Origin: Eubacteriales bacterium
Lineage (GTDB): Bacteria; Bacillota; Clostridia; Oscillospirales; CAG-382
Assembly: GCA_045636665.1 (NCBI GenBank)
Contig: JAZTXY010000098.1
Coordinates: 1-51,537 of the forward strand
Length of the DNA stretch: 51,537 nucleotides
Reading direction: 5' to 3'
Below are positions 1-51,537 of the stretch, piece by piece (the stretch's first letter is position 1; every line of letters begins with the position of its first letter). The translations under genes were made by a program, and so were the position numbers. A model generated the notes under the pieces. The model saw only the letters and a program-made list of their open reading frames with translations, was not told where the DNA came from and made no database searches.

Positions 1-235
1 CGTGTCGTTGCTTTCGCTTTACGACAAGGAATACAAAGACATTAAGCTGTATAAGTTCGGGCCCTTCAAAAGCGGAATTTATAAGGTTATGGGAAGGTAC
101 CGACAGCGTATAATTATAAAATACAAAGACAATGCAAGGACGCGCGAATTTCTTTCGGCACTGCTCGCCTTGGGCTTAAAGACGGCACCAAAGGGCGTCA
201 GAGTCGAGCTTGACGTAAACCCTGCATTGATTTAG
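1..235 (+). CDS. priA: Primosomal protein N' (3' end, partial)
   Basis: C-terminus GP...GRYRQRIIIK...VELDVNP resembles PriA and sits immediately upstream of def-fmt, the canonical order; truncated by the window start. Confidence 0.8.
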   Translation, partial: VSLLSLYDKEYKDIKLYKFGPFKSGIYKVMGRYRQRIIIKYKDNARTREFLSALLALGLKTAPKGVRVELDVNPALI

Positions 236-252
236 ATAATTGGAGTGATTTT

Positions 253-726
253 ATGGCAATTTTGAATATTATCAAGGAAGGCGATCCTGTACTTCGTAAA
301 AAATGCAGACCCGTTGAAGAGATCACACCGAGAATATTACAGTTGCTTGACGATATGCACGATACCCTTGAAAAGGCTCAGGGTGTCGGACTCGCCGCAC
401 CTCAGGTTGGTGTTTTGAGAAGAATCGTCATCGTTGAGATTGAAGATAAAAAATACGAAATGATCAATCCCGAAATTATCGAAACAAAAGGCAAGCAAGA
501 AGAAATCGAGGCGTGCCTTTCGGTTCCCGAAAAATTCGGGCTTGTAAAACGTCCTCAATGGGTAAAGGTGCGCGCTACCGACAGAAACGGCAAGGTTTAT
601 GAGGTTTCGGGCAACGGACTTATGGCAAGATGCTTTTGCCACGAGCTTGACCACTTGGACGGCACGCTTTATATTGATAAGGCGATTGAAATGTACGATG
701 CAGACGATATTGAGGATGCGGAATGA
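253..726 (+). CDS. def: Peptide deformylase
   Basis: GVGLAAPQVG, EACLS (variant of EGCLS) and HELDH motifs; RBS GGAGTG. Confidence 0.97.
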   Translation: MAILNIIKEGDPVLRKKCRPVEEITPRILQLLDDMHDTLEKAQGVGLAAPQVGVLRRIVIVEIEDKKYEMINPEIIETKGKQEEIEACLSVPEKFGLVKRPQWVKVRATDRNGKVYEVSGNGLMARCFCHELDHLDGTLYIDKAIEMYDADDIEDAE

Positions 727-1649
727 AGATAGTTTTTATGGGCACACCCGATTTTGCAATCGCTTCGCTTGAAGCAATTTACGAATCGGGACACGAAATT
801 GCATTGGTGGTTACACAACCCGACCGTCCCAAGGGTCGCGGCTATACCCTTACTCCGTCGCCCGTTAAGCAGTATGCGCTTGATAAAGGTATTGAGGTTA
901 TCGCACCCGAAAGCTTAAAGGACGAATCGGTTTTGGAAAAATTGAGAAGCACCGATGCTGATATTTTTCTCGTTACCGCATACGGCAGAATCTTAAAAAA
1001 AGAAGTTCTTGATATGCCCAAAATCGGTTGCTTTAACGTACACGCTTCGCTTCTTCCCTATTGGAGAGGCGCGGCACCGATTAACCGCGCGATTATGAGC
1101 GGTGATACGCTTGGCGGAGTAACTTTGCAATTTATGGCAGAGGGCGTTGATACGGGCGATATTGCTCTTATGAAGGAGCTTGCAATCGAAGATTCTTGGT
1201 GCGCAGGCGATTATCACGACGCGTTGATGGCTTTGAGCAAGGATGCGGTTAGCGAATTTCTTGAGTTCGCAAGCAAAAATGAAATTCCCAGACGCGAGCA
1301 AGAGCACGAAAAAGCAACACACGCGGCAAAAATTGGCAATGACGATGCTTACCTTACCTTTGACGAAAGCGCGCGTGACGTCAGAAACAGAATCAGAGGC
1401 TTATCGCCGTTTCCGGGTGCGTTTTTCTTCCTTAACGGCAAAAGAATCAAGGTCAGAAGCGCAGAGCTCGGCGAGGGCGAGGGCATTGTCGGAACGGTTA
1501 TTTCGACCGATAACGGCGGAATCGAAATCGCTTGTAAGACCGGCAGTGTAATTCTTACCCGTATATGTCCCGAGGGCAAGGGCGTTTGCGACTGCGCAAG
1601 CTATTTACGCGGAAATAAGATTGAAATCGGAACTAAGGTAAATGAGTGA
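723..1649 (+). CDS. fmt: Methionyl-tRNA formyltransferase
   Basis: MKIVFMGTPDFA, VVTQPDRPKGRG, NVHASLLP..RGAAPI; ATGA overlap with def. Confidence 0.97.
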   Translation: MKIVFMGTPDFAIASLEAIYESGHEIALVVTQPDRPKGRGYTLTPSPVKQYALDKGIEVIAPESLKDESVLEKLRSTDADIFLVTAYGRILKKEVLDMPKIGCFNVHASLLPYWRGAAPINRAIMSGDTLGGVTLQFMAEGVDTGDIALMKELAIEDSWCAGDYHDALMALSKDAVSEFLEFASKNEIPRREQEHEKATHAAKIGNDDAYLTFDESARDVRNRIRGLSPFPGAFFFLNGKRIKVRSAELGEGEGIVGTVISTDNGGIEIACKTGSVILTRICPEGKGVCDCASYLRGNKIEIGTKVNE

Positions 1650-2871
1650 TAAAGCGAGATTGGCGGCATTTAATGCGGTAAAGCGCATTAATAACGGCGC
1701 ATTTTCGAATTTAATATCGGTAGGAAGCGATATCGACGGGCTCGACCGCGCGTTCGCGGAAAGCATTGCGCTCGGCACCCTTGAACGGAAAATTACGCTT
1801 GAATACGTTCTTACCGACTCGATGCGTGAAAACACAAAAAACGATATTAAGCTTCTTATTATGACGGGCGTTTATCAAATCCTTTATATGGACCGAGTGC
1901 CCGACAGCGCCGCTTGCGATGAAACGGTTACGATTGCAAAAGCCATTTTCGGCAGTAAATCCGCAGGGTTTGTTAATGCGGTTTTGCGTAATATTTGCCG
2001 AAATAAAGAAGATATTTACAAAAAGATAGAAAATGCAAAGGGCCATATTAAGTATTCGGTAAACGAAGAGCTTTTTGACCTTTTGTCAAGCCAGTATCCC
2101 GATTGCTACGGTGAAATTTTCAATGCGTTTTTCGGTAAATTGCCCTTGTTTTTAAGAGTCAACACTCTTAAAAGCAATGCAAAACAGGTTGCCGAAAGAG
2201 TTTGCGGTGAAATTTTAGGCGACACGACGGTTATGTGCAAGAATTCATCCGTTGGGTTGAGCTTGATTGAAAGCGGTGAATTTTACGTACAAGGTCTTGC
2301 GTCGCAAACGGCGGTAAAATGGCTTGACGCTCAAAGCGGACACACGGTTATCGACGTTTGTGCCTGCCCCGGCGGAAAAACGCTCGGCGCGGCTATTGAT
2401 ATGCAAAGCAAAGGTTGTATTTATTCGTTTGATTTGCACGCAAACAAGCTTCCGCTTATTGAAAAAAGCGCGTCGATTCTCGGCATTGATATCATTCATA
2501 CCGAAAAGCACGATGCGAAAACCGCAAAGGATAATTTGATCGGCACAGCCGACCGCGTTATATGCGACGTACCCTGCAGCGGTACTGGCGTTATGGGCAG
2601 CAAGCCCGAAATTAAATATAAATCGCCCAAGGATTTTTCGGGCCTTTATGCTACGCAAAGGGCGATAATCGAATCGGCATCGAAATATCTTAAGGTCGGC
2701 GGTGTGATGGTTTATTCCACCTGCTCGATAAACAAGCTTGAAAACGAAGATATTGTCGGCGACTTTATTGATAAAAATGCCAATTACAAACTGATTGAAG
2801 ATAAAACTTTCCTTCCTTTTTCAGAAGCAAAAGAAGGGTTTTATATGGCAAAGATTATACGGGAGTATTAA
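1642..2871 (+). CDS. rsmB: 16S rRNA m5C967 methyltransferase RsmB/Sun
   Basis: NusB-like N-terminus (FVNAVLR), DVCACPGGK, DVPCSGTG, VYSTCS. Confidence 0.95.
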   Translation: MSDKARLAAFNAVKRINNGAFSNLISVGSDIDGLDRAFAESIALGTLERKITLEYVLTDSMRENTKNDIKLLIMTGVYQILYMDRVPDSAACDETVTIAKAIFGSKSAGFVNAVLRNICRNKEDIYKKIENAKGHIKYSVNEELFDLLSSQYPDCYGEIFNAFFGKLPLFLRVNTLKSNAKQVAERVCGEILGDTTVMCKNSSVGLSLIESGEFYVQGLASQTAVKWLDAQSGHTVIDVCACPGGKTLGAAIDMQSKGCIYSFDLHANKLPLIEKSASILGIDIIHTEKHDAKTAKDNLIGTADRVICDVPCSGTGVMGSKPEIKYKSPKDFSGLYATQRAIIESASKYLKVGGVMVYSTCSINKLENEDIVGDFIDKNANYKLIEDKTFLPFSEAKEGFYMAKIIREY

Positions 2872-2874
2872 ATT

Positions 2875-3906
2875 ATGACGTTTGATCTGCTTTCAATGTT
2901 TCCCGAGGAGTTAAGCGCCATGTGCGTTGACTTGGGAGAACCGAAATACAGAGGAAAACAGATTTTCGAAGGACTTTACAAGGGTGCGAGAGATATTAAC
3001 GAATTTTCGTCCTTACCGAAGTCTTTCAGGGAAAAGCTTGGAGAGTCGGCTTTTATCCCGACCGCAAAGATAAGAAGAAAGCTTGTTTCTTCTATCGACG
3101 GCACAGTTAAATATCTTTACGAGCTACACGACGGCGAAACGGTTGAAAGCGTTTTTATGCGTTATCATCACGGCAATACGATGTGTATTTCAACTCAGGT
3201 GGGTTGCCGAATGGGTTGCGCGTTTTGCGCGAGTACAAAAGCAGGGCTTGTGCGTTCGCTTGCACCGTCCGAAATGCTTTTGCAGATACTTGAAGCGGAA
3301 CGCGACCTTAACGAGCGTGTTTCAAACATTGTGCTTATGGGTATGGGCGAGCCGCTTGATAACTATGACAACGTTATGAAGTTTTTGCGTTTGGTCAATC
3401 ACGAAAGCGGTTTGAATATCGGTCTTCGGCATATTTCGCTTTCCACCTGCGGTCTTGTTGATAAAATCGACCGTCTTGCTGACGAGGGATTGCCTATCAC
3501 ACTTTCGATTTCGCTCCATGCGCCCAACGATGACATCCGCAAGCAGACTATGCCGATTGCTAACAAATGGTCTGTAAAGGCGCTTTTAGACTCTTGCAGA
3601 AGGTACATTGACAAGACGGGCAGACGAATTTCATTCGAATATGCGCTTATTGACGGCGTAAACGATTCAAAAGAACACGCTAACGAGCTTGGCCGACTTC
3701 TTTCGGGAATGCTTTGCCACGTTAATCTTATTCCCGTTAATCCGATTAAGGAAAAAAACTTTAAAAGAAGCGAAAAAAATGCCATAAAGGTATTTACAGA
3801 AACGGTTGAAACATATAAAATAAGCGTAACGGTACGACGCAGATTGGGTTCTGACATCAATGCTTCGTGCGGACAGCTGCGTGCCGAAGAAAACGACAAA
3901 AAATAA
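2875..3906 (+). CDS. rlmN: 23S rRNA m2A2503 radical-SAM methyltransferase
   Basis: CISTQVGCRMGCAFCAS (CxxxCxxC), MGMGEP, C-terminal ASCGQL. Confidence 0.97.
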   Translation: MTFDLLSMFPEELSAMCVDLGEPKYRGKQIFEGLYKGARDINEFSSLPKSFREKLGESAFIPTAKIRRKLVSSIDGTVKYLYELHDGETVESVFMRYHHGNTMCISTQVGCRMGCAFCASTKAGLVRSLAPSEMLLQILEAERDLNERVSNIVLMGMGEPLDNYDNVMKFLRLVNHESGLNIGLRHISLSTCGLVDKIDRLADEGLPITLSISLHAPNDDIRKQTMPIANKWSVKALLDSCRRYIDKTGRRISFEYALIDGVNDSKEHANELGRLLSGMLCHVNLIPVNPIKEKNFKRSEKNAIKVFTETVETYKISVTVRRRLGSDINASCGQLRAEENDKK

Positions 3907-3927
3907 CAAAAAGGAGGAGAAACGGCT

Positions 3928-4683
3928 TTGAAATACGGTGCTAAAACCGACGTCGGTATGAAAAGAAAAAATAATCAAGACAGCTTTGCCGTCTTCTCTA
4001 AAAGCGGTTATTTCTGCGCTGTCGTTTGTGACGGAATGGGCGGTGCAAAGGGCGGTAATATTGCAAGCGGTTTAGCGGTTAAAAACTTTGCTACCGTTAT
4101 CAAAAAGGCGTTTTCCGCAAGAAGTGCCGATGATTTTTCCGAACAGGATGTAAAAATTCTTATGAAGGAAGCGCTGGATGCCGCAAACGATGCGGTTTAC
4201 AGAAAATCGCTTTCCGAGCCCGAATATGAGGGTATGGGCACAACTCTTGTCGCAGTTTTGGTTTGTCTTTGCGGTACATTCGCATTAAACGTCGGCGACA
4301 GCCGAATTTACCGACAGACCGACGGTGTTATTCAGCAGGTATCAAAAGACCACTCGTTTGTTCAGTATCTTATAGATAAGGGCGAAATAACACAAGAGGA
4401 AGCGGCAACACACCCGAACAAAAACATTATTTTAAGAGCATTGGGTGTTAACGAAACCGTCGAGGGTGATTTTTTCAGAATCGATAATTATCACAGAATT
4501 TTGCTTTGTACAGACGGTTTGACCAACCACGTTTCCAACGACCGTATCGGTGAAATCATAATGGGAGCTTACGCTTCCAAGCGACCGTCTTACAAATCGC
4601 GCACCGATATGCTTATTGCAGAGGCAAATACAAACGGCGGACTTGATAATATTACTGCAGTACTTTTTGGCGGCGAAAAATAA
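3928..4683 (+). CDS. stp: PP2C-family Ser/Thr phosphatase (Stp1/PrpC)
   Basis: RKNNQDS, VCDGMGG, GMGTT, NVGDSR, LCTDGL, GGLDNIT; TTG start after AGGAGG. Confidence 0.95.
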   Translation: MKYGAKTDVGMKRKNNQDSFAVFSKSGYFCAVVCDGMGGAKGGNIASGLAVKNFATVIKKAFSARSADDFSEQDVKILMKEALDAANDAVYRKSLSEPEYEGMGTTLVAVLVCLCGTFALNVGDSRIYRQTDGVIQQVSKDHSFVQYLIDKGEITQEEAATHPNKNIILRALGVNETVEGDFFRIDNYHRILLCTDGLTNHVSNDRIGEIIMGAYASKRPSYKSRTDMLIAEANTNGGLDNITAVLFGGEK

Positions 4684-4737
4684 AAAACCGCAAAATCTTA
4701 TAAAAATCGTACTTAGTGCACGAAAGGAAAACCTACT

Positions 4738-6999
4738 ATGAATAGATACGAAGGGTTTGTAGGAAAAGTTCTTGACGGCAGATATAAAATACTTGAATTA
4801 GTCGGTATGGGCGGAATGGCTTGTGTTCTTAAGGCACAAGACCTTGTTATGAACCGTATTGTAGCCATTAAGATTCTTAATGACGAATATAACGGCAACC
4901 AACAAGCCGAAGCAAGATTTATCGACGAATCAAAAGCTGTTGCAATGCTTTCCAACAAAAACATCGTAAATGTATTTGACGTTGCGATATATCCCGATAT
5001 TAAATATATCGTTATGGAATACCTCGACGGCATTACATTACGTGAATACCTTGACAACAAGGGCGCTATTTCGTGGAAAGAAGCTTGTATTTACATTCTT
5101 CAAATCCTGCGTGCGCTTGAACATGCACACAGCAAGGGTATTATTCACAGAGATATTAAACCGCAAAACGTAATGCTTATGAAGAACGGTGACATTAAGG
5201 TTACCGATTTCGGCATTGCCAAGCTTCCCAATTCGGTTTCCGACAACAAGGACGAAAAGGCAATCGGTACGGTTTATTACATCTCGCCCGAGCAGGCATG
5301 CGGTAAAGAAACCGATTATTATTCCGACCTTTATTCTGTCGGTATTATGTTTTATGAAGCGGTAACGGGCACACTTCCCTTCACCGCGGAAACTCCTATG
5401 GAGGTTGCGATGATGCAGGTAAATGATGACCCTGTTCATCCGAGAGATATTATTCTCGACGTACCTGTCGGAGTTTCGCAAATCATCCTTAAAGCGATGG
5501 AAAAGTCGCCTTCCGACAGATTCCAATCGGCGCATACCATGGCAAAGGCAATCGAATGGGTGCTTCGCAATCCCGACGTTATTTTTGCGATGAACCCCAA
5601 CGCCGCAGAAGAGGGCGCGGGAAAAAGCAGTATCGTTTCGATAGATATGATCTCCACTGCCGAAATCGAGCCCTACGGTGATGAAGAAATCGCTGATTCA
5701 CTTGGTAAAAAAGCAAGCGGAAAGTCGAATGCAAACGGCGGCGCAGGTAAAAAGACTTCGCCCAATGCAAACGGAAAAGCCGCGCAAAAGAAGAAAAAGA
5801 AGAGAAAGAAAATCAGCCGTTCGATGTTCCCGATTATCGCAGGCGTTGCAATTCCCTTCTTTATTGTAACTCTTATACTCGCTATAATGCTCGTTACGCC
5901 CGTGCTTGAAAGTATTTTCTCGCAAGGCGATGACAGTATTGAAATTACCTATCCCGACCTTACCGGCAAGCTTTACACCAACACGCTCGCAAACGATTTG
6001 CGTAACGGAAAATACGGAGCTAAGTTTATTGTCGGTGAAATCATTTACGACAGCCGCGACGACGTTGAAAACAATATGATTCTTGCAACCGAGCCTGCAG
6101 GCGGTCATATTAGTAAAATCTCATCGGGCGGACAGCTCGAATTCGATTCGATAACCATCAACCGCTCTAAAAAAGTTATTATTCCCAAGGTTATGGGTAT
6201 GCCCAAGACCTCGGTTACTATGCTTTTAAAGAACCTTGAGCTTGCTTGTGTTTTCGAAGAAGTTGCAGATAACGAAAATCCTTATTATCACAACGGTCAG
6301 GTTATCGGAACCTTCCCTCCCGAAGGAACGGAAACGAAGGTCGGCGATACCATTACCGTTTACGTTTGTTCTAAAACCTCGTCAACAAACACTGCGAAAT
6401 TACCCGATTTGATCGGTATGACCGAGCTTGAAGCTATTAAGTTCGCAAAAACTTACGCAGGATATGAGGTTGCTGTTGAATATCTCGAAGTGATTGACGG
6501 CAACAACACGGTTTTGAGTCAGAGCATTAACGCAGGCACGATAAGTCCCAAAGGCACGATAGTAACAATTACAATCGGCGTTATGCCCACGGGTCTGCCC
6601 AATTTTGTCGGCTTTACCCCCGAAGAAGCGCAGGCAATGCTCATTGCAGCGGCACCCGATAAACAGATTCAGCTTTATACCCGTTATTTCACCGCAAACG
6701 TCGCTAACAAAGAATATATTGAAGCAGCGCGTGTGCAATATGGCGATAATTTGATTATGTTTATTGACACCTTATTGCGTCTCGGATGCGTAAACACTCT
6801 TGAATATGACGGCACGAGCACGGTATTTTACCAAAGCATTCCCGCAGATACACCCATAACAGCCGAAATTGTCGGTGTTGATTTGATAGTCATTCAATAC
6901 ACTGCCGATATTAGCGGTCCCGACGTTTCCGGTGATCCTTTGGACAACAGCAACGTTATCATCGAAAACAGCAACACAGAGGGTGGTTTTTGGGGTTAA
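4738..6999 (+). CDS. prkC: PASTA-domain Ser/Thr protein kinase (PrkC/PknB)
   Basis: GxGGMA, VAIK, HRDIKPQN, DFG, YISPEQ; poly-Lys then a TM helix; PASTA-like repeats (YPDLTG, IPKVMG, LPDLIG, LPNFVG). Confidence 0.95.
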   Translation: MNRYEGFVGKVLDGRYKILELVGMGGMACVLKAQDLVMNRIVAIKILNDEYNGNQQAEARFIDESKAVAMLSNKNIVNVFDVAIYPDIKYIVMEYLDGITLREYLDNKGAISWKEACIYILQILRALEHAHSKGIIHRDIKPQNVMLMKNGDIKVTDFGIAKLPNSVSDNKDEKAIGTVYYISPEQACGKETDYYSDLYSVGIMFYEAVTGTLPFTAETPMEVAMMQVNDDPVHPRDIILDVPVGVSQIILKAMEKSPSDRFQSAHTMAKAIEWVLRNPDVIFAMNPNAAEEGAGKSSIVSIDMISTAEIEPYGDEEIADSLGKKASGKSNANGGAGKKTSPNANGKAAQKKKKKRKKISRSMFPIIAGVAIPFFIVTLILAIMLVTPVLESIFSQGDDSIEITYPDLTGKLYTNTLANDLRNGKYGAKFIVGEIIYDSRDDVENNMILATEPAGGHISKISSGGQLEFDSITINRSKKVIIPKVMGMPKTSVTMLLKNLELACVFEEVADNENPYYHNGQVIGTFPPEGTETKVGDTITVYVCSKTSSTNTAKLPDLIGMTELEAIKFAKTYAGYEVAVEYLEVIDGNNTVLSQSINAGTISPKGTIVTITIGVMPTGLPNFVGFTPEEAQAMLIAAAPDKQIQLYTRYFTANVANKEYIEAARVQYGDNLIMFIDTLLRLGCVNTLEYDGTSTVFYQSIPADTPITAEIVGVDLIVIQYTADISGPDVSGDPLDNSNVIIENSNTEGGFWG

Positions 7000-7877
7000 T
7001 GGAAAAAGAAGGATTGATACTTTCCGGTGTTAACGGACTTTATACAGTCGAATCGGGGAATCAAACGTTTTATTGCCGTTCAGGCACAAGGGTACGCAAA
7101 AATGATGGAAAAATAGTCGCGGGCGACAAAGTTTTGTTCCGCGATAACGGCGACGAGCAGGGATTTATTACTTCCCTGCTCCCGAGAAAAAACTTTTTGG
7201 TGCGTCCGCCTGTCGCAAATATCGATTTGCTTTGTATGGTGGTTGCTCCGAAGGACCCTGCGCCTTATCTTTATAACATCGACTTACTTACAGTCCTTGC
7301 GGAAAAGAACGGCATTGAATGCGCTGTAATCATTTCAAAAAGTGACCTTGCGGATTGTGCGGAAATTAGCGAAATTTACAGCAAAACCAATTATTCTGTC
7401 ATAAAAACCTGTGCTAAAACCAACGAAGGAATTGAAGAAGTACGCAAGCTTCTAAACGGAAAAATTTGTGTTTTTTGCGGTGCATCGGGCGTTGGCAAAT
7501 CAACGCTTATTAACGCGCTTTATCCTTTTCTTGAATTGGAAACCGGCGAGCTTTCCGAAAAGATTGCACGCGGAAAAAACACAACGCGCACAACCAAGCT
7601 TTTCCCGTTGGGCAACGGCACTTATCTTGCAGACACACCCGGCTTCACGGCAGTAAATACTGAGTTGTATTGCGAGATTGACCACAAAGAATTGCATAAC
7701 CTATTCCCCGAATTTGCAGAATTTGAAGTCGATTGCAGATATGCAGACTGCACTCACACAAAAGAAACGGAGTGCGGCGTCGCAGATGCGGTTGCTGATG
7801 AAAAAATTGCAAATTCAAGACACGAAAGTTTTAAGAAATTATACTACGAGCTGAAAAGCATCGATAGGTATAAGTGA
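6999..7877 (+). CDS. rsgA: Ribosome small subunit-dependent GTPase A
   Basis: RPPVANID, SKSDL, GASGVGKST, GKNTT, DTPG, CxxxxCxHxxxxxC Zn finger; ATG overlaps the prkC stop (TAATG). Confidence 0.95.
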   Translation: MEKEGLILSGVNGLYTVESGNQTFYCRSGTRVRKNDGKIVAGDKVLFRDNGDEQGFITSLLPRKNFLVRPPVANIDLLCMVVAPKDPAPYLYNIDLLTVLAEKNGIECAVIISKSDLADCAEISEIYSKTNYSVIKTCAKTNEGIEEVRKLLNGKICVFCGASGVGKSTLINALYPFLELETGELSEKIARGKNTTRTTKLFPLGNGTYLADTPGFTAVNTELYCEIDHKELHNLFPEFAEFEVDCRYADCTHTKETECGVADAVADEKIANSRHESFKKLYYELKSIDRYK

Positions 7878-7890
7878 TTTGGAGGATATT

Positions 7891-8526
7891 ATGTTTATCG
7901 GATTTTATTCACTGGCAAACACGGTAACGCTGTTTGGTCTGATATCATCGGTAACCGCTTGTTTCCTTGCGGCTAACGGAAATATTAAATTCGCAATTTA
8001 CATGTTGTTTCTTGCTTGTCTTTGCGATACGTTTGACGGCAAAATTGCCCGTTCAAAGCCCAATCGAACCGCCCACGAAAAGTTTTACGGCGTTCAGCTT
8101 GACAGCCTTTGCGACACCGTAAGCTTTGGTGTTACACCGTGTGTAATCGCCTACAATTTCGGTTTTGACGGTTGGTTTGACGTGCTTGTATATTGCTTCT
8201 TCATCGCTTGCGGTACTATCAGACTTGCTTATTTCAACACCTTGTCCTTTAAGAATCAAGGCAAGCCGATGAATACCTTCCGCGGTATTCCGATTCCTAT
8301 GTCAACTGTAGTTATAAGTGCTTTGTTCGTGCTTACAACGTTTATCCCCGCTTCGGCTACTGTTTGGATTTTCAGAATCGCACTCGTTGCTCTTGCATTG
8401 GGATTTGTTTTGAACATAAAGGTCAAAAAGCCCGATATGAAATCGGGAGCAATATTCCTCGGTATTCAAATTCTTCTTTTGCTTATCCTCCTTATCTTGG
8501 GCGATTGCCAAGCACCTACAGTTTAA
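7891..8526 (+). CDS. pssA: CDP-alcohol phosphatidyltransferase (phosphatidylserine synthase-like)
   Basis: DTFDGKIAR...GVQLDSLCD signature, RLAYFN, FRGIPIP; RBS GGAGG before ATG 7891. Confidence 0.8.
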   Translation: MFIGFYSLANTVTLFGLISSVTACFLAANGNIKFAIYMLFLACLCDTFDGKIARSKPNRTAHEKFYGVQLDSLCDTVSFGVTPCVIAYNFGFDGWFDVLVYCFFIACGTIRLAYFNTLSFKNQGKPMNTFRGIPIPMSTVVISALFVLTTFIPASATVWIFRIALVALALGFVLNIKVKKPDMKSGAIFLGIQILLLLILLILGDCQAPTV

Positions 8527-8530
8527 AAAC

Positions 8531-8563
8531 AAAAAGAGTCGGGTTTACCGGCTCTTTTATTTT
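8531..8563 (+). terminator. Intrinsic terminator of the priA-pssA operon
   Basis: AAAAGAGTCGG-loop-CCGGCTCTTTT hairpin followed by a T-rich tract. Confidence 0.75.
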
Positions 8564-8583
8564 ATACAAATAATTTTAAATAT

Positions 8584-8616
8584 AAAAAAGCTCCGAAATT
8601 TCGGAGCTTTAATTTT
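8584..8616 (-). terminator. Intrinsic terminator of the M23 peptidase gene
   Basis: Perfect inverted repeat AAAGCTCCGAAA/TTTCGGAGCTTT with an A6 run on the left (U tract on the minus strand). Confidence 0.75.
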
Positions 8617-9764
8617 TATTCGTAATCTACAAATATCAAGGGGTTAACGATTTCGCCGTCAACACGAACCTCGAAGTGGAGGTGAGGTCCGGTAGAATTA
8701 CCGGTACTGCCGATCTTACCGACTTCATCACCTGCTTTAACAACATCGCCAACCTTAACGCTTATAGAGGTGAAGTGTGCGTAAAGGGTTTGGATGCCGT
8801 TACCGTGATCAACGATAACACAGTTGCCGTATCCGCCGTACTTATCTGCTCTAACAACAACACCGTCAGCAGCCGCATAAGCAGGATCGCCTTTGCAGGG
8901 ACCGTCGTGTGCTACGATATCGATACCGTTATGGGTTCTGCCCCATCTGGGTCCTACGTAGGAAGTAATTTGTCCGTCGTAGGGTTTTTGGAAAGTACCG
9001 AGCGACGCAACGGTTTTGCCGCCTGCGCGAGTACCTACTTGAACAACTTCAGCCGTGGGGGCTGTGATAACGTCAAGAGAAACAACATTCTTTTCGGATT
9101 GGACACCGTCAACAGAAACTACTCTGTAAGTTTGCTTACCCTCGCCGTTATATCCTTTAGAGATAACCTTTTGTGCGCCATCCTTGAGCGCATCGGTATA
9201 AACGGTTTTAGATTCGTATTCAAGAGTAATTGTTTCGGTAAAGGTTTCAACCGAGCAAACCGAAAGGGTTACGGGAAGAACCACACCGTTGTAATCACTT
9301 ACGGATTCGGAAACGTAGGAAGTGCTTTTTTTACCTAACATCGAAGCAAGACCCTCGGAATCGGTATAAGCTTCTTCGGGATATTCGCCGTAAATAACTT
9401 CAACCTTATTGTTGAAATAAACCTCTTCGGCAGAAGAAATGCCGAGAGAAGAAACGCGGATAGAAAGGATTTCGGTAAGAACGAAATTCGCTTCAGCTTC
9501 GGAATCGATTGCCGCTACGAAGCAGCCGTCAACGTAAACACCGTTACCGAAAAGCTTGCCGTCTTCGGAAACAAGAGCTTCCTCCTTGGAGACGGTTTCA
9601 TTGGATGTAGATTTCTCGGAAGAAATAGCTTCTTCGGAAATATCATCGCTGTTATTGCCTGCGAAAGCAAACACAGAACAAAGCGCCAAAGCAAACACTA
9701 AAACGGAAACTAACACTATTCGGTTTTTCTTAAGGAATCCAAGGATTCCGGATAAGTGCGCCAC
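8616..9764 (-). CDS. Membrane-anchored G5-domain M23 peptidoglycan endopeptidase
   Basis: N-terminal hydrophobic helix, G5-like segment (KGYNGEGKQTYRV...EVVQVGT), M23 motifs HNGID, YAH, STGPHLHFEV; GTG start after GGAGG. Confidence 0.9.
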   Translation of the reverse strand: MAHLSGILGFLKKNRIVLVSVLVFALALCSVFAFAGNNSDDISEEAISSEKSTSNETVSKEEALVSEDGKLFGNGVYVDGCFVAAIDSEAEANFVLTEILSIRVSSLGISSAEEVYFNNKVEVIYGEYPEEAYTDSEGLASMLGKKSTSYVSESVSDYNGVVLPVTLSVCSVETFTETITLEYESKTVYTDALKDGAQKVISKGYNGEGKQTYRVVSVDGVQSEKNVVSLDVITAPTAEVVQVGTRAGGKTVASLGTFQKPYDGQITSYVGPRWGRTHNGIDIVAHDGPCKGDPAYAAADGVVVRADKYGGYGNCVIVDHGNGIQTLYAHFTSISVKVGDVVKAGDEVGKIGSTGNSTGPHLHFEVRVDGEIVNPLIFVDYE

Positions 9765-9844
9765 TGGAATAGTCCTCCGATTAAACTTCTCATTGGTTTA
9801 TCAGCAAATGCCAAGATTCGCCATATAAACCCAATTATGCATCC

Positions 9845-9873
9845 ATTATATAACAAAAATATCTTTTTGTCAA
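9845..9873 (-). promoter_or_regulatory. SigA promoter of the M23 gene
   Basis: TTGACA-N17-TATAAT, perfect consensus on the minus strand. Confidence 0.85.
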
Positions 9874-9894
9874 GCAATAATTTTCGAAAAGCTA

Positions 9895-9923
9895 TTGAAA
9901 AACCAAGGCTTTGGTTGTATAAT
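9895..9923 (+). promoter_or_regulatory. SigA promoter of ilvE with a palindrome in the spacer
   Basis: TTGAAA-N17-TATAAT; the spacer contains AACCAA-GGCT-TTGGTT. Confidence 0.7.
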
Positions 9924-9970
9924 CATCTTGTAAATTTATAATTTTCTCTTAAAACGAAAGGATTTTTAAA

Positions 9971-11035
9971 ATGCAAATTTCCCGTACACTCACAACCACC
10001 CCGAAGGCAAAGCCCGAAGGCGCTTTGGGATTCGGCAAGATATTTACCGACCACATGTTTATCATGGACTATTCGACCGAAAAAGGTTGGCACGATGCAA
10101 GAATAGTACCTTTTGGCGAAATTTCGCTTTCTCCTGCTTCGATGGTCTTCCACTACGGTCAGGAAATGTTCGAGGGTATGAAGGCATACCGTGCAAAGGA
10201 TGGCAGAGTTTTGCTTTTCCGTCCCGAAAAGAATATCGAAAGAATGAACAACACCAACGTTAGAATGTGCATCCCCGAGGTTAACCCCGACGACGTGCTT
10301 CAAGCGATCGAGGAATTGGTTCTTGTTGATCAGGATTGGATCCCCACCAACCCCGGCACCTCGCTTTATATCCGTCCCTTTATCATCGCTACCGACCCCT
10401 TCCTTGGTGTTCACCCCTCGCACACCTATAAATTTATGATAATCCTCTCCCCCGTTGGCGCATATTACGCAAGCGGTCTTGCACCCGTTAAGATTTGTGT
10501 TGAAGACGAATACGTTCGCGCTGTTAAAGGCGGTACAGGTTACGCTAAGGTTGGCGGTAACTATGCGGCGTCGCTTAAGGGTCAGGAAAAGGCTGAACAG
10601 CTCGGTTACGCTCAGGTTCTTTGGCTCGACGGTATTGAACATAAGTATATCGACGAAGTAGGCGCAATGAACGTGTTCTTTATCATCGGCGATACCGTTG
10701 TTACTCCTAAGCTTGAGGGCAATATTCTTCCCGGTGTTACCAGAGATTCCGTTATATCCTTCCTCACCGCAAAGGGCTACAAGGTTGAAGAACGCAGAAT
10801 TTCGATTGACGAGGTTTACGAAGCAGGTCTTAAGGGCGAATTGAAGGAAATGTTCGGTACCGGTACTGCAGCAGTAATTTCTCCCGTTGGTCTTCTCGAT
10901 TGGAACGGCAAAAAGCTCGTTATCAACAACAACGAAATCGGCGCTGTTTCGCAAATGCTTTACGATGAAATTACCGGCATTCAGTTCGGTGAAAAGAAAG
11001 ATGAGTTTGGATGGAGCCACGAAATAAAGAGATAA
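9971..11035 (+). CDS. ilvE: Branched-chain amino acid aminotransferase
   Basis: LGFGKIFTDHM, HYGQEMFEGMKAY, SLYIRP, AKVGGNY, EVGAMN, ILPGVTRDS, GTGTAAVISP. Confidence 0.97.
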   Translation: MQISRTLTTTPKAKPEGALGFGKIFTDHMFIMDYSTEKGWHDARIVPFGEISLSPASMVFHYGQEMFEGMKAYRAKDGRVLLFRPEKNIERMNNTNVRMCIPEVNPDDVLQAIEELVLVDQDWIPTNPGTSLYIRPFIIATDPFLGVHPSHTYKFMIILSPVGAYYASGLAPVKICVEDEYVRAVKGGTGYAKVGGNYAASLKGQEKAEQLGYAQVLWLDGIEHKYIDEVGAMNVFFIIGDTVVTPKLEGNILPGVTRDSVISFLTAKGYKVEERRISIDEVYEAGLKGELKEMFGTGTAAVISPVGLLDWNGKKLVINNNEIGAVSQMLYDEITGIQFGEKKDEFGWSHEIKR

Positions 11036-12261
11036 ATCAAGAAAACGCTCAAGCAACAGAAGCTGCAGAAGTAACTATTAATACCGACGAAGCTTCGGAA
11101 AACCGCGAAGCGATTTTAACCGATGAGGAAAAACCGAAAAAGCGTTCGCGTAACCCTATTAAGCGGATGCGCGAAGGCGGTATGTTCACACGCGGCTTTA
11201 AAATTATCGGTTGGTCGTTTTTGGCATCCTCGGCGATATATATTCTTTCGCGTTTTATTCCCGAGTTTGCCGAGATATGGACGAAATATCCCGCACATTG
11301 GATGCGATTCATTCTTGCAAAGCTTACGGGATGGTTTCCCTTTTCGCTTGCGGAATGCGTTATTGTTTCGCTTCCGATTATCGCACTTGCATATATCGTT
11401 GCATCGACGGTTTCTTCACGCAGAGATAACAGCGACCGTAATTTCTACCGCTGGTTGCGACCTATGATATGCATTATAATGGTTGTAGCCACTCTGTTTT
11501 TTGCAGCCTTTGGCCCTGCTTACAGCAGAAGAAAGCTTGCGGTAAACCTTGACCTTGAACAAAAAGCGGTTTCGGCAGAAGAGCTTTATACAACGTCGGT
11601 CAAAGTATCGACAGAGTTAAAGGGCTTGGTCAGAAAGGTAAAATTCGATATTTCGGGCGCTTCGATAATGCCGTATGATTACGAAACGCTTGTCGAAAAG
11701 ATGAACGTTGCGTTTGGTAAATATGCCGATAGCGTCGATTATATCTCTCACTTTGATTCAACGCCAAAGGCGGTTGCGCTTTCAGAAGCGATGACCTACA
11801 CGCACATTTCGGGTGTTTACACCTTTATGACGGGCGAATCGAATATTAACACAAACTATCCCGACTATTTAATGCCTTTTACTATGGCGCACGAAATGGC
11901 GCATCAGCGCGGTATTGCGCGCGAGGATGAGGCAAACTTCGTTGCTTTCTTGGTGTGCATCGGCAGTGGCGACGATTATATCCGCTACAGCGCCTATGCA
12001 AATATGGCGAATTACCTTAATTCCGCGCTATCGCGTGCGAATAAGGAGCTTTACAAGCAATATTACACCAATTATCTGCCTGTTGAAGTTCAAAAAGAAT
12101 TTGTCGCCTATTCAATTTTCTTTGATAAATACCGCGAAAGCACTGCCAGCAACGTTGCAGGCGCAGTAAATAACGCTTTCCTTCAGTCGCAAGGACAACA
12201 GGCAGGCACGAAAAGCTACGGCTTGGTAGTTGATCTTGCAGTTGCTTATTATAAAGATTAG
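11011..12261 (+). CDS. DUF3810-like membrane protein (putative zinc peptidase); start uncertain
   Basis: N-terminal TM helices, PFSLAE, ISGVYTFMTGE, HEMAHQRGIAREDEANF (HExxH...E). Confidence 0.75.
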   Translation: MEPRNKEINQENAQATEAAEVTINTDEASENREAILTDEEKPKKRSRNPIKRMREGGMFTRGFKIIGWSFLASSAIYILSRFIPEFAEIWTKYPAHWMRFILAKLTGWFPFSLAECVIVSLPIIALAYIVASTVSSRRDNSDRNFYRWLRPMICIIMVVATLFFAAFGPAYSRRKLAVNLDLEQKAVSAEELYTTSVKVSTELKGLVRKVKFDISGASIMPYDYETLVEKMNVAFGKYADSVDYISHFDSTPKAVALSEAMTYTHISGVYTFMTGESNINTNYPDYLMPFTMAHEMAHQRGIAREDEANFVAFLVCIGSGDDYIRYSAYANMANYLNSALSRANKELYKQYYTNYLPVEVQKEFVAYSIFFDKYRESTASNVAGAVNNAFLQSQGQQAGTKSYGLVVDLAVAYYKD

Positions 12262-12315
12262 CAAAGAAATACTTGAACACGCCTTATAAGCTTTGTCCCC
12301 CAAAATGTATGGCAT

Positions 12316-12350
12316 AAAAACAGCCGCTCATATTGAGCGGCTGTCTTTTT
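12316..12350. terminator. Bidirectional intrinsic terminator
   Basis: ACAGCCGCTCA-TAT-TGAGCGGCTGT flanked by A5 and T5. Confidence 0.8.
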
Positions 12351-12479
12351 GAATTATCACATAAAGGATTTTGAAAAGTCCCTTGGTCTTGCCGTTAAGT
12401 ATATGGGCGAACAAACCGATAGGAAAACATCTCCGAAGGCACCCAAAACCAAGCAAGAAACAAGCCGTTGCGGCACAAT

Positions 12480-12522
12480 AAAAAACGAGCATTTTCAAGG
12501 TGTTTCCTCGAAAATGCCCGTT
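12480..12522 (-). terminator. Terminator downstream of tRNA-Thr
   Basis: AACGAGCATTTTC / GAAAATGCCCGTT inverted repeat with an A run (U tract on the minus strand). Confidence 0.6.
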
Positions 12523-12596
12523 GGAGCTGGTGGAGGGATTCGGACCCTCGGCCTATTGATTACGAATCAATTGCGCTACCCCTGCGCCACACCAGC
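12522..12596 (-). tRNA. tRNA-Thr(CGT)
   Basis: GCTGGTG acceptor stem, ATTGA-TT-CGT-AA-TCAAT anticodon arm, GAGGG-TCCGAAT-CCCTC T arm (C rather than U at position 55), encoded CCA. Confidence 0.93.
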
Positions 12597-12626
12597 ATAG
12601 CACCCACTTTTGCAGGCGCGAAATTG

Positions 12627-12655
12627 ATTATAACATCAATTTTCATAAAAGTCAA
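12627..12655 (-). promoter_or_regulatory. SigA promoter of tRNA-Thr
   Basis: TTGACT-N17-TATAAT with a TG extension on the minus strand. Confidence 0.8.
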
Positions 12656-12710
12656 TATATTTTCTTTTGTTATAAACAAAAAGGGTTGCGTGAAGCAACC
12701 CTTAATTTTT

Positions 12711-13121
12711 TCACTCACCGCAATCGGCAAGACATCTTGCGAAACAAGCAGTGCCCGTTATAAGCAAAGAGAACGAAAGCAAAAGCAAGCCAGTAAGAAT
12801 AGCACTTGCAACGCTACCTGCCGTTACACCAACTGCCAATAAGATGACCGATAAAAGAATCGAGCCCAAGATACCGGCAATCACGACCGACAGGATGCTG
12901 CACTTACAGCCGCAACCGTCATAACCGTTTGCTACTGCCGCGGCAATGGTTATTACAGCGAGATAAGCCACTGCAATGCCCAAAACAACCCAAAGGAAAA
13001 CGGGCAAAATTGCTATGACTCCCGTAATCTGCAAAAACGCAGCAACAACACCGATGATAACACTTGCAACAATTGCAATTAAAGCGCAGCTGCAACCGCA
13101 CTTGCAACTAATATACGCCAT
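12711..13121 (-). CDS. Small Cys-rich four-TM membrane protein
   Basis: RBS GGAGGTG before ATG 13121; four hydrophobic helices with CKCGCSC, GCGCKC and ACFARC clusters; terminator-like hairpin at 12676-12710. Confidence 0.7.
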   Translation of the reverse strand: MAYISCKCGCSCALIAIVASVIIGVVAAFLQITGVIAILPVFLWVVLGIAVAYLAVITIAAAVANGYDGCGCKCSILSVVIAGILGSILLSVILLAVGVTAGSVASAILTGLLLLSFSLLITGTACFARCLADCGE

Positions 13122-13203
13122 ATTTTTCACCTCCAATGGAAGTATATGCGCGTATACGAATTTTGACAAATTAATAACCGCCTCATTTCGAAGCGGTTAT
13201 TTT

Positions 13204-14217
13204 TTAATAAAATCTGCTTTTTGATTCGGAAACTTTTCTTATATAAAATCCGTCGATATTTTTATTTTTCATAAAGGTTACTATGAAAATCGCAACCGTT
13301 AATACAACGGTTGTACCCAATCCGCCCTCGGGCCCGAAGGCTCCGCCGCTCCAAACGCCGCCGTTTCCGACTGTTTCAAAAACAGAAGAGGATATCTGAA
13401 GTCCGCTGACTCTGCAACCGAAAATATTACCTTGCGCAAAATTCCAAATCGAGTGTATCGCACAGATGCCCCAAATACTGCCTCTTCTTAAGAAATAAAG
13501 CGCCGCAAACACTCCGAAAAGGAAAATATTGAGAACGGCTATAATACTTACTCCCGTGTTGCCGAGATGCATTGCCGCGAAAAGTCCAGAGCTAACAAAC
13601 ACCGCAACGGGAACGTTTCCGCACGCGGCGGTTGAAACAAAAAAGTAACCGCGCAGTAATATTTCTTCACTTGCGCCTTGTATTAAAAAGCCGAAGAAGA
13701 ACAAAAGCAAAGTGCTTACAGAAAGGCTTTTGTTAATGCCGCCAAATACAAACTCGCCGCTTAAAAGGTCGATACCGTATACAGCCGAGAAAAGAAGCAA
13801 GCCGATAACAATACCTGCCAAATATTCAAGAACAGCACCTTTTAAACGGAATCCGATTGTGAACAGACGTCTTTTTTCTAACCTTGTGCAATAGAATATA
13901 ACGACGGCAATCGTGGCAATCGTCGCATAAAGAGTCAAAGCGTTCATCCAATCGGGCATTTCCTCGTAAATGCGCGATAAAGCATTGCTTATTCTGTCGT
14001 TATATTCTTCAACAGAAAGATTGCTTCCCATAATCTCGATGATTTCCGAATCGCCCATAACGTAAGTCATCAACGGGGCGGACATCAGCATATTTGCAAG
14101 GAATGAACCAATCATATAAACCAAAAGGAAGGTTATTGAAACCTTGAAAAAGCTGCGTTTTCTGCAAAAAGCTTGAGCTTCATCGATCAACGAATTGGGT
14201 CTGAAAAATTTATACAC
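13204..14217 (-). CDS. CPBP (Abi/CAAX type II) intramembrane protease
   Basis: EEILLRG, FAAMH and HSIWN motifs, GPEGG; GTG start after GGAG; TTGACA-N16-TATAAT promoter at 14251-14278. Confidence 0.9.
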   Translation of the reverse strand: MYKFFRPNSLIDEAQAFCRKRSFFKVSITFLLVYMIGSFLANMLMSAPLMTYVMGDSEIIEIMGSNLSVEEYNDRISNALSRIYEEMPDWMNALTLYATIATIAVVIFYCTRLEKRRLFTIGFRLKGAVLEYLAGIVIGLLLFSAVYGIDLLSGEFVFGGINKSLSVSTLLLFFFGFLIQGASEEILLRGYFFVSTAACGNVPVAVFVSSGLFAAMHLGNTGVSIIAVLNIFLFGVFAALYFLRRGSIWGICAIHSIWNFAQGNIFGCRVSGLQISSSVFETVGNGGVWSGGAFGPEGGLGTTVVLTVAIFIVTFMKNKNIDGFYIRKVSESKSRFY

Positions 14218-14303
14218 AAAAACAACTCCAAATAATTTAATTGCTCTTATATTATAACACAAAAAAATTGTATGTCAATCTTTGAACTAAAGTAAAAAAA
14301 CTC

Positions 14304-14332
14304 TTGCAAAATGAAAAACAATGTGATATAAT
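14304..14332 (+). promoter_or_regulatory. SigA promoter of the tRNA-Leu gene
   Basis: TTGCAA-N17-TATAAT with a TG extension. Confidence 0.75.
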
Positions 14333-14365
14333 ACTCCTTGCGCGATAACAATGCGCTGAATAATT

Positions 14366-14452
14366 GCCGGAATGTTGGAATTGGCAGACGTCCTGGGCAC
14401 AAAATCCAGTGGTAGCGATACCGTGCGGGTTCGACCCCCGCTTCCGGCACCA
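14366..14452 (+). tRNA. Atypical tRNA-Leu(CAA) (A33, weakened D stem)
   Basis: GCCGGAA/TTCCGGC acceptor stem, A73, encoded CCA, GGAATTGGCAGAC D loop, long variable arm GGTA-GCGA-TACC, normal T arm; anticodon loop reads CA-CAA-AA. Confidence 0.85.
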
Positions 14453-14455
14453 TGC

Positions 14456-14493
14456 AAAAAACCTCTTTTGTCTACTGGCAAAAGAGGTTTTTT
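14456..14493 (+). terminator. tRNA terminator / left boundary hairpin of the islet
   Basis: AAAAAACCTCTTTTG...CAAAAGAGGTTTTTT. Confidence 0.8.
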
Positions 14494-14495
14494 AT

Positions 14496-14686
14496 AATGA
14501 TATCCGTTCCTTGCGGAACGGGTGATATATCTTCGATATGATTTCCTTTATGGATACGCCGAAGGCATATCCATAAAGATGATATATGCCTGCGGCATAT
14601 GAGGAACGGATATTATATCATGCTTGCGAAGCAAGTATATCATGCCGCGCAAGCCGTATATCATGCCGCGTTAGCGATATATCATT
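14496..14686. repeat. Multi-hairpin palindromic element (REP/BIME-like) built on ATGATATA/TATATCAT cores
   Basis: TATATCAT at 14614, 14636, 14657 and 14678; inverse cores at 14497, 14522, 14538 (degenerate) and 14579; mini-hairpins between cores; terminal IR AATGATAT/ATATCATT. Confidence 0.8.
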
Positions 14687-14761
14687 GAAAAGCACAATAA
14701 TTTGTGGTGGCATTAAAAGAATGTTGATCGCTAATTGCAAAACGCTAAAGGAGAACATAAA

Positions 14762-15091
14762 ATGAAAATTTCCATTGAAGAACTTCAGACATACCTGGCG
14801 AAACGATACCGTGGGTGGGCCAATGAACAAGGCTTGTTTATGAAGCTGGTTGAGGAAATCGGTGAGGTTGCCGAGGTTTTGAACAAGCGAGCCGGTCGCA
14901 AAAACGCTGATGAAAAAGATCTCCGGGAACAATTAGGCACCGAACTTGTGGATATGATACATTACATTGTTGCGATTGCTGCAATTAATGATATTGATCT
15001 TTCCACGCTTATGATTGAAAAAGATAAAAAAGCATCTATCAAGTACCATCACGCAATCAATCTCGAAATGTTCCTGTCAGAGAAGAAATAG
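14762..15091 (+). CDS. MazG-like all-alpha NTP pyrophosphohydrolase
   Basis: KLVEEIGEVAEVL...ELVD (EExxE...ExxD) motif; RBS AAGGAG. Confidence 0.85.
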   Translation: MKISIEELQTYLAKRYRGWANEQGLFMKLVEEIGEVAEVLNKRAGRKNADEKDLREQLGTELVDMIHYIVAIAAINDIDLSTLMIEKDKKASIKYHHAINLEMFLSEKK

Positions 15092-15105
15092 ATTAGGTGA
15101 TCAAT

Positions 15106-15630
15106 GTGAAAGAAATGAAAATCACGGAAATATGTGATATTTTAAGACAAGAACTCTATCAAAACGGCTATCGGTATGGATTTTATTATGATGGCAGAAA
15201 GTACGCACCTAATTTCAGCAATTGTTTTGATGAAGAGTTTTTCAATTTGCTAAAAAGCATCTATCGTATACAAGATCCCCAAGATACCATGAAACAAAAA
15301 ATCGGAACTTGCATCGATGCGGTAATCGTAATGAAATGTATCTTGGATAAAATAAACATAAAAAGCAGAATTTGGCTACTCTATCATACTGTTAAAAGGA
15401 CTCCGCATACAATTCTTACTTTTGAGGCAGAAGAAAAACTTGTCTATCTCGAACTTACGCCGCAATCCAATAAGGCTTGGTATGGAAAAGAAATTATATA
15501 TAATGACGAATATGATCTAATTAACGATCATCAAGAAAAAGATTTTATAGTTACAGAAGTAACCGACAAAATTGTAATCGGAGCGCATTCGGACTCATTA
15601 CTACAGCATTTGCCGCAACAATATAAATAA
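15106..15630 (+). CDS. Transglutaminase-like (Cys-His-acid) hypothetical protein
   Basis: GTCIDAV...PHTILTFE...LVYLE spacing typical of the transglutaminase/NAT-like fold; AT-rich; RBS AGGTG before GTG 15106 (alternative start 15097). Confidence 0.55.
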   Translation: MKEMKITEICDILRQELYQNGYRYGFYYDGRKYAPNFSNCFDEEFFNLLKSIYRIQDPQDTMKQKIGTCIDAVIVMKCILDKINIKSRIWLLYHTVKRTPHTILTFEAEEKLVYLELTPQSNKAWYGKEIIYNDEYDLINDHQEKDFIVTEVTDKIVIGAHSDSLLQHLPQQYK

Positions 15631-15690
15631 GTCTGATGTGCTTTTGCTTACTCTTACCTCAATTCTGCTCCGTTTGTTTACTCTTTCGTA

Positions 15691-15733
15691 CAAAAAGTCA
15701 CCTTTGTTAAAACAAAGGTGACTTTTTTATAAT
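15691..15733. terminator. Bidirectional terminator / right boundary hairpin of the islet
   Basis: AAAAAGTCACCTTTGTT-AA-AACAAAGGTGACTTTTT perfect stem between convergent genes. Confidence 0.8.
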
Positions 15734-15757
15734 TCCCTTCCCAAAGGTATAATACCT

Positions 15758-16912
15758 TTAATCTTTTTCGTTTAGATAACGGACATAATCAAGCAAAGCA
15801 TTCTTTTCGTTTTTCGTTTCGCCCTTTATCACCGACTCGAGTAACGCGTTCAGCATTTCACCGATTTCTTTTCCCTTGAAGCCTATATCGAACAAATCGT
15901 TTCCGTTAACCGCAAGGTCAGATAAAAACAATGGTGAATCGCTGTTTAATATTGACGATGCAATATTTACGGCGTCTTCGTTAAAAATCGCTTTTCTGTA
16001 CGCAATTACCGTTTTCGCGTGCTCTCTGCCAAGGGAGGAAATATAAAATTTAACTTTTACAGGGTCGGTCGGAATGGGTTTTGAAGAAGCGAGAACGTCA
16101 CACGCTCCTTTTACTTTATTATCCACGCGTAAAACGGTTAACGCTTCTTTATATGATTCTCCAAAAAGGCAATATAACCGCATCGCGCTATCATTCGGTA
16201 GCTTATGAATTGCTTTATAATCGCCGTTAATCGGCAGAATCGTTTTGAAGACCTGAAGGTATTCATTAATGACAATTTGCGCATTTGCGCCGCAAATAAG
16301 CTTTTTTATTTCTGCATAAATACGTTCGCTTGAAACGAATTTTAGGTTTTCGGCGAGTGCAAAAATTGCTTTTGCGGTATTATCCTCGATTTCAAAGCCA
16401 AGAACAGAAGAAAATCGCAGTGCACGAAGTATTCTCAACGCATCTTCGGAAAACCTTTTGTAAGGATCCCCAACTGTGCGTATAATTTTGTTGCGAATAT
16501 CTTCATATCCCGAAAACGGGTCGATTATTCCGTCATAGGGTGAATAGGCAATTGCGTTCATCGTAAAATCGCGCCTTGCAAGGTCTTCGGTAATATCGCT
16601 TACAAAGCTTACCGAATCGGGATGACGCGAATCGGAATATCCCTTTTCCGAGCGATAGGTTGTTACCTCAAAAGGTGTATCATCAACCAAAACGGTAACT
16701 GTTCCGTGTTTTATGCCCGTGTCGATAACATTAAAGAGCGAAAACACCTTTTTTGTTTCTTCGGGCTTTGCAGAAGTCGTTATATCAAAATCATCCGCTA
16801 CCCTTCCCATTAAGGAATCACGCACCGCACCGCCGACCGCAAACGCTTCAAATCCGCAATTTTTTAACGAATCAATTATTAACTTTGCCTTTTCGGAAAG
16901 CTTTACAGTCAT
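15758..16912 (-). CDS. cca: CCA tRNA nucleotidyltransferase (class II)
   Basis: VGGAVRD, DFD, GIKHGT, EVTTYR, DLARRDFTMNAIA, EDALRILRALRF, VSSERI; promoter TTGCAA-N17-TATCAT at 16941-16969. Confidence 0.9.
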   Translation of the reverse strand: MTVKLSEKAKLIIDSLKNCGFEAFAVGGAVRDSLMGRVADDFDITTSAKPEETKKVFSLFNVIDTGIKHGTVTVLVDDTPFEVTTYRSEKGYSDSRHPDSVSFVSDITEDLARRDFTMNAIAYSPYDGIIDPFSGYEDIRNKIIRTVGDPYKRFSEDALRILRALRFSSVLGFEIEDNTAKAIFALAENLKFVSSERIYAEIKKLICGANAQIVINEYLQVFKTILPINGDYKAIHKLPNDSAMRLYCLFGESYKEALTVLRVDNKVKGACDVLASSKPIPTDPVKVKFYISSLGREHAKTVIAYRKAIFNEDAVNIASSILNSDSPLFLSDLAVNGNDLFDIGFKGKEIGEMLNALLESVIKGETKNEKNALLDYVRYLNEKD

Positions 16913-16991
16913 TTTTCCCTCGCAACAATTTATTGATTTTATGATAGCATAACTTTTTGATTTTTGCAATACACTCTAACGGGTGGTAAAA

Positions 16992-18359
16992 TTGAAGAAG
17001 TTATTTTGTGCTTTGACGTTTATATTTTTCTTGAATTCTTGCAGTGTGTCCGTTTACAAAAGTGATGACGTTTATATTGAAAACACCTTTTCGGTTGCCG
17101 AAATTAAGCTTTTTGCGGAAGAAAGCGAATATCAAGCATCGGAAGAAGAACCCGAAAATAATTTTATTAACGCCATTTGGGTTTCGCAGTTTGATATGCA
17201 TCCGATTTACCGCGACGGCAACAAGCAACGCGACGAAGCAGATTACCGTCAAAAGGTTGAATTGCTTACGAATAACCTTGTACGTGACGGGTTTAATACC
17301 GTATTTTTACAGGTACGTCCAAACGGCGACAGTATGTATGAAAGCGAAATCTATCCAACTTCAAAATATATAGCAGGAAGCTACGGCGGTAATATTGAAT
17401 ACGATGCAATACAGATTTTTTTAGATATTGCCGCAGATAAGGGGTTATCGATACACGCTTGGATTAACCCGTTTCGGCTTTGCAGTGAAAGCGAATTGGT
17501 TAATTACGGCAACGGCGTGCTTTATGATTGGTATCTTGAGGGGGTCGGAAAGCTTTTAGAGCTCGGAAACGACGGTTTGCTTTATCTTGACCCGAGTTAT
17601 GAAGAAGTAACTGCATTAATAGTTGACGGAGTGAAAGAAATACTTACCAAGTACGACTTTGACGGAATACACCTTGACGATTATTTTTACCCGACAGAAT
17701 TCGAGCTTGAAGACGAGCGCGAATTTCTTTTAAGCGGATATTCGGATATCGGTAATTTTCGCCGCGCCAATATCGATAGAACGGTTAAGGCTTTATACGA
17801 CGTTGTGCATACTTATGAGGACAAGGTGTTCGGTATTGCGCCTGCGGGAAACATTTATTCACTCGAAAACGGATGGTACGTAGATATTTACAAGTGGTTG
17901 GAAAGCGACGGTTTTGTAGACTATATTATGCCGCAGCTTTATTTCGGTTTTTTGAATTCGACCTGCCCGTTTGACCAGGTATTAAACGATTGGAGCTCAG
18001 CCGTTAAAAACGATAATATAAAGCTTTATATAGGGCTTTCTGCCGCAAAATGCGAGTTGGGAAGCAAGGGTGTTGAAGACACTTATGCAGGAAATTTCGG
18101 GAAATATGAATGGCGTGACAACAAGGATATTCTTAAAAGATCGTTTGAAAGCATTGTTAATACAAATGCCGACGGGGTTTGTATTTTCACTTATTCTTCA
18201 TTTTACGACCCAATAAGCGGCTTGGGGAATGAATATACCGAAGCGGAACGAAGCGCATTTTGTTCGGCAATAAAAAATCGAGCGGTTTTGACTCGGGTTC
18301 TAAAGGACAGTTTTAAGAATGCATTACCGACTGACAGGAAAAAAGCATTGTATTTGTAG
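16992..18359 (+). CDS. GHL10-family glycoside hydrolase-like lipoprotein
   Basis: Lipobox-like FLNSC, AIWV, FLQVRP, HAWINP, YLDP, DGIHLDDYFYP, DYIMPQLY; start at 16983 or 16992. Confidence 0.85.
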   Translation: MKKLFCALTFIFFLNSCSVSVYKSDDVYIENTFSVAEIKLFAEESEYQASEEEPENNFINAIWVSQFDMHPIYRDGNKQRDEADYRQKVELLTNNLVRDGFNTVFLQVRPNGDSMYESEIYPTSKYIAGSYGGNIEYDAIQIFLDIAADKGLSIHAWINPFRLCSESELVNYGNGVLYDWYLEGVGKLLELGNDGLLYLDPSYEEVTALIVDGVKEILTKYDFDGIHLDDYFYPTEFELEDEREFLLSGYSDIGNFRRANIDRTVKALYDVVHTYEDKVFGIAPAGNIYSLENGWYVDIYKWLESDGFVDYIMPQLYFGFLNSTCPFDQVLNDWSSAVKNDNIKLYIGLSAAKCELGSKGVEDTYAGNFGKYEWRDNKDILKRSFESIVNTNADGVCIFTYSSFYDPISGLGNEYTEAERSAFCSAIKNRAVLTRVLKDSFKNALPTDRKKALYL

Positions 18360-18403
18360 ATGCAAAATTCAACTCACAGTTGTGAAACGTAACATTACCT
18401 CTA

Positions 18404-18432
18404 TTGTATCAAACCTTGATTTGTGATATAAT
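18404..18432 (+). promoter_or_regulatory. SigA promoter of the XRE gene with palindromic sites
   Basis: TTGTAT-N17-TATAAT; ATCAA-ACC-TTGAT over the -35/spacer and CAACT-CAC-AGTTG upstream. Confidence 0.6.
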
Positions 18433-18470
18433 AAGTTCACACCGGTGATGATGAAAATAAGGAGATCTTT

Positions 18471-19337
18471 ATGGAACCAAAAATTGGAGAAAAGATTGCA
18501 AAATATAGAAAACTAAAAGGGTATACGCAAGAACAGCTCGGAGAATTAGTAGGCGTTTCGGGACAAGCTGTATCAAAATGGGAAAATGGCGGGGTTCCCG
18601 ACACATATTTATTGCCGACCATTTCTAAGGTTTTGGGTGCGTCTATTGATGCCTTGTTCGGAGTAGAAACGAAAATATCTGATTACTCTCAAGACGAAAT
18701 CCTTGATGATTTGTTTAAGTTTTGCCTTCAAAAGACACACTACCAAGATGAAGGAATAGATTTGTTCAAATTTTTGTTTGATACTATATGGACCGTACAA
18801 AGCGCATATTTCGGGAATGAACGCCGACCGCTATTAAAAGATGTTATTGACAAGAATCGAGGCAATCAGCAAATAACATCACAAATCATCAACGATGAAG
18901 GAACAACATATTTGTCGCTTGTAGAAAACTTTCCATTTTTTTGTGCTGTCAGTGATACTCCGGAAATATCAAAAAAATTATTGTCTGAAAAGAACTTTGG
19001 TGAATTCTTCTCATTACTTGCTTCGGAAGATGGAATGAAGGCAATTGTTTTCACGCAAAGTACAACCGAAACAGGTCAATATACGGCGGATATGATGGCT
19101 AAAAGAATCGGTATCACACTTGAAAGATTCCATGAAATTGAACCGTTACTTGTTAAATACGGTCTTTTGAATGAAGATAGCTTAACATTGGATGATAGCA
19201 TAATCAAGGTGTATCATAAGTGGAGCAATCCCGAAATCCGTCCGCTATTGATGATGGCATATCAATTTATCAATGCAAGACAATGTTATTATGATTTCAC
19301 TTGTAACAGAACCAAACCCTATTTTGAAAACGAATAA
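18471..19337 (+). CDS. XRE-family HTH regulator with an uncharacterised C-terminal domain
   Basis: IAKYRKLKGYTQEQLGELVGVSGQAVSKWENG HTH_3 motif; RBS AAGGAG. Confidence 0.9.
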   Translation: MEPKIGEKIAKYRKLKGYTQEQLGELVGVSGQAVSKWENGGVPDTYLLPTISKVLGASIDALFGVETKISDYSQDEILDDLFKFCLQKTHYQDEGIDLFKFLFDTIWTVQSAYFGNERRPLLKDVIDKNRGNQQITSQIINDEGTTYLSLVENFPFFCAVSDTPEISKKLLSEKNFGEFFSLLASEDGMKAIVFTQSTTETGQYTADMMAKRIGITLERFHEIEPLLVKYGLLNEDSLTLDDSIIKVYHKWSNPEIRPLLMMAYQFINARQCYYDFTCNRTKPYFENE

Positions 19338-19388
19338 AAAGTACCGCCGAGAGCAATCAAACGTAACTCTCGGCGGTACTTTATTTTG
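19337..19388. terminator. Bidirectional terminator
   Basis: AAAGTACCGCCGAGAG...CTCTCGGCGGTACTTT between convergent genes. Confidence 0.8.
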
Positions 19389-19769
19389 TTATTGTTTTTT
19401 AGAATAGGTTTTTTGGATAAACTTTTCGGAGTTTACAATAAAACGCTCGTGGATACCTTCGCCGATAACGCCGCATTCATCGTTTGCGACAACCTTAAAG
19501 ACAAGTCTTCTGCCTTCTCTTTCGACAAGCTCGGCAGTTGCGCTGACCTGCATTCCTACGGGTGTTGCAGCGATATGCTTGACGTTAAGAAGTGTTCCTA
19601 CGGTAGTTTCGGCTTCGTCAAGAACTCCCTTAAGCGCTTCACACGCTGCCTTTTCGATCAATGCAAGCATCGAAGGGGTTGCATAGACCGCAAGTGATCC
19701 GCTTCCCACCGAAAGTGCAGTGTTGTTTTCAGTTACGATATCATTCACGGTTGCTTTGATGTTATCCAC
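19389..19769 (-). CDS. FlK-like (fluoroacetyl-CoA-type) hot-dog thioesterase
   Basis: GSGSLAVYATP, LIEKAA, TVGT..VKHIAATPVG, GIHERF. Confidence 0.88.
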   Translation of the reverse strand: MDNIKATVNDIVTENNTALSVGSGSLAVYATPSMLALIEKAACEALKGVLDEAETTVGTLLNVKHIAATPVGMQVSATAELVEREGRRLVFKVVANDECGVIGEGIHERFIVNSEKFIQKTYSKKQ

Positions 19770-19772
19770 TTT

Positions 19773-22715
19773 TTACGCTTTCCTTTTCTTTTTAATTACA
19801 AACAATACTGCCGCAACAGCCGCGATGCCTGCCGCAATTGCACCGATTATCGCCCATACCATACCACCGCTCGATTCGTTATCGGTTGTGGTATCGGACG
19901 CATTGTCGGGTGTATCATCAGATGTATCATCTGTGTTGTCCGGCGAACCGTTGGGGTTGTTGTTCGAGTTGTCCGCGCTATCCGAGTTATCCGAGGGGGT
20001 GTTCGAATCGTTATCCGACACATCGGGATTGGAGGTTTCGGGATTCGATACATCGGGATCGGGCTCGATCGGAGCGTTGGGATCCAACGCCTTGGTAAGC
20101 TGATCAAACAGATACTCGGCATTCGAAATAAATATGTTTTCCTGATTGATATAATTTTCCAATTCGGTTACATATTTTCTAACGTTTGTGCGTCTGGGAT
20201 CAGACTTATCGCTTGTTTTCATGAATTCATACGCTTCATCGATAAGCTTTCTATACGCTGTTTCATCAAAAGAGAACACACGGAATTCGGAAATACCGCC
20301 GCTGTAATAGGTGTTCCAGTCGGGCATATACCAACGCTTAAGCTGAACGTATTTTACATATCTTGCATTTTGTGCTTTATCAAGAGTAATAGTGTCGATT
20401 TGCTTTACTCGGTCTGCAGCGCCGCTTATTTCGTAAACCTTTGTAAAGTTCTTTCCATCCTCGGACAGATATATTTCATAAGCGGAAACGTGCTCGTAAA
20501 AATTGATTTCGATACGCGAAACAGGCTTTACAGAACCGAAATCGATAAGCAACCACTGTTCATCCTTATCCTTAGCCAGCGAAAGTCTGGTATCGTCATC
20601 GCCGTCAACCGCAAGGTCGGAGGTAAGACGACCGTCATATACTTCAAGACCGGAAACAGAGGTTTGGGCATTAAGAGCGATGTTGTAGTTAGCAAGCATT
20701 TTGCTCAAATCAACCGCTTCGGCAGTTACCTTGATGTTATCGATAGTACCTTTTACGCCCTTACCGATTTCTTCAAGCGGAATTGTAAGGGTTGTAAGAA
20801 CCGTATTACTGGGATTAAGCTTGTTATACGGCATAAAAGTAAGGGAATCGTTAACAGTGAGATAAGTGGTGGTAAGGTCACTGCTAAGACGTATTTTTAC
20901 CGTTTCGCCGACAGGCATTTTGTAATCGTAGGTAAAGGTGTAATATTCGGTGGTAAATCCGAAATTACCGTTTCCGTCTGCATCCGCAAGAATCTCAACA
21001 CCGTCACCTGCAAAGAGAGGTGCCTTTGCAGCTTCGTCAAGACGAATTTCAAATTCGAGGGTGTTGGGGAAGCCGACAGCGGGATCCTTAAGACGATTTT
21101 CAAGAGTTACGTATGAAGTACCGTCAAGAACGAATTTGCCGTTTTCAACCTTACCGCCCTTGATGAGGTCGGAATAATTGGATTCAAAATCGATGTTGAT
21201 TTCATCACCTACAAGCGCGTGACGTCCGGGGTCTGCATCGCCTGCGCGGAGAGAAAGCTTATCATAACGTTCTTTAAAGTTCTCATAGGTTATGTTTTTA
21301 GTGTCAAGACCGGTCCAGGTTTTTTCGGCAGTAAGGCATACCATGCCGCGCAATCTGTCGAAAATGTCGAAACGTGTAACGCCTTTCCAAGTGGTGTGGA
21401 TATCGTTCCAAAGCGCAAAGCATGCACCGAGGAGTCGTTCATCGTTGGGATCCCAGGTTTTGTTCTCATAAAGCGAGAAGATATTTACCTGCCACTTATT
21501 GTAAAGCGTTTTAAGATCGAAATAGTCGGGGAAATTATAGTTTGTGGTAGGTACGGTGTAAAGGATATTGTTTAAGGTGTTAATTACTTCGTACTTACTT
21601 GCTTTTGTTTCTTCAAAACCGGAAATGCCGTGATCCCAATAGTTCACCTGTGCATTTTCGGAAATGGGTGTTGTGCCTTTAAAGCCGTCCGGGCCCAAGC
21701 CTGCCCAGAAACGCGCCTTGTAACCGAACGAGCCAACATATTCGATAAGCTCGTTGGTATACCAACGCATAAGCTCGGCATACTCACGGGGATATTCATC
21801 GGTACCGATATGTACGATTTTGTTTACGAATACAGGGTCATCGCCGGAAAGATATTCAGCGAAAAGCTTTTTAACGAATTCAAGCGTTTCGGGCTTTGAA
21901 ATATCAAGGCAACGGTTATTGCCGGGGAGATAAGGAGGGGGATTTTCCGCTCTTGCATAGCAACGGGAGTGGAACGGTGTATCGATTTCGGTAATAACGG
22001 TAACGCCGTATTTAAGCATTTCCTTTTGGTATGCGCGATATTCGTCCTTGGTATAATGTTCACCGGGAGAAGAAAGACCTTTAATATCACTTTCCAAACG
22101 GAAGCCGTCGTGACCGTTGGAACCATCATCATTAATATGAACGTGGATTTCGTTCATCTTATAATACGCCATATAGCGTGTGATTTCATCAAGATAATCC
22201 ATCGGAATCCAAGCTCTGCCGACGTCGATCATACCCGAACGAATAGGATATGCAGGATAGTCAACAGCCTTACCGCAGGGGAAGAAACCGTCTGCAGTAC
22301 AGCTTTGAACAACCGAAATACCGCCGTAAAGAAGGCCGATTTCTTCGGGTGCCTTAATTTCGATAACATTGGCGGTTGCATCGATAGTATAACCCTCTTT
22401 ACCAACCTTGCTCGAAAGCGATTTGTCTATTTTAAAGGTTATTTCGTTTTTGCCGCTTGCTTTGTTCGAAATCTTTAAATCGAGAGAAAGCATTTCGGAG
22501 AAGAAGCGTTGAACCTTTTCAATAGATTCGGAGCTCGAGAGATTAACGAGCGCGGTTTGCGCATTGGGGGTAAATTTGCCACTGCTTCCCTTCCATTCAC
22601 GGATTGCAGGAATTACAGAAGGCGCATTGTTTTGTGCTGCCAATGCGGTACTGAAGGGAACAGTCATTGATGCCATAAACAATACTGTCATGAGGAAAGC
22701 GATAACTTTTTTCAT
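19773..22715 (-). CDS. Surface GH20 beta-N-acetylhexosaminidase-like enzyme with F5/8C (CBM32) domain and C-terminal TM anchor
   Basis: Signal peptide, VIPAIREW, MIDVGR, HVHIND, EIDTPFH, HIGTDE (catalytic DE), ALWND; AVDGD...WLLIDFG...GISEFRV; D/S/N-rich linker, TM helix, KKKRKA. Confidence 0.9.
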   Translation of the reverse strand: MKKVIAFLMTVLFMASMTVPFSTALAAQNNAPSVIPAIREWKGSSGKFTPNAQTALVNLSSSESIEKVQRFFSEMLSLDLKISNKASGKNEITFKIDKSLSSKVGKEGYTIDATANVIEIKAPEEIGLLYGGISVVQSCTADGFFPCGKAVDYPAYPIRSGMIDVGRAWIPMDYLDEITRYMAYYKMNEIHVHINDDGSNGHDGFRLESDIKGLSSPGEHYTKDEYRAYQKEMLKYGVTVITEIDTPFHSRCYARAENPPPYLPGNNRCLDISKPETLEFVKKLFAEYLSGDDPVFVNKIVHIGTDEYPREYAELMRWYTNELIEYVGSFGYKARFWAGLGPDGFKGTTPISENAQVNYWDHGISGFEETKASKYEVINTLNNILYTVPTTNYNFPDYFDLKTLYNKWQVNIFSLYENKTWDPNDERLLGACFALWNDIHTTWKGVTRFDIFDRLRGMVCLTAEKTWTGLDTKNITYENFKERYDKLSLRAGDADPGRHALVGDEINIDFESNYSDLIKGGKVENGKFVLDGTSYVTLENRLKDPAVGFPNTLEFEIRLDEAAKAPLFAGDGVEILADADGNGNFGFTTEYYTFTYDYKMPVGETVKIRLSSDLTTTYLTVNDSLTFMPYNKLNPSNTVLTTLTIPLEEIGKGVKGTIDNIKVTAEAVDLSKMLANYNIALNAQTSVSGLEVYDGRLTSDLAVDGDDDTRLSLAKDKDEQWLLIDFGSVKPVSRIEINFYEHVSAYEIYLSEDGKNFTKVYEISGAADRVKQIDTITLDKAQNARYVKYVQLKRWYMPDWNTYYSGGISEFRVFSFDETAYRKLIDEAYEFMKTSDKSDPRRTNVRKYVTELENYINQENIFISNAEYLFDQLTKALDPNAPIEPDPDVSNPETSNPDVSDNDSNTPSDNSDSADNSNNNPNGSPDNTDDTSDDTPDNASDTTTDNESSGGMVWAIIGAIAAGIAAVAAVLFVIKKKRKA

Positions 22716-22825
22716 AACTAACTCCTTTTTTCAATTTTACAAATCATATTACCATACTAAAGAGCACTTTGTCAATATATGTTTATATGCATCGAAAATT
22801 TTTTTCATTATTTTTGAAAAAGGGG

Positions 22826-22913
22826 TTGACAAATTTGGTTTGTTGTTATAGACTAACACCAGAGGTTGGTAACCGCAAACCAAACACGGCCGATTGGTTG
22901 GCTGTTACAAACC
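22826..22913 (+). promoter_or_regulatory. SigA promoter of the blaI-like gene with three 18-bp operator-like palindromes
   Basis: TTGACA-N17-TAGACT; GGTTKG-N6-CAAACC at 22837 (degenerate), 22864 and 22896. Confidence 0.75.
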
Positions 22914-22950
22914 CGTGTGCACACAAAGATTATATGACGAGGTGTCTTTT

Positions 22951-23313
22951 ATGGAAAATATGAAGCTATGCGAAAGCGATTACCGTTTTATGTCGGTTAT
23001 TTGGGATAACGAGCCTGTGCCCTCGGGCAAGCTTGTTGAGCTTTGCAACGATAAGCTCGGTTGGAAGAAGCCCACGACCTACACAACGCTTAAAAAGCTT
23101 TGCGACAAGGGATTTGCAAAAAACGAAAACACCGTTGTTTCTTCGCTTATCCCCCGCGAAAAGGTTCAGTCCTTTGCGAGTGAGCATTTCGTTGAGCATA
23201 CCTTCGAAGGCTCTTTGCCTAAATTCTTGGTTTCTTTTCTTGACGGAAAAAAGATTTCCGAGGAAGAAGCCGACGAGCTTAAAAGGTTGATTGACGAATA
23301 CAAGGAGTATTAA
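22951..23313 (+). CDS. BlaI/MecI/CopY-family repressor
   Basis: RFMSVIW, GWKKPTTYTTLKKLCDKG, FEGSLPKFLVSFL, ELKRLID; RBS GAGGTG. Confidence 0.93.
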   Translation: MENMKLCESDYRFMSVIWDNEPVPSGKLVELCNDKLGWKKPTTYTTLKKLCDKGFAKNENTVVSSLIPREKVQSFASEHFVEHTFEGSLPKFLVSFLDGKKISEEEADELKRLIDEYKEY

Positions 23314-23314
23314 G

Positions 23315-25111
23315 ATGGTCGGTTTCTTTAACACCGTTCTTGATATGAGTATAAACGCAGGTATCGTTATACTCGCTGTCATCCTTGTAAGAGCGATTCT
23401 TTTCAAAGCGCCCAAACGCTTTTCCTATCTTCTTTGGACAGTTGTCGGATTCCGTCTTGTTTGCCCGATTAGCTTTAAATCCGTTATTAGCATTTTCGGG
23501 TTCGGCAGGATCGATTCCCCAACCTTGCCCAACGTCGGCGGTGATATTATTGTCGATGCTTCGCACGAAACGCGACCGATATTTCCCGTTGATGACCCGA
23601 ATTTCGTTATTAATGGCGGCGCAAGCGTTGAATTTGCCGAAAAATTCGACATAATCGCGCTTATCAACACCGTTATAATGATAATTTGGTTTTTAGGTAT
23701 GGCGGTTGCTTTGTCCTACACCGTTATATCCTATTTTAAGGTAAAACGTCAGATGGCAAATGCAGTCAAATTTGAGGATAACGTTTTTATGTCCGAAAAG
23801 GTTGGCTCACCCTTTGCGCTCGGTTTTATCCGTCCTAAAATATATATTCCCTATGGGATTGACAGAAGCACCTATGAGCAGATTATTGCCCATGAAAGAT
23901 GCCACATCAAGCGAGCAGATCATATTATCAAGCCGATGGCATTTTTGATTCTTGCCGTACATTGGTTCAATCCGCTTTGCTGGCTTGCATTTCGATTGAT
24001 GTGTCTTGATATGGAAATGAGCTGCGATGAAAAGGTTCTCAAACTTAAAGGAGATGAACTTATGAAAAAGAATTATGCGAGAGCACTTCTTTCTTTCGCA
24101 ACCGATAAACGACTTCCCGCTCCGAGTCCGATTGCATTCAGCGAGAGCAGAGGAAACGCAAAAAGACGCATTAAACACGCACTTTACTGGAAACGTCCCA
24201 AGCTTATTATCAATGTAGTTTGTTTAATTCTTTGTGCTGCGGCTCTTGTTGCCTGCGGCGCTGACGCGACAAACCCCGAATGGAAAGACGTTAAAACCGA
24301 AACTTTCGGCGAAAATCCGTATAATTTCGTATTTGGCAGTAACGGCGACGGCACCTGTTACATTAAGGAAATCAGAGTTGACAAGGATTATGACAACGAT
24401 ATTCACCTTGTTATTCCCGAAAAAGCCCCCAACGGTGATACCGTTGTTGAAATCAAAAACTTTTGCGGACTTAACAGCTCCGACACGATTCAAAACGTTC
24501 CGATTTATCTTACCTTTGAAAGCATGAACGCGGTAGTAAGCAAAATTGAAAACGCAAGTGACGTTACTCGAATCGAAAAGAACGGAATTTCAGTTGGTCA
24601 AAACCGCGAAAGAGATGCAAAGACGTTCAAAGCATTCTACGGCGAAAAGATAAGCGAAAACGGTGTCGGTTATTACGAGCTTGAGCCGTTTATCGATTTC
24701 AGCGAAAAAGACCGTCTTGCAACCATTCTTGACGTTTACGCGTATAGCGAGGAGGATTGCTATAACGATACGGTTAAATTCCTTGACAGTCTTGCAGGCG
24801 AAAAGGAAGATAAAAGCGTTCAAGCAAGAGAGGCGTTTAAATATCTTTATCACGTTGGCGACAGAATTACCGAAATTACGATTCCCTCGACAGTTAAAAA
24901 GATAGGCTACGGCTCGTTCGACGGATGCGACAACCTTAAAAAGGTTAACGGCATCAGTGACGGTTGCGTGCTTGAGGTTCAAAAAGCAGATTCTGAAAAT
25001 CCTGATAATACAATTACAGAAATCGTTATTAACGGTACCGAAAAAAGCGAGCTGTTCAGCTATGAAGTCGCAAATGATGCAAACGCAGACTTTATAAACG
25101 CGCTTGATTAA
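23315..25111 (+). CDS. BlaR1/MecR1-like M56 metallopeptidase with a non-PBP extracellular domain
   Basis: SPFALGFIRPKIYIP, AHERCHIKRADH, HWFNPLCW, EMSCDE; the C-terminal region has BspA/LRR_5-like segments. Confidence 0.9.
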   Translation: MVGFFNTVLDMSINAGIVILAVILVRAILFKAPKRFSYLLWTVVGFRLVCPISFKSVISIFGFGRIDSPTLPNVGGDIIVDASHETRPIFPVDDPNFVINGGASVEFAEKFDIIALINTVIMIIWFLGMAVALSYTVISYFKVKRQMANAVKFEDNVFMSEKVGSPFALGFIRPKIYIPYGIDRSTYEQIIAHERCHIKRADHIIKPMAFLILAVHWFNPLCWLAFRLMCLDMEMSCDEKVLKLKGDELMKKNYARALLSFATDKRLPAPSPIAFSESRGNAKRRIKHALYWKRPKLIINVVCLILCAAALVACGADATNPEWKDVKTETFGENPYNFVFGSNGDGTCYIKEIRVDKDYDNDIHLVIPEKAPNGDTVVEIKNFCGLNSSDTIQNVPIYLTFESMNAVVSKIENASDVTRIEKNGISVGQNRERDAKTFKAFYGEKISENGVGYYELEPFIDFSEKDRLATILDVYAYSEEDCYNDTVKFLDSLAGEKEDKSVQAREAFKYLYHVGDRITEITIPSTVKKIGYGSFDGCDNLKKVNGISDGCVLEVQKADSENPDNTITEIVINGTEKSELFSYEVANDANADFINALD

Positions 25112-25113
25112 GT

Positions 25114-25150
25114 AAAAAAACTCTGCTCTTTTACGGAGCAGAGTTTTTAA
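25114..25150. terminator. Bidirectional terminator
   Basis: AAAAACTCTGCTC...GAGCAGAGTTTTT between convergent genes. Confidence 0.8.
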
Positions 25151-25151
25151 T

Positions 25152-25898
25152 TTACAATAAGACGTCAACCGCCAGCATCAGACAAAATCCGACAAGAAGT
25201 GCATAGGTTGCGCCTCTTTCGTTGCCGTGGGCATGTGTTTCGGGAATCATTTCGTCACTGATAACGTAAAGCATCGTACCGCCTGCAAATGCCAAGGCAA
25301 ACGGAAGTATGACCGATGCGATGCTTACCGCAAAATAGCCGACAAGCGTGCCGACGACCTCAACCAGCCCCGTTATCATCGCGCAGACAAACGTCCTTTT
25401 CGGCGTTATTCCCGCGGCAAGCATGGGGCCTATAATTACCATACCCTCGGGAATATTTTGCAATGCGATACCGCCTGCGATTATCAAAGCTTGGGTATTA
25501 TCGCCCGAACCGAATCCAACGCCTGCGGCGATGCCTTCGGGCAGATTGTGTATTGCGATTGCCGCAACAAACAGCAAAACCTTATCAAGATTACTGTTTT
25601 GATGTTCCTTGTCGCCGCCAACAAACTGATGAAGGTGAGGCACGAGCTTGTCGATAAGGTTAAGACAAACGGCGCCGACAAAAACACCCAAAATTGTTAT
25701 TAACAGTCCGAATTTACCGCCGTATTCAAGCGAGGGCAAAATTAACCCAAGCACTGCGGCGGCAAGCATTACGCCTGCGGCGAACGAAAGCACGATATCC
25801 GAAAACTTATGCGAAAGCTTTTTGAACATAAACCCGATTATCGAGCCGATTATCGTTGCTCCGCCCACGCCAAGCGCGGTTAGAAGTACCATTTCCAT
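25152..25898 (-). CDS. ZIP-family divalent metal transporter (ZupT/GufA-like)
   Basis: FAAGVML, IHNLPEG, LQNIPEG, FAGGTMLYVISDEMIPE. Confidence 0.92.
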   Translation of the reverse strand: MEMVLLTALGVGGATIIGSIIGFMFKKLSHKFSDIVLSFAAGVMLAAAVLGLILPSLEYGGKFGLLITILGVFVGAVCLNLIDKLVPHLHQFVGGDKEHQNSNLDKVLLFVAAIAIHNLPEGIAAGVGFGSGDNTQALIIAGGIALQNIPEGMVIIGPMLAAGITPKRTFVCAMITGLVEVVGTLVGYFAVSIASVILPFALAFAGGTMLYVISDEMIPETHAHGNERGATYALLVGFCLMLAVDVLL

Positions 25899-25954
25899 AA
25901 TTTTTTACCTTTATATAAAAATATGGGTAGGGCAAAACCCTACCCTTTTATATT

Positions 25955-26170
25955 TTATGCTTTTTCTGCAGGGGGTGCCATCATAAGCTCAGAGATGATG
26001 TCGAGAACCTTTTGATGACAGCCGCCGCAACCGGTTGAACACTTGGTTGCGAGCTGTACGCCCTTGAATGCTTCGAGCACGTCGGAAAACGAATTGAGAT
26101 TGTGAAGCGCATCCTCGATATCGCCGAAGCTGACTTTCATACAGTTACAAACGGTGTAATTTTCTTTCAT
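25955..26170 (-). CDS. BFD-like [2Fe-2S] protein
   Basis: CNC...CSTGCGGC; RBS GAAAGCGAG. Confidence 0.85.
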   Translation of the reverse strand: MKENYTVCNCMKVSFGDIEDALHNLNSFSDVLEAFKGVQLATKCSTGCGGCHQKVLDIISELMMAPPAEKA

Positions 26171-26188
26171 TTTACTAACTCGCTTTCT

Positions 26189-26347
26189 TTATTCGGCTTT
26201 GCCGAAATTTTCTTTGCCTACGCCGCAAAGAGGACATTCAAAATCTTCTGGAAGGACTTCAAATTTGGTACCGGGCTCGATTCCGTATTCGGGAGCGCCG
26301 ACTTCTTCATCGTATTCCCAGCCGCATACTTCACATATGTATTTCAT
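26189..26347 (-). CDS. Rubredoxin (52 aa; absent from the ORF track)
   Basis: Manual translation [52 protein letters not shown]; two CxxC motifs; RBS AAGGA. Confidence 0.95.
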
Positions 26348-26383
26348 AATTACAGTTCCTTTTCTTTAGATTGCTTATATCAA

Positions 26384-26764
26384 TCAGAGATCTGCCTTCC
26401 ACAAACCGTGGAGATTGCAATATGCATAAACCGCAATCGGCTTTTCATCGCAAAGCGCAAAGGTTACTGTGGGTGCATCGCCTGCTTTAAGGCATTTTCT
26501 TTGACCGCCACGGCAGGTTTGGAGATATACCCATTCGATAAGATGTTCTTCGGTCATAGGATGGTCGACAGAGCCAACGTTTACCTTAACGGTGTCGCCT
26601 TCAACGGTAGCAACGGGAATGTGCTTTTCCTTGCTTGCTTCAACGGTGCCGGGAACGATTTGGGTCATCTTTTTGCCGCAGCACATCATATTCACACCGG
26701 ATTCGTTAATCATTCCTACGAGATTTCCGCAGGTTTCACATACATAAAATTTAGCTTCTTTCAT
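26384..26764 (-). CDS. dfx: Desulfoferrodoxin / superoxide reductase
   Basis: CETCGN...CCG desulforedoxin site; EKHIP, HPMTEEH, CNLHG. Confidence 0.95.
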   Translation of the reverse strand: MKEAKFYVCETCGNLVGMINESGVNMMCCGKKMTQIVPGTVEASKEKHIPVATVEGDTVKVNVGSVDHPMTEEHLIEWVYLQTCRGGQRKCLKAGDAPTVTFALCDEKPIAVYAYCNLHGLWKADL

Positions 26765-26810
26765 TGTTGTTTCTCCTTGATAGTTAGTTCAAAATTATAT
26801 ATTACAGTAT

Positions 26811-28601
26811 TTATTCGATTGGTTCAAAATCACTTGCAGGGTGTTTGCAGAGAGGGCAAATAAAGTCTTCGGGCAACGGATCTCCCTCATAAACATATCC
26901 GCATATCTTGCAGACGTGTCCTTTTTTGCCATCGGTGTTGGGCTTCGGCTTGACGTTTGCTTGATAGTAGGTATAGGTCATCGTTTCGGAATTGGTAATA
27001 ACACGCGATTCGGTAACCGAGCAGATAAACATACCGTGAGTATCGAGGTCGACATATTGCTCTACCTTAAGCGACATAAACGAGTTGATATACTTAGGCA
27101 AGAATACGAGTCCGTTATCGGAACGGAGAGGCTTGCAATCGGCAAATTTATCGACGTTACGTCCGCTTTGGAAGCCGAAGGTTTCAAAAACCTTAAAGGG
27201 CGCTTCAACCGAAAGGCAGTTTACGTTCATTATTCCCGTTTGTTTAATTACGTGGTGGGAATAATTATCCTTATTAATCGTTACCGCTATTCTGTTGGGG
27301 GTGTTGGTTACCTGAGAAACGGTATTTACGATAAGTCCGTTATCCTTTTTGCCGTCGTTGCTTGTCACAACGTAAAGACCGTAGCCGATATTGAAAAGCG
27401 CGGTAAGGTCGTTTTTGTTTGCAGTAGCGTCCTGCTGTGCAAGATATTCCTGACTCAATTCCTTTGCAAGAGCATCAAGCTGAGCCGAGCTTTCTTCGTT
27501 AAGCGCGGACATTATTCTTACGGTATTTTCGGTGTAGTGGAGATTTTTGCTGTTTGCGAGCATTTCCTTCATAACCTTGGTTGCAAGAGGTGCCCAGCTT
27601 CCGTTTTCGATGAAAGCGACGGTTCTGTTTTGGAAATTACGTTCGGTCAAATGGTCGATAAACTCACGCATAAACGGGAAAATCCCTGCGTTATAGGTCG
27701 TAGTTGCAAGAACGAGCTTTCCGTAACGGAATGCATCCTCGACCGCTTCAGCCATATCGCATCTTGCAAGGTCGTTGACTACCACCTTGGGACAACCGTT
27801 TGCCTTTAATTTTTCGGCAAGCTGAAGCACAGCTTTTTTGGTGTTGCCGTATACCGAGGTATATGCAATAACAACGCCTTCGGTTTCGACCGAATAGCTC
27901 GACCAAGTGTTATAAAGGTTAAGATAATAACCGAGGTTTTCATTAAGAACAGGTCCGTGGAGAGGGCAAATAATTTGAATGTCAAGACCGCTTGCCTTCT
28001 TCAAAAGCGCTTGAACCTGCGCGCCGTATTTTCCTACGATACCAATATAATAGCGTCTTGCTTCGCACGCCCAATCCTCATCGACGTCCAATGCGCCGAA
28101 TTTACCGAATCCGTCTGCAGAGAACAAAACCTTATCGGTACTGTCGTAGGTAACGATAACTTCGGGCCAATGCACCATAGGTGCGGTTACGAAGGTAAGC
28201 TCGTGCTTGCCGAGAGAAAGCTGACTTCCCTCTCCGACAACGATTTGACGGTCTGCAAAATCAGTTCCGAAAAAGTTTTTCATCATTGCAAACGCTTTTA
28301 CGGATGAAACGATCTTTGTTTCGGGATATGCTTTTACAAAATTATTGATATTCGCCGAATGGTCGGGCTCCATATGTTGAACGACAAGATAATCGGGTTT
28401 TCTTCCGCCAAGAACGTTTTGGATATTATCAAGCCATTCGTGTCCGTATCGAGCGTCAACCGTATCCATTACCGCGATTTTTTCATCAACGATGACGTAG
28501 GAATTATACGCCATACCGTTCGGCACAACATATTGTCCCTCGAAAAGATCAACATCGTGATCGTTTACGCCGACGTATTTAATGTCATTAGTAATTTTCA
28601 T
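26811..28601 (-). CDS. fprA: Flavodiiron protein fused to flavin reductase and rubredoxin domains (class F architecture)
   Basis: HMEPDHS, VHWPE, SADGFG, PLHG, flavodoxin YTSVYGNT, flavin reductase IGYGLYVVT...THGMF, C-terminal CKICGY...CPLC. Confidence 0.92.
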   Translation of the reverse strand: MKITNDIKYVGVNDHDVDLFEGQYVVPNGMAYNSYVIVDEKIAVMDTVDARYGHEWLDNIQNVLGGRKPDYLVVQHMEPDHSANINNFVKAYPETKIVSSVKAFAMMKNFFGTDFADRQIVVGEGSQLSLGKHELTFVTAPMVHWPEVIVTYDSTDKVLFSADGFGKFGALDVDEDWACEARRYYIGIVGKYGAQVQALLKKASGLDIQIICPLHGPVLNENLGYYLNLYNTWSSYSVETEGVVIAYTSVYGNTKKAVLQLAEKLKANGCPKVVVNDLARCDMAEAVEDAFRYGKLVLATTTYNAGIFPFMREFIDHLTERNFQNRTVAFIENGSWAPLATKVMKEMLANSKNLHYTENTVRIMSALNEESSAQLDALAKELSQEYLAQQDATANKNDLTALFNIGYGLYVVTSNDGKKDNGLIVNTVSQVTNTPNRIAVTINKDNYSHHVIKQTGIMNVNCLSVEAPFKVFETFGFQSGRNVDKFADCKPLRSDNGLVFLPKYINSFMSLKVEQYVDLDTHGMFICSVTESRVITNSETMTYTYYQANVKPKPNTDGKKGHVCKICGYVYEGDPLPEDFICPLCKHPASDFEPIE

Positions 28602-28632
28602 ATCATCATACCTTTATTGTTTTGTTGTCACA

Positions 28633-28698
28633 ATTATAACATAAATTTTTAATTTGTAAAGGGGTTTTGAAAAATTTATTGAGAATTTTTATCAATAA
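28633..28698 (-). promoter_or_regulatory. SigA promoter plus Fur/PerR-like box of the O2-defence cluster
   Basis: TTTACA-N16-TATAAT (TG extended); TTATTGAGAAT-T-TTTATCAATAA at 28676-28698 resembles the 7-1-7 box TGATAAT-N-ATTATCA. Confidence 0.65.
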
Positions 28699-28709
28699 GC
28701 GAAAAATAG

Positions 28710-28736
28710 AAAAAGAAGTCGAATGACTTCTTTTTT
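28710..28736 (-). terminator. Terminator of the ECF operon
   Basis: AAAAAGAAGTC-GAAT-GACTTCTTTTT. Confidence 0.7.
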
Positions 28737-29280
28737 AGAGCAATTTTATGAATGCATTTGAAGAATAAATTTCCGCACCGTACAAAACATCTCCGTTATC
28801 AAGAATAATTTCGCTCCCGTGTTGCGGCTGACTGCGCATTTCAATTGCCGCAGGATGCTGAAGAATGATATTTCTAACGGTTTTCGAGTTATCTTTTATT
28901 TCAAATCTAAATTTATTGAACGGTTTGGCGACACTGTCAGAAAACAGTAACGCTTGTGACCTTGACGATAAAAACGCATAATATTTTCTTATGAAGTAAT
29001 CGCCGTTTTCATTTACGATTATTTTTGTATTTTTCCGTACGCACCCAAACAGCTTTATCGAAAATACCGTGGTTGCTGTTTTAATGTACAGATCGAGGCT
29101 TTTGCGATTGCGGTTACCTAAAAACCAAAATCGATGCGTTGCTTTAAGCTCATAACCGCGTCTTTTGCATAACCGCACAAGCTTAGTGTATAAAATGCAA
29201 CGTTTAATAAAAAAACGTGCAAACGGGATCGAAACCGTAATAGCGACGAAGCAAAGTAACCAAAGCAAAAACATACTCAC
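28735..29280 (-). CDS. Hypothetical protein with an N-terminal TM helix, coupled to the ECF sigma gene
   Basis: GTGA overlap with the sigma stop codon; hydrophobic N-terminus followed by a basic domain. Confidence 0.65.
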   Translation of the reverse strand: MSMFLLWLLCFVAITVSIPFARFFIKRCILYTKLVRLCKRRGYELKATHRFWFLGNRNRKSLDLYIKTATTVFSIKLFGCVRKNTKIIVNENGDYFIRKYYAFLSSRSQALLFSDSVAKPFNKFRFEIKDNSKTVRNIILQHPAAIEMRSQPQHGSEIILDNGDVLYGAEIYSSNAFIKLL

Positions 29281-30923
29281 ACCCTCTTTCTGTACGTCAG
29301 AAAGATTATCGGAGTTTTTCCGACCTCTACTCGGTACGGCAAAAGACCTTGATTAACAATTGCATCAAGCTGAGCGAGAGGATAAGCGCGAAGCATCCAT
29401 TGCGTTTCGCAATGCTTGTAATAATCTACGTGCTTTGGTACTCTGTGCCGTTTGTTTTTAACGATGGCTTTAAGGTCGTCTCCCAATACCGCAGAAAGCT
29501 CTTTAAACAACGACGTTGTTGCAGGATAAAAAAGCATTTGCGCCGTTTCTTCGGTAAGATACGGTATATCCAAAATAGCTTCTCCGCTTTCGTCACGCTT
29601 AATAACGTTAAGATTTTCAAAATCGGGAACAAGCTCATATATCCGTGAGTCATCGGGCTCAACGTTGCAATCGGGAATCAGCGAGGCATAAAAACGTCCT
29701 ATCGTTTGCAGACTGCATTTATATTTAAACGTGCCGTATGCCCAATGAGCGTCTCCGAAAAACGATTGCTTATCGAAAAGTGTACAGCTGTCCGATGCTT
29801 CGGAACGATATGGAACGTTTACCGGGCCCGAGCCTTCGTATTTATTATTGCGTATACATCCGTTTTCATAAGAGGTGCAATAGGCAAACCATCTTCCTCC
29901 GTTTGGACGCTCGGGCGGATTTGACGGCCACTCGCTTTTATCGTTGCACGCCGTCGAGAGCTGAGAAAGTGCCATATCCAGACCGAAAAGGCAAAGCGTT
30001 GCTTTTTGTTTTTCTGACATAGATTGAAATTCCGTATGTTCAAAAAGCTTTAAAAAATGCTTTTTTGCGGTCTCCCAAACAAGCTTTGCGTGTTTTGCCG
30101 CAAACGCCTCCTGCGCGTCTATATTTCCAAAAGAATCCTCGTAATTTACAATCAAGCAACGTGAATAAACAAGACCGTTTGCCGTTCGCCCCATAAGCTC
30201 GCCGTTAACCATTCGGTCAATCAACGGCTCTAAATATGCACACGGCATACCCATAGTTTCCGCTATCGCTTTTACGGACAGAGGCGCTTGATATGCAAGT
30301 ATCAGAATATTTTGTTCGATTTTTGTCCCCAACAGCGAAAACGGCTCACCCGAGAAGCCTGCACTTCCCCATATTGCAACAGAAAGAGATTTTGGTGAAT
30401 AGCTTATTTCGGAATACTTATCCATTTTTGCGATACCCTCTTTGATCTGATGTCTTGCACTCGAAAGGCGCGATTTTACCGTACCTGCCGAAATACCGAG
30501 ATCGGCAGAAATACGTTCTATGCTGTGACCGTTAACGTAATATCTTACGGCGACCTCGCGGTATATGCTTATAAGCCGCCCTATCTCGCGACGCACGGTT
30601 GCATATTCTTCGCTGATCATTTCCGCTTCTTCGATATTTCCGATAGCTTCGTCTTCTTTCATCATTTCTACAGATTCAAATGAAACGATGTTGTTTCTGT
30701 ATTTTTTACGAAGCCATTCATTGTATTTATTTTTAAGCACTGCGGTAAGATATCCCTTTTTGTGCTCAACTCCTTCGCCTTGCTTTTGCTTTACAATCAA
30801 TACGATAAGCGTTTCCTGAACGAGCGAATCAATATCCTCGCAATCGGGATATTTGTAGGAAGCAAAATCATACAAATAATTAAGATATTCTTCGTATTCC
30901 TTTTCGATGGCAATATTAATCAA
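29277..30923 (-). CDS. ECF sigma factor with a long C-terminal extension
   Basis: Region 2 DSLVQET...GYLTAVLKNKY; region 4 SIERISADLGISAGTVKSRLSSAR; about 380 extra residues; TTG start after GAAAGGAGGTG. Confidence 0.85.
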   Translation of the reverse strand: MINIAIEKEYEEYLNYLYDFASYKYPDCEDIDSLVQETLIVLIVKQKQGEGVEHKKGYLTAVLKNKYNEWLRKKYRNNIVSFESVEMMKEDEAIGNIEEAEMISEEYATVRREIGRLISIYREVAVRYYVNGHSIERISADLGISAGTVKSRLSSARHQIKEGIAKMDKYSEISYSPKSLSVAIWGSAGFSGEPFSLLGTKIEQNILILAYQAPLSVKAIAETMGMPCAYLEPLIDRMVNGELMGRTANGLVYSRCLIVNYEDSFGNIDAQEAFAAKHAKLVWETAKKHFLKLFEHTEFQSMSEKQKATLCLFGLDMALSQLSTACNDKSEWPSNPPERPNGGRWFAYCTSYENGCIRNNKYEGSGPVNVPYRSEASDSCTLFDKQSFFGDAHWAYGTFKYKCSLQTIGRFYASLIPDCNVEPDDSRIYELVPDFENLNVIKRDESGEAILDIPYLTEETAQMLFYPATTSLFKELSAVLGDDLKAIVKNKRHRVPKHVDYYKHCETQWMLRAYPLAQLDAIVNQGLLPYRVEVGKTPIIFLTYRKRV

Positions 30924-30974
30924 AGAGGCACCTCCTTTCATAAATTACGGTAAAGTTACCATTTACACTCTTTT

Positions 30975-30999
30975 AGTTGCAAAAGAAAACGAAAGGTTC
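30975..30999 (-). promoter_or_regulatory. ECF-type (probably autoregulatory) promoter
   Basis: GAACC-N15-CAACT on the minus strand, upstream of the sigma gene. Confidence 0.55.
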
Positions 31000-31009
31000 G
31001 CATTTTTGA

Positions 31010-31045
31010 AAAAAACAGGATAAATTTTGTCTTTATCCTGTTTTT
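31010..31045 (-). terminator. Terminator of the aro operon
   Basis: AAAAACAGGATAAA...TTTATCCTGTTTTT. Confidence 0.7.
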
Positions 31046-31052
31046 AACTTAT

Positions 31053-32504
31053 TCAGTCTTTTAAAAATTCGTCCAATTTCGGAGAAAGGTCTTTGCGGAA
31101 TTTGGGGATTGCATCGCGGCTTATCCAGCTTGACCAATAGGTATATCCTCCGAGCGACATTGAACGCGGAGTTGCGACGTAGTTATAATAGCCGCCGCAT
31201 TGATCTATCGGAATCGTTTTTGTACCCGTAAAGCGCGAGCGCATCCAAAGTGTCATATCAACAAGACTTTCGCCCGGTACTCCGACGAAAAGATAACCGC
31301 AAAAGCGAAGTGCGGGAACATATACGGTAACCTCGTGAGTTTTAAGCTGTTCGGCGGTAAAGCCAAACTGCTCGCCGCGGCACATATGAAGTATATGAGC
31401 CGAACGCCAAACGTCATCGATAATCAGCTTGACCTCGTAAGGTGAACGCTTTTCTTCAACGGCGCGTTCGAATTCCCTTTGAAGCTCAACGTGTCTTTCG
31501 CGGCATTTTTGCATATCCGCATAATTATCTGGAATGTCTTCCTTCATCGGCATTACGATTTCAAAGGTTTCGGTTTTAAAAACATCGTCTTTATCAAGCA
31601 AAACGGCATTCTTATCGAAAACCTCACGGATTTTTGAGCCGATTGATTTTGCAAGACGGATACATTCCTTTGCAGAGGCTTCATAGGTACCGTGTCCCGG
31701 TGAACAGTCCTTTTTGGTAGCGAGGTCTGCGCAAGGTCCGTTTATATACATTCCGATACCGCCGTAAATTTCCGCCATATCGTCGGCAAGGTATCCCGTC
31801 CAGTCGTAATCGTAATGATATTCGGAAAGACGGTCGGGGTTTTCGCTATGCTCGAAAAGAACACCGACGTCGGGGTGCGCCGCAAAACGCGTTACCGTAC
31901 CGATAGTTTCGCCCTGTTTGTTTTTGAACATAAACATATAAGCCATTTGGTCGACGTTATTATCGAAATATATCGGCTTGTCAAACGCAGGAAGCTCCGG
32001 TTTATAACCGCGAAGGAGCATTATGTTGGGGTCTTGGGTATAGGGCTTTCCGTTTTCGTCAAACTTCATACCGCGCCAAACTGTAACGCCGCCGAGTCCT
32101 TCGATATATTGCTCGCGGTTGAATGAATAATCAGTGCCCATATCTATTTCTGCGCCATAAACGTCGCACTCTTGAGCATTCTTAATCATTTCGTTTATAG
32201 TTTCAACCGATTTATCGATTAATGTATCCATCGCTTCGCCCGCGATTTGCTCGTATGCAGGTGCGGCGTGAACCTGAATTTCGTGATACCAAATTGACTT
32301 TTCGGGGATACCGGTGCGTTTTGAAACCTCTTTTCTCCAACGGTCCGCTTCACGGGGGAAGGTTGCATTAAAATCGAATGCGCCGATTACTACCCTTTCA
32401 GTACCCGATTCGAGATATAAAAATCTTCCGTACAGATCTGTACCGTAGGGCCATTCCTGCTTGAAGGTTCCTTTTGTTGACATTTTTGCAAAGCTGCATT
32501 TCAT
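31053..32504 (-). CDS. Neutral/alkaline ceramidase-like metallo-amidohydrolase (cytoplasmic)
   Basis: QVHAAP (cf. THTHSGP), FAAHP, NGPCAD, GVPGE, YVAT...GGY. Confidence 0.55.
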   Translation of the reverse strand: MKCSFAKMSTKGTFKQEWPYGTDLYGRFLYLESGTERVVIGAFDFNATFPREADRWRKEVSKRTGIPEKSIWYHEIQVHAAPAYEQIAGEAMDTLIDKSVETINEMIKNAQECDVYGAEIDMGTDYSFNREQYIEGLGGVTVWRGMKFDENGKPYTQDPNIMLLRGYKPELPAFDKPIYFDNNVDQMAYMFMFKNKQGETIGTVTRFAAHPDVGVLFEHSENPDRLSEYHYDYDWTGYLADDMAEIYGGIGMYINGPCADLATKKDCSPGHGTYEASAKECIRLAKSIGSKIREVFDKNAVLLDKDDVFKTETFEIVMPMKEDIPDNYADMQKCRERHVELQREFERAVEEKRSPYEVKLIIDDVWRSAHILHMCRGEQFGFTAEQLKTHEVTVYVPALRFCGYLFVGVPGESLVDMTLWMRSRFTGTKTIPIDQCGGYYNYVATPRSMSLGGYTYWSSWISRDAIPKFRKDLSPKLDEFLKD

Positions 32505-32526
32505 ATCGTTAGTTCTCCAATCTGCC

Positions 32527-33555
32527 TTATAGCTTTTCCGCTAATTCAAAAATAAGCTTTTCGGTCTTTTCCCAGCCCAAGCAGGGGTCGGTTATGGACT
32601 TGCCGAAAACGCGCTCTTCAATTTTTTGCGAGCCGTCTTCCAAATAGCTTTCTATCATAAGACCCTTTACAAGCTTTTTGATATCGCCGTTGTATTTACG
32701 GCCGGAAACCACCTCGTTCGCTATACGAATCTGCTCAAGATAGCGTTTGCCCGAATTGTTATGGTTTGTATCGACGATGACCGAGGGGTTTGCCAAGCCC
32801 GAGGCTTTATAAATCTCGTTGAGCTTTATCAAATTTTCATAGTGATAGTTGGAAACGCTCTTTCCCGTAAAATCAACGTAACCGCGAAGTATTGCGTGGG
32901 CAAATGGGTTGCCCGAGCTTTTTACCTCCCAACCGCGATAGAGAAACGTGTGGCTCGCATGTGCCGCCTTAATTGAGTTAATCATAACTGTAAGGTCGCC
33001 GCCTGTCGGGTTCTTCATACCAACGGGAACCTCCAAGCCGCTTGCGGTAAGACGGTGCTGTTGGTTTTCGACAGACCGCGCGCCGACAGCAACGTAAGCA
33101 AGAAGGTCGGAAAGATAACGGTGGTTTTCGGGGTAAAGCATTTCATCGGCGCAGGTGAAGCCGTAATCCTTCAATGCGCTTATATGCAGCTCGCGTATTG
33201 CGACGATACCCTTGTACATATCGGGTTTTTCGTCGGGGTCGGGCTGATGAAGCATACCCTTATATCCTTCGCCGGTTGTACGGGGCTTATTTGTATAGAT
33301 ACGGGGAATGATTAATATCTTGTCTTCGACCTGATCCTGAATCCTTCTTAAGCGCGAAATGTATTCAAGCACCGGCTCACGATAGTCGGCGGAGCACGGA
33401 CCGATGATTAAAATAAACTTATCCGATTCGCCCTTAAAAATCGATTGTATTTCTGCATCACGCGCTTTTTTGACCGCCTCCATTTCGGCGGTTACGGGGT
33501 AATCCTGCTTTACCTGTTGAGGGATCGGCAGCTTGCGAAAGAATTGCATATTCAT
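32527..33555 (-). CDS. DAHP synthase, type I-alpha (AroF/AroG-like)
   Basis: IIGPCSAD, KPRTTGEGYKG, VGARS, GMKNPT, DTNHNNS, KSITDPCLGW. Confidence 0.95.
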   Translation of the reverse strand: MNMQFFRKLPIPQQVKQDYPVTAEMEAVKKARDAEIQSIFKGESDKFILIIGPCSADYREPVLEYISRLRRIQDQVEDKILIIPRIYTNKPRTTGEGYKGMLHQPDPDEKPDMYKGIVAIRELHISALKDYGFTCADEMLYPENHRYLSDLLAYVAVGARSVENQQHRLTASGLEVPVGMKNPTGGDLTVMINSIKAAHASHTFLYRGWEVKSSGNPFAHAILRGYVDFTGKSVSNYHYENLIKLNEIYKASGLANPSVIVDTNHNNSGKRYLEQIRIANEVVSGRKYNGDIKKLVKGLMIESYLEDGSQKIEERVFGKSITDPCLGWEKTEKLIFELAEKL

Positions 33556-33568
33556 AGTTTTCTCCTAA

Positions 33569-33658
33569 TTAACACCGATCGGAAAGGGATTGTGCATAGC
33601 TGCCGCCCAAAAGACCGAGTCCGATTATTAAAAACTTTTTTGATTTATCGATTTTCAT
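33569..33658 (-). pseudogene. tyrA: 29-codon remnant of prephenate dehydrogenase
   Basis: Manual translation MKIDKSKKFLIIGLGLLGGSYAQSLSDRC*; TyrA-type GLGLxGGS Rossmann start with RBS AGGA, located between aroA and the DAHP synthase gene. Confidence 0.85.
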
Positions 33659-34856
33659 AAATATCGAGTCCTATATTAAGCTGCTTTAACACGTCGAAGA
33701 AATCGGGATAGCTTTTTGCTACCGCTTCGGCGCCTTCGATTTCACCGCCGACAAGAGTGCAGAGCACCGAAAGTGCCATAACGATTCGATGGTCGTTATG
33801 ACCGAAAAGCGGTTCCGACGGCGTTTTTACTGCGGACGAACCGATTTTCACATAATTTTCGCCAACTTCGGCATCGATTCCGAATTTCTTCAATTCCTGT
33901 GCCATTGCCGCGCCGCGGTCCGATTCCTTGATTTTTAACCTTGCAGTACCCGTAAAGGTCGCACCGCCTTTTACCGCCGCTACGGCAAAAAGGATAGGTG
34001 CAAGATCGGGGCAATCCGAAATGTCATATTCGCGTTTTCCGTTTTTAATCGCTTGAAATATATCATTGAACACTTTGTCGCCTTGAAGCGTGTTTTTAGG
34101 GATTCCTCCAACCTCGACGCTTCCGCCAATAACGTTCAACGCATGAAGAAACGCCGCGTTTGAACAATCGCCCTCTACTGTAAATTCACAGCTTTTATAA
34201 CGTTGGTTTCCGAGAATTATAAATCGGTTGCCTGCACGTGTTATTTTTATGCCGAATTCCGAAAGCACCGCCAAGGTAATATCGACGTATGATTCACTTT
34301 CGAAATTACCGATGATTTCAACAATGCTTACTCCGTCAAGAAGCGGCAAAGCAAAAAGCAGACCGCTGATAAACTGGCTTGAAATATCACCGCGGATTCG
34401 GAAGCTTCCGCTTTTAAGTTTTCCGCAAACGGTAAGCTCGTTTTCGCTCTTTTCGAAAAGGATGCCTTGCTCTTGGCAAATAGATTCATATATCGAAAGA
34501 GGGCGCTCAAAAAGTCGTTTTGCTCCCTTAAAGGTGGTTTTTTTCCCCGAAACAAGACAAAGCGGAATTAAAAAGCGCAATGTGCTTCCGCTTTCGTTGC
34601 AATTAAGTATTGCGTTTTCTTGCGGGTTAAAAACATTCAATCCGCCGATATTAAGCGCGCTTCCGTTAATATTTAAAGATGTGCCGAGTGCCGAAAGGCA
34701 ATCGATCGTGGCGGCTACGTCGTTTGAAAATGCTACGTTGTTAACAACGCTTCCGCCCGAAAGCGCGCCGCAGATAAGCGCGCGGTGCGCGATGCTTTTT
34801 GACGGAGGAGCCGTAACCTTTCCGTTAGCAACAGAGGGGTAGATTTTAATTTTCAT
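33645..34856 (-). CDS. aroA: EPSP synthase
   Basis: PPSKSIAHR, CNESGSTLRF, ISSQFISGLL, LKIKESDR, DHRIVM, KSYPDF. Confidence 0.96.
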   Translation of the reverse strand: MKIKIYPSVANGKVTAPPSKSIAHRALICGALSGGSVVNNVAFSNDVAATIDCLSALGTSLNINGSALNIGGLNVFNPQENAILNCNESGSTLRFLIPLCLVSGKKTTFKGAKRLFERPLSIYESICQEQGILFEKSENELTVCGKLKSGSFRIRGDISSQFISGLLFALPLLDGVSIVEIIGNFESESYVDITLAVLSEFGIKITRAGNRFIILGNQRYKSCEFTVEGDCSNAAFLHALNVIGGSVEVGGIPKNTLQGDKVFNDIFQAIKNGKREYDISDCPDLAPILFAVAAVKGGATFTGTARLKIKESDRGAAMAQELKKFGIDAEVGENYVKIGSSAVKTPSEPLFGHNDHRIVMALSVLCTLVGGEIEGAEAVAKSYPDFFDVLKQLNIGLDIYENR

Positions 34857-34857
34857 T

Positions 34858-35283
34858 TCATTCACCGAGAAGAAAATCGATTGCTTCGATATAGCCATTG
34901 AATCCGTGACCGATTATCGATTTAGCGCACGCTTGACGCACAAAAGAAATTTGACGGAAGTCTTCGCGCTTCGAAACGTCGGAAATATGCACCTCAACGG
35001 TCGGAATCGAAACCGCCTTCAACGCATCCAAAATCGCAATGCTTGTGTGCGTATATGCGGCAGGGTTGATTACGATTCCATCGAAAACGTTCAATGCCTT
35101 TTGTATTTCATCAACGATTTCGCCTTCGTGATTGGATTGGAAGATTTTAACCTCAATTCCCTTTTTTTCACAATGTGTTTTTATTAAATTGCAAAGGTCT
35201 TGATAGCTTTCGTTTCCGTAAACAGACGGTTCACGGATGCCGAGCATATTAAGATTCGGGCCGTTAATTACAAGAATTTTCAT
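34858..35283 (-). CDS. aroQ: Type II 3-dehydroquinate dehydratase
   Basis: INGPNLNMLGIREP, QSNHEG, NPAAYTHTS, EVHIS. Confidence 0.97.
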   Translation of the reverse strand: MKILVINGPNLNMLGIREPSVYGNESYQDLCNLIKTHCEKKGIEVKIFQSNHEGEIVDEIQKALNVFDGIVINPAAYTHTSIAILDALKAVSIPTVEVHISDVSKREDFRQISFVRQACAKSIIGHGFNGYIEAIDFLLGE

Positions 35284-35286
35284 AAA

Positions 35287-36519
35287 TTATATATCCTTAA
35301 TTATTGCGTTTGCGTTTGTTTGGATTTCGTCGACGCATTGAATTCGCTTATCGCAAGACGAAAGATAAATACCGTAACGCTCGTTATAAAGCCTGTTTAA
35401 AGACTCACGGTCTTTTGAAAGCGGTCGGTCATCGGTTGGCTTGATTTTTAAGATGTCGCGGTCGAGGAAATATATTTTGCCGTTAAATTTAAGAAAATCG
35501 ACGTTTTCCTTTCTTAAAACCGCGCCGCCGCCCGTGGCGATAACTCTGCCCTGCTTTTTGCAGACTTCAAAAATCACCGACGATTCGATGTCGCGAAATG
35601 CTTTTTCGCCCGATTCGTTTATAATTTCACTTGGAGTTTTGCCGATAAGCTTAAAAATTTCTTCATCGGTATCGATAAATTCAAAGCCGATTTCGTTCGC
35701 AACGATTTTACCTATTGCGGACTTGCCACATCCCGGCATACCTATAAGAACGATATTCTGCTTTGACTTGAGAATGTTTTGATAAATCTCCTCGATACGC
35801 TCGGAGGATACGCTTTTGCCAATGAATTTTTCTGCGGCATACGCCGCTTGAGCTACAAGCATATAAAGTCCGCCGATTGCTTTTATCCCTTTATTTAACG
35901 AATCCGTAACGAGCTTTGTGCGTAACGGATTATAGACTACGTCGATAACCGCGTTCGCTTTGGGAAAGCTTTCAATATTGATTGCGCAACCGCCGATTTC
36001 GGGAAACATTCCGACGGGAGTTGTGTTAATTATCACCTCGGAATCGGAATGAGAGCTTAATGCCTCTTCATAGGTTATACATCCGTCCTTTTCGGTGCGC
36101 GAAACGCGGTATGCGCTCATACAACCGAGCGATTTAACGACGTGATATGCCGTTTTCGATGTGCCGCCGCTTCCCAAAATAAGAACTTTTTTATCCTTGA
36201 TTTCGATTTTTTCCCGACTTATCAACGCGCATAAACCATTAAAATCGGTGTTATATCCAAACAGCCTTCCGTCGCGGTTTACAACCGTATTTACCGCGCC
36301 TATATCCAACGCCTGTTGGTCGACATAATCAAGATGTTTGATTACCGACTCTTTATATGGAACGGTTACGTTTATTGCATCGAATTCACGCTTTTGCATA
36401 AAAGAATCAAGCTCTTCTTTTTCTATCGCTTTTAATTCATAATCATAGCCGAAAAGGGCTTTATGAATTTCGGCAGAAAAGCTGTGACCGACTCTTTCGG
36501 CGATTAATCCGTATTTCAT
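35287..36519 (-). CDS. aroE: Shikimate dehydrogenase-shikimate kinase fusion (AroE-AroK)
   Basis: HSFS, NVTVPYK, GAVNT, NTD, GSGG, then LIGMPGCGKS P-loop, IATGGG, RPL. Confidence 0.92.
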   Translation of the reverse strand: MKYGLIAERVGHSFSAEIHKALFGYDYELKAIEKEELDSFMQKREFDAINVTVPYKESVIKHLDYVDQQALDIGAVNTVVNRDGRLFGYNTDFNGLCALISREKIEIKDKKVLILGSGGTSKTAYHVVKSLGCMSAYRVSRTEKDGCITYEEALSSHSDSEVIINTTPVGMFPEIGGCAINIESFPKANAVIDVVYNPLRTKLVTDSLNKGIKAIGGLYMLVAQAAYAAEKFIGKSVSSERIEEIYQNILKSKQNIVLIGMPGCGKSAIGKIVANEIGFEFIDTDEEIFKLIGKTPSEIINESGEKAFRDIESSVIFEVCKKQGRVIATGGGAVLRKENVDFLKFNGKIYFLDRDILKIKPTDDRPLSKDRESLNRLYNERYGIYLSSCDKRIQCVDEIQTNANAIIKDI

Positions 36520-37607
36520 AACGCCAACCAGTCCGTTCCGTGTTTAGCTGTCAAGGCATCGGCAATTACGAGCGCGCATACGCTGTCAACAACGATACGG
36601 GCGCGGTGCACGATACATGGGTCGTGACGTCCGGTTGCGCTTATTTTTGCATTTTCGAGGTTTACATAATCAACAGTGCTTTGTTCTTTTGGAATGGTGG
36701 GCGTCGGTCTTACCGCGCAGCGCAAAACAACAGGCATACCGTTTGAAATACCGCCGTTTATACCGCCCGAATTGTTTGTGGAGGTAAATACCTTACCCGA
36801 TTCGGTGTAAAAGCCGTCGTTGGCTGTCGAGCCGAGCATATCCGCAAATGCAAATCCCGCTCCGAATTCGACACCCTTGATTGCAGGTATCGAAAACAGC
36901 GTGTGTGAAAGCATACCCTCGAGAGTATCGAACCAAGGCTCGCCGACACCTGCTTCAAGACCGATTATCGCGGTTTCAAGTATACCGCCGACCGAATCGC
37001 AAGCATCCTTTGCTTTTAATATATTTTCCTGCATTTGTTTTGCTTTTTCGTCATCAAGAACGGCAAAGGGCATGCTTGAAAGCAAAGTGATATCCTTTTC
37101 GATATCACCGAAATCGCGGTCCTTTATCCCTGCGCAGGAAGCAACGTGAGTGCCGATGCTTATTCCCTTTTTGTTAAGCGCGGGTATGATTATTCCGCCT
37201 GCCGCAACGAGAGCGGCGGTGATACGTCCGCTGAAATGTCCGCCGCCGCGAGGGTCTTCATATCCGCGGTATTTGATATGCGCAGTATAGTCGGCATGGG
37301 AAGGACGTGCAAGACGGGAAATATTTTCGTAATCTTCGGAGCGAGTATCATTGTTGGGAATGATTATGCATATCGGTGTTCCCGTCGTATTGCCGTTGAA
37401 AACACCGCTGTGTATCTCGAACGCATCGGCTTCGGAACGAGAAGTTGAAATCGCACCCGAAGGACGGCGAAGAGCTAAAAGCTTTCTTATGCTGTCATAA
37501 TCAACGGGAATACCTGCAGGCATTCCGTCGAGCACGCATCCGACCGATTTGCCGTGGCTTTCACCGAAAATTGTAAGAGTTATATTGTTTCCAAAGGTGT
37601 TTTTCAT
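36516..37607 (-). CDS. aroC: Chorismate synthase
   Basis: FGESHG, RPSHAD, GGGHFSGR, NNSGGINGGISNG, GRHDPC. Confidence 0.97.
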   Translation of the reverse strand: MKNTFGNNITLTIFGESHGKSVGCVLDGMPAGIPVDYDSIRKLLALRRPSGAISTSRSEADAFEIHSGVFNGNTTGTPICIIIPNNDTRSEDYENISRLARPSHADYTAHIKYRGYEDPRGGGHFSGRITAALVAAGGIIIPALNKKGISIGTHVASCAGIKDRDFGDIEKDITLLSSMPFAVLDDEKAKQMQENILKAKDACDSVGGILETAIIGLEAGVGEPWFDTLEGMLSHTLFSIPAIKGVEFGAGFAFADMLGSTANDGFYTESGKVFTSTNNSGGINGGISNGMPVVLRCAVRPTPTIPKEQSTVDYVNLENAKISATGRHDPCIVHRARIVVDSVCALVIADALTAKHGTDWLAL

Positions 37608-37608
37608 T

Positions 37609-38936
37609 TCAGATAACCTGCCTTATTATCCTTTCGTATTCCGTAAAGGGCATTTTGCGGAATTCAAATTTACCGACCTCAGGCACGTAAACAACTGTAA
37701 TATCGTCACCCTGAAGCTTTTTATCGTTCTTGCAGGCAAGAATGATTTTTTCGCTGTCGCCGACCGAAATTTTATTCGGGAGGTTCAGTTTTTCAAGCAC
37801 TTTCGCAAGTCGAATCCGAACGTTGTCCGAGCACATCGGGAGCATTCCCAACGCAACGCATTCGCCGTGGTAAAGATTTTTCATTTCATTTTCGGCTTCG
37901 ATCGCATGCGCGAGTGTATGACCGAAGTTGAGCACTCGGCGCAACCCGCCTTCGCGTTCATCCTGCTCAATAACCGATTTTTTATCATCAGCGAGCGTTC
38001 TGTTATTAAATCGATATTTTCATTGATATTACCCTGCTCGAAAATCACAAAAAGCTCTTCATCGTGAGTCAAAGCCATTTTAAGCGATTCGGCAAGACCG
38101 TTTGCAATATGCCTTTCGGGAAGAGTTTTTAAGGTTTCGGGATCGATAATTACCCTTTTGGGCGGATAAAAAGCACCGACGACGTTTTTTATTCCCATAA
38201 AATCGATTGCTGTTTTACCGCCTATCGACGAATCGACCTGAGAAAGCAAGGTCGTTGGGATATTATAAAAATCGATACCGCGCATATAAGCGCTCGCAAC
38301 GAAGCCCGAAAGGTCGCCTACAACACCGCCGCCAACCGCCACTATACAGTCCGAACGGGTAAATTGATACTCAACGAGCTTTGAAAGCAAAAGCTCGAAA
38401 TTCTTAATGTTTTTCGAGGACTCGCCTTGCTCGATTGTAACAACATACGGCGTTTTACAATTTGACGCGACGGTATTTGAATATTCCTTCGGGACACCGC
38501 TGTCGGTAACAATAAGCACCTTGCGAGCAAGGTTTAGGTATTCACCTGTTTTATCAAGCGCACCGCGTTCAAGAATTATATCATAGCTGCCTGATGAGGT
38601 TTTTACGGGTATTAACTGCTTCTGCCTCCCGAAAGCACCCTCGACACCGCTGTAAGCGACACGCATACCGTCGAGAAGACGGTGCTGAAACTTCTTTGAA
38701 ATATCTATTGTACTGCGCAAAAAATCAACATAATAAGAACGGTAATCGTCCGACTCTACCATTTCGGAATTTCTTGCAATAAGTTCATTTTCTCTCGCCG
38801 AGTCTTCGATAGGAAGTCCGTGCTCCTTTTTATAGTTCGCAACCATTCTCACCGCATCCATACGCTGTTCGAAAAGACGCGCAATTTCTTTATCGGTTTC
38901 GTTTATGATATTTCTCGCCATATCAAGTTCGTTCAT
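37609..38936 (-). pseudogene. aroB: Chorismate mutase (pheA 5' part) fused in frame to 3-dehydroquinate synthase, with a 1-nt frameshift in aroB
   Basis: CM domain plus PDT stub RVAYSGVEGAF, then AroB (GGGVVGD, PTTLLSQVDSSIGGKT); A6 at 37978-37983 needs A7 to read [22 protein letters not shown]. Confidence 0.85.
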
Positions 38937-38966
38937 TTTGCAATCTCCTAAACAGTCATTAAAAAC

Positions 38967-39062
38967 AAAAAAGCCGCCATTCGTATGCTAAAAAATGCAT
39001 AGCGGATGCGGACTGCTGTTTGTTTTGAACGAAATTAAAAGTTCAGAGCAGACGAGCAGTCC
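38967..39062 (-). promoter_or_regulatory. Transcription attenuator (alternative antiterminator/terminator) of the aro operon
   Basis: GGACUGCU/AGCAGUCC stem overlaps the 5' arm of the terminator CCGC..UAUGC/GCAUA..GCGG-U6. Confidence 0.7.
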
Positions 39063-39103
39063 TTTTTAAAATCACAAAAGTAAGATACAGAATTAAGGAA
39101 CAT
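39035..39103 (-). CDS. Putative Phe/Tyr leader peptide (22 aa)
   Basis: GAAAGGAG RBS, then MFLNSVSYFCDFKKDCSSALNF*; 4 Phe and 1 Tyr. Confidence 0.65.
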   Translation of the reverse strand: MFLNSVSYFCDFKKDCSSALNF

Positions 39104-39137
39104 CTCGTTTACTCCTTTCACAAAAAATCTTGCTAAT

Positions 39138-39166
39138 ATGATAAACCCGAATTTGCAATTTGTCAA
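39138..39166 (-). promoter_or_regulatory. SigA promoter of the aro operon
   Basis: TTGACA-N17-TATCAT. Confidence 0.8.
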
Positions 39167-39285
39167 TAGAAAATTCATTAATTTCATAAAGTTTTACGCT
39201 TTTTTCGTCGATAAACGCATTTTTGAAATTTCGATTGGAATCTGGTTTTATTATAAACGATAACGGTCATTGTTTCCGTTCTCGC

Positions 39286-39314
39286 TTGACTTTTGTAGCA
39301 AGATAGTGTATAAT
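39286..39314 (+). promoter_or_regulatory. SigA promoter of citrate synthase
   Basis: TTGACT-N17-TATAAT. Confidence 0.8.
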
Positions 39315-39352
39315 AAGCATATTATGAATATTATTTAAGGAGGAGAACGCGA

Positions 39353-40708
39353 ATGAAATACTCCGAAATCACACCCTACATAGCGGAAATGGCAGAAATA
39401 TCAAACCGCAACAACCATATCGAGCCCCAAATGTACGTGCATCATAAGGTCAACAAGGGCTTGCGCGATATGAACGGTAACGGTGTTGTGACAGGGCTTA
39501 CCGAGGTTTCGAAAATTATGGCAAAGACGGTCAACGAAAAGGGTGAAACCATACCCTGCGACGGACAGCTTTGCTATCGCGGTATCGACGTGCGCAATTT
39601 GGTCGACGGATTTCGCTCGGATGACCGTTTCGGGTTTGAAGAAACCGTTTATCTTCTCCTCTTTTCCGAGCTTCCCGATAATGCTCAGCTTGAAAAATTC
39701 AGCAAGGAGCTCTCGAAATACCGCAGCTTGCCGAAGTCCTTTGTGCGCGATATGATTCTTAAGGCGCCCGGTAAGGATATGATGAATATTCTTTCGCGCT
39801 GTGTGCTTGCGCTTTATGCTTACGACGATAATCCCGATGATATTTCTATCCCCAACGTTTTAAGACAGAGCATGCAATTAATTGCAATGTTCCCCCTGCT
39901 TGCCGTTTACGGTTATCAGTCTTACAGACATTATCATCGCGGAAAGAGCTTGCACATCCGCCTTCCCAAGCCTCAATTTTCGACAGCGGAAAACTTTTTG
40001 CATTTACTTCGTAAGACGGGAGAATTTTCCGAGCTTGAAGCAAAGATCCTTGACCTTTCGATGGTTCTTCACGCAGAGCACGGCGGCGGTAACAACTCGA
40101 CCTTTACAACGCACGTCGTAACGTCATCTGGCACCGATACCTATTCCTCGGTTGCCGCTGCTTTGGGTTCGCTTAAGGGTCCCAGACACGGCGGCGCAAA
40201 CATAAAGGTCGTTAAGATGTTCGAGGATATGAAAAAGAACATAAACGTTAAGAAAATCGGTGAAATTGAGGACTATCTTAAGCGATTGCTTGATAAGCAG
40301 GCGTTTGACAACGCAGGTCTTATTTACGGTATGGGCCACGCGGTTTATTCGCTTTCCGACCCGAGATCGGATATACTCAAGGAATGCGCAAAGGCGCTTT
40401 CCGTGGAAAAGGGGCGCGAAGAAGAATATGCCCTTTACGAAACGGTTGCAAAATTAGCGCCCGAAATGATTGCCGAAAAACGCAAGATGTACAAGGGCGT
40501 AAGCGCAAACGTTGACTTTTATTCGGGACTCATTTACAAGATGCTTAACATCCCCAACGAGCTTTATACTCCTTTATTCGCCATTTCGCGTATTGCGGGA
40601 TGGAGCGCACACAGAATCGAAGAAATTCAGAACGCGGGCAAGATTATCAGACCTGCATATATAAACGTCTTGGACGATAAGGAATATTTCCCGATTAACG
40701 AAAGATAA
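39353..40708 (+). CDS. gltA: Citrate (Si)-synthase / citrate-2-methylcitrate synthase family
   Basis: LHAEHGGGNNSTF, GPRHGGAN, GMGHAVY..DPR, ANVDFYSG, RIAGWSAH. Confidence 0.93.
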   Translation: MKYSEITPYIAEMAEISNRNNHIEPQMYVHHKVNKGLRDMNGNGVVTGLTEVSKIMAKTVNEKGETIPCDGQLCYRGIDVRNLVDGFRSDDRFGFEETVYLLLFSELPDNAQLEKFSKELSKYRSLPKSFVRDMILKAPGKDMMNILSRCVLALYAYDDNPDDISIPNVLRQSMQLIAMFPLLAVYGYQSYRHYHRGKSLHIRLPKPQFSTAENFLHLLRKTGEFSELEAKILDLSMVLHAEHGGGNNSTFTTHVVTSSGTDTYSSVAAALGSLKGPRHGGANIKVVKMFEDMKKNINVKKIGEIEDYLKRLLDKQAFDNAGLIYGMGHAVYSLSDPRSDILKECAKALSVEKGREEEYALYETVAKLAPEMIAEKRKMYKGVSANVDFYSGLIYKMLNIPNELYTPLFAISRIAGWSAHRIEEIQNAGKIIRPAYINVLDDKEYFPINER

Positions 40709-40718
40709 AGAGGTAATT

Positions 40719-43205
40719 ATGGGCTTTGTTCGCAAGATTTTTGTTTTTATCCTCGCGTTGATGCTTTTGGTCGGCGGTACGTCAATATACGCCTCTGCCG
40801 AGGAGATCTCGCCAACCGACGGGAGCGAATTTACGATCCTTTGGACAACGGATCCTCAATGGTATTCGTTCAAGTACCAAAGCATACTTGTTGACCAAAA
40901 TGAATGGGTGGTTGAAAATTACGACCGTATGAATATCGGATATATTATTCATACCGGCGATTTTGTCGACCTTCCGCACAACCGAGAGCAATGGAATTTT
41001 GTGACCGAGCAATACAAAAAGTGGGATGAAGCAAGCCTTGCCTACGGCGTGCTTGCTGGCAACCACGACGTTGACGGAACCGACTATACCGAATTCAAGG
41101 AATATTTCGGTACGCACCGATTTGAAAATAACGAATGGTTCGGAGACGATTACGACGGCAATCGCGGACATTACGATCTGATGACGTTGGGCGGAGTTGA
41201 TTTTATATTCGTTTATCTCGGATACGGCGCTCACAGCGAGGCGGATTACGAATGGATGAACGGCGTGCTTTCCGAGCACAGCGACAGAATCGCATTCCTT
41301 ATGTTCCACGAATATCTTAACGCCGACGGCACAAGGACCGAGATCGGAGAGCAAATATTCAACAAGGTCGTTCTTAAAAATCCCAACGTACGGATGGTGC
41401 TTTGCGGACACAATTATAACTCGACAAGGCTTGTAGACTTTATCGACGACGACGGAGACGGAAAAGAAGACCGCACCGTTTATCAGCTTATGGCGAATTA
41501 CCAGAATACGCCCAACGGCGGCAACGGATATATGCGCTTTCTTGAGTTCGACGTCGACAGCGGAAAAATACTGCAACGTACCTATTCCCCGTATTTGAAC
41601 AAGTTCAATATGTTCGAAAACCGCGGTGACGAAAAGGATGAATTCGGCTACCGTGATGAGTTTACCATCCCCTTTGATTTTAATGCTCCGAAAGCCAAAA
41701 GCGAAAGCGATCCCGAATTCGGAAAAACGGTTTTGAAATCAAGCGTTAATATCGCAGATATCTCTATTCCAGTTAATTACGTGAACGTTTACGAAAAAGA
41801 CGAGGGATATAATAATGCAGGCGTTTACGACTTGAATTTTTCGTTTGACGGAAGAGACGCCTTGGAATTTAACCGCAACGCAAGATATATTACCGTCGAA
41901 TTCAAGGACAAGCTCGGTTGGACGGTTTGCGGAATATATGAAAACGGCAACAAATTGGTTTCAATACCCCAAAACGGCAGAGCGATAGTTATTGCACAGG
42001 ATGCGGTCGATTCAAACGGCAACGCAATCGACTTAGGCAGTATAAAGCTCGGCGACACGGTCAGCTTTTCTCAGGTCTACGGCACGGCGGCTTTGAAGGA
42101 GCTTACAAACGTCAGAATCAGATTCAAGGGGCTTACGGGCGCCTTTGCAATAGACGGTGTAAACACCGAGGCGGGTACCGACGAATGGGTGATCTTTGAC
42201 AGAGGTTGGGGAGAAAGCACTCTAAAAAACAACATTGACAACAAATGGAATGACCTGATCGTTTTTGCGCCTTGCGAAAACGGACGGTATAAGATAACCG
42301 AAATACAGAGTGAATCGGGCGCGGCTAAGGACGCTTTAATTCCCGAAAACGGGTTTGTGCTTGCGATCAATTCCGCATCCGCGTTGAATTCTGCAAGAAA
42401 CAGCATCGATAAGGTATTCACTGTCGGTAAGGAAGCGATACTTTACGGATACGAGCCCCAAAAAGGATTTGTCCTTAAGGGCGAAAGCATTATTTCAAAG
42501 GATCCTGCCGATTGGAGCTCGCCAAGCTCGACTTTGGTTTTGGAAGCCGACGAAAGCGGATTGGTAATGTGGAACACCGACGGCTTATGGCCCGATATGC
42601 GATACGTATACGACGAGGTCATGGTCATCGACCCCAAGGTAAGCTCTGTTTACTACGATTTTTATATGGAGCAAAGCTCTCAGGCAAGCTTTGTCGTACA
42701 GCTTGCAAACGGAAAATACTTCAAGCTTAACAGCTATTTTGAAGGCGCAAATATCTCAAGCGGAAGCGGCGACGTAAAGGGAGAGGGCAAAAGCCTTACC
42801 GGCACGCTTGACCTTTCGGATATCGAAATGGATCCCGGCTGCCTGAACAAAGACGGAACCATTTCCGTGAAAAGTCTCCAGATCTACGTTTCGGGAGACG
42901 CAGGTAAGAAGATGACTCTGCGCGAAATGAGGCTTATAAGCGCACTCGATGCCGAGGACGAGGTACCCGAGGATTTTCTTATCATCGAGGAGGATACGTC
43001 CGCAGAAGCATCCGATATTCCGAACGAAACGTCGAACGAAATATCGAACGAAATATCGAACGAAACATCGGATGAATCCGTCGGCGGTAACAACGAAGGC
43101 GAGAGCGAAGGCGGTGCGCTGATCATCGTCATAGTCGCGATTGCGATATTTGCCGTTTTATTGGGTTCGGTTTTGATTATTAAAAAGAGAAAGAACAAGG
43201 AATAA
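40719..43205 (+). CDS. Secreted, C-terminally anchored calcineurin-like metallophosphoesterase
   Basis: Signal peptide; TDPQ, HTGD, AGNHD, MFHEY, LCGH motifs; two IPxNG beta-domains; acidic linker, TM helix, basic tail. Confidence 0.85.
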   Translation: MGFVRKIFVFILALMLLVGGTSIYASAEEISPTDGSEFTILWTTDPQWYSFKYQSILVDQNEWVVENYDRMNIGYIIHTGDFVDLPHNREQWNFVTEQYKKWDEASLAYGVLAGNHDVDGTDYTEFKEYFGTHRFENNEWFGDDYDGNRGHYDLMTLGGVDFIFVYLGYGAHSEADYEWMNGVLSEHSDRIAFLMFHEYLNADGTRTEIGEQIFNKVVLKNPNVRMVLCGHNYNSTRLVDFIDDDGDGKEDRTVYQLMANYQNTPNGGNGYMRFLEFDVDSGKILQRTYSPYLNKFNMFENRGDEKDEFGYRDEFTIPFDFNAPKAKSESDPEFGKTVLKSSVNIADISIPVNYVNVYEKDEGYNNAGVYDLNFSFDGRDALEFNRNARYITVEFKDKLGWTVCGIYENGNKLVSIPQNGRAIVIAQDAVDSNGNAIDLGSIKLGDTVSFSQVYGTAALKELTNVRIRFKGLTGAFAIDGVNTEAGTDEWVIFDRGWGESTLKNNIDNKWNDLIVFAPCENGRYKITEIQSESGAAKDALIPENGFVLAINSASALNSARNSIDKVFTVGKEAILYGYEPQKGFVLKGESIISKDPADWSSPSSTLVLEADESGLVMWNTDGLWPDMRYVYDEVMVIDPKVSSVYYDFYMEQSSQASFVVQLANGKYFKLNSYFEGANISSGSGDVKGEGKSLTGTLDLSDIEMDPGCLNKDGTISVKSLQIYVSGDAGKKMTLREMRLISALDAEDEVPEDFLIIEEDTSAEASDIPNETSNEISNEISNETSDESVGGNNEGESEGGALIIVIVAIAIFAVLLGSVLIIKKRKNKE
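43021..43068 (+). repeat. Four 12-bp in-frame tandem repeats (CGAACGAAAYRT) encoding NETS/NEIS
   Basis: cgaacgaaacgt cgaacgaaatat cgaacgaaatat cgaacgaaacat. Confidence 0.9.
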
Positions 43206-43208
43206 CTT

Positions 43209-44816
43209 ATGGAAAAAGCGAAACAGACTTTTACGCACATATACGATCGTATCGGTTTGAATGAAAGAACCGAAAAGCGTTGGTTTTGGATTGCTTTTTC
43301 TTTCCTTGCGGTTTATTTTTCGTGCGTCGTTTATGCGCAAAATTTTAACCGCGGATACGGTTTCGGTATAATTACCGTGCTTTCCTTGGCCGTGTCCTTA
43401 ATATTGTGCTTTTTCGGTGTATATTTTTTAGGCGGCATTCGGCTGAAAATTGCAGTAAGAGGCAATAATTTAAAAGCGGTAATTTTTGCAGTCGGCGTTT
43501 TTGTCATCACGTTTTTGATATATTATTCTTGGCAAAGCGTTTTATATCCCGGCTCGTTTTCACCCGATTCGATAGAGCAATACAAGCAAACGCAATTGGG
43601 TGAATACAACGATTGGCATCCCGTTTTGCACACTTGGCTGTTTTTTGGGTTGCCGAATATATTTTCAAGCTCCCCTGCTCTTTTGGTAACCTTTCAGTTA
43701 GTTTGGTTTTCTCTTGCATTAACCTATTTGTTTTTCGTGCTTTATACCGACGGTTGCCCGAAGCTTTTTATACTTGCGGCGTGGGCATATATCGTTTTGA
43801 ATCCCAACACGGCGTGTATTATGCTTTATCCGTGGAAGGACAGCGCATTTACGATTTTTTCAACCGTGATGCTTGCACACTGCGTCAGAATTTACCGCAG
43901 TAACGGAAAATGGCTTTTAAAATGGAGCAACACCGTTGCATTTTCGTTGTTTGCTTTCCTTGCAAACGGAGTAAGACACAACGCGATACTGCTCGTGGTT
44001 CCTACCTTTATCGTCATTTTTGTCTTTTTAAAGCAATCCCGCAGAAGAATCGTTATAGCGGCTTCGATATTTTTAGCGCTTACCCTTTTACTGAAATTCC
44101 CCGTCTATTCCGTTACGGACGTCGGGAGCCCCAAGCACAGAACGACCGAGGTTATGGGCTTGCCGATGACGGTGCTTTCAGACGTTTATATGAACGACCG
44201 CGATGCGCTTGACGAGGACGCGGTTGAGTTTTTGGACTCACTTGCAACACAGGCAAGATGGGAAAAGCATTACACCTTCGGCAGCTTTAACTCCTTCAAA
44301 TGGTCCGACGGCACGATTTATGATAAAATAGACGAAGAGGGTGCCGCAAAAATTCTTTCATACACCTATTCCGCCGCCAAAAGCTCACCCGAAATCGCAA
44401 AAAAATCGCTGTTCGAGCTTACCAAAATGGTTTGGAGCTTCGACGGCGGTAACGGCTGGACTATCGGATACGGAATAACGTCGAACGATGTTGCAATACG
44501 CGGTGAATACGATAAAGATTCGCTTGACGCTCTGAACGCTTATCGCAAAATGTGCAATAGCTTTGCAACAAAGTATTTGTTCAACTACGTTGGTGTGATA
44601 ATTGCGGTTTTACTGTTTTTAGCTGTCGGAAGAATCGGAAAAGCGGGATTTGCCAAGGCTTTTTCGGTCATCCCTTTAATGATTTACAATTTCGGTACCA
44701 TGATTTTATTGACAGGTCACGATTTCAGATTTTTCCATTTGAATTTCGTTGTGGTCATACCCCTGTTATACATTCTTTTAACCAACAAGGAAGAAGCAAT
44801 CGAACAAATTGCTTAG
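43209..44816 (+). CDS. Polytopic membrane protein, DUF6020 / GT-C glycosyltransferase-like
   Basis: YPGSFSPDS..Q, NDWHPVLHT, WKD, RHNA, FRF; about 12 TM helices. Confidence 0.65.
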   Translation: MEKAKQTFTHIYDRIGLNERTEKRWFWIAFSFLAVYFSCVVYAQNFNRGYGFGIITVLSLAVSLILCFFGVYFLGGIRLKIAVRGNNLKAVIFAVGVFVITFLIYYSWQSVLYPGSFSPDSIEQYKQTQLGEYNDWHPVLHTWLFFGLPNIFSSSPALLVTFQLVWFSLALTYLFFVLYTDGCPKLFILAAWAYIVLNPNTACIMLYPWKDSAFTIFSTVMLAHCVRIYRSNGKWLLKWSNTVAFSLFAFLANGVRHNAILLVVPTFIVIFVFLKQSRRRIVIAASIFLALTLLLKFPVYSVTDVGSPKHRTTEVMGLPMTVLSDVYMNDRDALDEDAVEFLDSLATQARWEKHYTFGSFNSFKWSDGTIYDKIDEEGAAKILSYTYSAAKSSPEIAKKSLFELTKMVWSFDGGNGWTIGYGITSNDVAIRGEYDKDSLDALNAYRKMCNSFATKYLFNYVGVIIAVLLFLAVGRIGKAGFAKAFSVIPLMIYNFGTMILLTGHDFRFFHLNFVVVIPLLYILLTNKEEAIEQIA

Positions 44817-44846
44817 TGCAAACTTTTCCCACGGAGGACTTTTATT

Positions 44847-45776
44847 ATGAACGTAATCCATATGAAATACGCAATCGAGGTCGCTAAATACGGATCGATA
44901 AATAAGGCGAGCGAAAGCATCGGAATGGCTCAACCCAACATCAGCCGCGCGATAAAGGAGCTTGAAGCCGACCTTGGCATTGCGATATTCGACAGATCGG
45001 CTAAGGGTATGAACCTTACGCCCGAGGGAAAAGAGTTTATCAACCGAGCAAAGAGCATCCTTGCTCAGCTCGATGCACTGGAAACGCTCTTCCGCGATAA
45101 TCTGCCAAACACACAAAAGTTTTCGGTGTCCGCACCGAGAGCCGCTTATATTGTCGAGGCGTTTGCTAACTTTACCCACAGTATCGACGGCGATAAGGCG
45201 GAAATAGTGCTTGACGAAACCGCAACGCTCAACACGATGAAAAAGGTCATCGCGTCCGATTGCAAGCTCGGTATTATCCGTTTTGAGTCTGCCGCCGAGG
45301 AGTATTTCTTGAAGATGCTCGAAACGAACAATCTCGTTTATGAGCCGATAACCGAATTTGAATACGTTGTTGTGTCCAACAAAGAAAGCGACCTTGCAAA
45401 AAAGGACGAAATTTACGACGACGATCTTCGGAAATATATTCAAATAACTCACAACAATCCTTATCAGGCAACGCTTACGGCATCGGAAACAAACAAGGTT
45501 GAACAAAGAGTGAGCGCATCAAAGCGAATTTTCGTTCTCGATACCGCCGCACAGCTTGAGTTACTCGCAGAAAACATCGACACCTTTATGTGGATTTCTC
45601 CTGCGCCCGATTCCCTGCTTGAACGCTACGGTTTGGTGCAAAAGCCCTGCCTTGACAAGAGAAGATTTTACAAGGACGTTCTTATTTACAAGCAATCTCA
45701 CAAATTAACGCCGCTTGAATCCGACTTTATTCGCGAATTAAAGCGCGTTGCGGAAATTACCTGCAAAAAATTTTAA
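44847..45776 (+). CDS. LysR-family transcriptional regulator
   Basis: GSINKASESIGMAQPNISRAIKELEADLGIAIFDRS..G..LTPEG. Confidence 0.95.
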   Translation: MNVIHMKYAIEVAKYGSINKASESIGMAQPNISRAIKELEADLGIAIFDRSAKGMNLTPEGKEFINRAKSILAQLDALETLFRDNLPNTQKFSVSAPRAAYIVEAFANFTHSIDGDKAEIVLDETATLNTMKKVIASDCKLGIIRFESAAEEYFLKMLETNNLVYEPITEFEYVVVSNKESDLAKKDEIYDDDLRKYIQITHNNPYQATLTASETNKVEQRVSASKRIFVLDTAAQLELLAENIDTFMWISPAPDSLLERYGLVQKPCLDKRRFYKDVLIYKQSHKLTPLESDFIRELKRVAEITCKKF

Positions 45777-45779
45777 CAA

Positions 45780-45819
45780 TAATGCCCGTTTTTTTGGTAA
45801 AAGCGGGCATTAATTTTTT
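45780..45819 (+). terminator. Terminator after lysR
   Basis: TAATGCCCG...CGGGCATTA followed by T6. Confidence 0.75.
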
Positions 45820-45847
45820 GTTAATTCGGGCTTATATTATAATGTGT

Positions 45848-45921
45848 ATATAACATATCAATATATATATTATCGATATATCAAAATAGCAATTTACAAC
45901 CAATATATTTTGTGGTAGACT
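45848..45921 (+). promoter_or_regulatory. Promoter of rex-mdh-fumC-hdr with tandem LysR-type boxes
   Basis: TTTACA-N17-TAGACT (45893-45921); ATATA-N9-TATAT (T-N11-A) at 45848 and 45863. Confidence 0.6.
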
Positions 45922-45957
45922 TATTTCGTGAAAATTCGCGTGTAAGGAGGTAATGAC

Positions 45958-46584
45958 GTGAAGCACAACTGCGTTATGAAGTCCACCCTCGGACGACTGC
46001 CGATATATTTACAGTATCTAAAGGGACTTGATACGACCGAATATGCAAACGTTTCGGCAACGGTCATTGCGAAGGCGCTGGGACTCGGAGAGGTTCAGGT
46101 CAGAAAAGACCTCAGTGCCGTAAGCGGTGCGGGCAGACCTAAGCTCGGATACGATACATCCGCATTGATCAACACGCTTGAAGAAGCACTCGGTCAAAAC
46201 TCGGTCAGCGAGGCAATCATCGTAGGCGCAGGAAGATTGGGCAACGCATTGCTCGGCTACAACGGATTTTGCAATTACGGTTTAAGAATCGCGGCGGCCT
46301 TCGATATAAGCTGTGAAGATTTATACACGACCGAAAACGGCGCTAATATTTACCCGTTGAGCGAGCTTGAAGAATACTGCAAGCGCGAAAAGGTTAAGAT
46401 TGGTATCATTACCGTTCCGAAAGAAGCGGCACAGAATATTTGTGATCGATTGGTCGGTTGCGGAGTTACGGCAATTTGGAATTTCGCGCCTTGCAATCTC
46501 GACGTGCCCGAAAACATCATTTTACAGCACGAAAATCTTGCGCTTTCTCTTGCACATTTAAAGCTGCAGATGGACTGCAAATAA
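45958..46584 (+). CDS. rex: Redox-sensing repressor Rex
   Basis: RLPIY, QVRKDLS, GY, IVGAGRLGNAL, IWNFAP; GTG start after AAGGAGGT. Confidence 0.93.
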   Translation: MKHNCVMKSTLGRLPIYLQYLKGLDTTEYANVSATVIAKALGLGEVQVRKDLSAVSGAGRPKLGYDTSALINTLEEALGQNSVSEAIIVGAGRLGNALLGYNGFCNYGLRIAAAFDISCEDLYTTENGANIYPLSELEEYCKREKVKIGIITVPKEAAQNICDRLVGCGVTAIWNFAPCNLDVPENIILQHENLALSLAHLKLQMDCK

Positions 46585-46653
46585 ACCCGTTAAAAAAACA
46601 TTCTCATAAATTAAGAGCCGAATTTCAAAAACGCGGCAAAAAAGGAGCAAAAC

Positions 46654-47598
46654 ATGACAAAAATCACCATTATCGGTACCGGCAGTGTTGGTTCGACCAT
46701 TGCGTACACCCTTACCGTACAAGGTATGGCGTCCGAAATCGTTATGATCGACATCAACGGCGAAAAAGCTATGGGCGAAGCGCTTGACATCCGTCAAGGT
46801 ACACCCTTCTGTCATCCCTGCACAATTTACGCAGGCAGTTATTCCGATGCAGTCGGTTCGGATATCGTTATCCTTACCTCAGGCGTTGCAAGAAAGCCCG
46901 GTCAGACACGTCTTGATCTCGCGCAGGTAAACGTTAACATCACCAAGCAGATCATTCCGGAGATCACAAAGTACGCCCCCGACGCTACCTACGTTATCGT
47001 AAGTAATCCGGTTGATATTCTTACTTACACATTCTGTAAGTACTCCGGTCTTCCCTATGACCGCGTTATCGGTTCGGGTACCATCCTCGATACGTCGCGT
47101 CTCCGTTCGAGAATTTCGGAATATTATTCGGTCAACCAACAGAACGTTCACGCTTACGTTCTCGGTGAACACGGCGACAGCTGCTTTATTCCTTGGTCGC
47201 TTGCAAACATCTCGAACGTTCCCGTTAAGGATTACCGCAATTCCTTGCTCGGCACTCACGGTGTATATCCCGATTTTGATGAAAACGAAATTGAAGAATA
47301 CGTTCGCAAATCCGGCGCAAGCGTAATTTCACGCAAGGGCGCGACCTTCTATGCAGTTTCTATTTCGGTTTGCAGAGTTGTCAAGGCACTTCTTTCGGGT
47401 ATCGACACAACTCTTACCGTTTCCACCATGCTTGAAGGCGAATACGGAATCGATGACGTTTGTCTTTCCTTGCTTAACATCGTCGGCAACAAGGGTACAC
47501 ACGGCAAGGTTCTTCTTCCTCTTAACGACAAAGAAATTAAAGCGCTTCACAACAGTGCTGACGCGCTTAAGAGCGTAATAAATGCTATTGAACTTTAA
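46654..47598 (+). CDS. mdh: LDH-like malate dehydrogenase (LDH/MDH family, Arg102)
   Basis: GTGSVG, ARKPGQTRLDL (Arg at the specificity position), VSNPVD, LDTSR, LGEHGD; adjacent to fumC. Confidence 0.75.
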   Translation: MTKITIIGTGSVGSTIAYTLTVQGMASEIVMIDINGEKAMGEALDIRQGTPFCHPCTIYAGSYSDAVGSDIVILTSGVARKPGQTRLDLAQVNVNITKQIIPEITKYAPDATYVIVSNPVDILTYTFCKYSGLPYDRVIGSGTILDTSRLRSRISEYYSVNQQNVHAYVLGEHGDSCFIPWSLANISNVPVKDYRNSLLGTHGVYPDFDENEIEEYVRKSGASVISRKGATFYAVSISVCRVVKALLSGIDTTLTVSTMLEGEYGIDDVCLSLLNIVGNKGTHGKVLLPLNDKEIKALHNSADALKSVINAIEL

Positions 47599-47617
47599 TG
47601 AAGGGAAAATGATTGAA

Positions 47618-48994
47618 ATGGAATACCGTATTGAACATGACTCGATGGGCGAAATGAAGGTGCCCGCAGACAGACTTTGGGCGGCTCAAACTCAAAGAAG
47701 CCGCGAAAACTTTGAAATCGGCGTTGGTATTGAAACCATGCCCGCTGAAATCATCCACGCGTTCGGCGTACTCAAAAAGGCGGCAGCTATTACCAACAAC
47801 TACCTTAAGCCCGAAAAGATGACCGATGAAAAGCTCGGTGCATTGAAGCAAGCTTGCGACGAGGTTATGTCGGGTGAGCTTAACGGCCACTTCCCTCTCG
47901 TTGTATGGCAAACCGGTTCCGGTACTCAGTCGAATATGAACTCTAACGAGGTTATCGCAAACCGTTCCAACCAGATTCTCGGTAAAAAGCTTCTTCACCC
48001 CAACGATGACGTTAATATGAGCCAGTCCTCCAACGATACCTTCCCCACCGCAATGCATATCGCGGCTGTTATCGCGCTTGAAGATAAGCTCATCCCCGCA
48101 GTTGAAGAGCTTATCGCAACATTTATCCGTCTTGAAGCAGAAAACGAAGGCATCGTTAAGAGCGGCAGAACCCACCTTCAAGATGCAACCCCCATCACCT
48201 TCACCCAAGAAATCAGCGGTTGGAGAAGCAGCTTGCAAAAGGACGTTGAGCTTATCAAGCGTTCTATCGAACCCCTTCACGAGCTTGCACTCGGCGGCAC
48301 TGCAGTAGGTACCGGCCTTAACGCACCCAAGGGCTTTGCCGAAAGAGTTGCTCAGGAAGTTAGCAACATCACCGGTAAAAACTTCGTTACCGCTGAAAAT
48401 AAATTCCACGCACTTACCTCCAAGGACGAGCTTGTTTTCGCACACGGTGCAATCAAAGCACTTGCTTGCGATATGATGAAGATCGCAAACGACATCCGTT
48501 GGCTCGCTTCGGGTCCCAGAGACGGTTTGGGAGAAATTTTCATTCCCGAAAACGAACCCGGCTCCTCCATTATGCCCGGTAAGGTTAACCCCACTCAATG
48601 CGAAGCCGTTACCATGGTTGCAGTTCAGGTTATGGGTAACGACGTTGCAGTAAGCATGGCTGCATCTCAGGGCAACTTCGAGCTTAACGTATTTATGCCC
48701 GTTTGCATTTACAACTTCCTTCAGTCTGCAAGACTTCTTGCAGAAGCTATCATTTCCTTCAACAGAAAGTGCGCAATCGGCATTACCGCTAACAAGGAAA
48801 AGATGCATCACAACCTTCACAACTCTCTTATGCTCGTTACCGCTCTTAACCCCTATATCGGTTATGAAAATGCGGCAAAGACTGCTAAGAAGGCATACAA
48901 AGACAATATTTCGCTTAAGGAAGCTTGCGTAGAGCTCGGTTTCCTTACTGCTGAACGCTTTGACGAAGTGTTCCATCCCGAACAGATGGTTTAA
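47618..48994 (+). CDS. fumC: Class II fumarate hydratase
   Basis: RIEHDSMG, WQTGSGTQSNMN, SQSSNDTFPT, GRTHLQDA, GSSIMPGKVNPTQCE. Confidence 0.97.
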   Translation: MEYRIEHDSMGEMKVPADRLWAAQTQRSRENFEIGVGIETMPAEIIHAFGVLKKAAAITNNYLKPEKMTDEKLGALKQACDEVMSGELNGHFPLVVWQTGSGTQSNMNSNEVIANRSNQILGKKLLHPNDDVNMSQSSNDTFPTAMHIAAVIALEDKLIPAVEELIATFIRLEAENEGIVKSGRTHLQDATPITFTQEISGWRSSLQKDVELIKRSIEPLHELALGGTAVGTGLNAPKGFAERVAQEVSNITGKNFVTAENKFHALTSKDELVFAHGAIKALACDMMKIANDIRWLASGPRDGLGEIFIPENEPGSSIMPGKVNPTQCEAVTMVAVQVMGNDVAVSMAASQGNFELNVFMPVCIYNFLQSARLLAEAIISFNRKCAIGITANKEKMHHNLHNSLMLVTALNPYIGYENAAKTAKKAYKDNISLKEACVELGFLTAERFDEVFHPEQMV

Positions 48995-49022
48995 TTTAAA
49001 TTCTAAATCGGAGGTATAACAG

Positions 49023-49811
49023 ATGAAATTCAGTTATTTCCCCGGGTGCACTCTTAAGAACAAGGCAAAGGATCTTGATAATTATGCAAGAAAATGCGCC
49101 GAGGTTCTTGGTGTTACTTTGGAAGAGATCGAAAATTGGCAGTGCTGCGGCGGCGTTTTCACTACCGCTAAGGACGAGGTTGCCACAAAGCTTTCTTCGG
49201 TTCGTATCCTTAAGGATTCGTTGAAGAAGGAACAAGCGCTCGTTACCGTTTGTTCGGCTTGCCACAACGTTGTTAAGCAGACCAACTACGCGATGCAAAA
49301 CGACAAGGAATTCGCTGGCAAGGTCAACCGCTATATGGCGGAAGACGAATACAACGGCGAAACCGAAATTTACCACTATCTTGAGCTTATCCGCGACGTT
49401 ATCGGATATGACAAGGTTAAGGAATGCACCGTTAACCCCTTGACGGGCAAGAAGATCGCGGCTTATTACGGATGCCTTTTGCTCCGTCCCAATTCGGTAA
49501 TGCGTATGGACGATCCCGAAAATCCCTCGATTATCGAAGATCTTATTCGCGCTATCGGTGCGGAAGCGGTTGTTTATCCCTACCGTAACGAATGCTGCGG
49601 CGGTTACGTTAGATTGGCAGATGCAAAGCTTTCCGATAAGAAGAGCAATGCGGTTTCCGAAAGTGCAAAGAAGGCTGGCGCAGACGTTATCGTTACCGCA
49701 TGTCCCCTTTGCAAATACAATCTTGAAAAGAGCGGCTGTGAAATTCCCGTTGTTTATATTACCGAGCTTCTCGCTGAAGCGCTCGGCGTAAAGGAGGATA
49801 CAAATGAGTAA
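49023..49811 (+). CDS. hdrB: Heterodisulfide reductase subunit B-like (CCG domains)
   Basis: YFPGC, WQCCGG, VCSACH, YYGCLLLRP, CCGG, TACPLC. Confidence 0.9.
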   Translation: MKFSYFPGCTLKNKAKDLDNYARKCAEVLGVTLEEIENWQCCGGVFTTAKDEVATKLSSVRILKDSLKKEQALVTVCSACHNVVKQTNYAMQNDKEFAGKVNRYMAEDEYNGETEIYHYLELIRDVIGYDKVKECTVNPLTGKKIAAYYGCLLLRPNSVMRMDDPENPSIIEDLIRAIGAEAVVYPYRNECCGGYVRLADAKLSDKKSNAVSESAKKAGADVIVTACPLCKYNLEKSGCEIPVVYITELLAEALGVKEDTNE

Positions 49812-50196
49812 CAGCAAAAAGTATCTTCAGGAAGAATTGATCCGTATCAGCGGAGTAAACCCCAAAAAGTGTATGCGTTGCGGCAAATGCACCGCTACCT
49901 GCCCCGCTTATGACGAGATGGAATATCATCCTCATCAATTCGTTTATATGATTGAAAGCGGCGATATCGAGCCGTTGCTCGAATCCGAATCGCTTTATAA
50001 ATGCCTTACCTGCTTTGCTTGTGTTGAAAGATGCCCCAGAAGCGTTGAACCTGCAAAGCTTGTTGAAGCAGTACGTCTTGCCGCTATCCGCAAGCAAGGC
50101 AATAACAGACTCACCGCAAACGATATTCCCGAGCTTATCGACGAAGATATGCCTCAGCAGGCGATCGTTTCGGCATTCAGAAAGTACACTAAGTAA
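49804..50196 (+). CDS. hdrC: Heterodisulfide reductase subunit C-like 2x[4Fe-4S] protein
   Basis: CMRCGKCTATCP and CLTCFACVERCP. Confidence 0.9.
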   Translation: MSNSKKYLQEELIRISGVNPKKCMRCGKCTATCPAYDEMEYHPHQFVYMIESGDIEPLLESESLYKCLTCFACVERCPRSVEPAKLVEAVRLAAIRKQGNNRLTANDIPELIDEDMPQQAIVSAFRKYTK

Positions 50197-50211
50197 GGAG
50201 GAAAAGACGAA

Positions 50212-51537
50212 ATGCAAAGAATTGGTGTTTTCGTATGTTGGTGCGGTACCAACATTGCAGGTACCGTTGACGTTGTCGCGGTTGCCGAAGCATTAAAGAA
50301 AGAACCCGGTGTTGTCTTTTCCGACAATTACCAATATATGTGCTCGCAAGCAGGTCAGGACCTTATCAAGGCCGCTGTTAAGGAGCACAACCTTACCGGT
50401 ATAGTAGTTTGCTCCTGCTCTCCCCGTATGCACGAAGCAACCTTCCGCAAGACTGCGGCGGCTGCAGGACTTAACCCCTATATGGTAGAAATCGCAAACA
50501 TCCCCGAACAGTGCTCTTGGGTACATAAGGATATGCTTACCGGTACCGAAAAGGCAATCATTCTCGGTAAAGCGGCTGTTGCAAAGGTTAATTTGAACGT
50601 TCCTCTTACCCCCGGTGAATCGCCCGTTACCAAACGCGCTTTGGTTATCGGCGGCGGTATCGCAGGTATTCAAACCGCGCTTGACATTGCAGACGCAGGC
50701 TTTGAAGTTGATATCGTTGAAAAGAAGCCCACTATCGGCGGTAAGATGGCTCAGCTTGATAAAACCTTCCCCACCCTTGACTGTGCTGCTTGTATCCTTA
50801 CCCCCAAGATGGTTGACGTTGCTCAAAACGAAAAGATCCGTATCTTCTCTTACAGCGAAGTAACCGAGGTTAAGGGCTTTGTAGGTAACTTTGACGTTAC
50901 TATTAAAAAGAAGGCAAGATACGTTAAGGAAGAGCTTTGTACCGGTTGCGGCGCTTGTACCGAAAAGTGTCCCATGAAGAAGGTTCCCAACGATTTCAAC
51001 CTTAACATGGATACCAAGCGCGCAATTTACATTCCCTTTGCACAAGCAGTACCTAAGGTTGCAACTATTGATGCAGACTACTGTAATATGCTTAAGAACG
51101 GCAAGTGCGGCGTTTGCTCGAAGGTTTGCGCGGCAGGTGCTATCGATTACACTCAAAAAGACGAATTCATCTCGGAAAAATACGGCGCTATCGTTGTAGC
51201 AACCGGCTTCAACCCCATCAGCATGGACAAGTTTGATGAATTTGCATACAACCAATCGAAAGACGTTATTACCTCTCTTGAATTCGAGCGACTTACCAAC
51301 GCGGCAGGACCTACCGCAGGTAAGCTTCTCCGTCCTTCCGACGGAAAGCATCCCGAAAAGATCGTTTTCGTACAGTGTGTAGGCTCACGTTGTGCTGCTC
51401 ATGCAGAAAAGGGCAAGGAGTATTGCTCAAAGATCTGCTGTATGTACACAGCAAAGCACGCAATGCTTATAAGAGATAAATATCCCGTCACAGAGGTTTA
51501 CGTATTCTATATAGATGTAAGAACTCCCGGTAAGAAC
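50212..51537 (+). CDS. hdrA: Heterodisulfide reductase subunit A (partial; absent from the ORF track)
   Basis: Manual translation MQRIGVFVCWCGTNI, CSCSPRMHE, QCSWVH, VIGGGIAG, LDKTFPTLDCAACIL, CTGCGACTEKCP, QCVGSR, YCSKICC; open to the window end; RBS AAGGAGG. Confidence 0.96.
   Translation, partial: MQRIGVFVCWCGTNIAGTVDVVAVAEALKKEPGVVFSDNYQYMCSQAGQDLIKAAVKEHNLTGIVVCSCSPRMHEATFRKTAAAAGLNPYMVEIANIPEQCSWVHKDMLTGTEKAIILGKAAVAKVNLNVPLTPGESPVTKRALVIGGGIAGIQTALDIADAGFEVDIVEKKPTIGGKMAQLDKTFPTLDCAACILTPKMVDVAQNEKIRIFSYSEVTEVKGFVGNFDVTIKKKARYVKEELCTGCGACTEKCPMKKVPNDFNLNMDTKRAIYIPFAQAVPKVATIDADYCNMLKNGKCGVCSKVCAAGAIDYTQKDEFISEKYGAIVVATGFNPISMDKFDEFAYNQSKDVITSLEFERLTNAAGPTAGKLLRPSDGKHPEKIVFVQCVGSRCAAHAEKGKEYCSKICCMYTAKHAMLIRDKYPVTEVYVFYIDVRTPGKN

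Follow-up and report, generated by a model that had tools for sequence, protein, structure and literature searches.

A two-armed Gut-1 (RF01706) array behind tRNA-Leu, very probably the worn, gene-less copy of a cassette bearing a PF05635 four-helix-bundle gene

The window examined here, i.e., the whole stretch of 51,537 nt that was analysed from a Eubacteriales bacterium, contains a tRNA-Leu(caa) gene called by ARAGORN on the plus strand (14366..14452), followed on the same strand by an intrinsic terminator hairpin (14456..14493), a two-armed array of short words and hairpins (left arm 14495..14608, right arm 14610..14687), a -35 box TTGAAA with the start of a promoter spacer (14685..14696), the last 22 codons and stop of a PF05635 four-helix-bundle (4HB) gene (14697..14765) and a MazG-like gene (14762..15091). 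The terminator consists of a perfect 15-bp stem with an A-run before it and a T-run after it; it is a member of a repeated cassette, and sequence comparison finds it in near-identical form behind different tRNAs in other species. A first-pass annotation had described the array as lying directly behind a tRNA. A tRNA-Leu(caa) is indeed directly upstream in the same orientation, as in other copies of the cassette, but the two are not flush, since the terminator hairpin stands between them. At the gathering threshold, Rfam recognizes only the tRNA-Thr of the window (12525-12596), and the long-arm tRNA-Leu found by ARAGORN (14366-14452) gives just a 30-bit tRNA-Sec match in a permissive Rfam scan.

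The array is built from a short word repeated in two opposed orientations. On the plus strand, TATATCAT occurs at 14614, 14636, 14657 and 14678, at spacings of 22, 21 and 21 bp, and it is found on the minus strand at 14579; the array thereby holds five of the seven matches of the 51.5-kb window, where 1.30 +/- 0.99 are expected and none of 100 shuffles reached seven. Facing these sites are the cores ATGATATC (14497), GTGATATA (14522), ATGATTTC (14538) and ATGATATA (14579), so that the arrangement of four cores facing four inverse cores reported at first pass is borne out at every site by direct reading of the letters. The same is true of the mini-hairpins in the spacers, all six of which were found (14504-14521, 14527-14539, 14546-14578, 14584-14600, 14623-14635 and 14668-14677), and of the alternative pairing of 14497-14511 with 14602-14616 (15 nt, 93% complementary). 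In the left arm, read on the plus strand, the linker words at 14497, 14522, 14538 (mutated to ATGATTT) and 14579, with a degenerate fifth at 14599, alternate with hairpins H1 (14504-14521), H2 (14527-14539), H3 (14546-14578) and H4 (14584-14600), of which H3 has 15-nt arms that are 93% complementary and bears a 21-nt extension. The centre (14602..14616, plus strand) is the complement of the first 15 nt of the array, which gives the 5' arm of H1 a second possible pairing site. Hairpins of the minus-strand right arm are H5 (14620-14638), H6 (14642-14659, with one C.C mismatch) and H7 (14663-14680), read on the plus strand together with TATATCAT. Over 14453-14700, a range that includes the terminator, the plus strand folds at -97.8 kcal/mol against -58.1 +/- 4.3 in shuffled sequences (z -9.2), and the minus strand gives a z of -9.5 against shuffles.

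Although the first-pass annotation took the element for a structured repeat or RNA of a family that could not be named, only the first half of this description stands: the array is a structured non-coding dispersed repeat, but its family has a name, Gut-1 (RF01706), and a match to a described ncRNA family is what the first-pass annotation itself had set as refuting novelty. In a permissive Rfam scan, the left arm (plus strand, 14495-14608) scores 39.0 bits (E 1.5e-6) and the right arm (minus strand, 14610-14687) scores 27.5 bits against RF01706, both below the curated cut-off of 50 bits. The low score is due to the replacement of the second hairpin of the model, P2, by 42 nt, and to the linker UGAUAU in place of UGAAAU; with UGAUAU so substituted, all three stems and the four linkers appear when the window copy is aligned to the model. 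The cut-off is reached by copies 72-91% identical to that of the window and by copies that share its exact central 19-mer, the left arm giving 20 hits in 16 of 20 such loci, and the orthologous tRNA-Leu locus of genome G003 scores 63.5 bits. Membership in RF01706 therefore rests on homology and not on score, the window copy lying below the cut-off while homologous copies pass it. Other sub-threshold Rfam matches (PyrR, several microRNAs, the L10 leader and others) were set aside as weak matches to hairpins.

In the available portion of its original description, a table entry for Gut-1 counts 43 representatives and rates it as "RNA: Y", not cis-regulatory and "human gut only" (Weinberg et al., 2010; PMC2864571), and the published seed includes GUGAUAU-type linkers (supplement of PMC2864571). 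The catalogued motif and the window copy both consist of hairpins separated by a constant U-G-A-rich heptamer, the family comes from gut Clostridia and metagenomes, and the covariance model matches both window arms; the catalogued motif differs in being a single arm of three hairpins, against which the window copy reaches 39 and 27.5 bits rather than 50. As judged by comparison of sequences, Gut-1 as catalogued is one arm, i.e., half of a two-armed array of about 175 nt. No mention of a second arm, a tRNA flank, a neighbouring gene, a context or a function was found in the available portion of PMC2864571, and a literature search, with most subscription journals outside its coverage, returned no paper in which Gut-1 is connected with a second arm, with tRNA flanks or with PF05635. 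The name is thus already known, while the two-armed unit, its tRNA setting, the cassette and the relation between words and protein clades were not found in print.

A BLASTN search of the own genome with the element returned only the self-match. In related genomes, 14 matches that are full-length or nearly so, with 72-91% identity, were found in 9 of 60 genomes, and the exact central 19-mer occurs in at least 121 stretches among the matches listed, in gut and rumen MAGs which, among those matches, are labelled Acutalibacteraceae, Faecousia, Ruminococcus, Oscillospiraceae and similar. Over 76 copies, the conserved block extends from CAATGATAT to ATATCATTG, both ends forming a 9-bp terminal inverted repeat. 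Pair counts over these copies, together with an alignment of 10 copies, reveal the compensatory changes that a structured element should carry: the fourth pair of H2 is TA in 42 copies, CG in 19 and GC in 11, that of H3 is GC in 28, CG in 23 and TA in 17, that of H4 is TA in 51 and CG in 24, and that of H5 is CG in 38 and TA in 35. The words stay constant while the stems vary by compensation. On the gene strand, the order of the arms is four to five steps of word plus hairpin, then the centre, then three to four steps of hairpin plus complementary word, and this order is common to the window's class and to the canonical UGAAAU class. The first word and the 5' arm of H1 are complementary both to the centre and to the 3' arm of H1. 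The complement between start and centre exceeds all 100 shuffles in 41 of 52 arrays from several word classes, with a median of 10 nt against 5 and with differing letters, and it is the pairing preferred by RNAalifold. In 160 distinct hairpins from both arms, the gene strand shows 27 G.T against 7 A.C.

Two one-armed arrays were also observed (L243:540-675 and L278, the latter on the minus strand of G039:C5), with five ATGATGT words, or four GGTAAAT words and a degenerate fifth; they have words on the sense strand only, keep their hairpins and lead directly, without an intervening promoter, to the ribosome-binding site of a 4HB gene. MAG contigs very often end inside or beside an array (e.g., G010:C291, G038:C25, G026:C42, G018:C57 and G032:C1). 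Array copy numbers in MAGs are therefore underestimates, as the repeat appears to break short-read assemblies.

Intact copies are cassettes made of a terminator, an array, a promoter and an Avd-like PF05635 4HB gene. Sixteen gene-bearing copies, located behind at least 10 different tRNA or tmRNA genes, share a homology that begins at the CCA end and stops with the last codon of the 4HB gene, its stop codon. Their promoter reads TTGAAA-17-TGATATAAT, with the -35 box overlapping the last word, and is followed by a ribosome-binding site and a gene of 117 aa which scores 84-88 bits against PF05635 and 91-95 bits against TIGR02436; by sequence, the protein matches PDB entries 2RLD (E 8e-40) and 2GSC, each with five chains. 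The search for a consistently linked enzyme gene thus yielded one recurrent neighbour, but this is a PF05635 4HB gene and not a transposase. In 9 of the 16 cassettes, the ATG or GTG of the next ORF overlaps the TGA stop of the 4HB gene, with an overlap of 8 nt in one more, and the genes that follow are mutually unrelated. The last 4HB codons spell the ribosome-binding site AAGGAG, so that the cassette supplies translation signals to the following gene; overlaps of the type ATGA or GTGA are seen at L013, L019, L035, L041, L047, L049, L082, L084 and L105, and at 14762-14765 of the window.

To our knowledge, PF05635 proteins have no known role outside diversity-generating retroelements (DGRs). 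The neighbour gene of the array belongs to the same protein family as Avd of DGRs and as the PF05635 ORFs of 23S rRNA intervening sequences, and here too members of the family are encoded next to or within genes for stable RNAs and strongly structured nucleic acid. On the one hand, DGRs differ from the present case, in which there are no template or variable repeats and no reverse transcriptase was found in the 80%-complete genome. On the other hand, unlike the ORFs of the 23S intervening sequences, the cassette gene is located downstream of tRNAs and not inside rRNA, and it has been lost from the window copy. PF05635 is related to the DGR protein Avd, and 2GSC is cited as an assembly of five four-helix bundles in the available portion of a published account (PMC10053308).

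In the window, no complete same-strand PF05635/TIGR02436 gene follows the array. The promoter spacer runs straight into the last 22 codons and stop of the 4HB gene (14697..14765), placed by profile alignment at positions 96-117 of the intact-gene profile (E 4.4e-6; 21.7 bits in the whole-genome ORF search), and alignments with intact copies place the missing -10 box TGATATAAT within the same gap. A deletion of about 330 bp has taken this box and codons 1 to about 95 of the 4HB gene. The remnant still supplies the AAGGAG ribosome-binding site and the ATGA overlap to the MazG-like gene (14762..15091), whose ATG overlaps the TGA stop of the remnant. The orthologous MazG-like gene of G018 and G011 still has an intact 4HB gene upstream, which in G018 stands behind a GTGAAAT-class array. 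The closest copies, with 91% identity, are those of G017 behind tRNA-Leu(gag) and of G032 behind tRNA-Glu(ctc), both with an intact gene and both sharing the extended third hairpin with the window. Further marks of decay in the window copy are the third word, ATGATTT, and the C.C mismatch of hairpin 6, and a genome-wide search found no intact 4HB gene of the window's class in the 80%-complete genome. Given the deletion of the -10 box and most of the gene and the lack of a gene of the matching class in the assembly, the array is most likely a functionless relic. That it is, taken together, a Gut-1 family member and a worn copy devoid of its gene is a conclusion we hold with high confidence; on its own, such a decayed copy with its gene lost is a modest finding.

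The expectation of the first-pass annotation that the element might be enriched behind tRNAs was confirmed. A profile found 124 copies, 110 of them with at least 150 nt upstream, and a tRNA or tmRNA gene immediately precedes 70 of these 110 in the same orientation, and none in the opposite one. In 65 of the 70, the gene lies within 25 nt of the profile start, and the upstream tRNAs of the 110-copy set are of many different kinds. Besides these 70, a tmRNA truncated at the contig end precedes one copy, and another array precedes several. At the orthologous tRNA-Leu(caa) loci of 26 genomes of the genus, sequences diverge exactly after the CCA end and continue into different arrays, tandem arrays or none: one locus has a TGAAAT-class array with its gene, one a tandem TGATG-class array, one a window-class array behind an extra piece of about 95 nt and one a terminator and promoter without an array, while some have nothing comparable.

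Several features of these loci were recorded in passing. The piece of about 95 nt, GC-rich and hairpin-forming, occurs at L254, L255, L258, L262, L266 and L251 (G034, G014, G002, G030, G011 and G027, respectively), between the terminator of the tRNA and the next cassette, and at its end repeats the final 17-22 nt of tRNA-Leu(caa), with the CCA. The piece has the appearance of a small insertion without genes at the 3' end of the tRNA, and matched no Rfam family at the gathering cut-off in the four loci scanned. In L255 (G014), a cassette-type terminator is followed by ATTGAA-N17-TGATATAAT and an unrelated gene with no array between, as if the array had been cut out, or had never been inserted, between terminator and promoter. 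Contig C97 (L161:1-430) starts inside the first of two gene-less tandem arrays, of the ATGTAAT and then the GTGAAGT class, which are separated by a tRNA-3'-like fragment of about 25 nt and a terminator.

The linker words themselves differ from array to array. The own genome contains eight arrays with at least six words (C98, C138, C14, two in tandem in C97, C123, C124 and C22), those other than the window's having been found with the Rfam model and a word scan; five of the eight lie directly behind a tRNA, a single one is of the window's class, and none reaches the RF01706 cut-off in a scan of the genome with the model. The three intact 4HB genes of this genome each stand behind a different word. 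Metagenomes, relatives and the own genome together supplied 71 4HB genes that had at least 230 nt of upstream sequence, and a two-armed array was called upstream of 60, one of them spurious; such counts are lower bounds, as the exact-word caller is crude and missed or mis-called L013, L082, L111, L035, L174-176 and the own arrays of C14 and C124, besides making one false array at C81. Three main protein clades go with the words TGATAT (28 rows), TGATG (13 of 15) and TGAAG (14 of 18), and three apparent exceptions turned out to be errors of the caller. On a quick tree of the 4HB proteins, of which 39 of 66 inner branches are unresolved, the word labels require 18 changes, against 41.8 in shuffles, and none of 200 shuffles was as low. 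Such agreement is expected from linkage alone, since array and gene are adjacent and inherited together; it is consistent with recognition of the words by the 4HB protein.

Among 112 arrays of the window's word class with at least 200 nt downstream, 22 are followed by a 4HB gene, 2 by a broken one and 88 by none. Of nine relatives with full-length window-class arrays, four hold the class's gene intact, at 89% identity or more, one has fragments and four have none above 63%, the last group including genomes that are 97% and 98% complete. G039, itself 98% complete, carries well-formed, compensated window-class arrays while its four 4HB genes stand behind other words. All three results count against a strict dependence of the arrays on the 4HB protein.

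As a whole, the locus is best explained, by a narrow preference on our part, as the eroded, gene-less array of a tRNA-flanking cassette whose word is read by the 4HB protein. According to this explanation, the 7-nt word, here (A/G)TGATAT, would be what the cassette's own 4HB protein recognizes, and this protein, judging by its solved relatives, is probably pentameric; the hairpins would keep the words single-stranded and evenly spaced on the sense strand, and the first word with the 5' arm of H1 could alternate between pairing locally, as a hairpin, and pairing at long range with the array centre. Binding of the words by the 4HB protein, taken as a separate proposition, is evenly balanced in our judgement. 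Binding would act back on 4HB expression, as the -35 box or the ribosome-binding site lies right against the last word. In the TGAAG, TGATG, GCGATAT and GGTAAAT classes, the array abuts the ribosome-binding site with no promoter between, and at L205 a short hairpin without a T-run stands alone between tRNA and array.

If the protein binds at all, we lean slightly toward sense-strand RNA or a single strand, rather than duplex DNA, as its target. Covariation, the pairing of start and centre, the abutment on ribosome-binding sites, the arrangement at L205, the one-armed arrays and the G.T bias all favour a single-stranded sense reading. Set against sense RNA is the right arm, which on one RNA strand reads as the complement of the word. 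In the window's class, moreover, only read-through of the tRNA terminator would bring the array into the 4HB mRNA, since the promoter comes after the array and a strong terminator before it. The one metatranscriptome run consulted, sharing 6% of the sampled words, gave diverged, tRNA-like contigs that cover the tRNA part only and nothing of the array, a result that speaks neither for nor against transcription.

The most serious alternative, which we nevertheless consider rather unlikely, is a duplex-DNA operator or iteron array, in which the 4HB protein or another factor would bind the words as double-stranded inverted repeats two helical turns apart and repress or organise the adjacent promoter, like ParR on parC or the omega repressor on its heptads. 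In parC/ParR, omega-repressor heptads and plasmid iterons, phased short words near a promoter are bound by a small oligomeric protein encoded alongside, and the resemblance is real: the words of the array are phased at 22/21/21 bp in two inverted blocks, the last word overlaps the -35 TTGAAA in the window's class and the -35 box in the GTTATAT class of G039, a strong terminator precedes the array in the window's class and leaves it outside the 4HB mRNA, and a small, putatively oligomeric protein is at hand. Furthermore, DNA is the sole form common to all classes, as the place of the array with respect to the start of transcription differs among them. A duplex binder, however, has no need of the hairpin potential of the spacers, which is kept by compensation, and would leave unexplained both the conserved pairing of start and centre and the one-strand bias of G.T over A.C; many arrays, in contrast to these systems, have no adjacent promoter.

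The distribution of the arrays raises the question of movement. Near-identical cassettes follow at least 10 different tRNA or tmRNA genes, and the MAGs that carry them are labelled as belonging to different families. The first-pass suggestion of a mobile or recombination element thus retains some force, since this distribution suggests mobility, but a search of the genome for HUH transposase, tyrosine recombinase and reverse transcriptase found none of them near an array. As it had also noted, no transposase is present among the 38 ORFs of the window in a family search, and neither were integrase or reverse-transcriptase families hit. Movement or exchange is inferred from distribution only, given that no such enzyme was found beside the arrays and that no tRNA-end repeat occurs in the window.

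One form of movement would be integration at tRNA 3' ends, the array being an attachment-site arm, i.e., the tRNA-proximal end of small islands that recombine there. The exact divergence of the tRNA-Leu(caa) loci after CCA, the piece of about 95 nt with its tRNA-Leu 3'-end copy in six genomes and the tRNA-3'-like fragment between the C97 arrays would all fit. We consider this improbable, however, since the 3' end of the tRNA-Leu is not repeated in the window beyond chance (the sole other match has 3 mismatches and lies 31 kb away), the three tyrosine recombinase genes of the genome are all on contigs without arrays, and the same cassette follows at least 10 different tRNAs with a homology that starts after the tRNA and not inside it; no recombinase was found in the window or on array-bearing contigs. 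Integron attC sites, imperfect palindromes of 60-140 nt that act as folded single strands between swappable genes, offer another parallel. Arrays would likewise be folded, single-strand-type palindromes separating swappable genes of the same orientation, but they have no IntI-type integrase, obey another internal grammar, that of repeated words, and are anchored at tRNA genes.

A free-standing small RNA gene, as implied by the Rfam typing of Gut-1 (Gene; sRNA), is in our view quite improbable. The stems do covary, and Gut-1 was rated "RNA: Y" and not cis-regulatory in the available table (PMC2864571). No promoter separates terminator and array, however, as the array begins 1-3 nt after the T-run; for the second arm, a promoter on the minus strand would be required at a site occupied by one on the plus strand; the placement is fixed, before one gene family or after tRNAs; and the G.T bias of the right arm favours the plus strand rather than the Gut-1 orientation.

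REP, BIME and REPIN elements combine a conserved short word with a hairpin, in opposed orientations, depend on a RAYT (Y1/HUH) enzyme and reach hundreds of copies per genome. The first-pass comparison of the array with such HUH substrates (RAYT, IS200/IS605-type), moved as single-stranded DNA, was not supported and is the most improbable reading of all: although the word-by-hairpin grammar in opposed orientations, the location outside genes after a terminator, the way in which sequence classes track the linked protein gene, the excess of gene-less over gene-linked copies and the spread of near-identical cassettes behind different tRNAs in MAGs labelled as different families all recall these elements, the 80%-complete genome yielded no full Y1 transposase, its sole trace being a Y1_Tnp fragment (41 of 121 positions, 24.3 bits) on the array-less contig C130, the window ORFs gave none of the families listed above, the recurrent neighbour is PF05635, and the arrays number eight of all classes and one of the window's class in the genome, rather than many near-identical copies flanking a Y1 gene, each being a unit of seven to eight different hairpins in fixed position and orientation behind tRNAs.

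Coming back to the cassette with a word-reading 4HB protein, what the comparison means for the family goes beyond the decayed copy in the window. Since contigs often break at arrays, the unit matters for the annotation of MAGs; the catalogued motif is half of this unit, which in gut genomes of the Oscillospirales type flags a variable position downstream of tRNA genes. Gut-1 has been catalogued since 2010 as a gut-only RNA without an explained function, and the comparison offers both Gut-1 and PF05635 a candidate partner. More speculatively, and at a probability that we would put well below even, the Gut-1 array and the Avd-like 4HB gene may form a new kind of self-contained genetic module, in which a small pentameric protein would read a private 7-nt word that a single strand displays between hairpins; the pair would home to, or be tolerated only at, the 3' flank of tRNA and tmRNA genes, would come with a terminator and a promoter of its own, would furnish the following gene with a start codon, and would leave gene-less arrays behind, such as that of the window. 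If this were true, non-DGR PF05635 proteins, including those of 23S rRNA intervening sequences, would be sequence-specific partners of structured repeats located beside stable-RNA genes.
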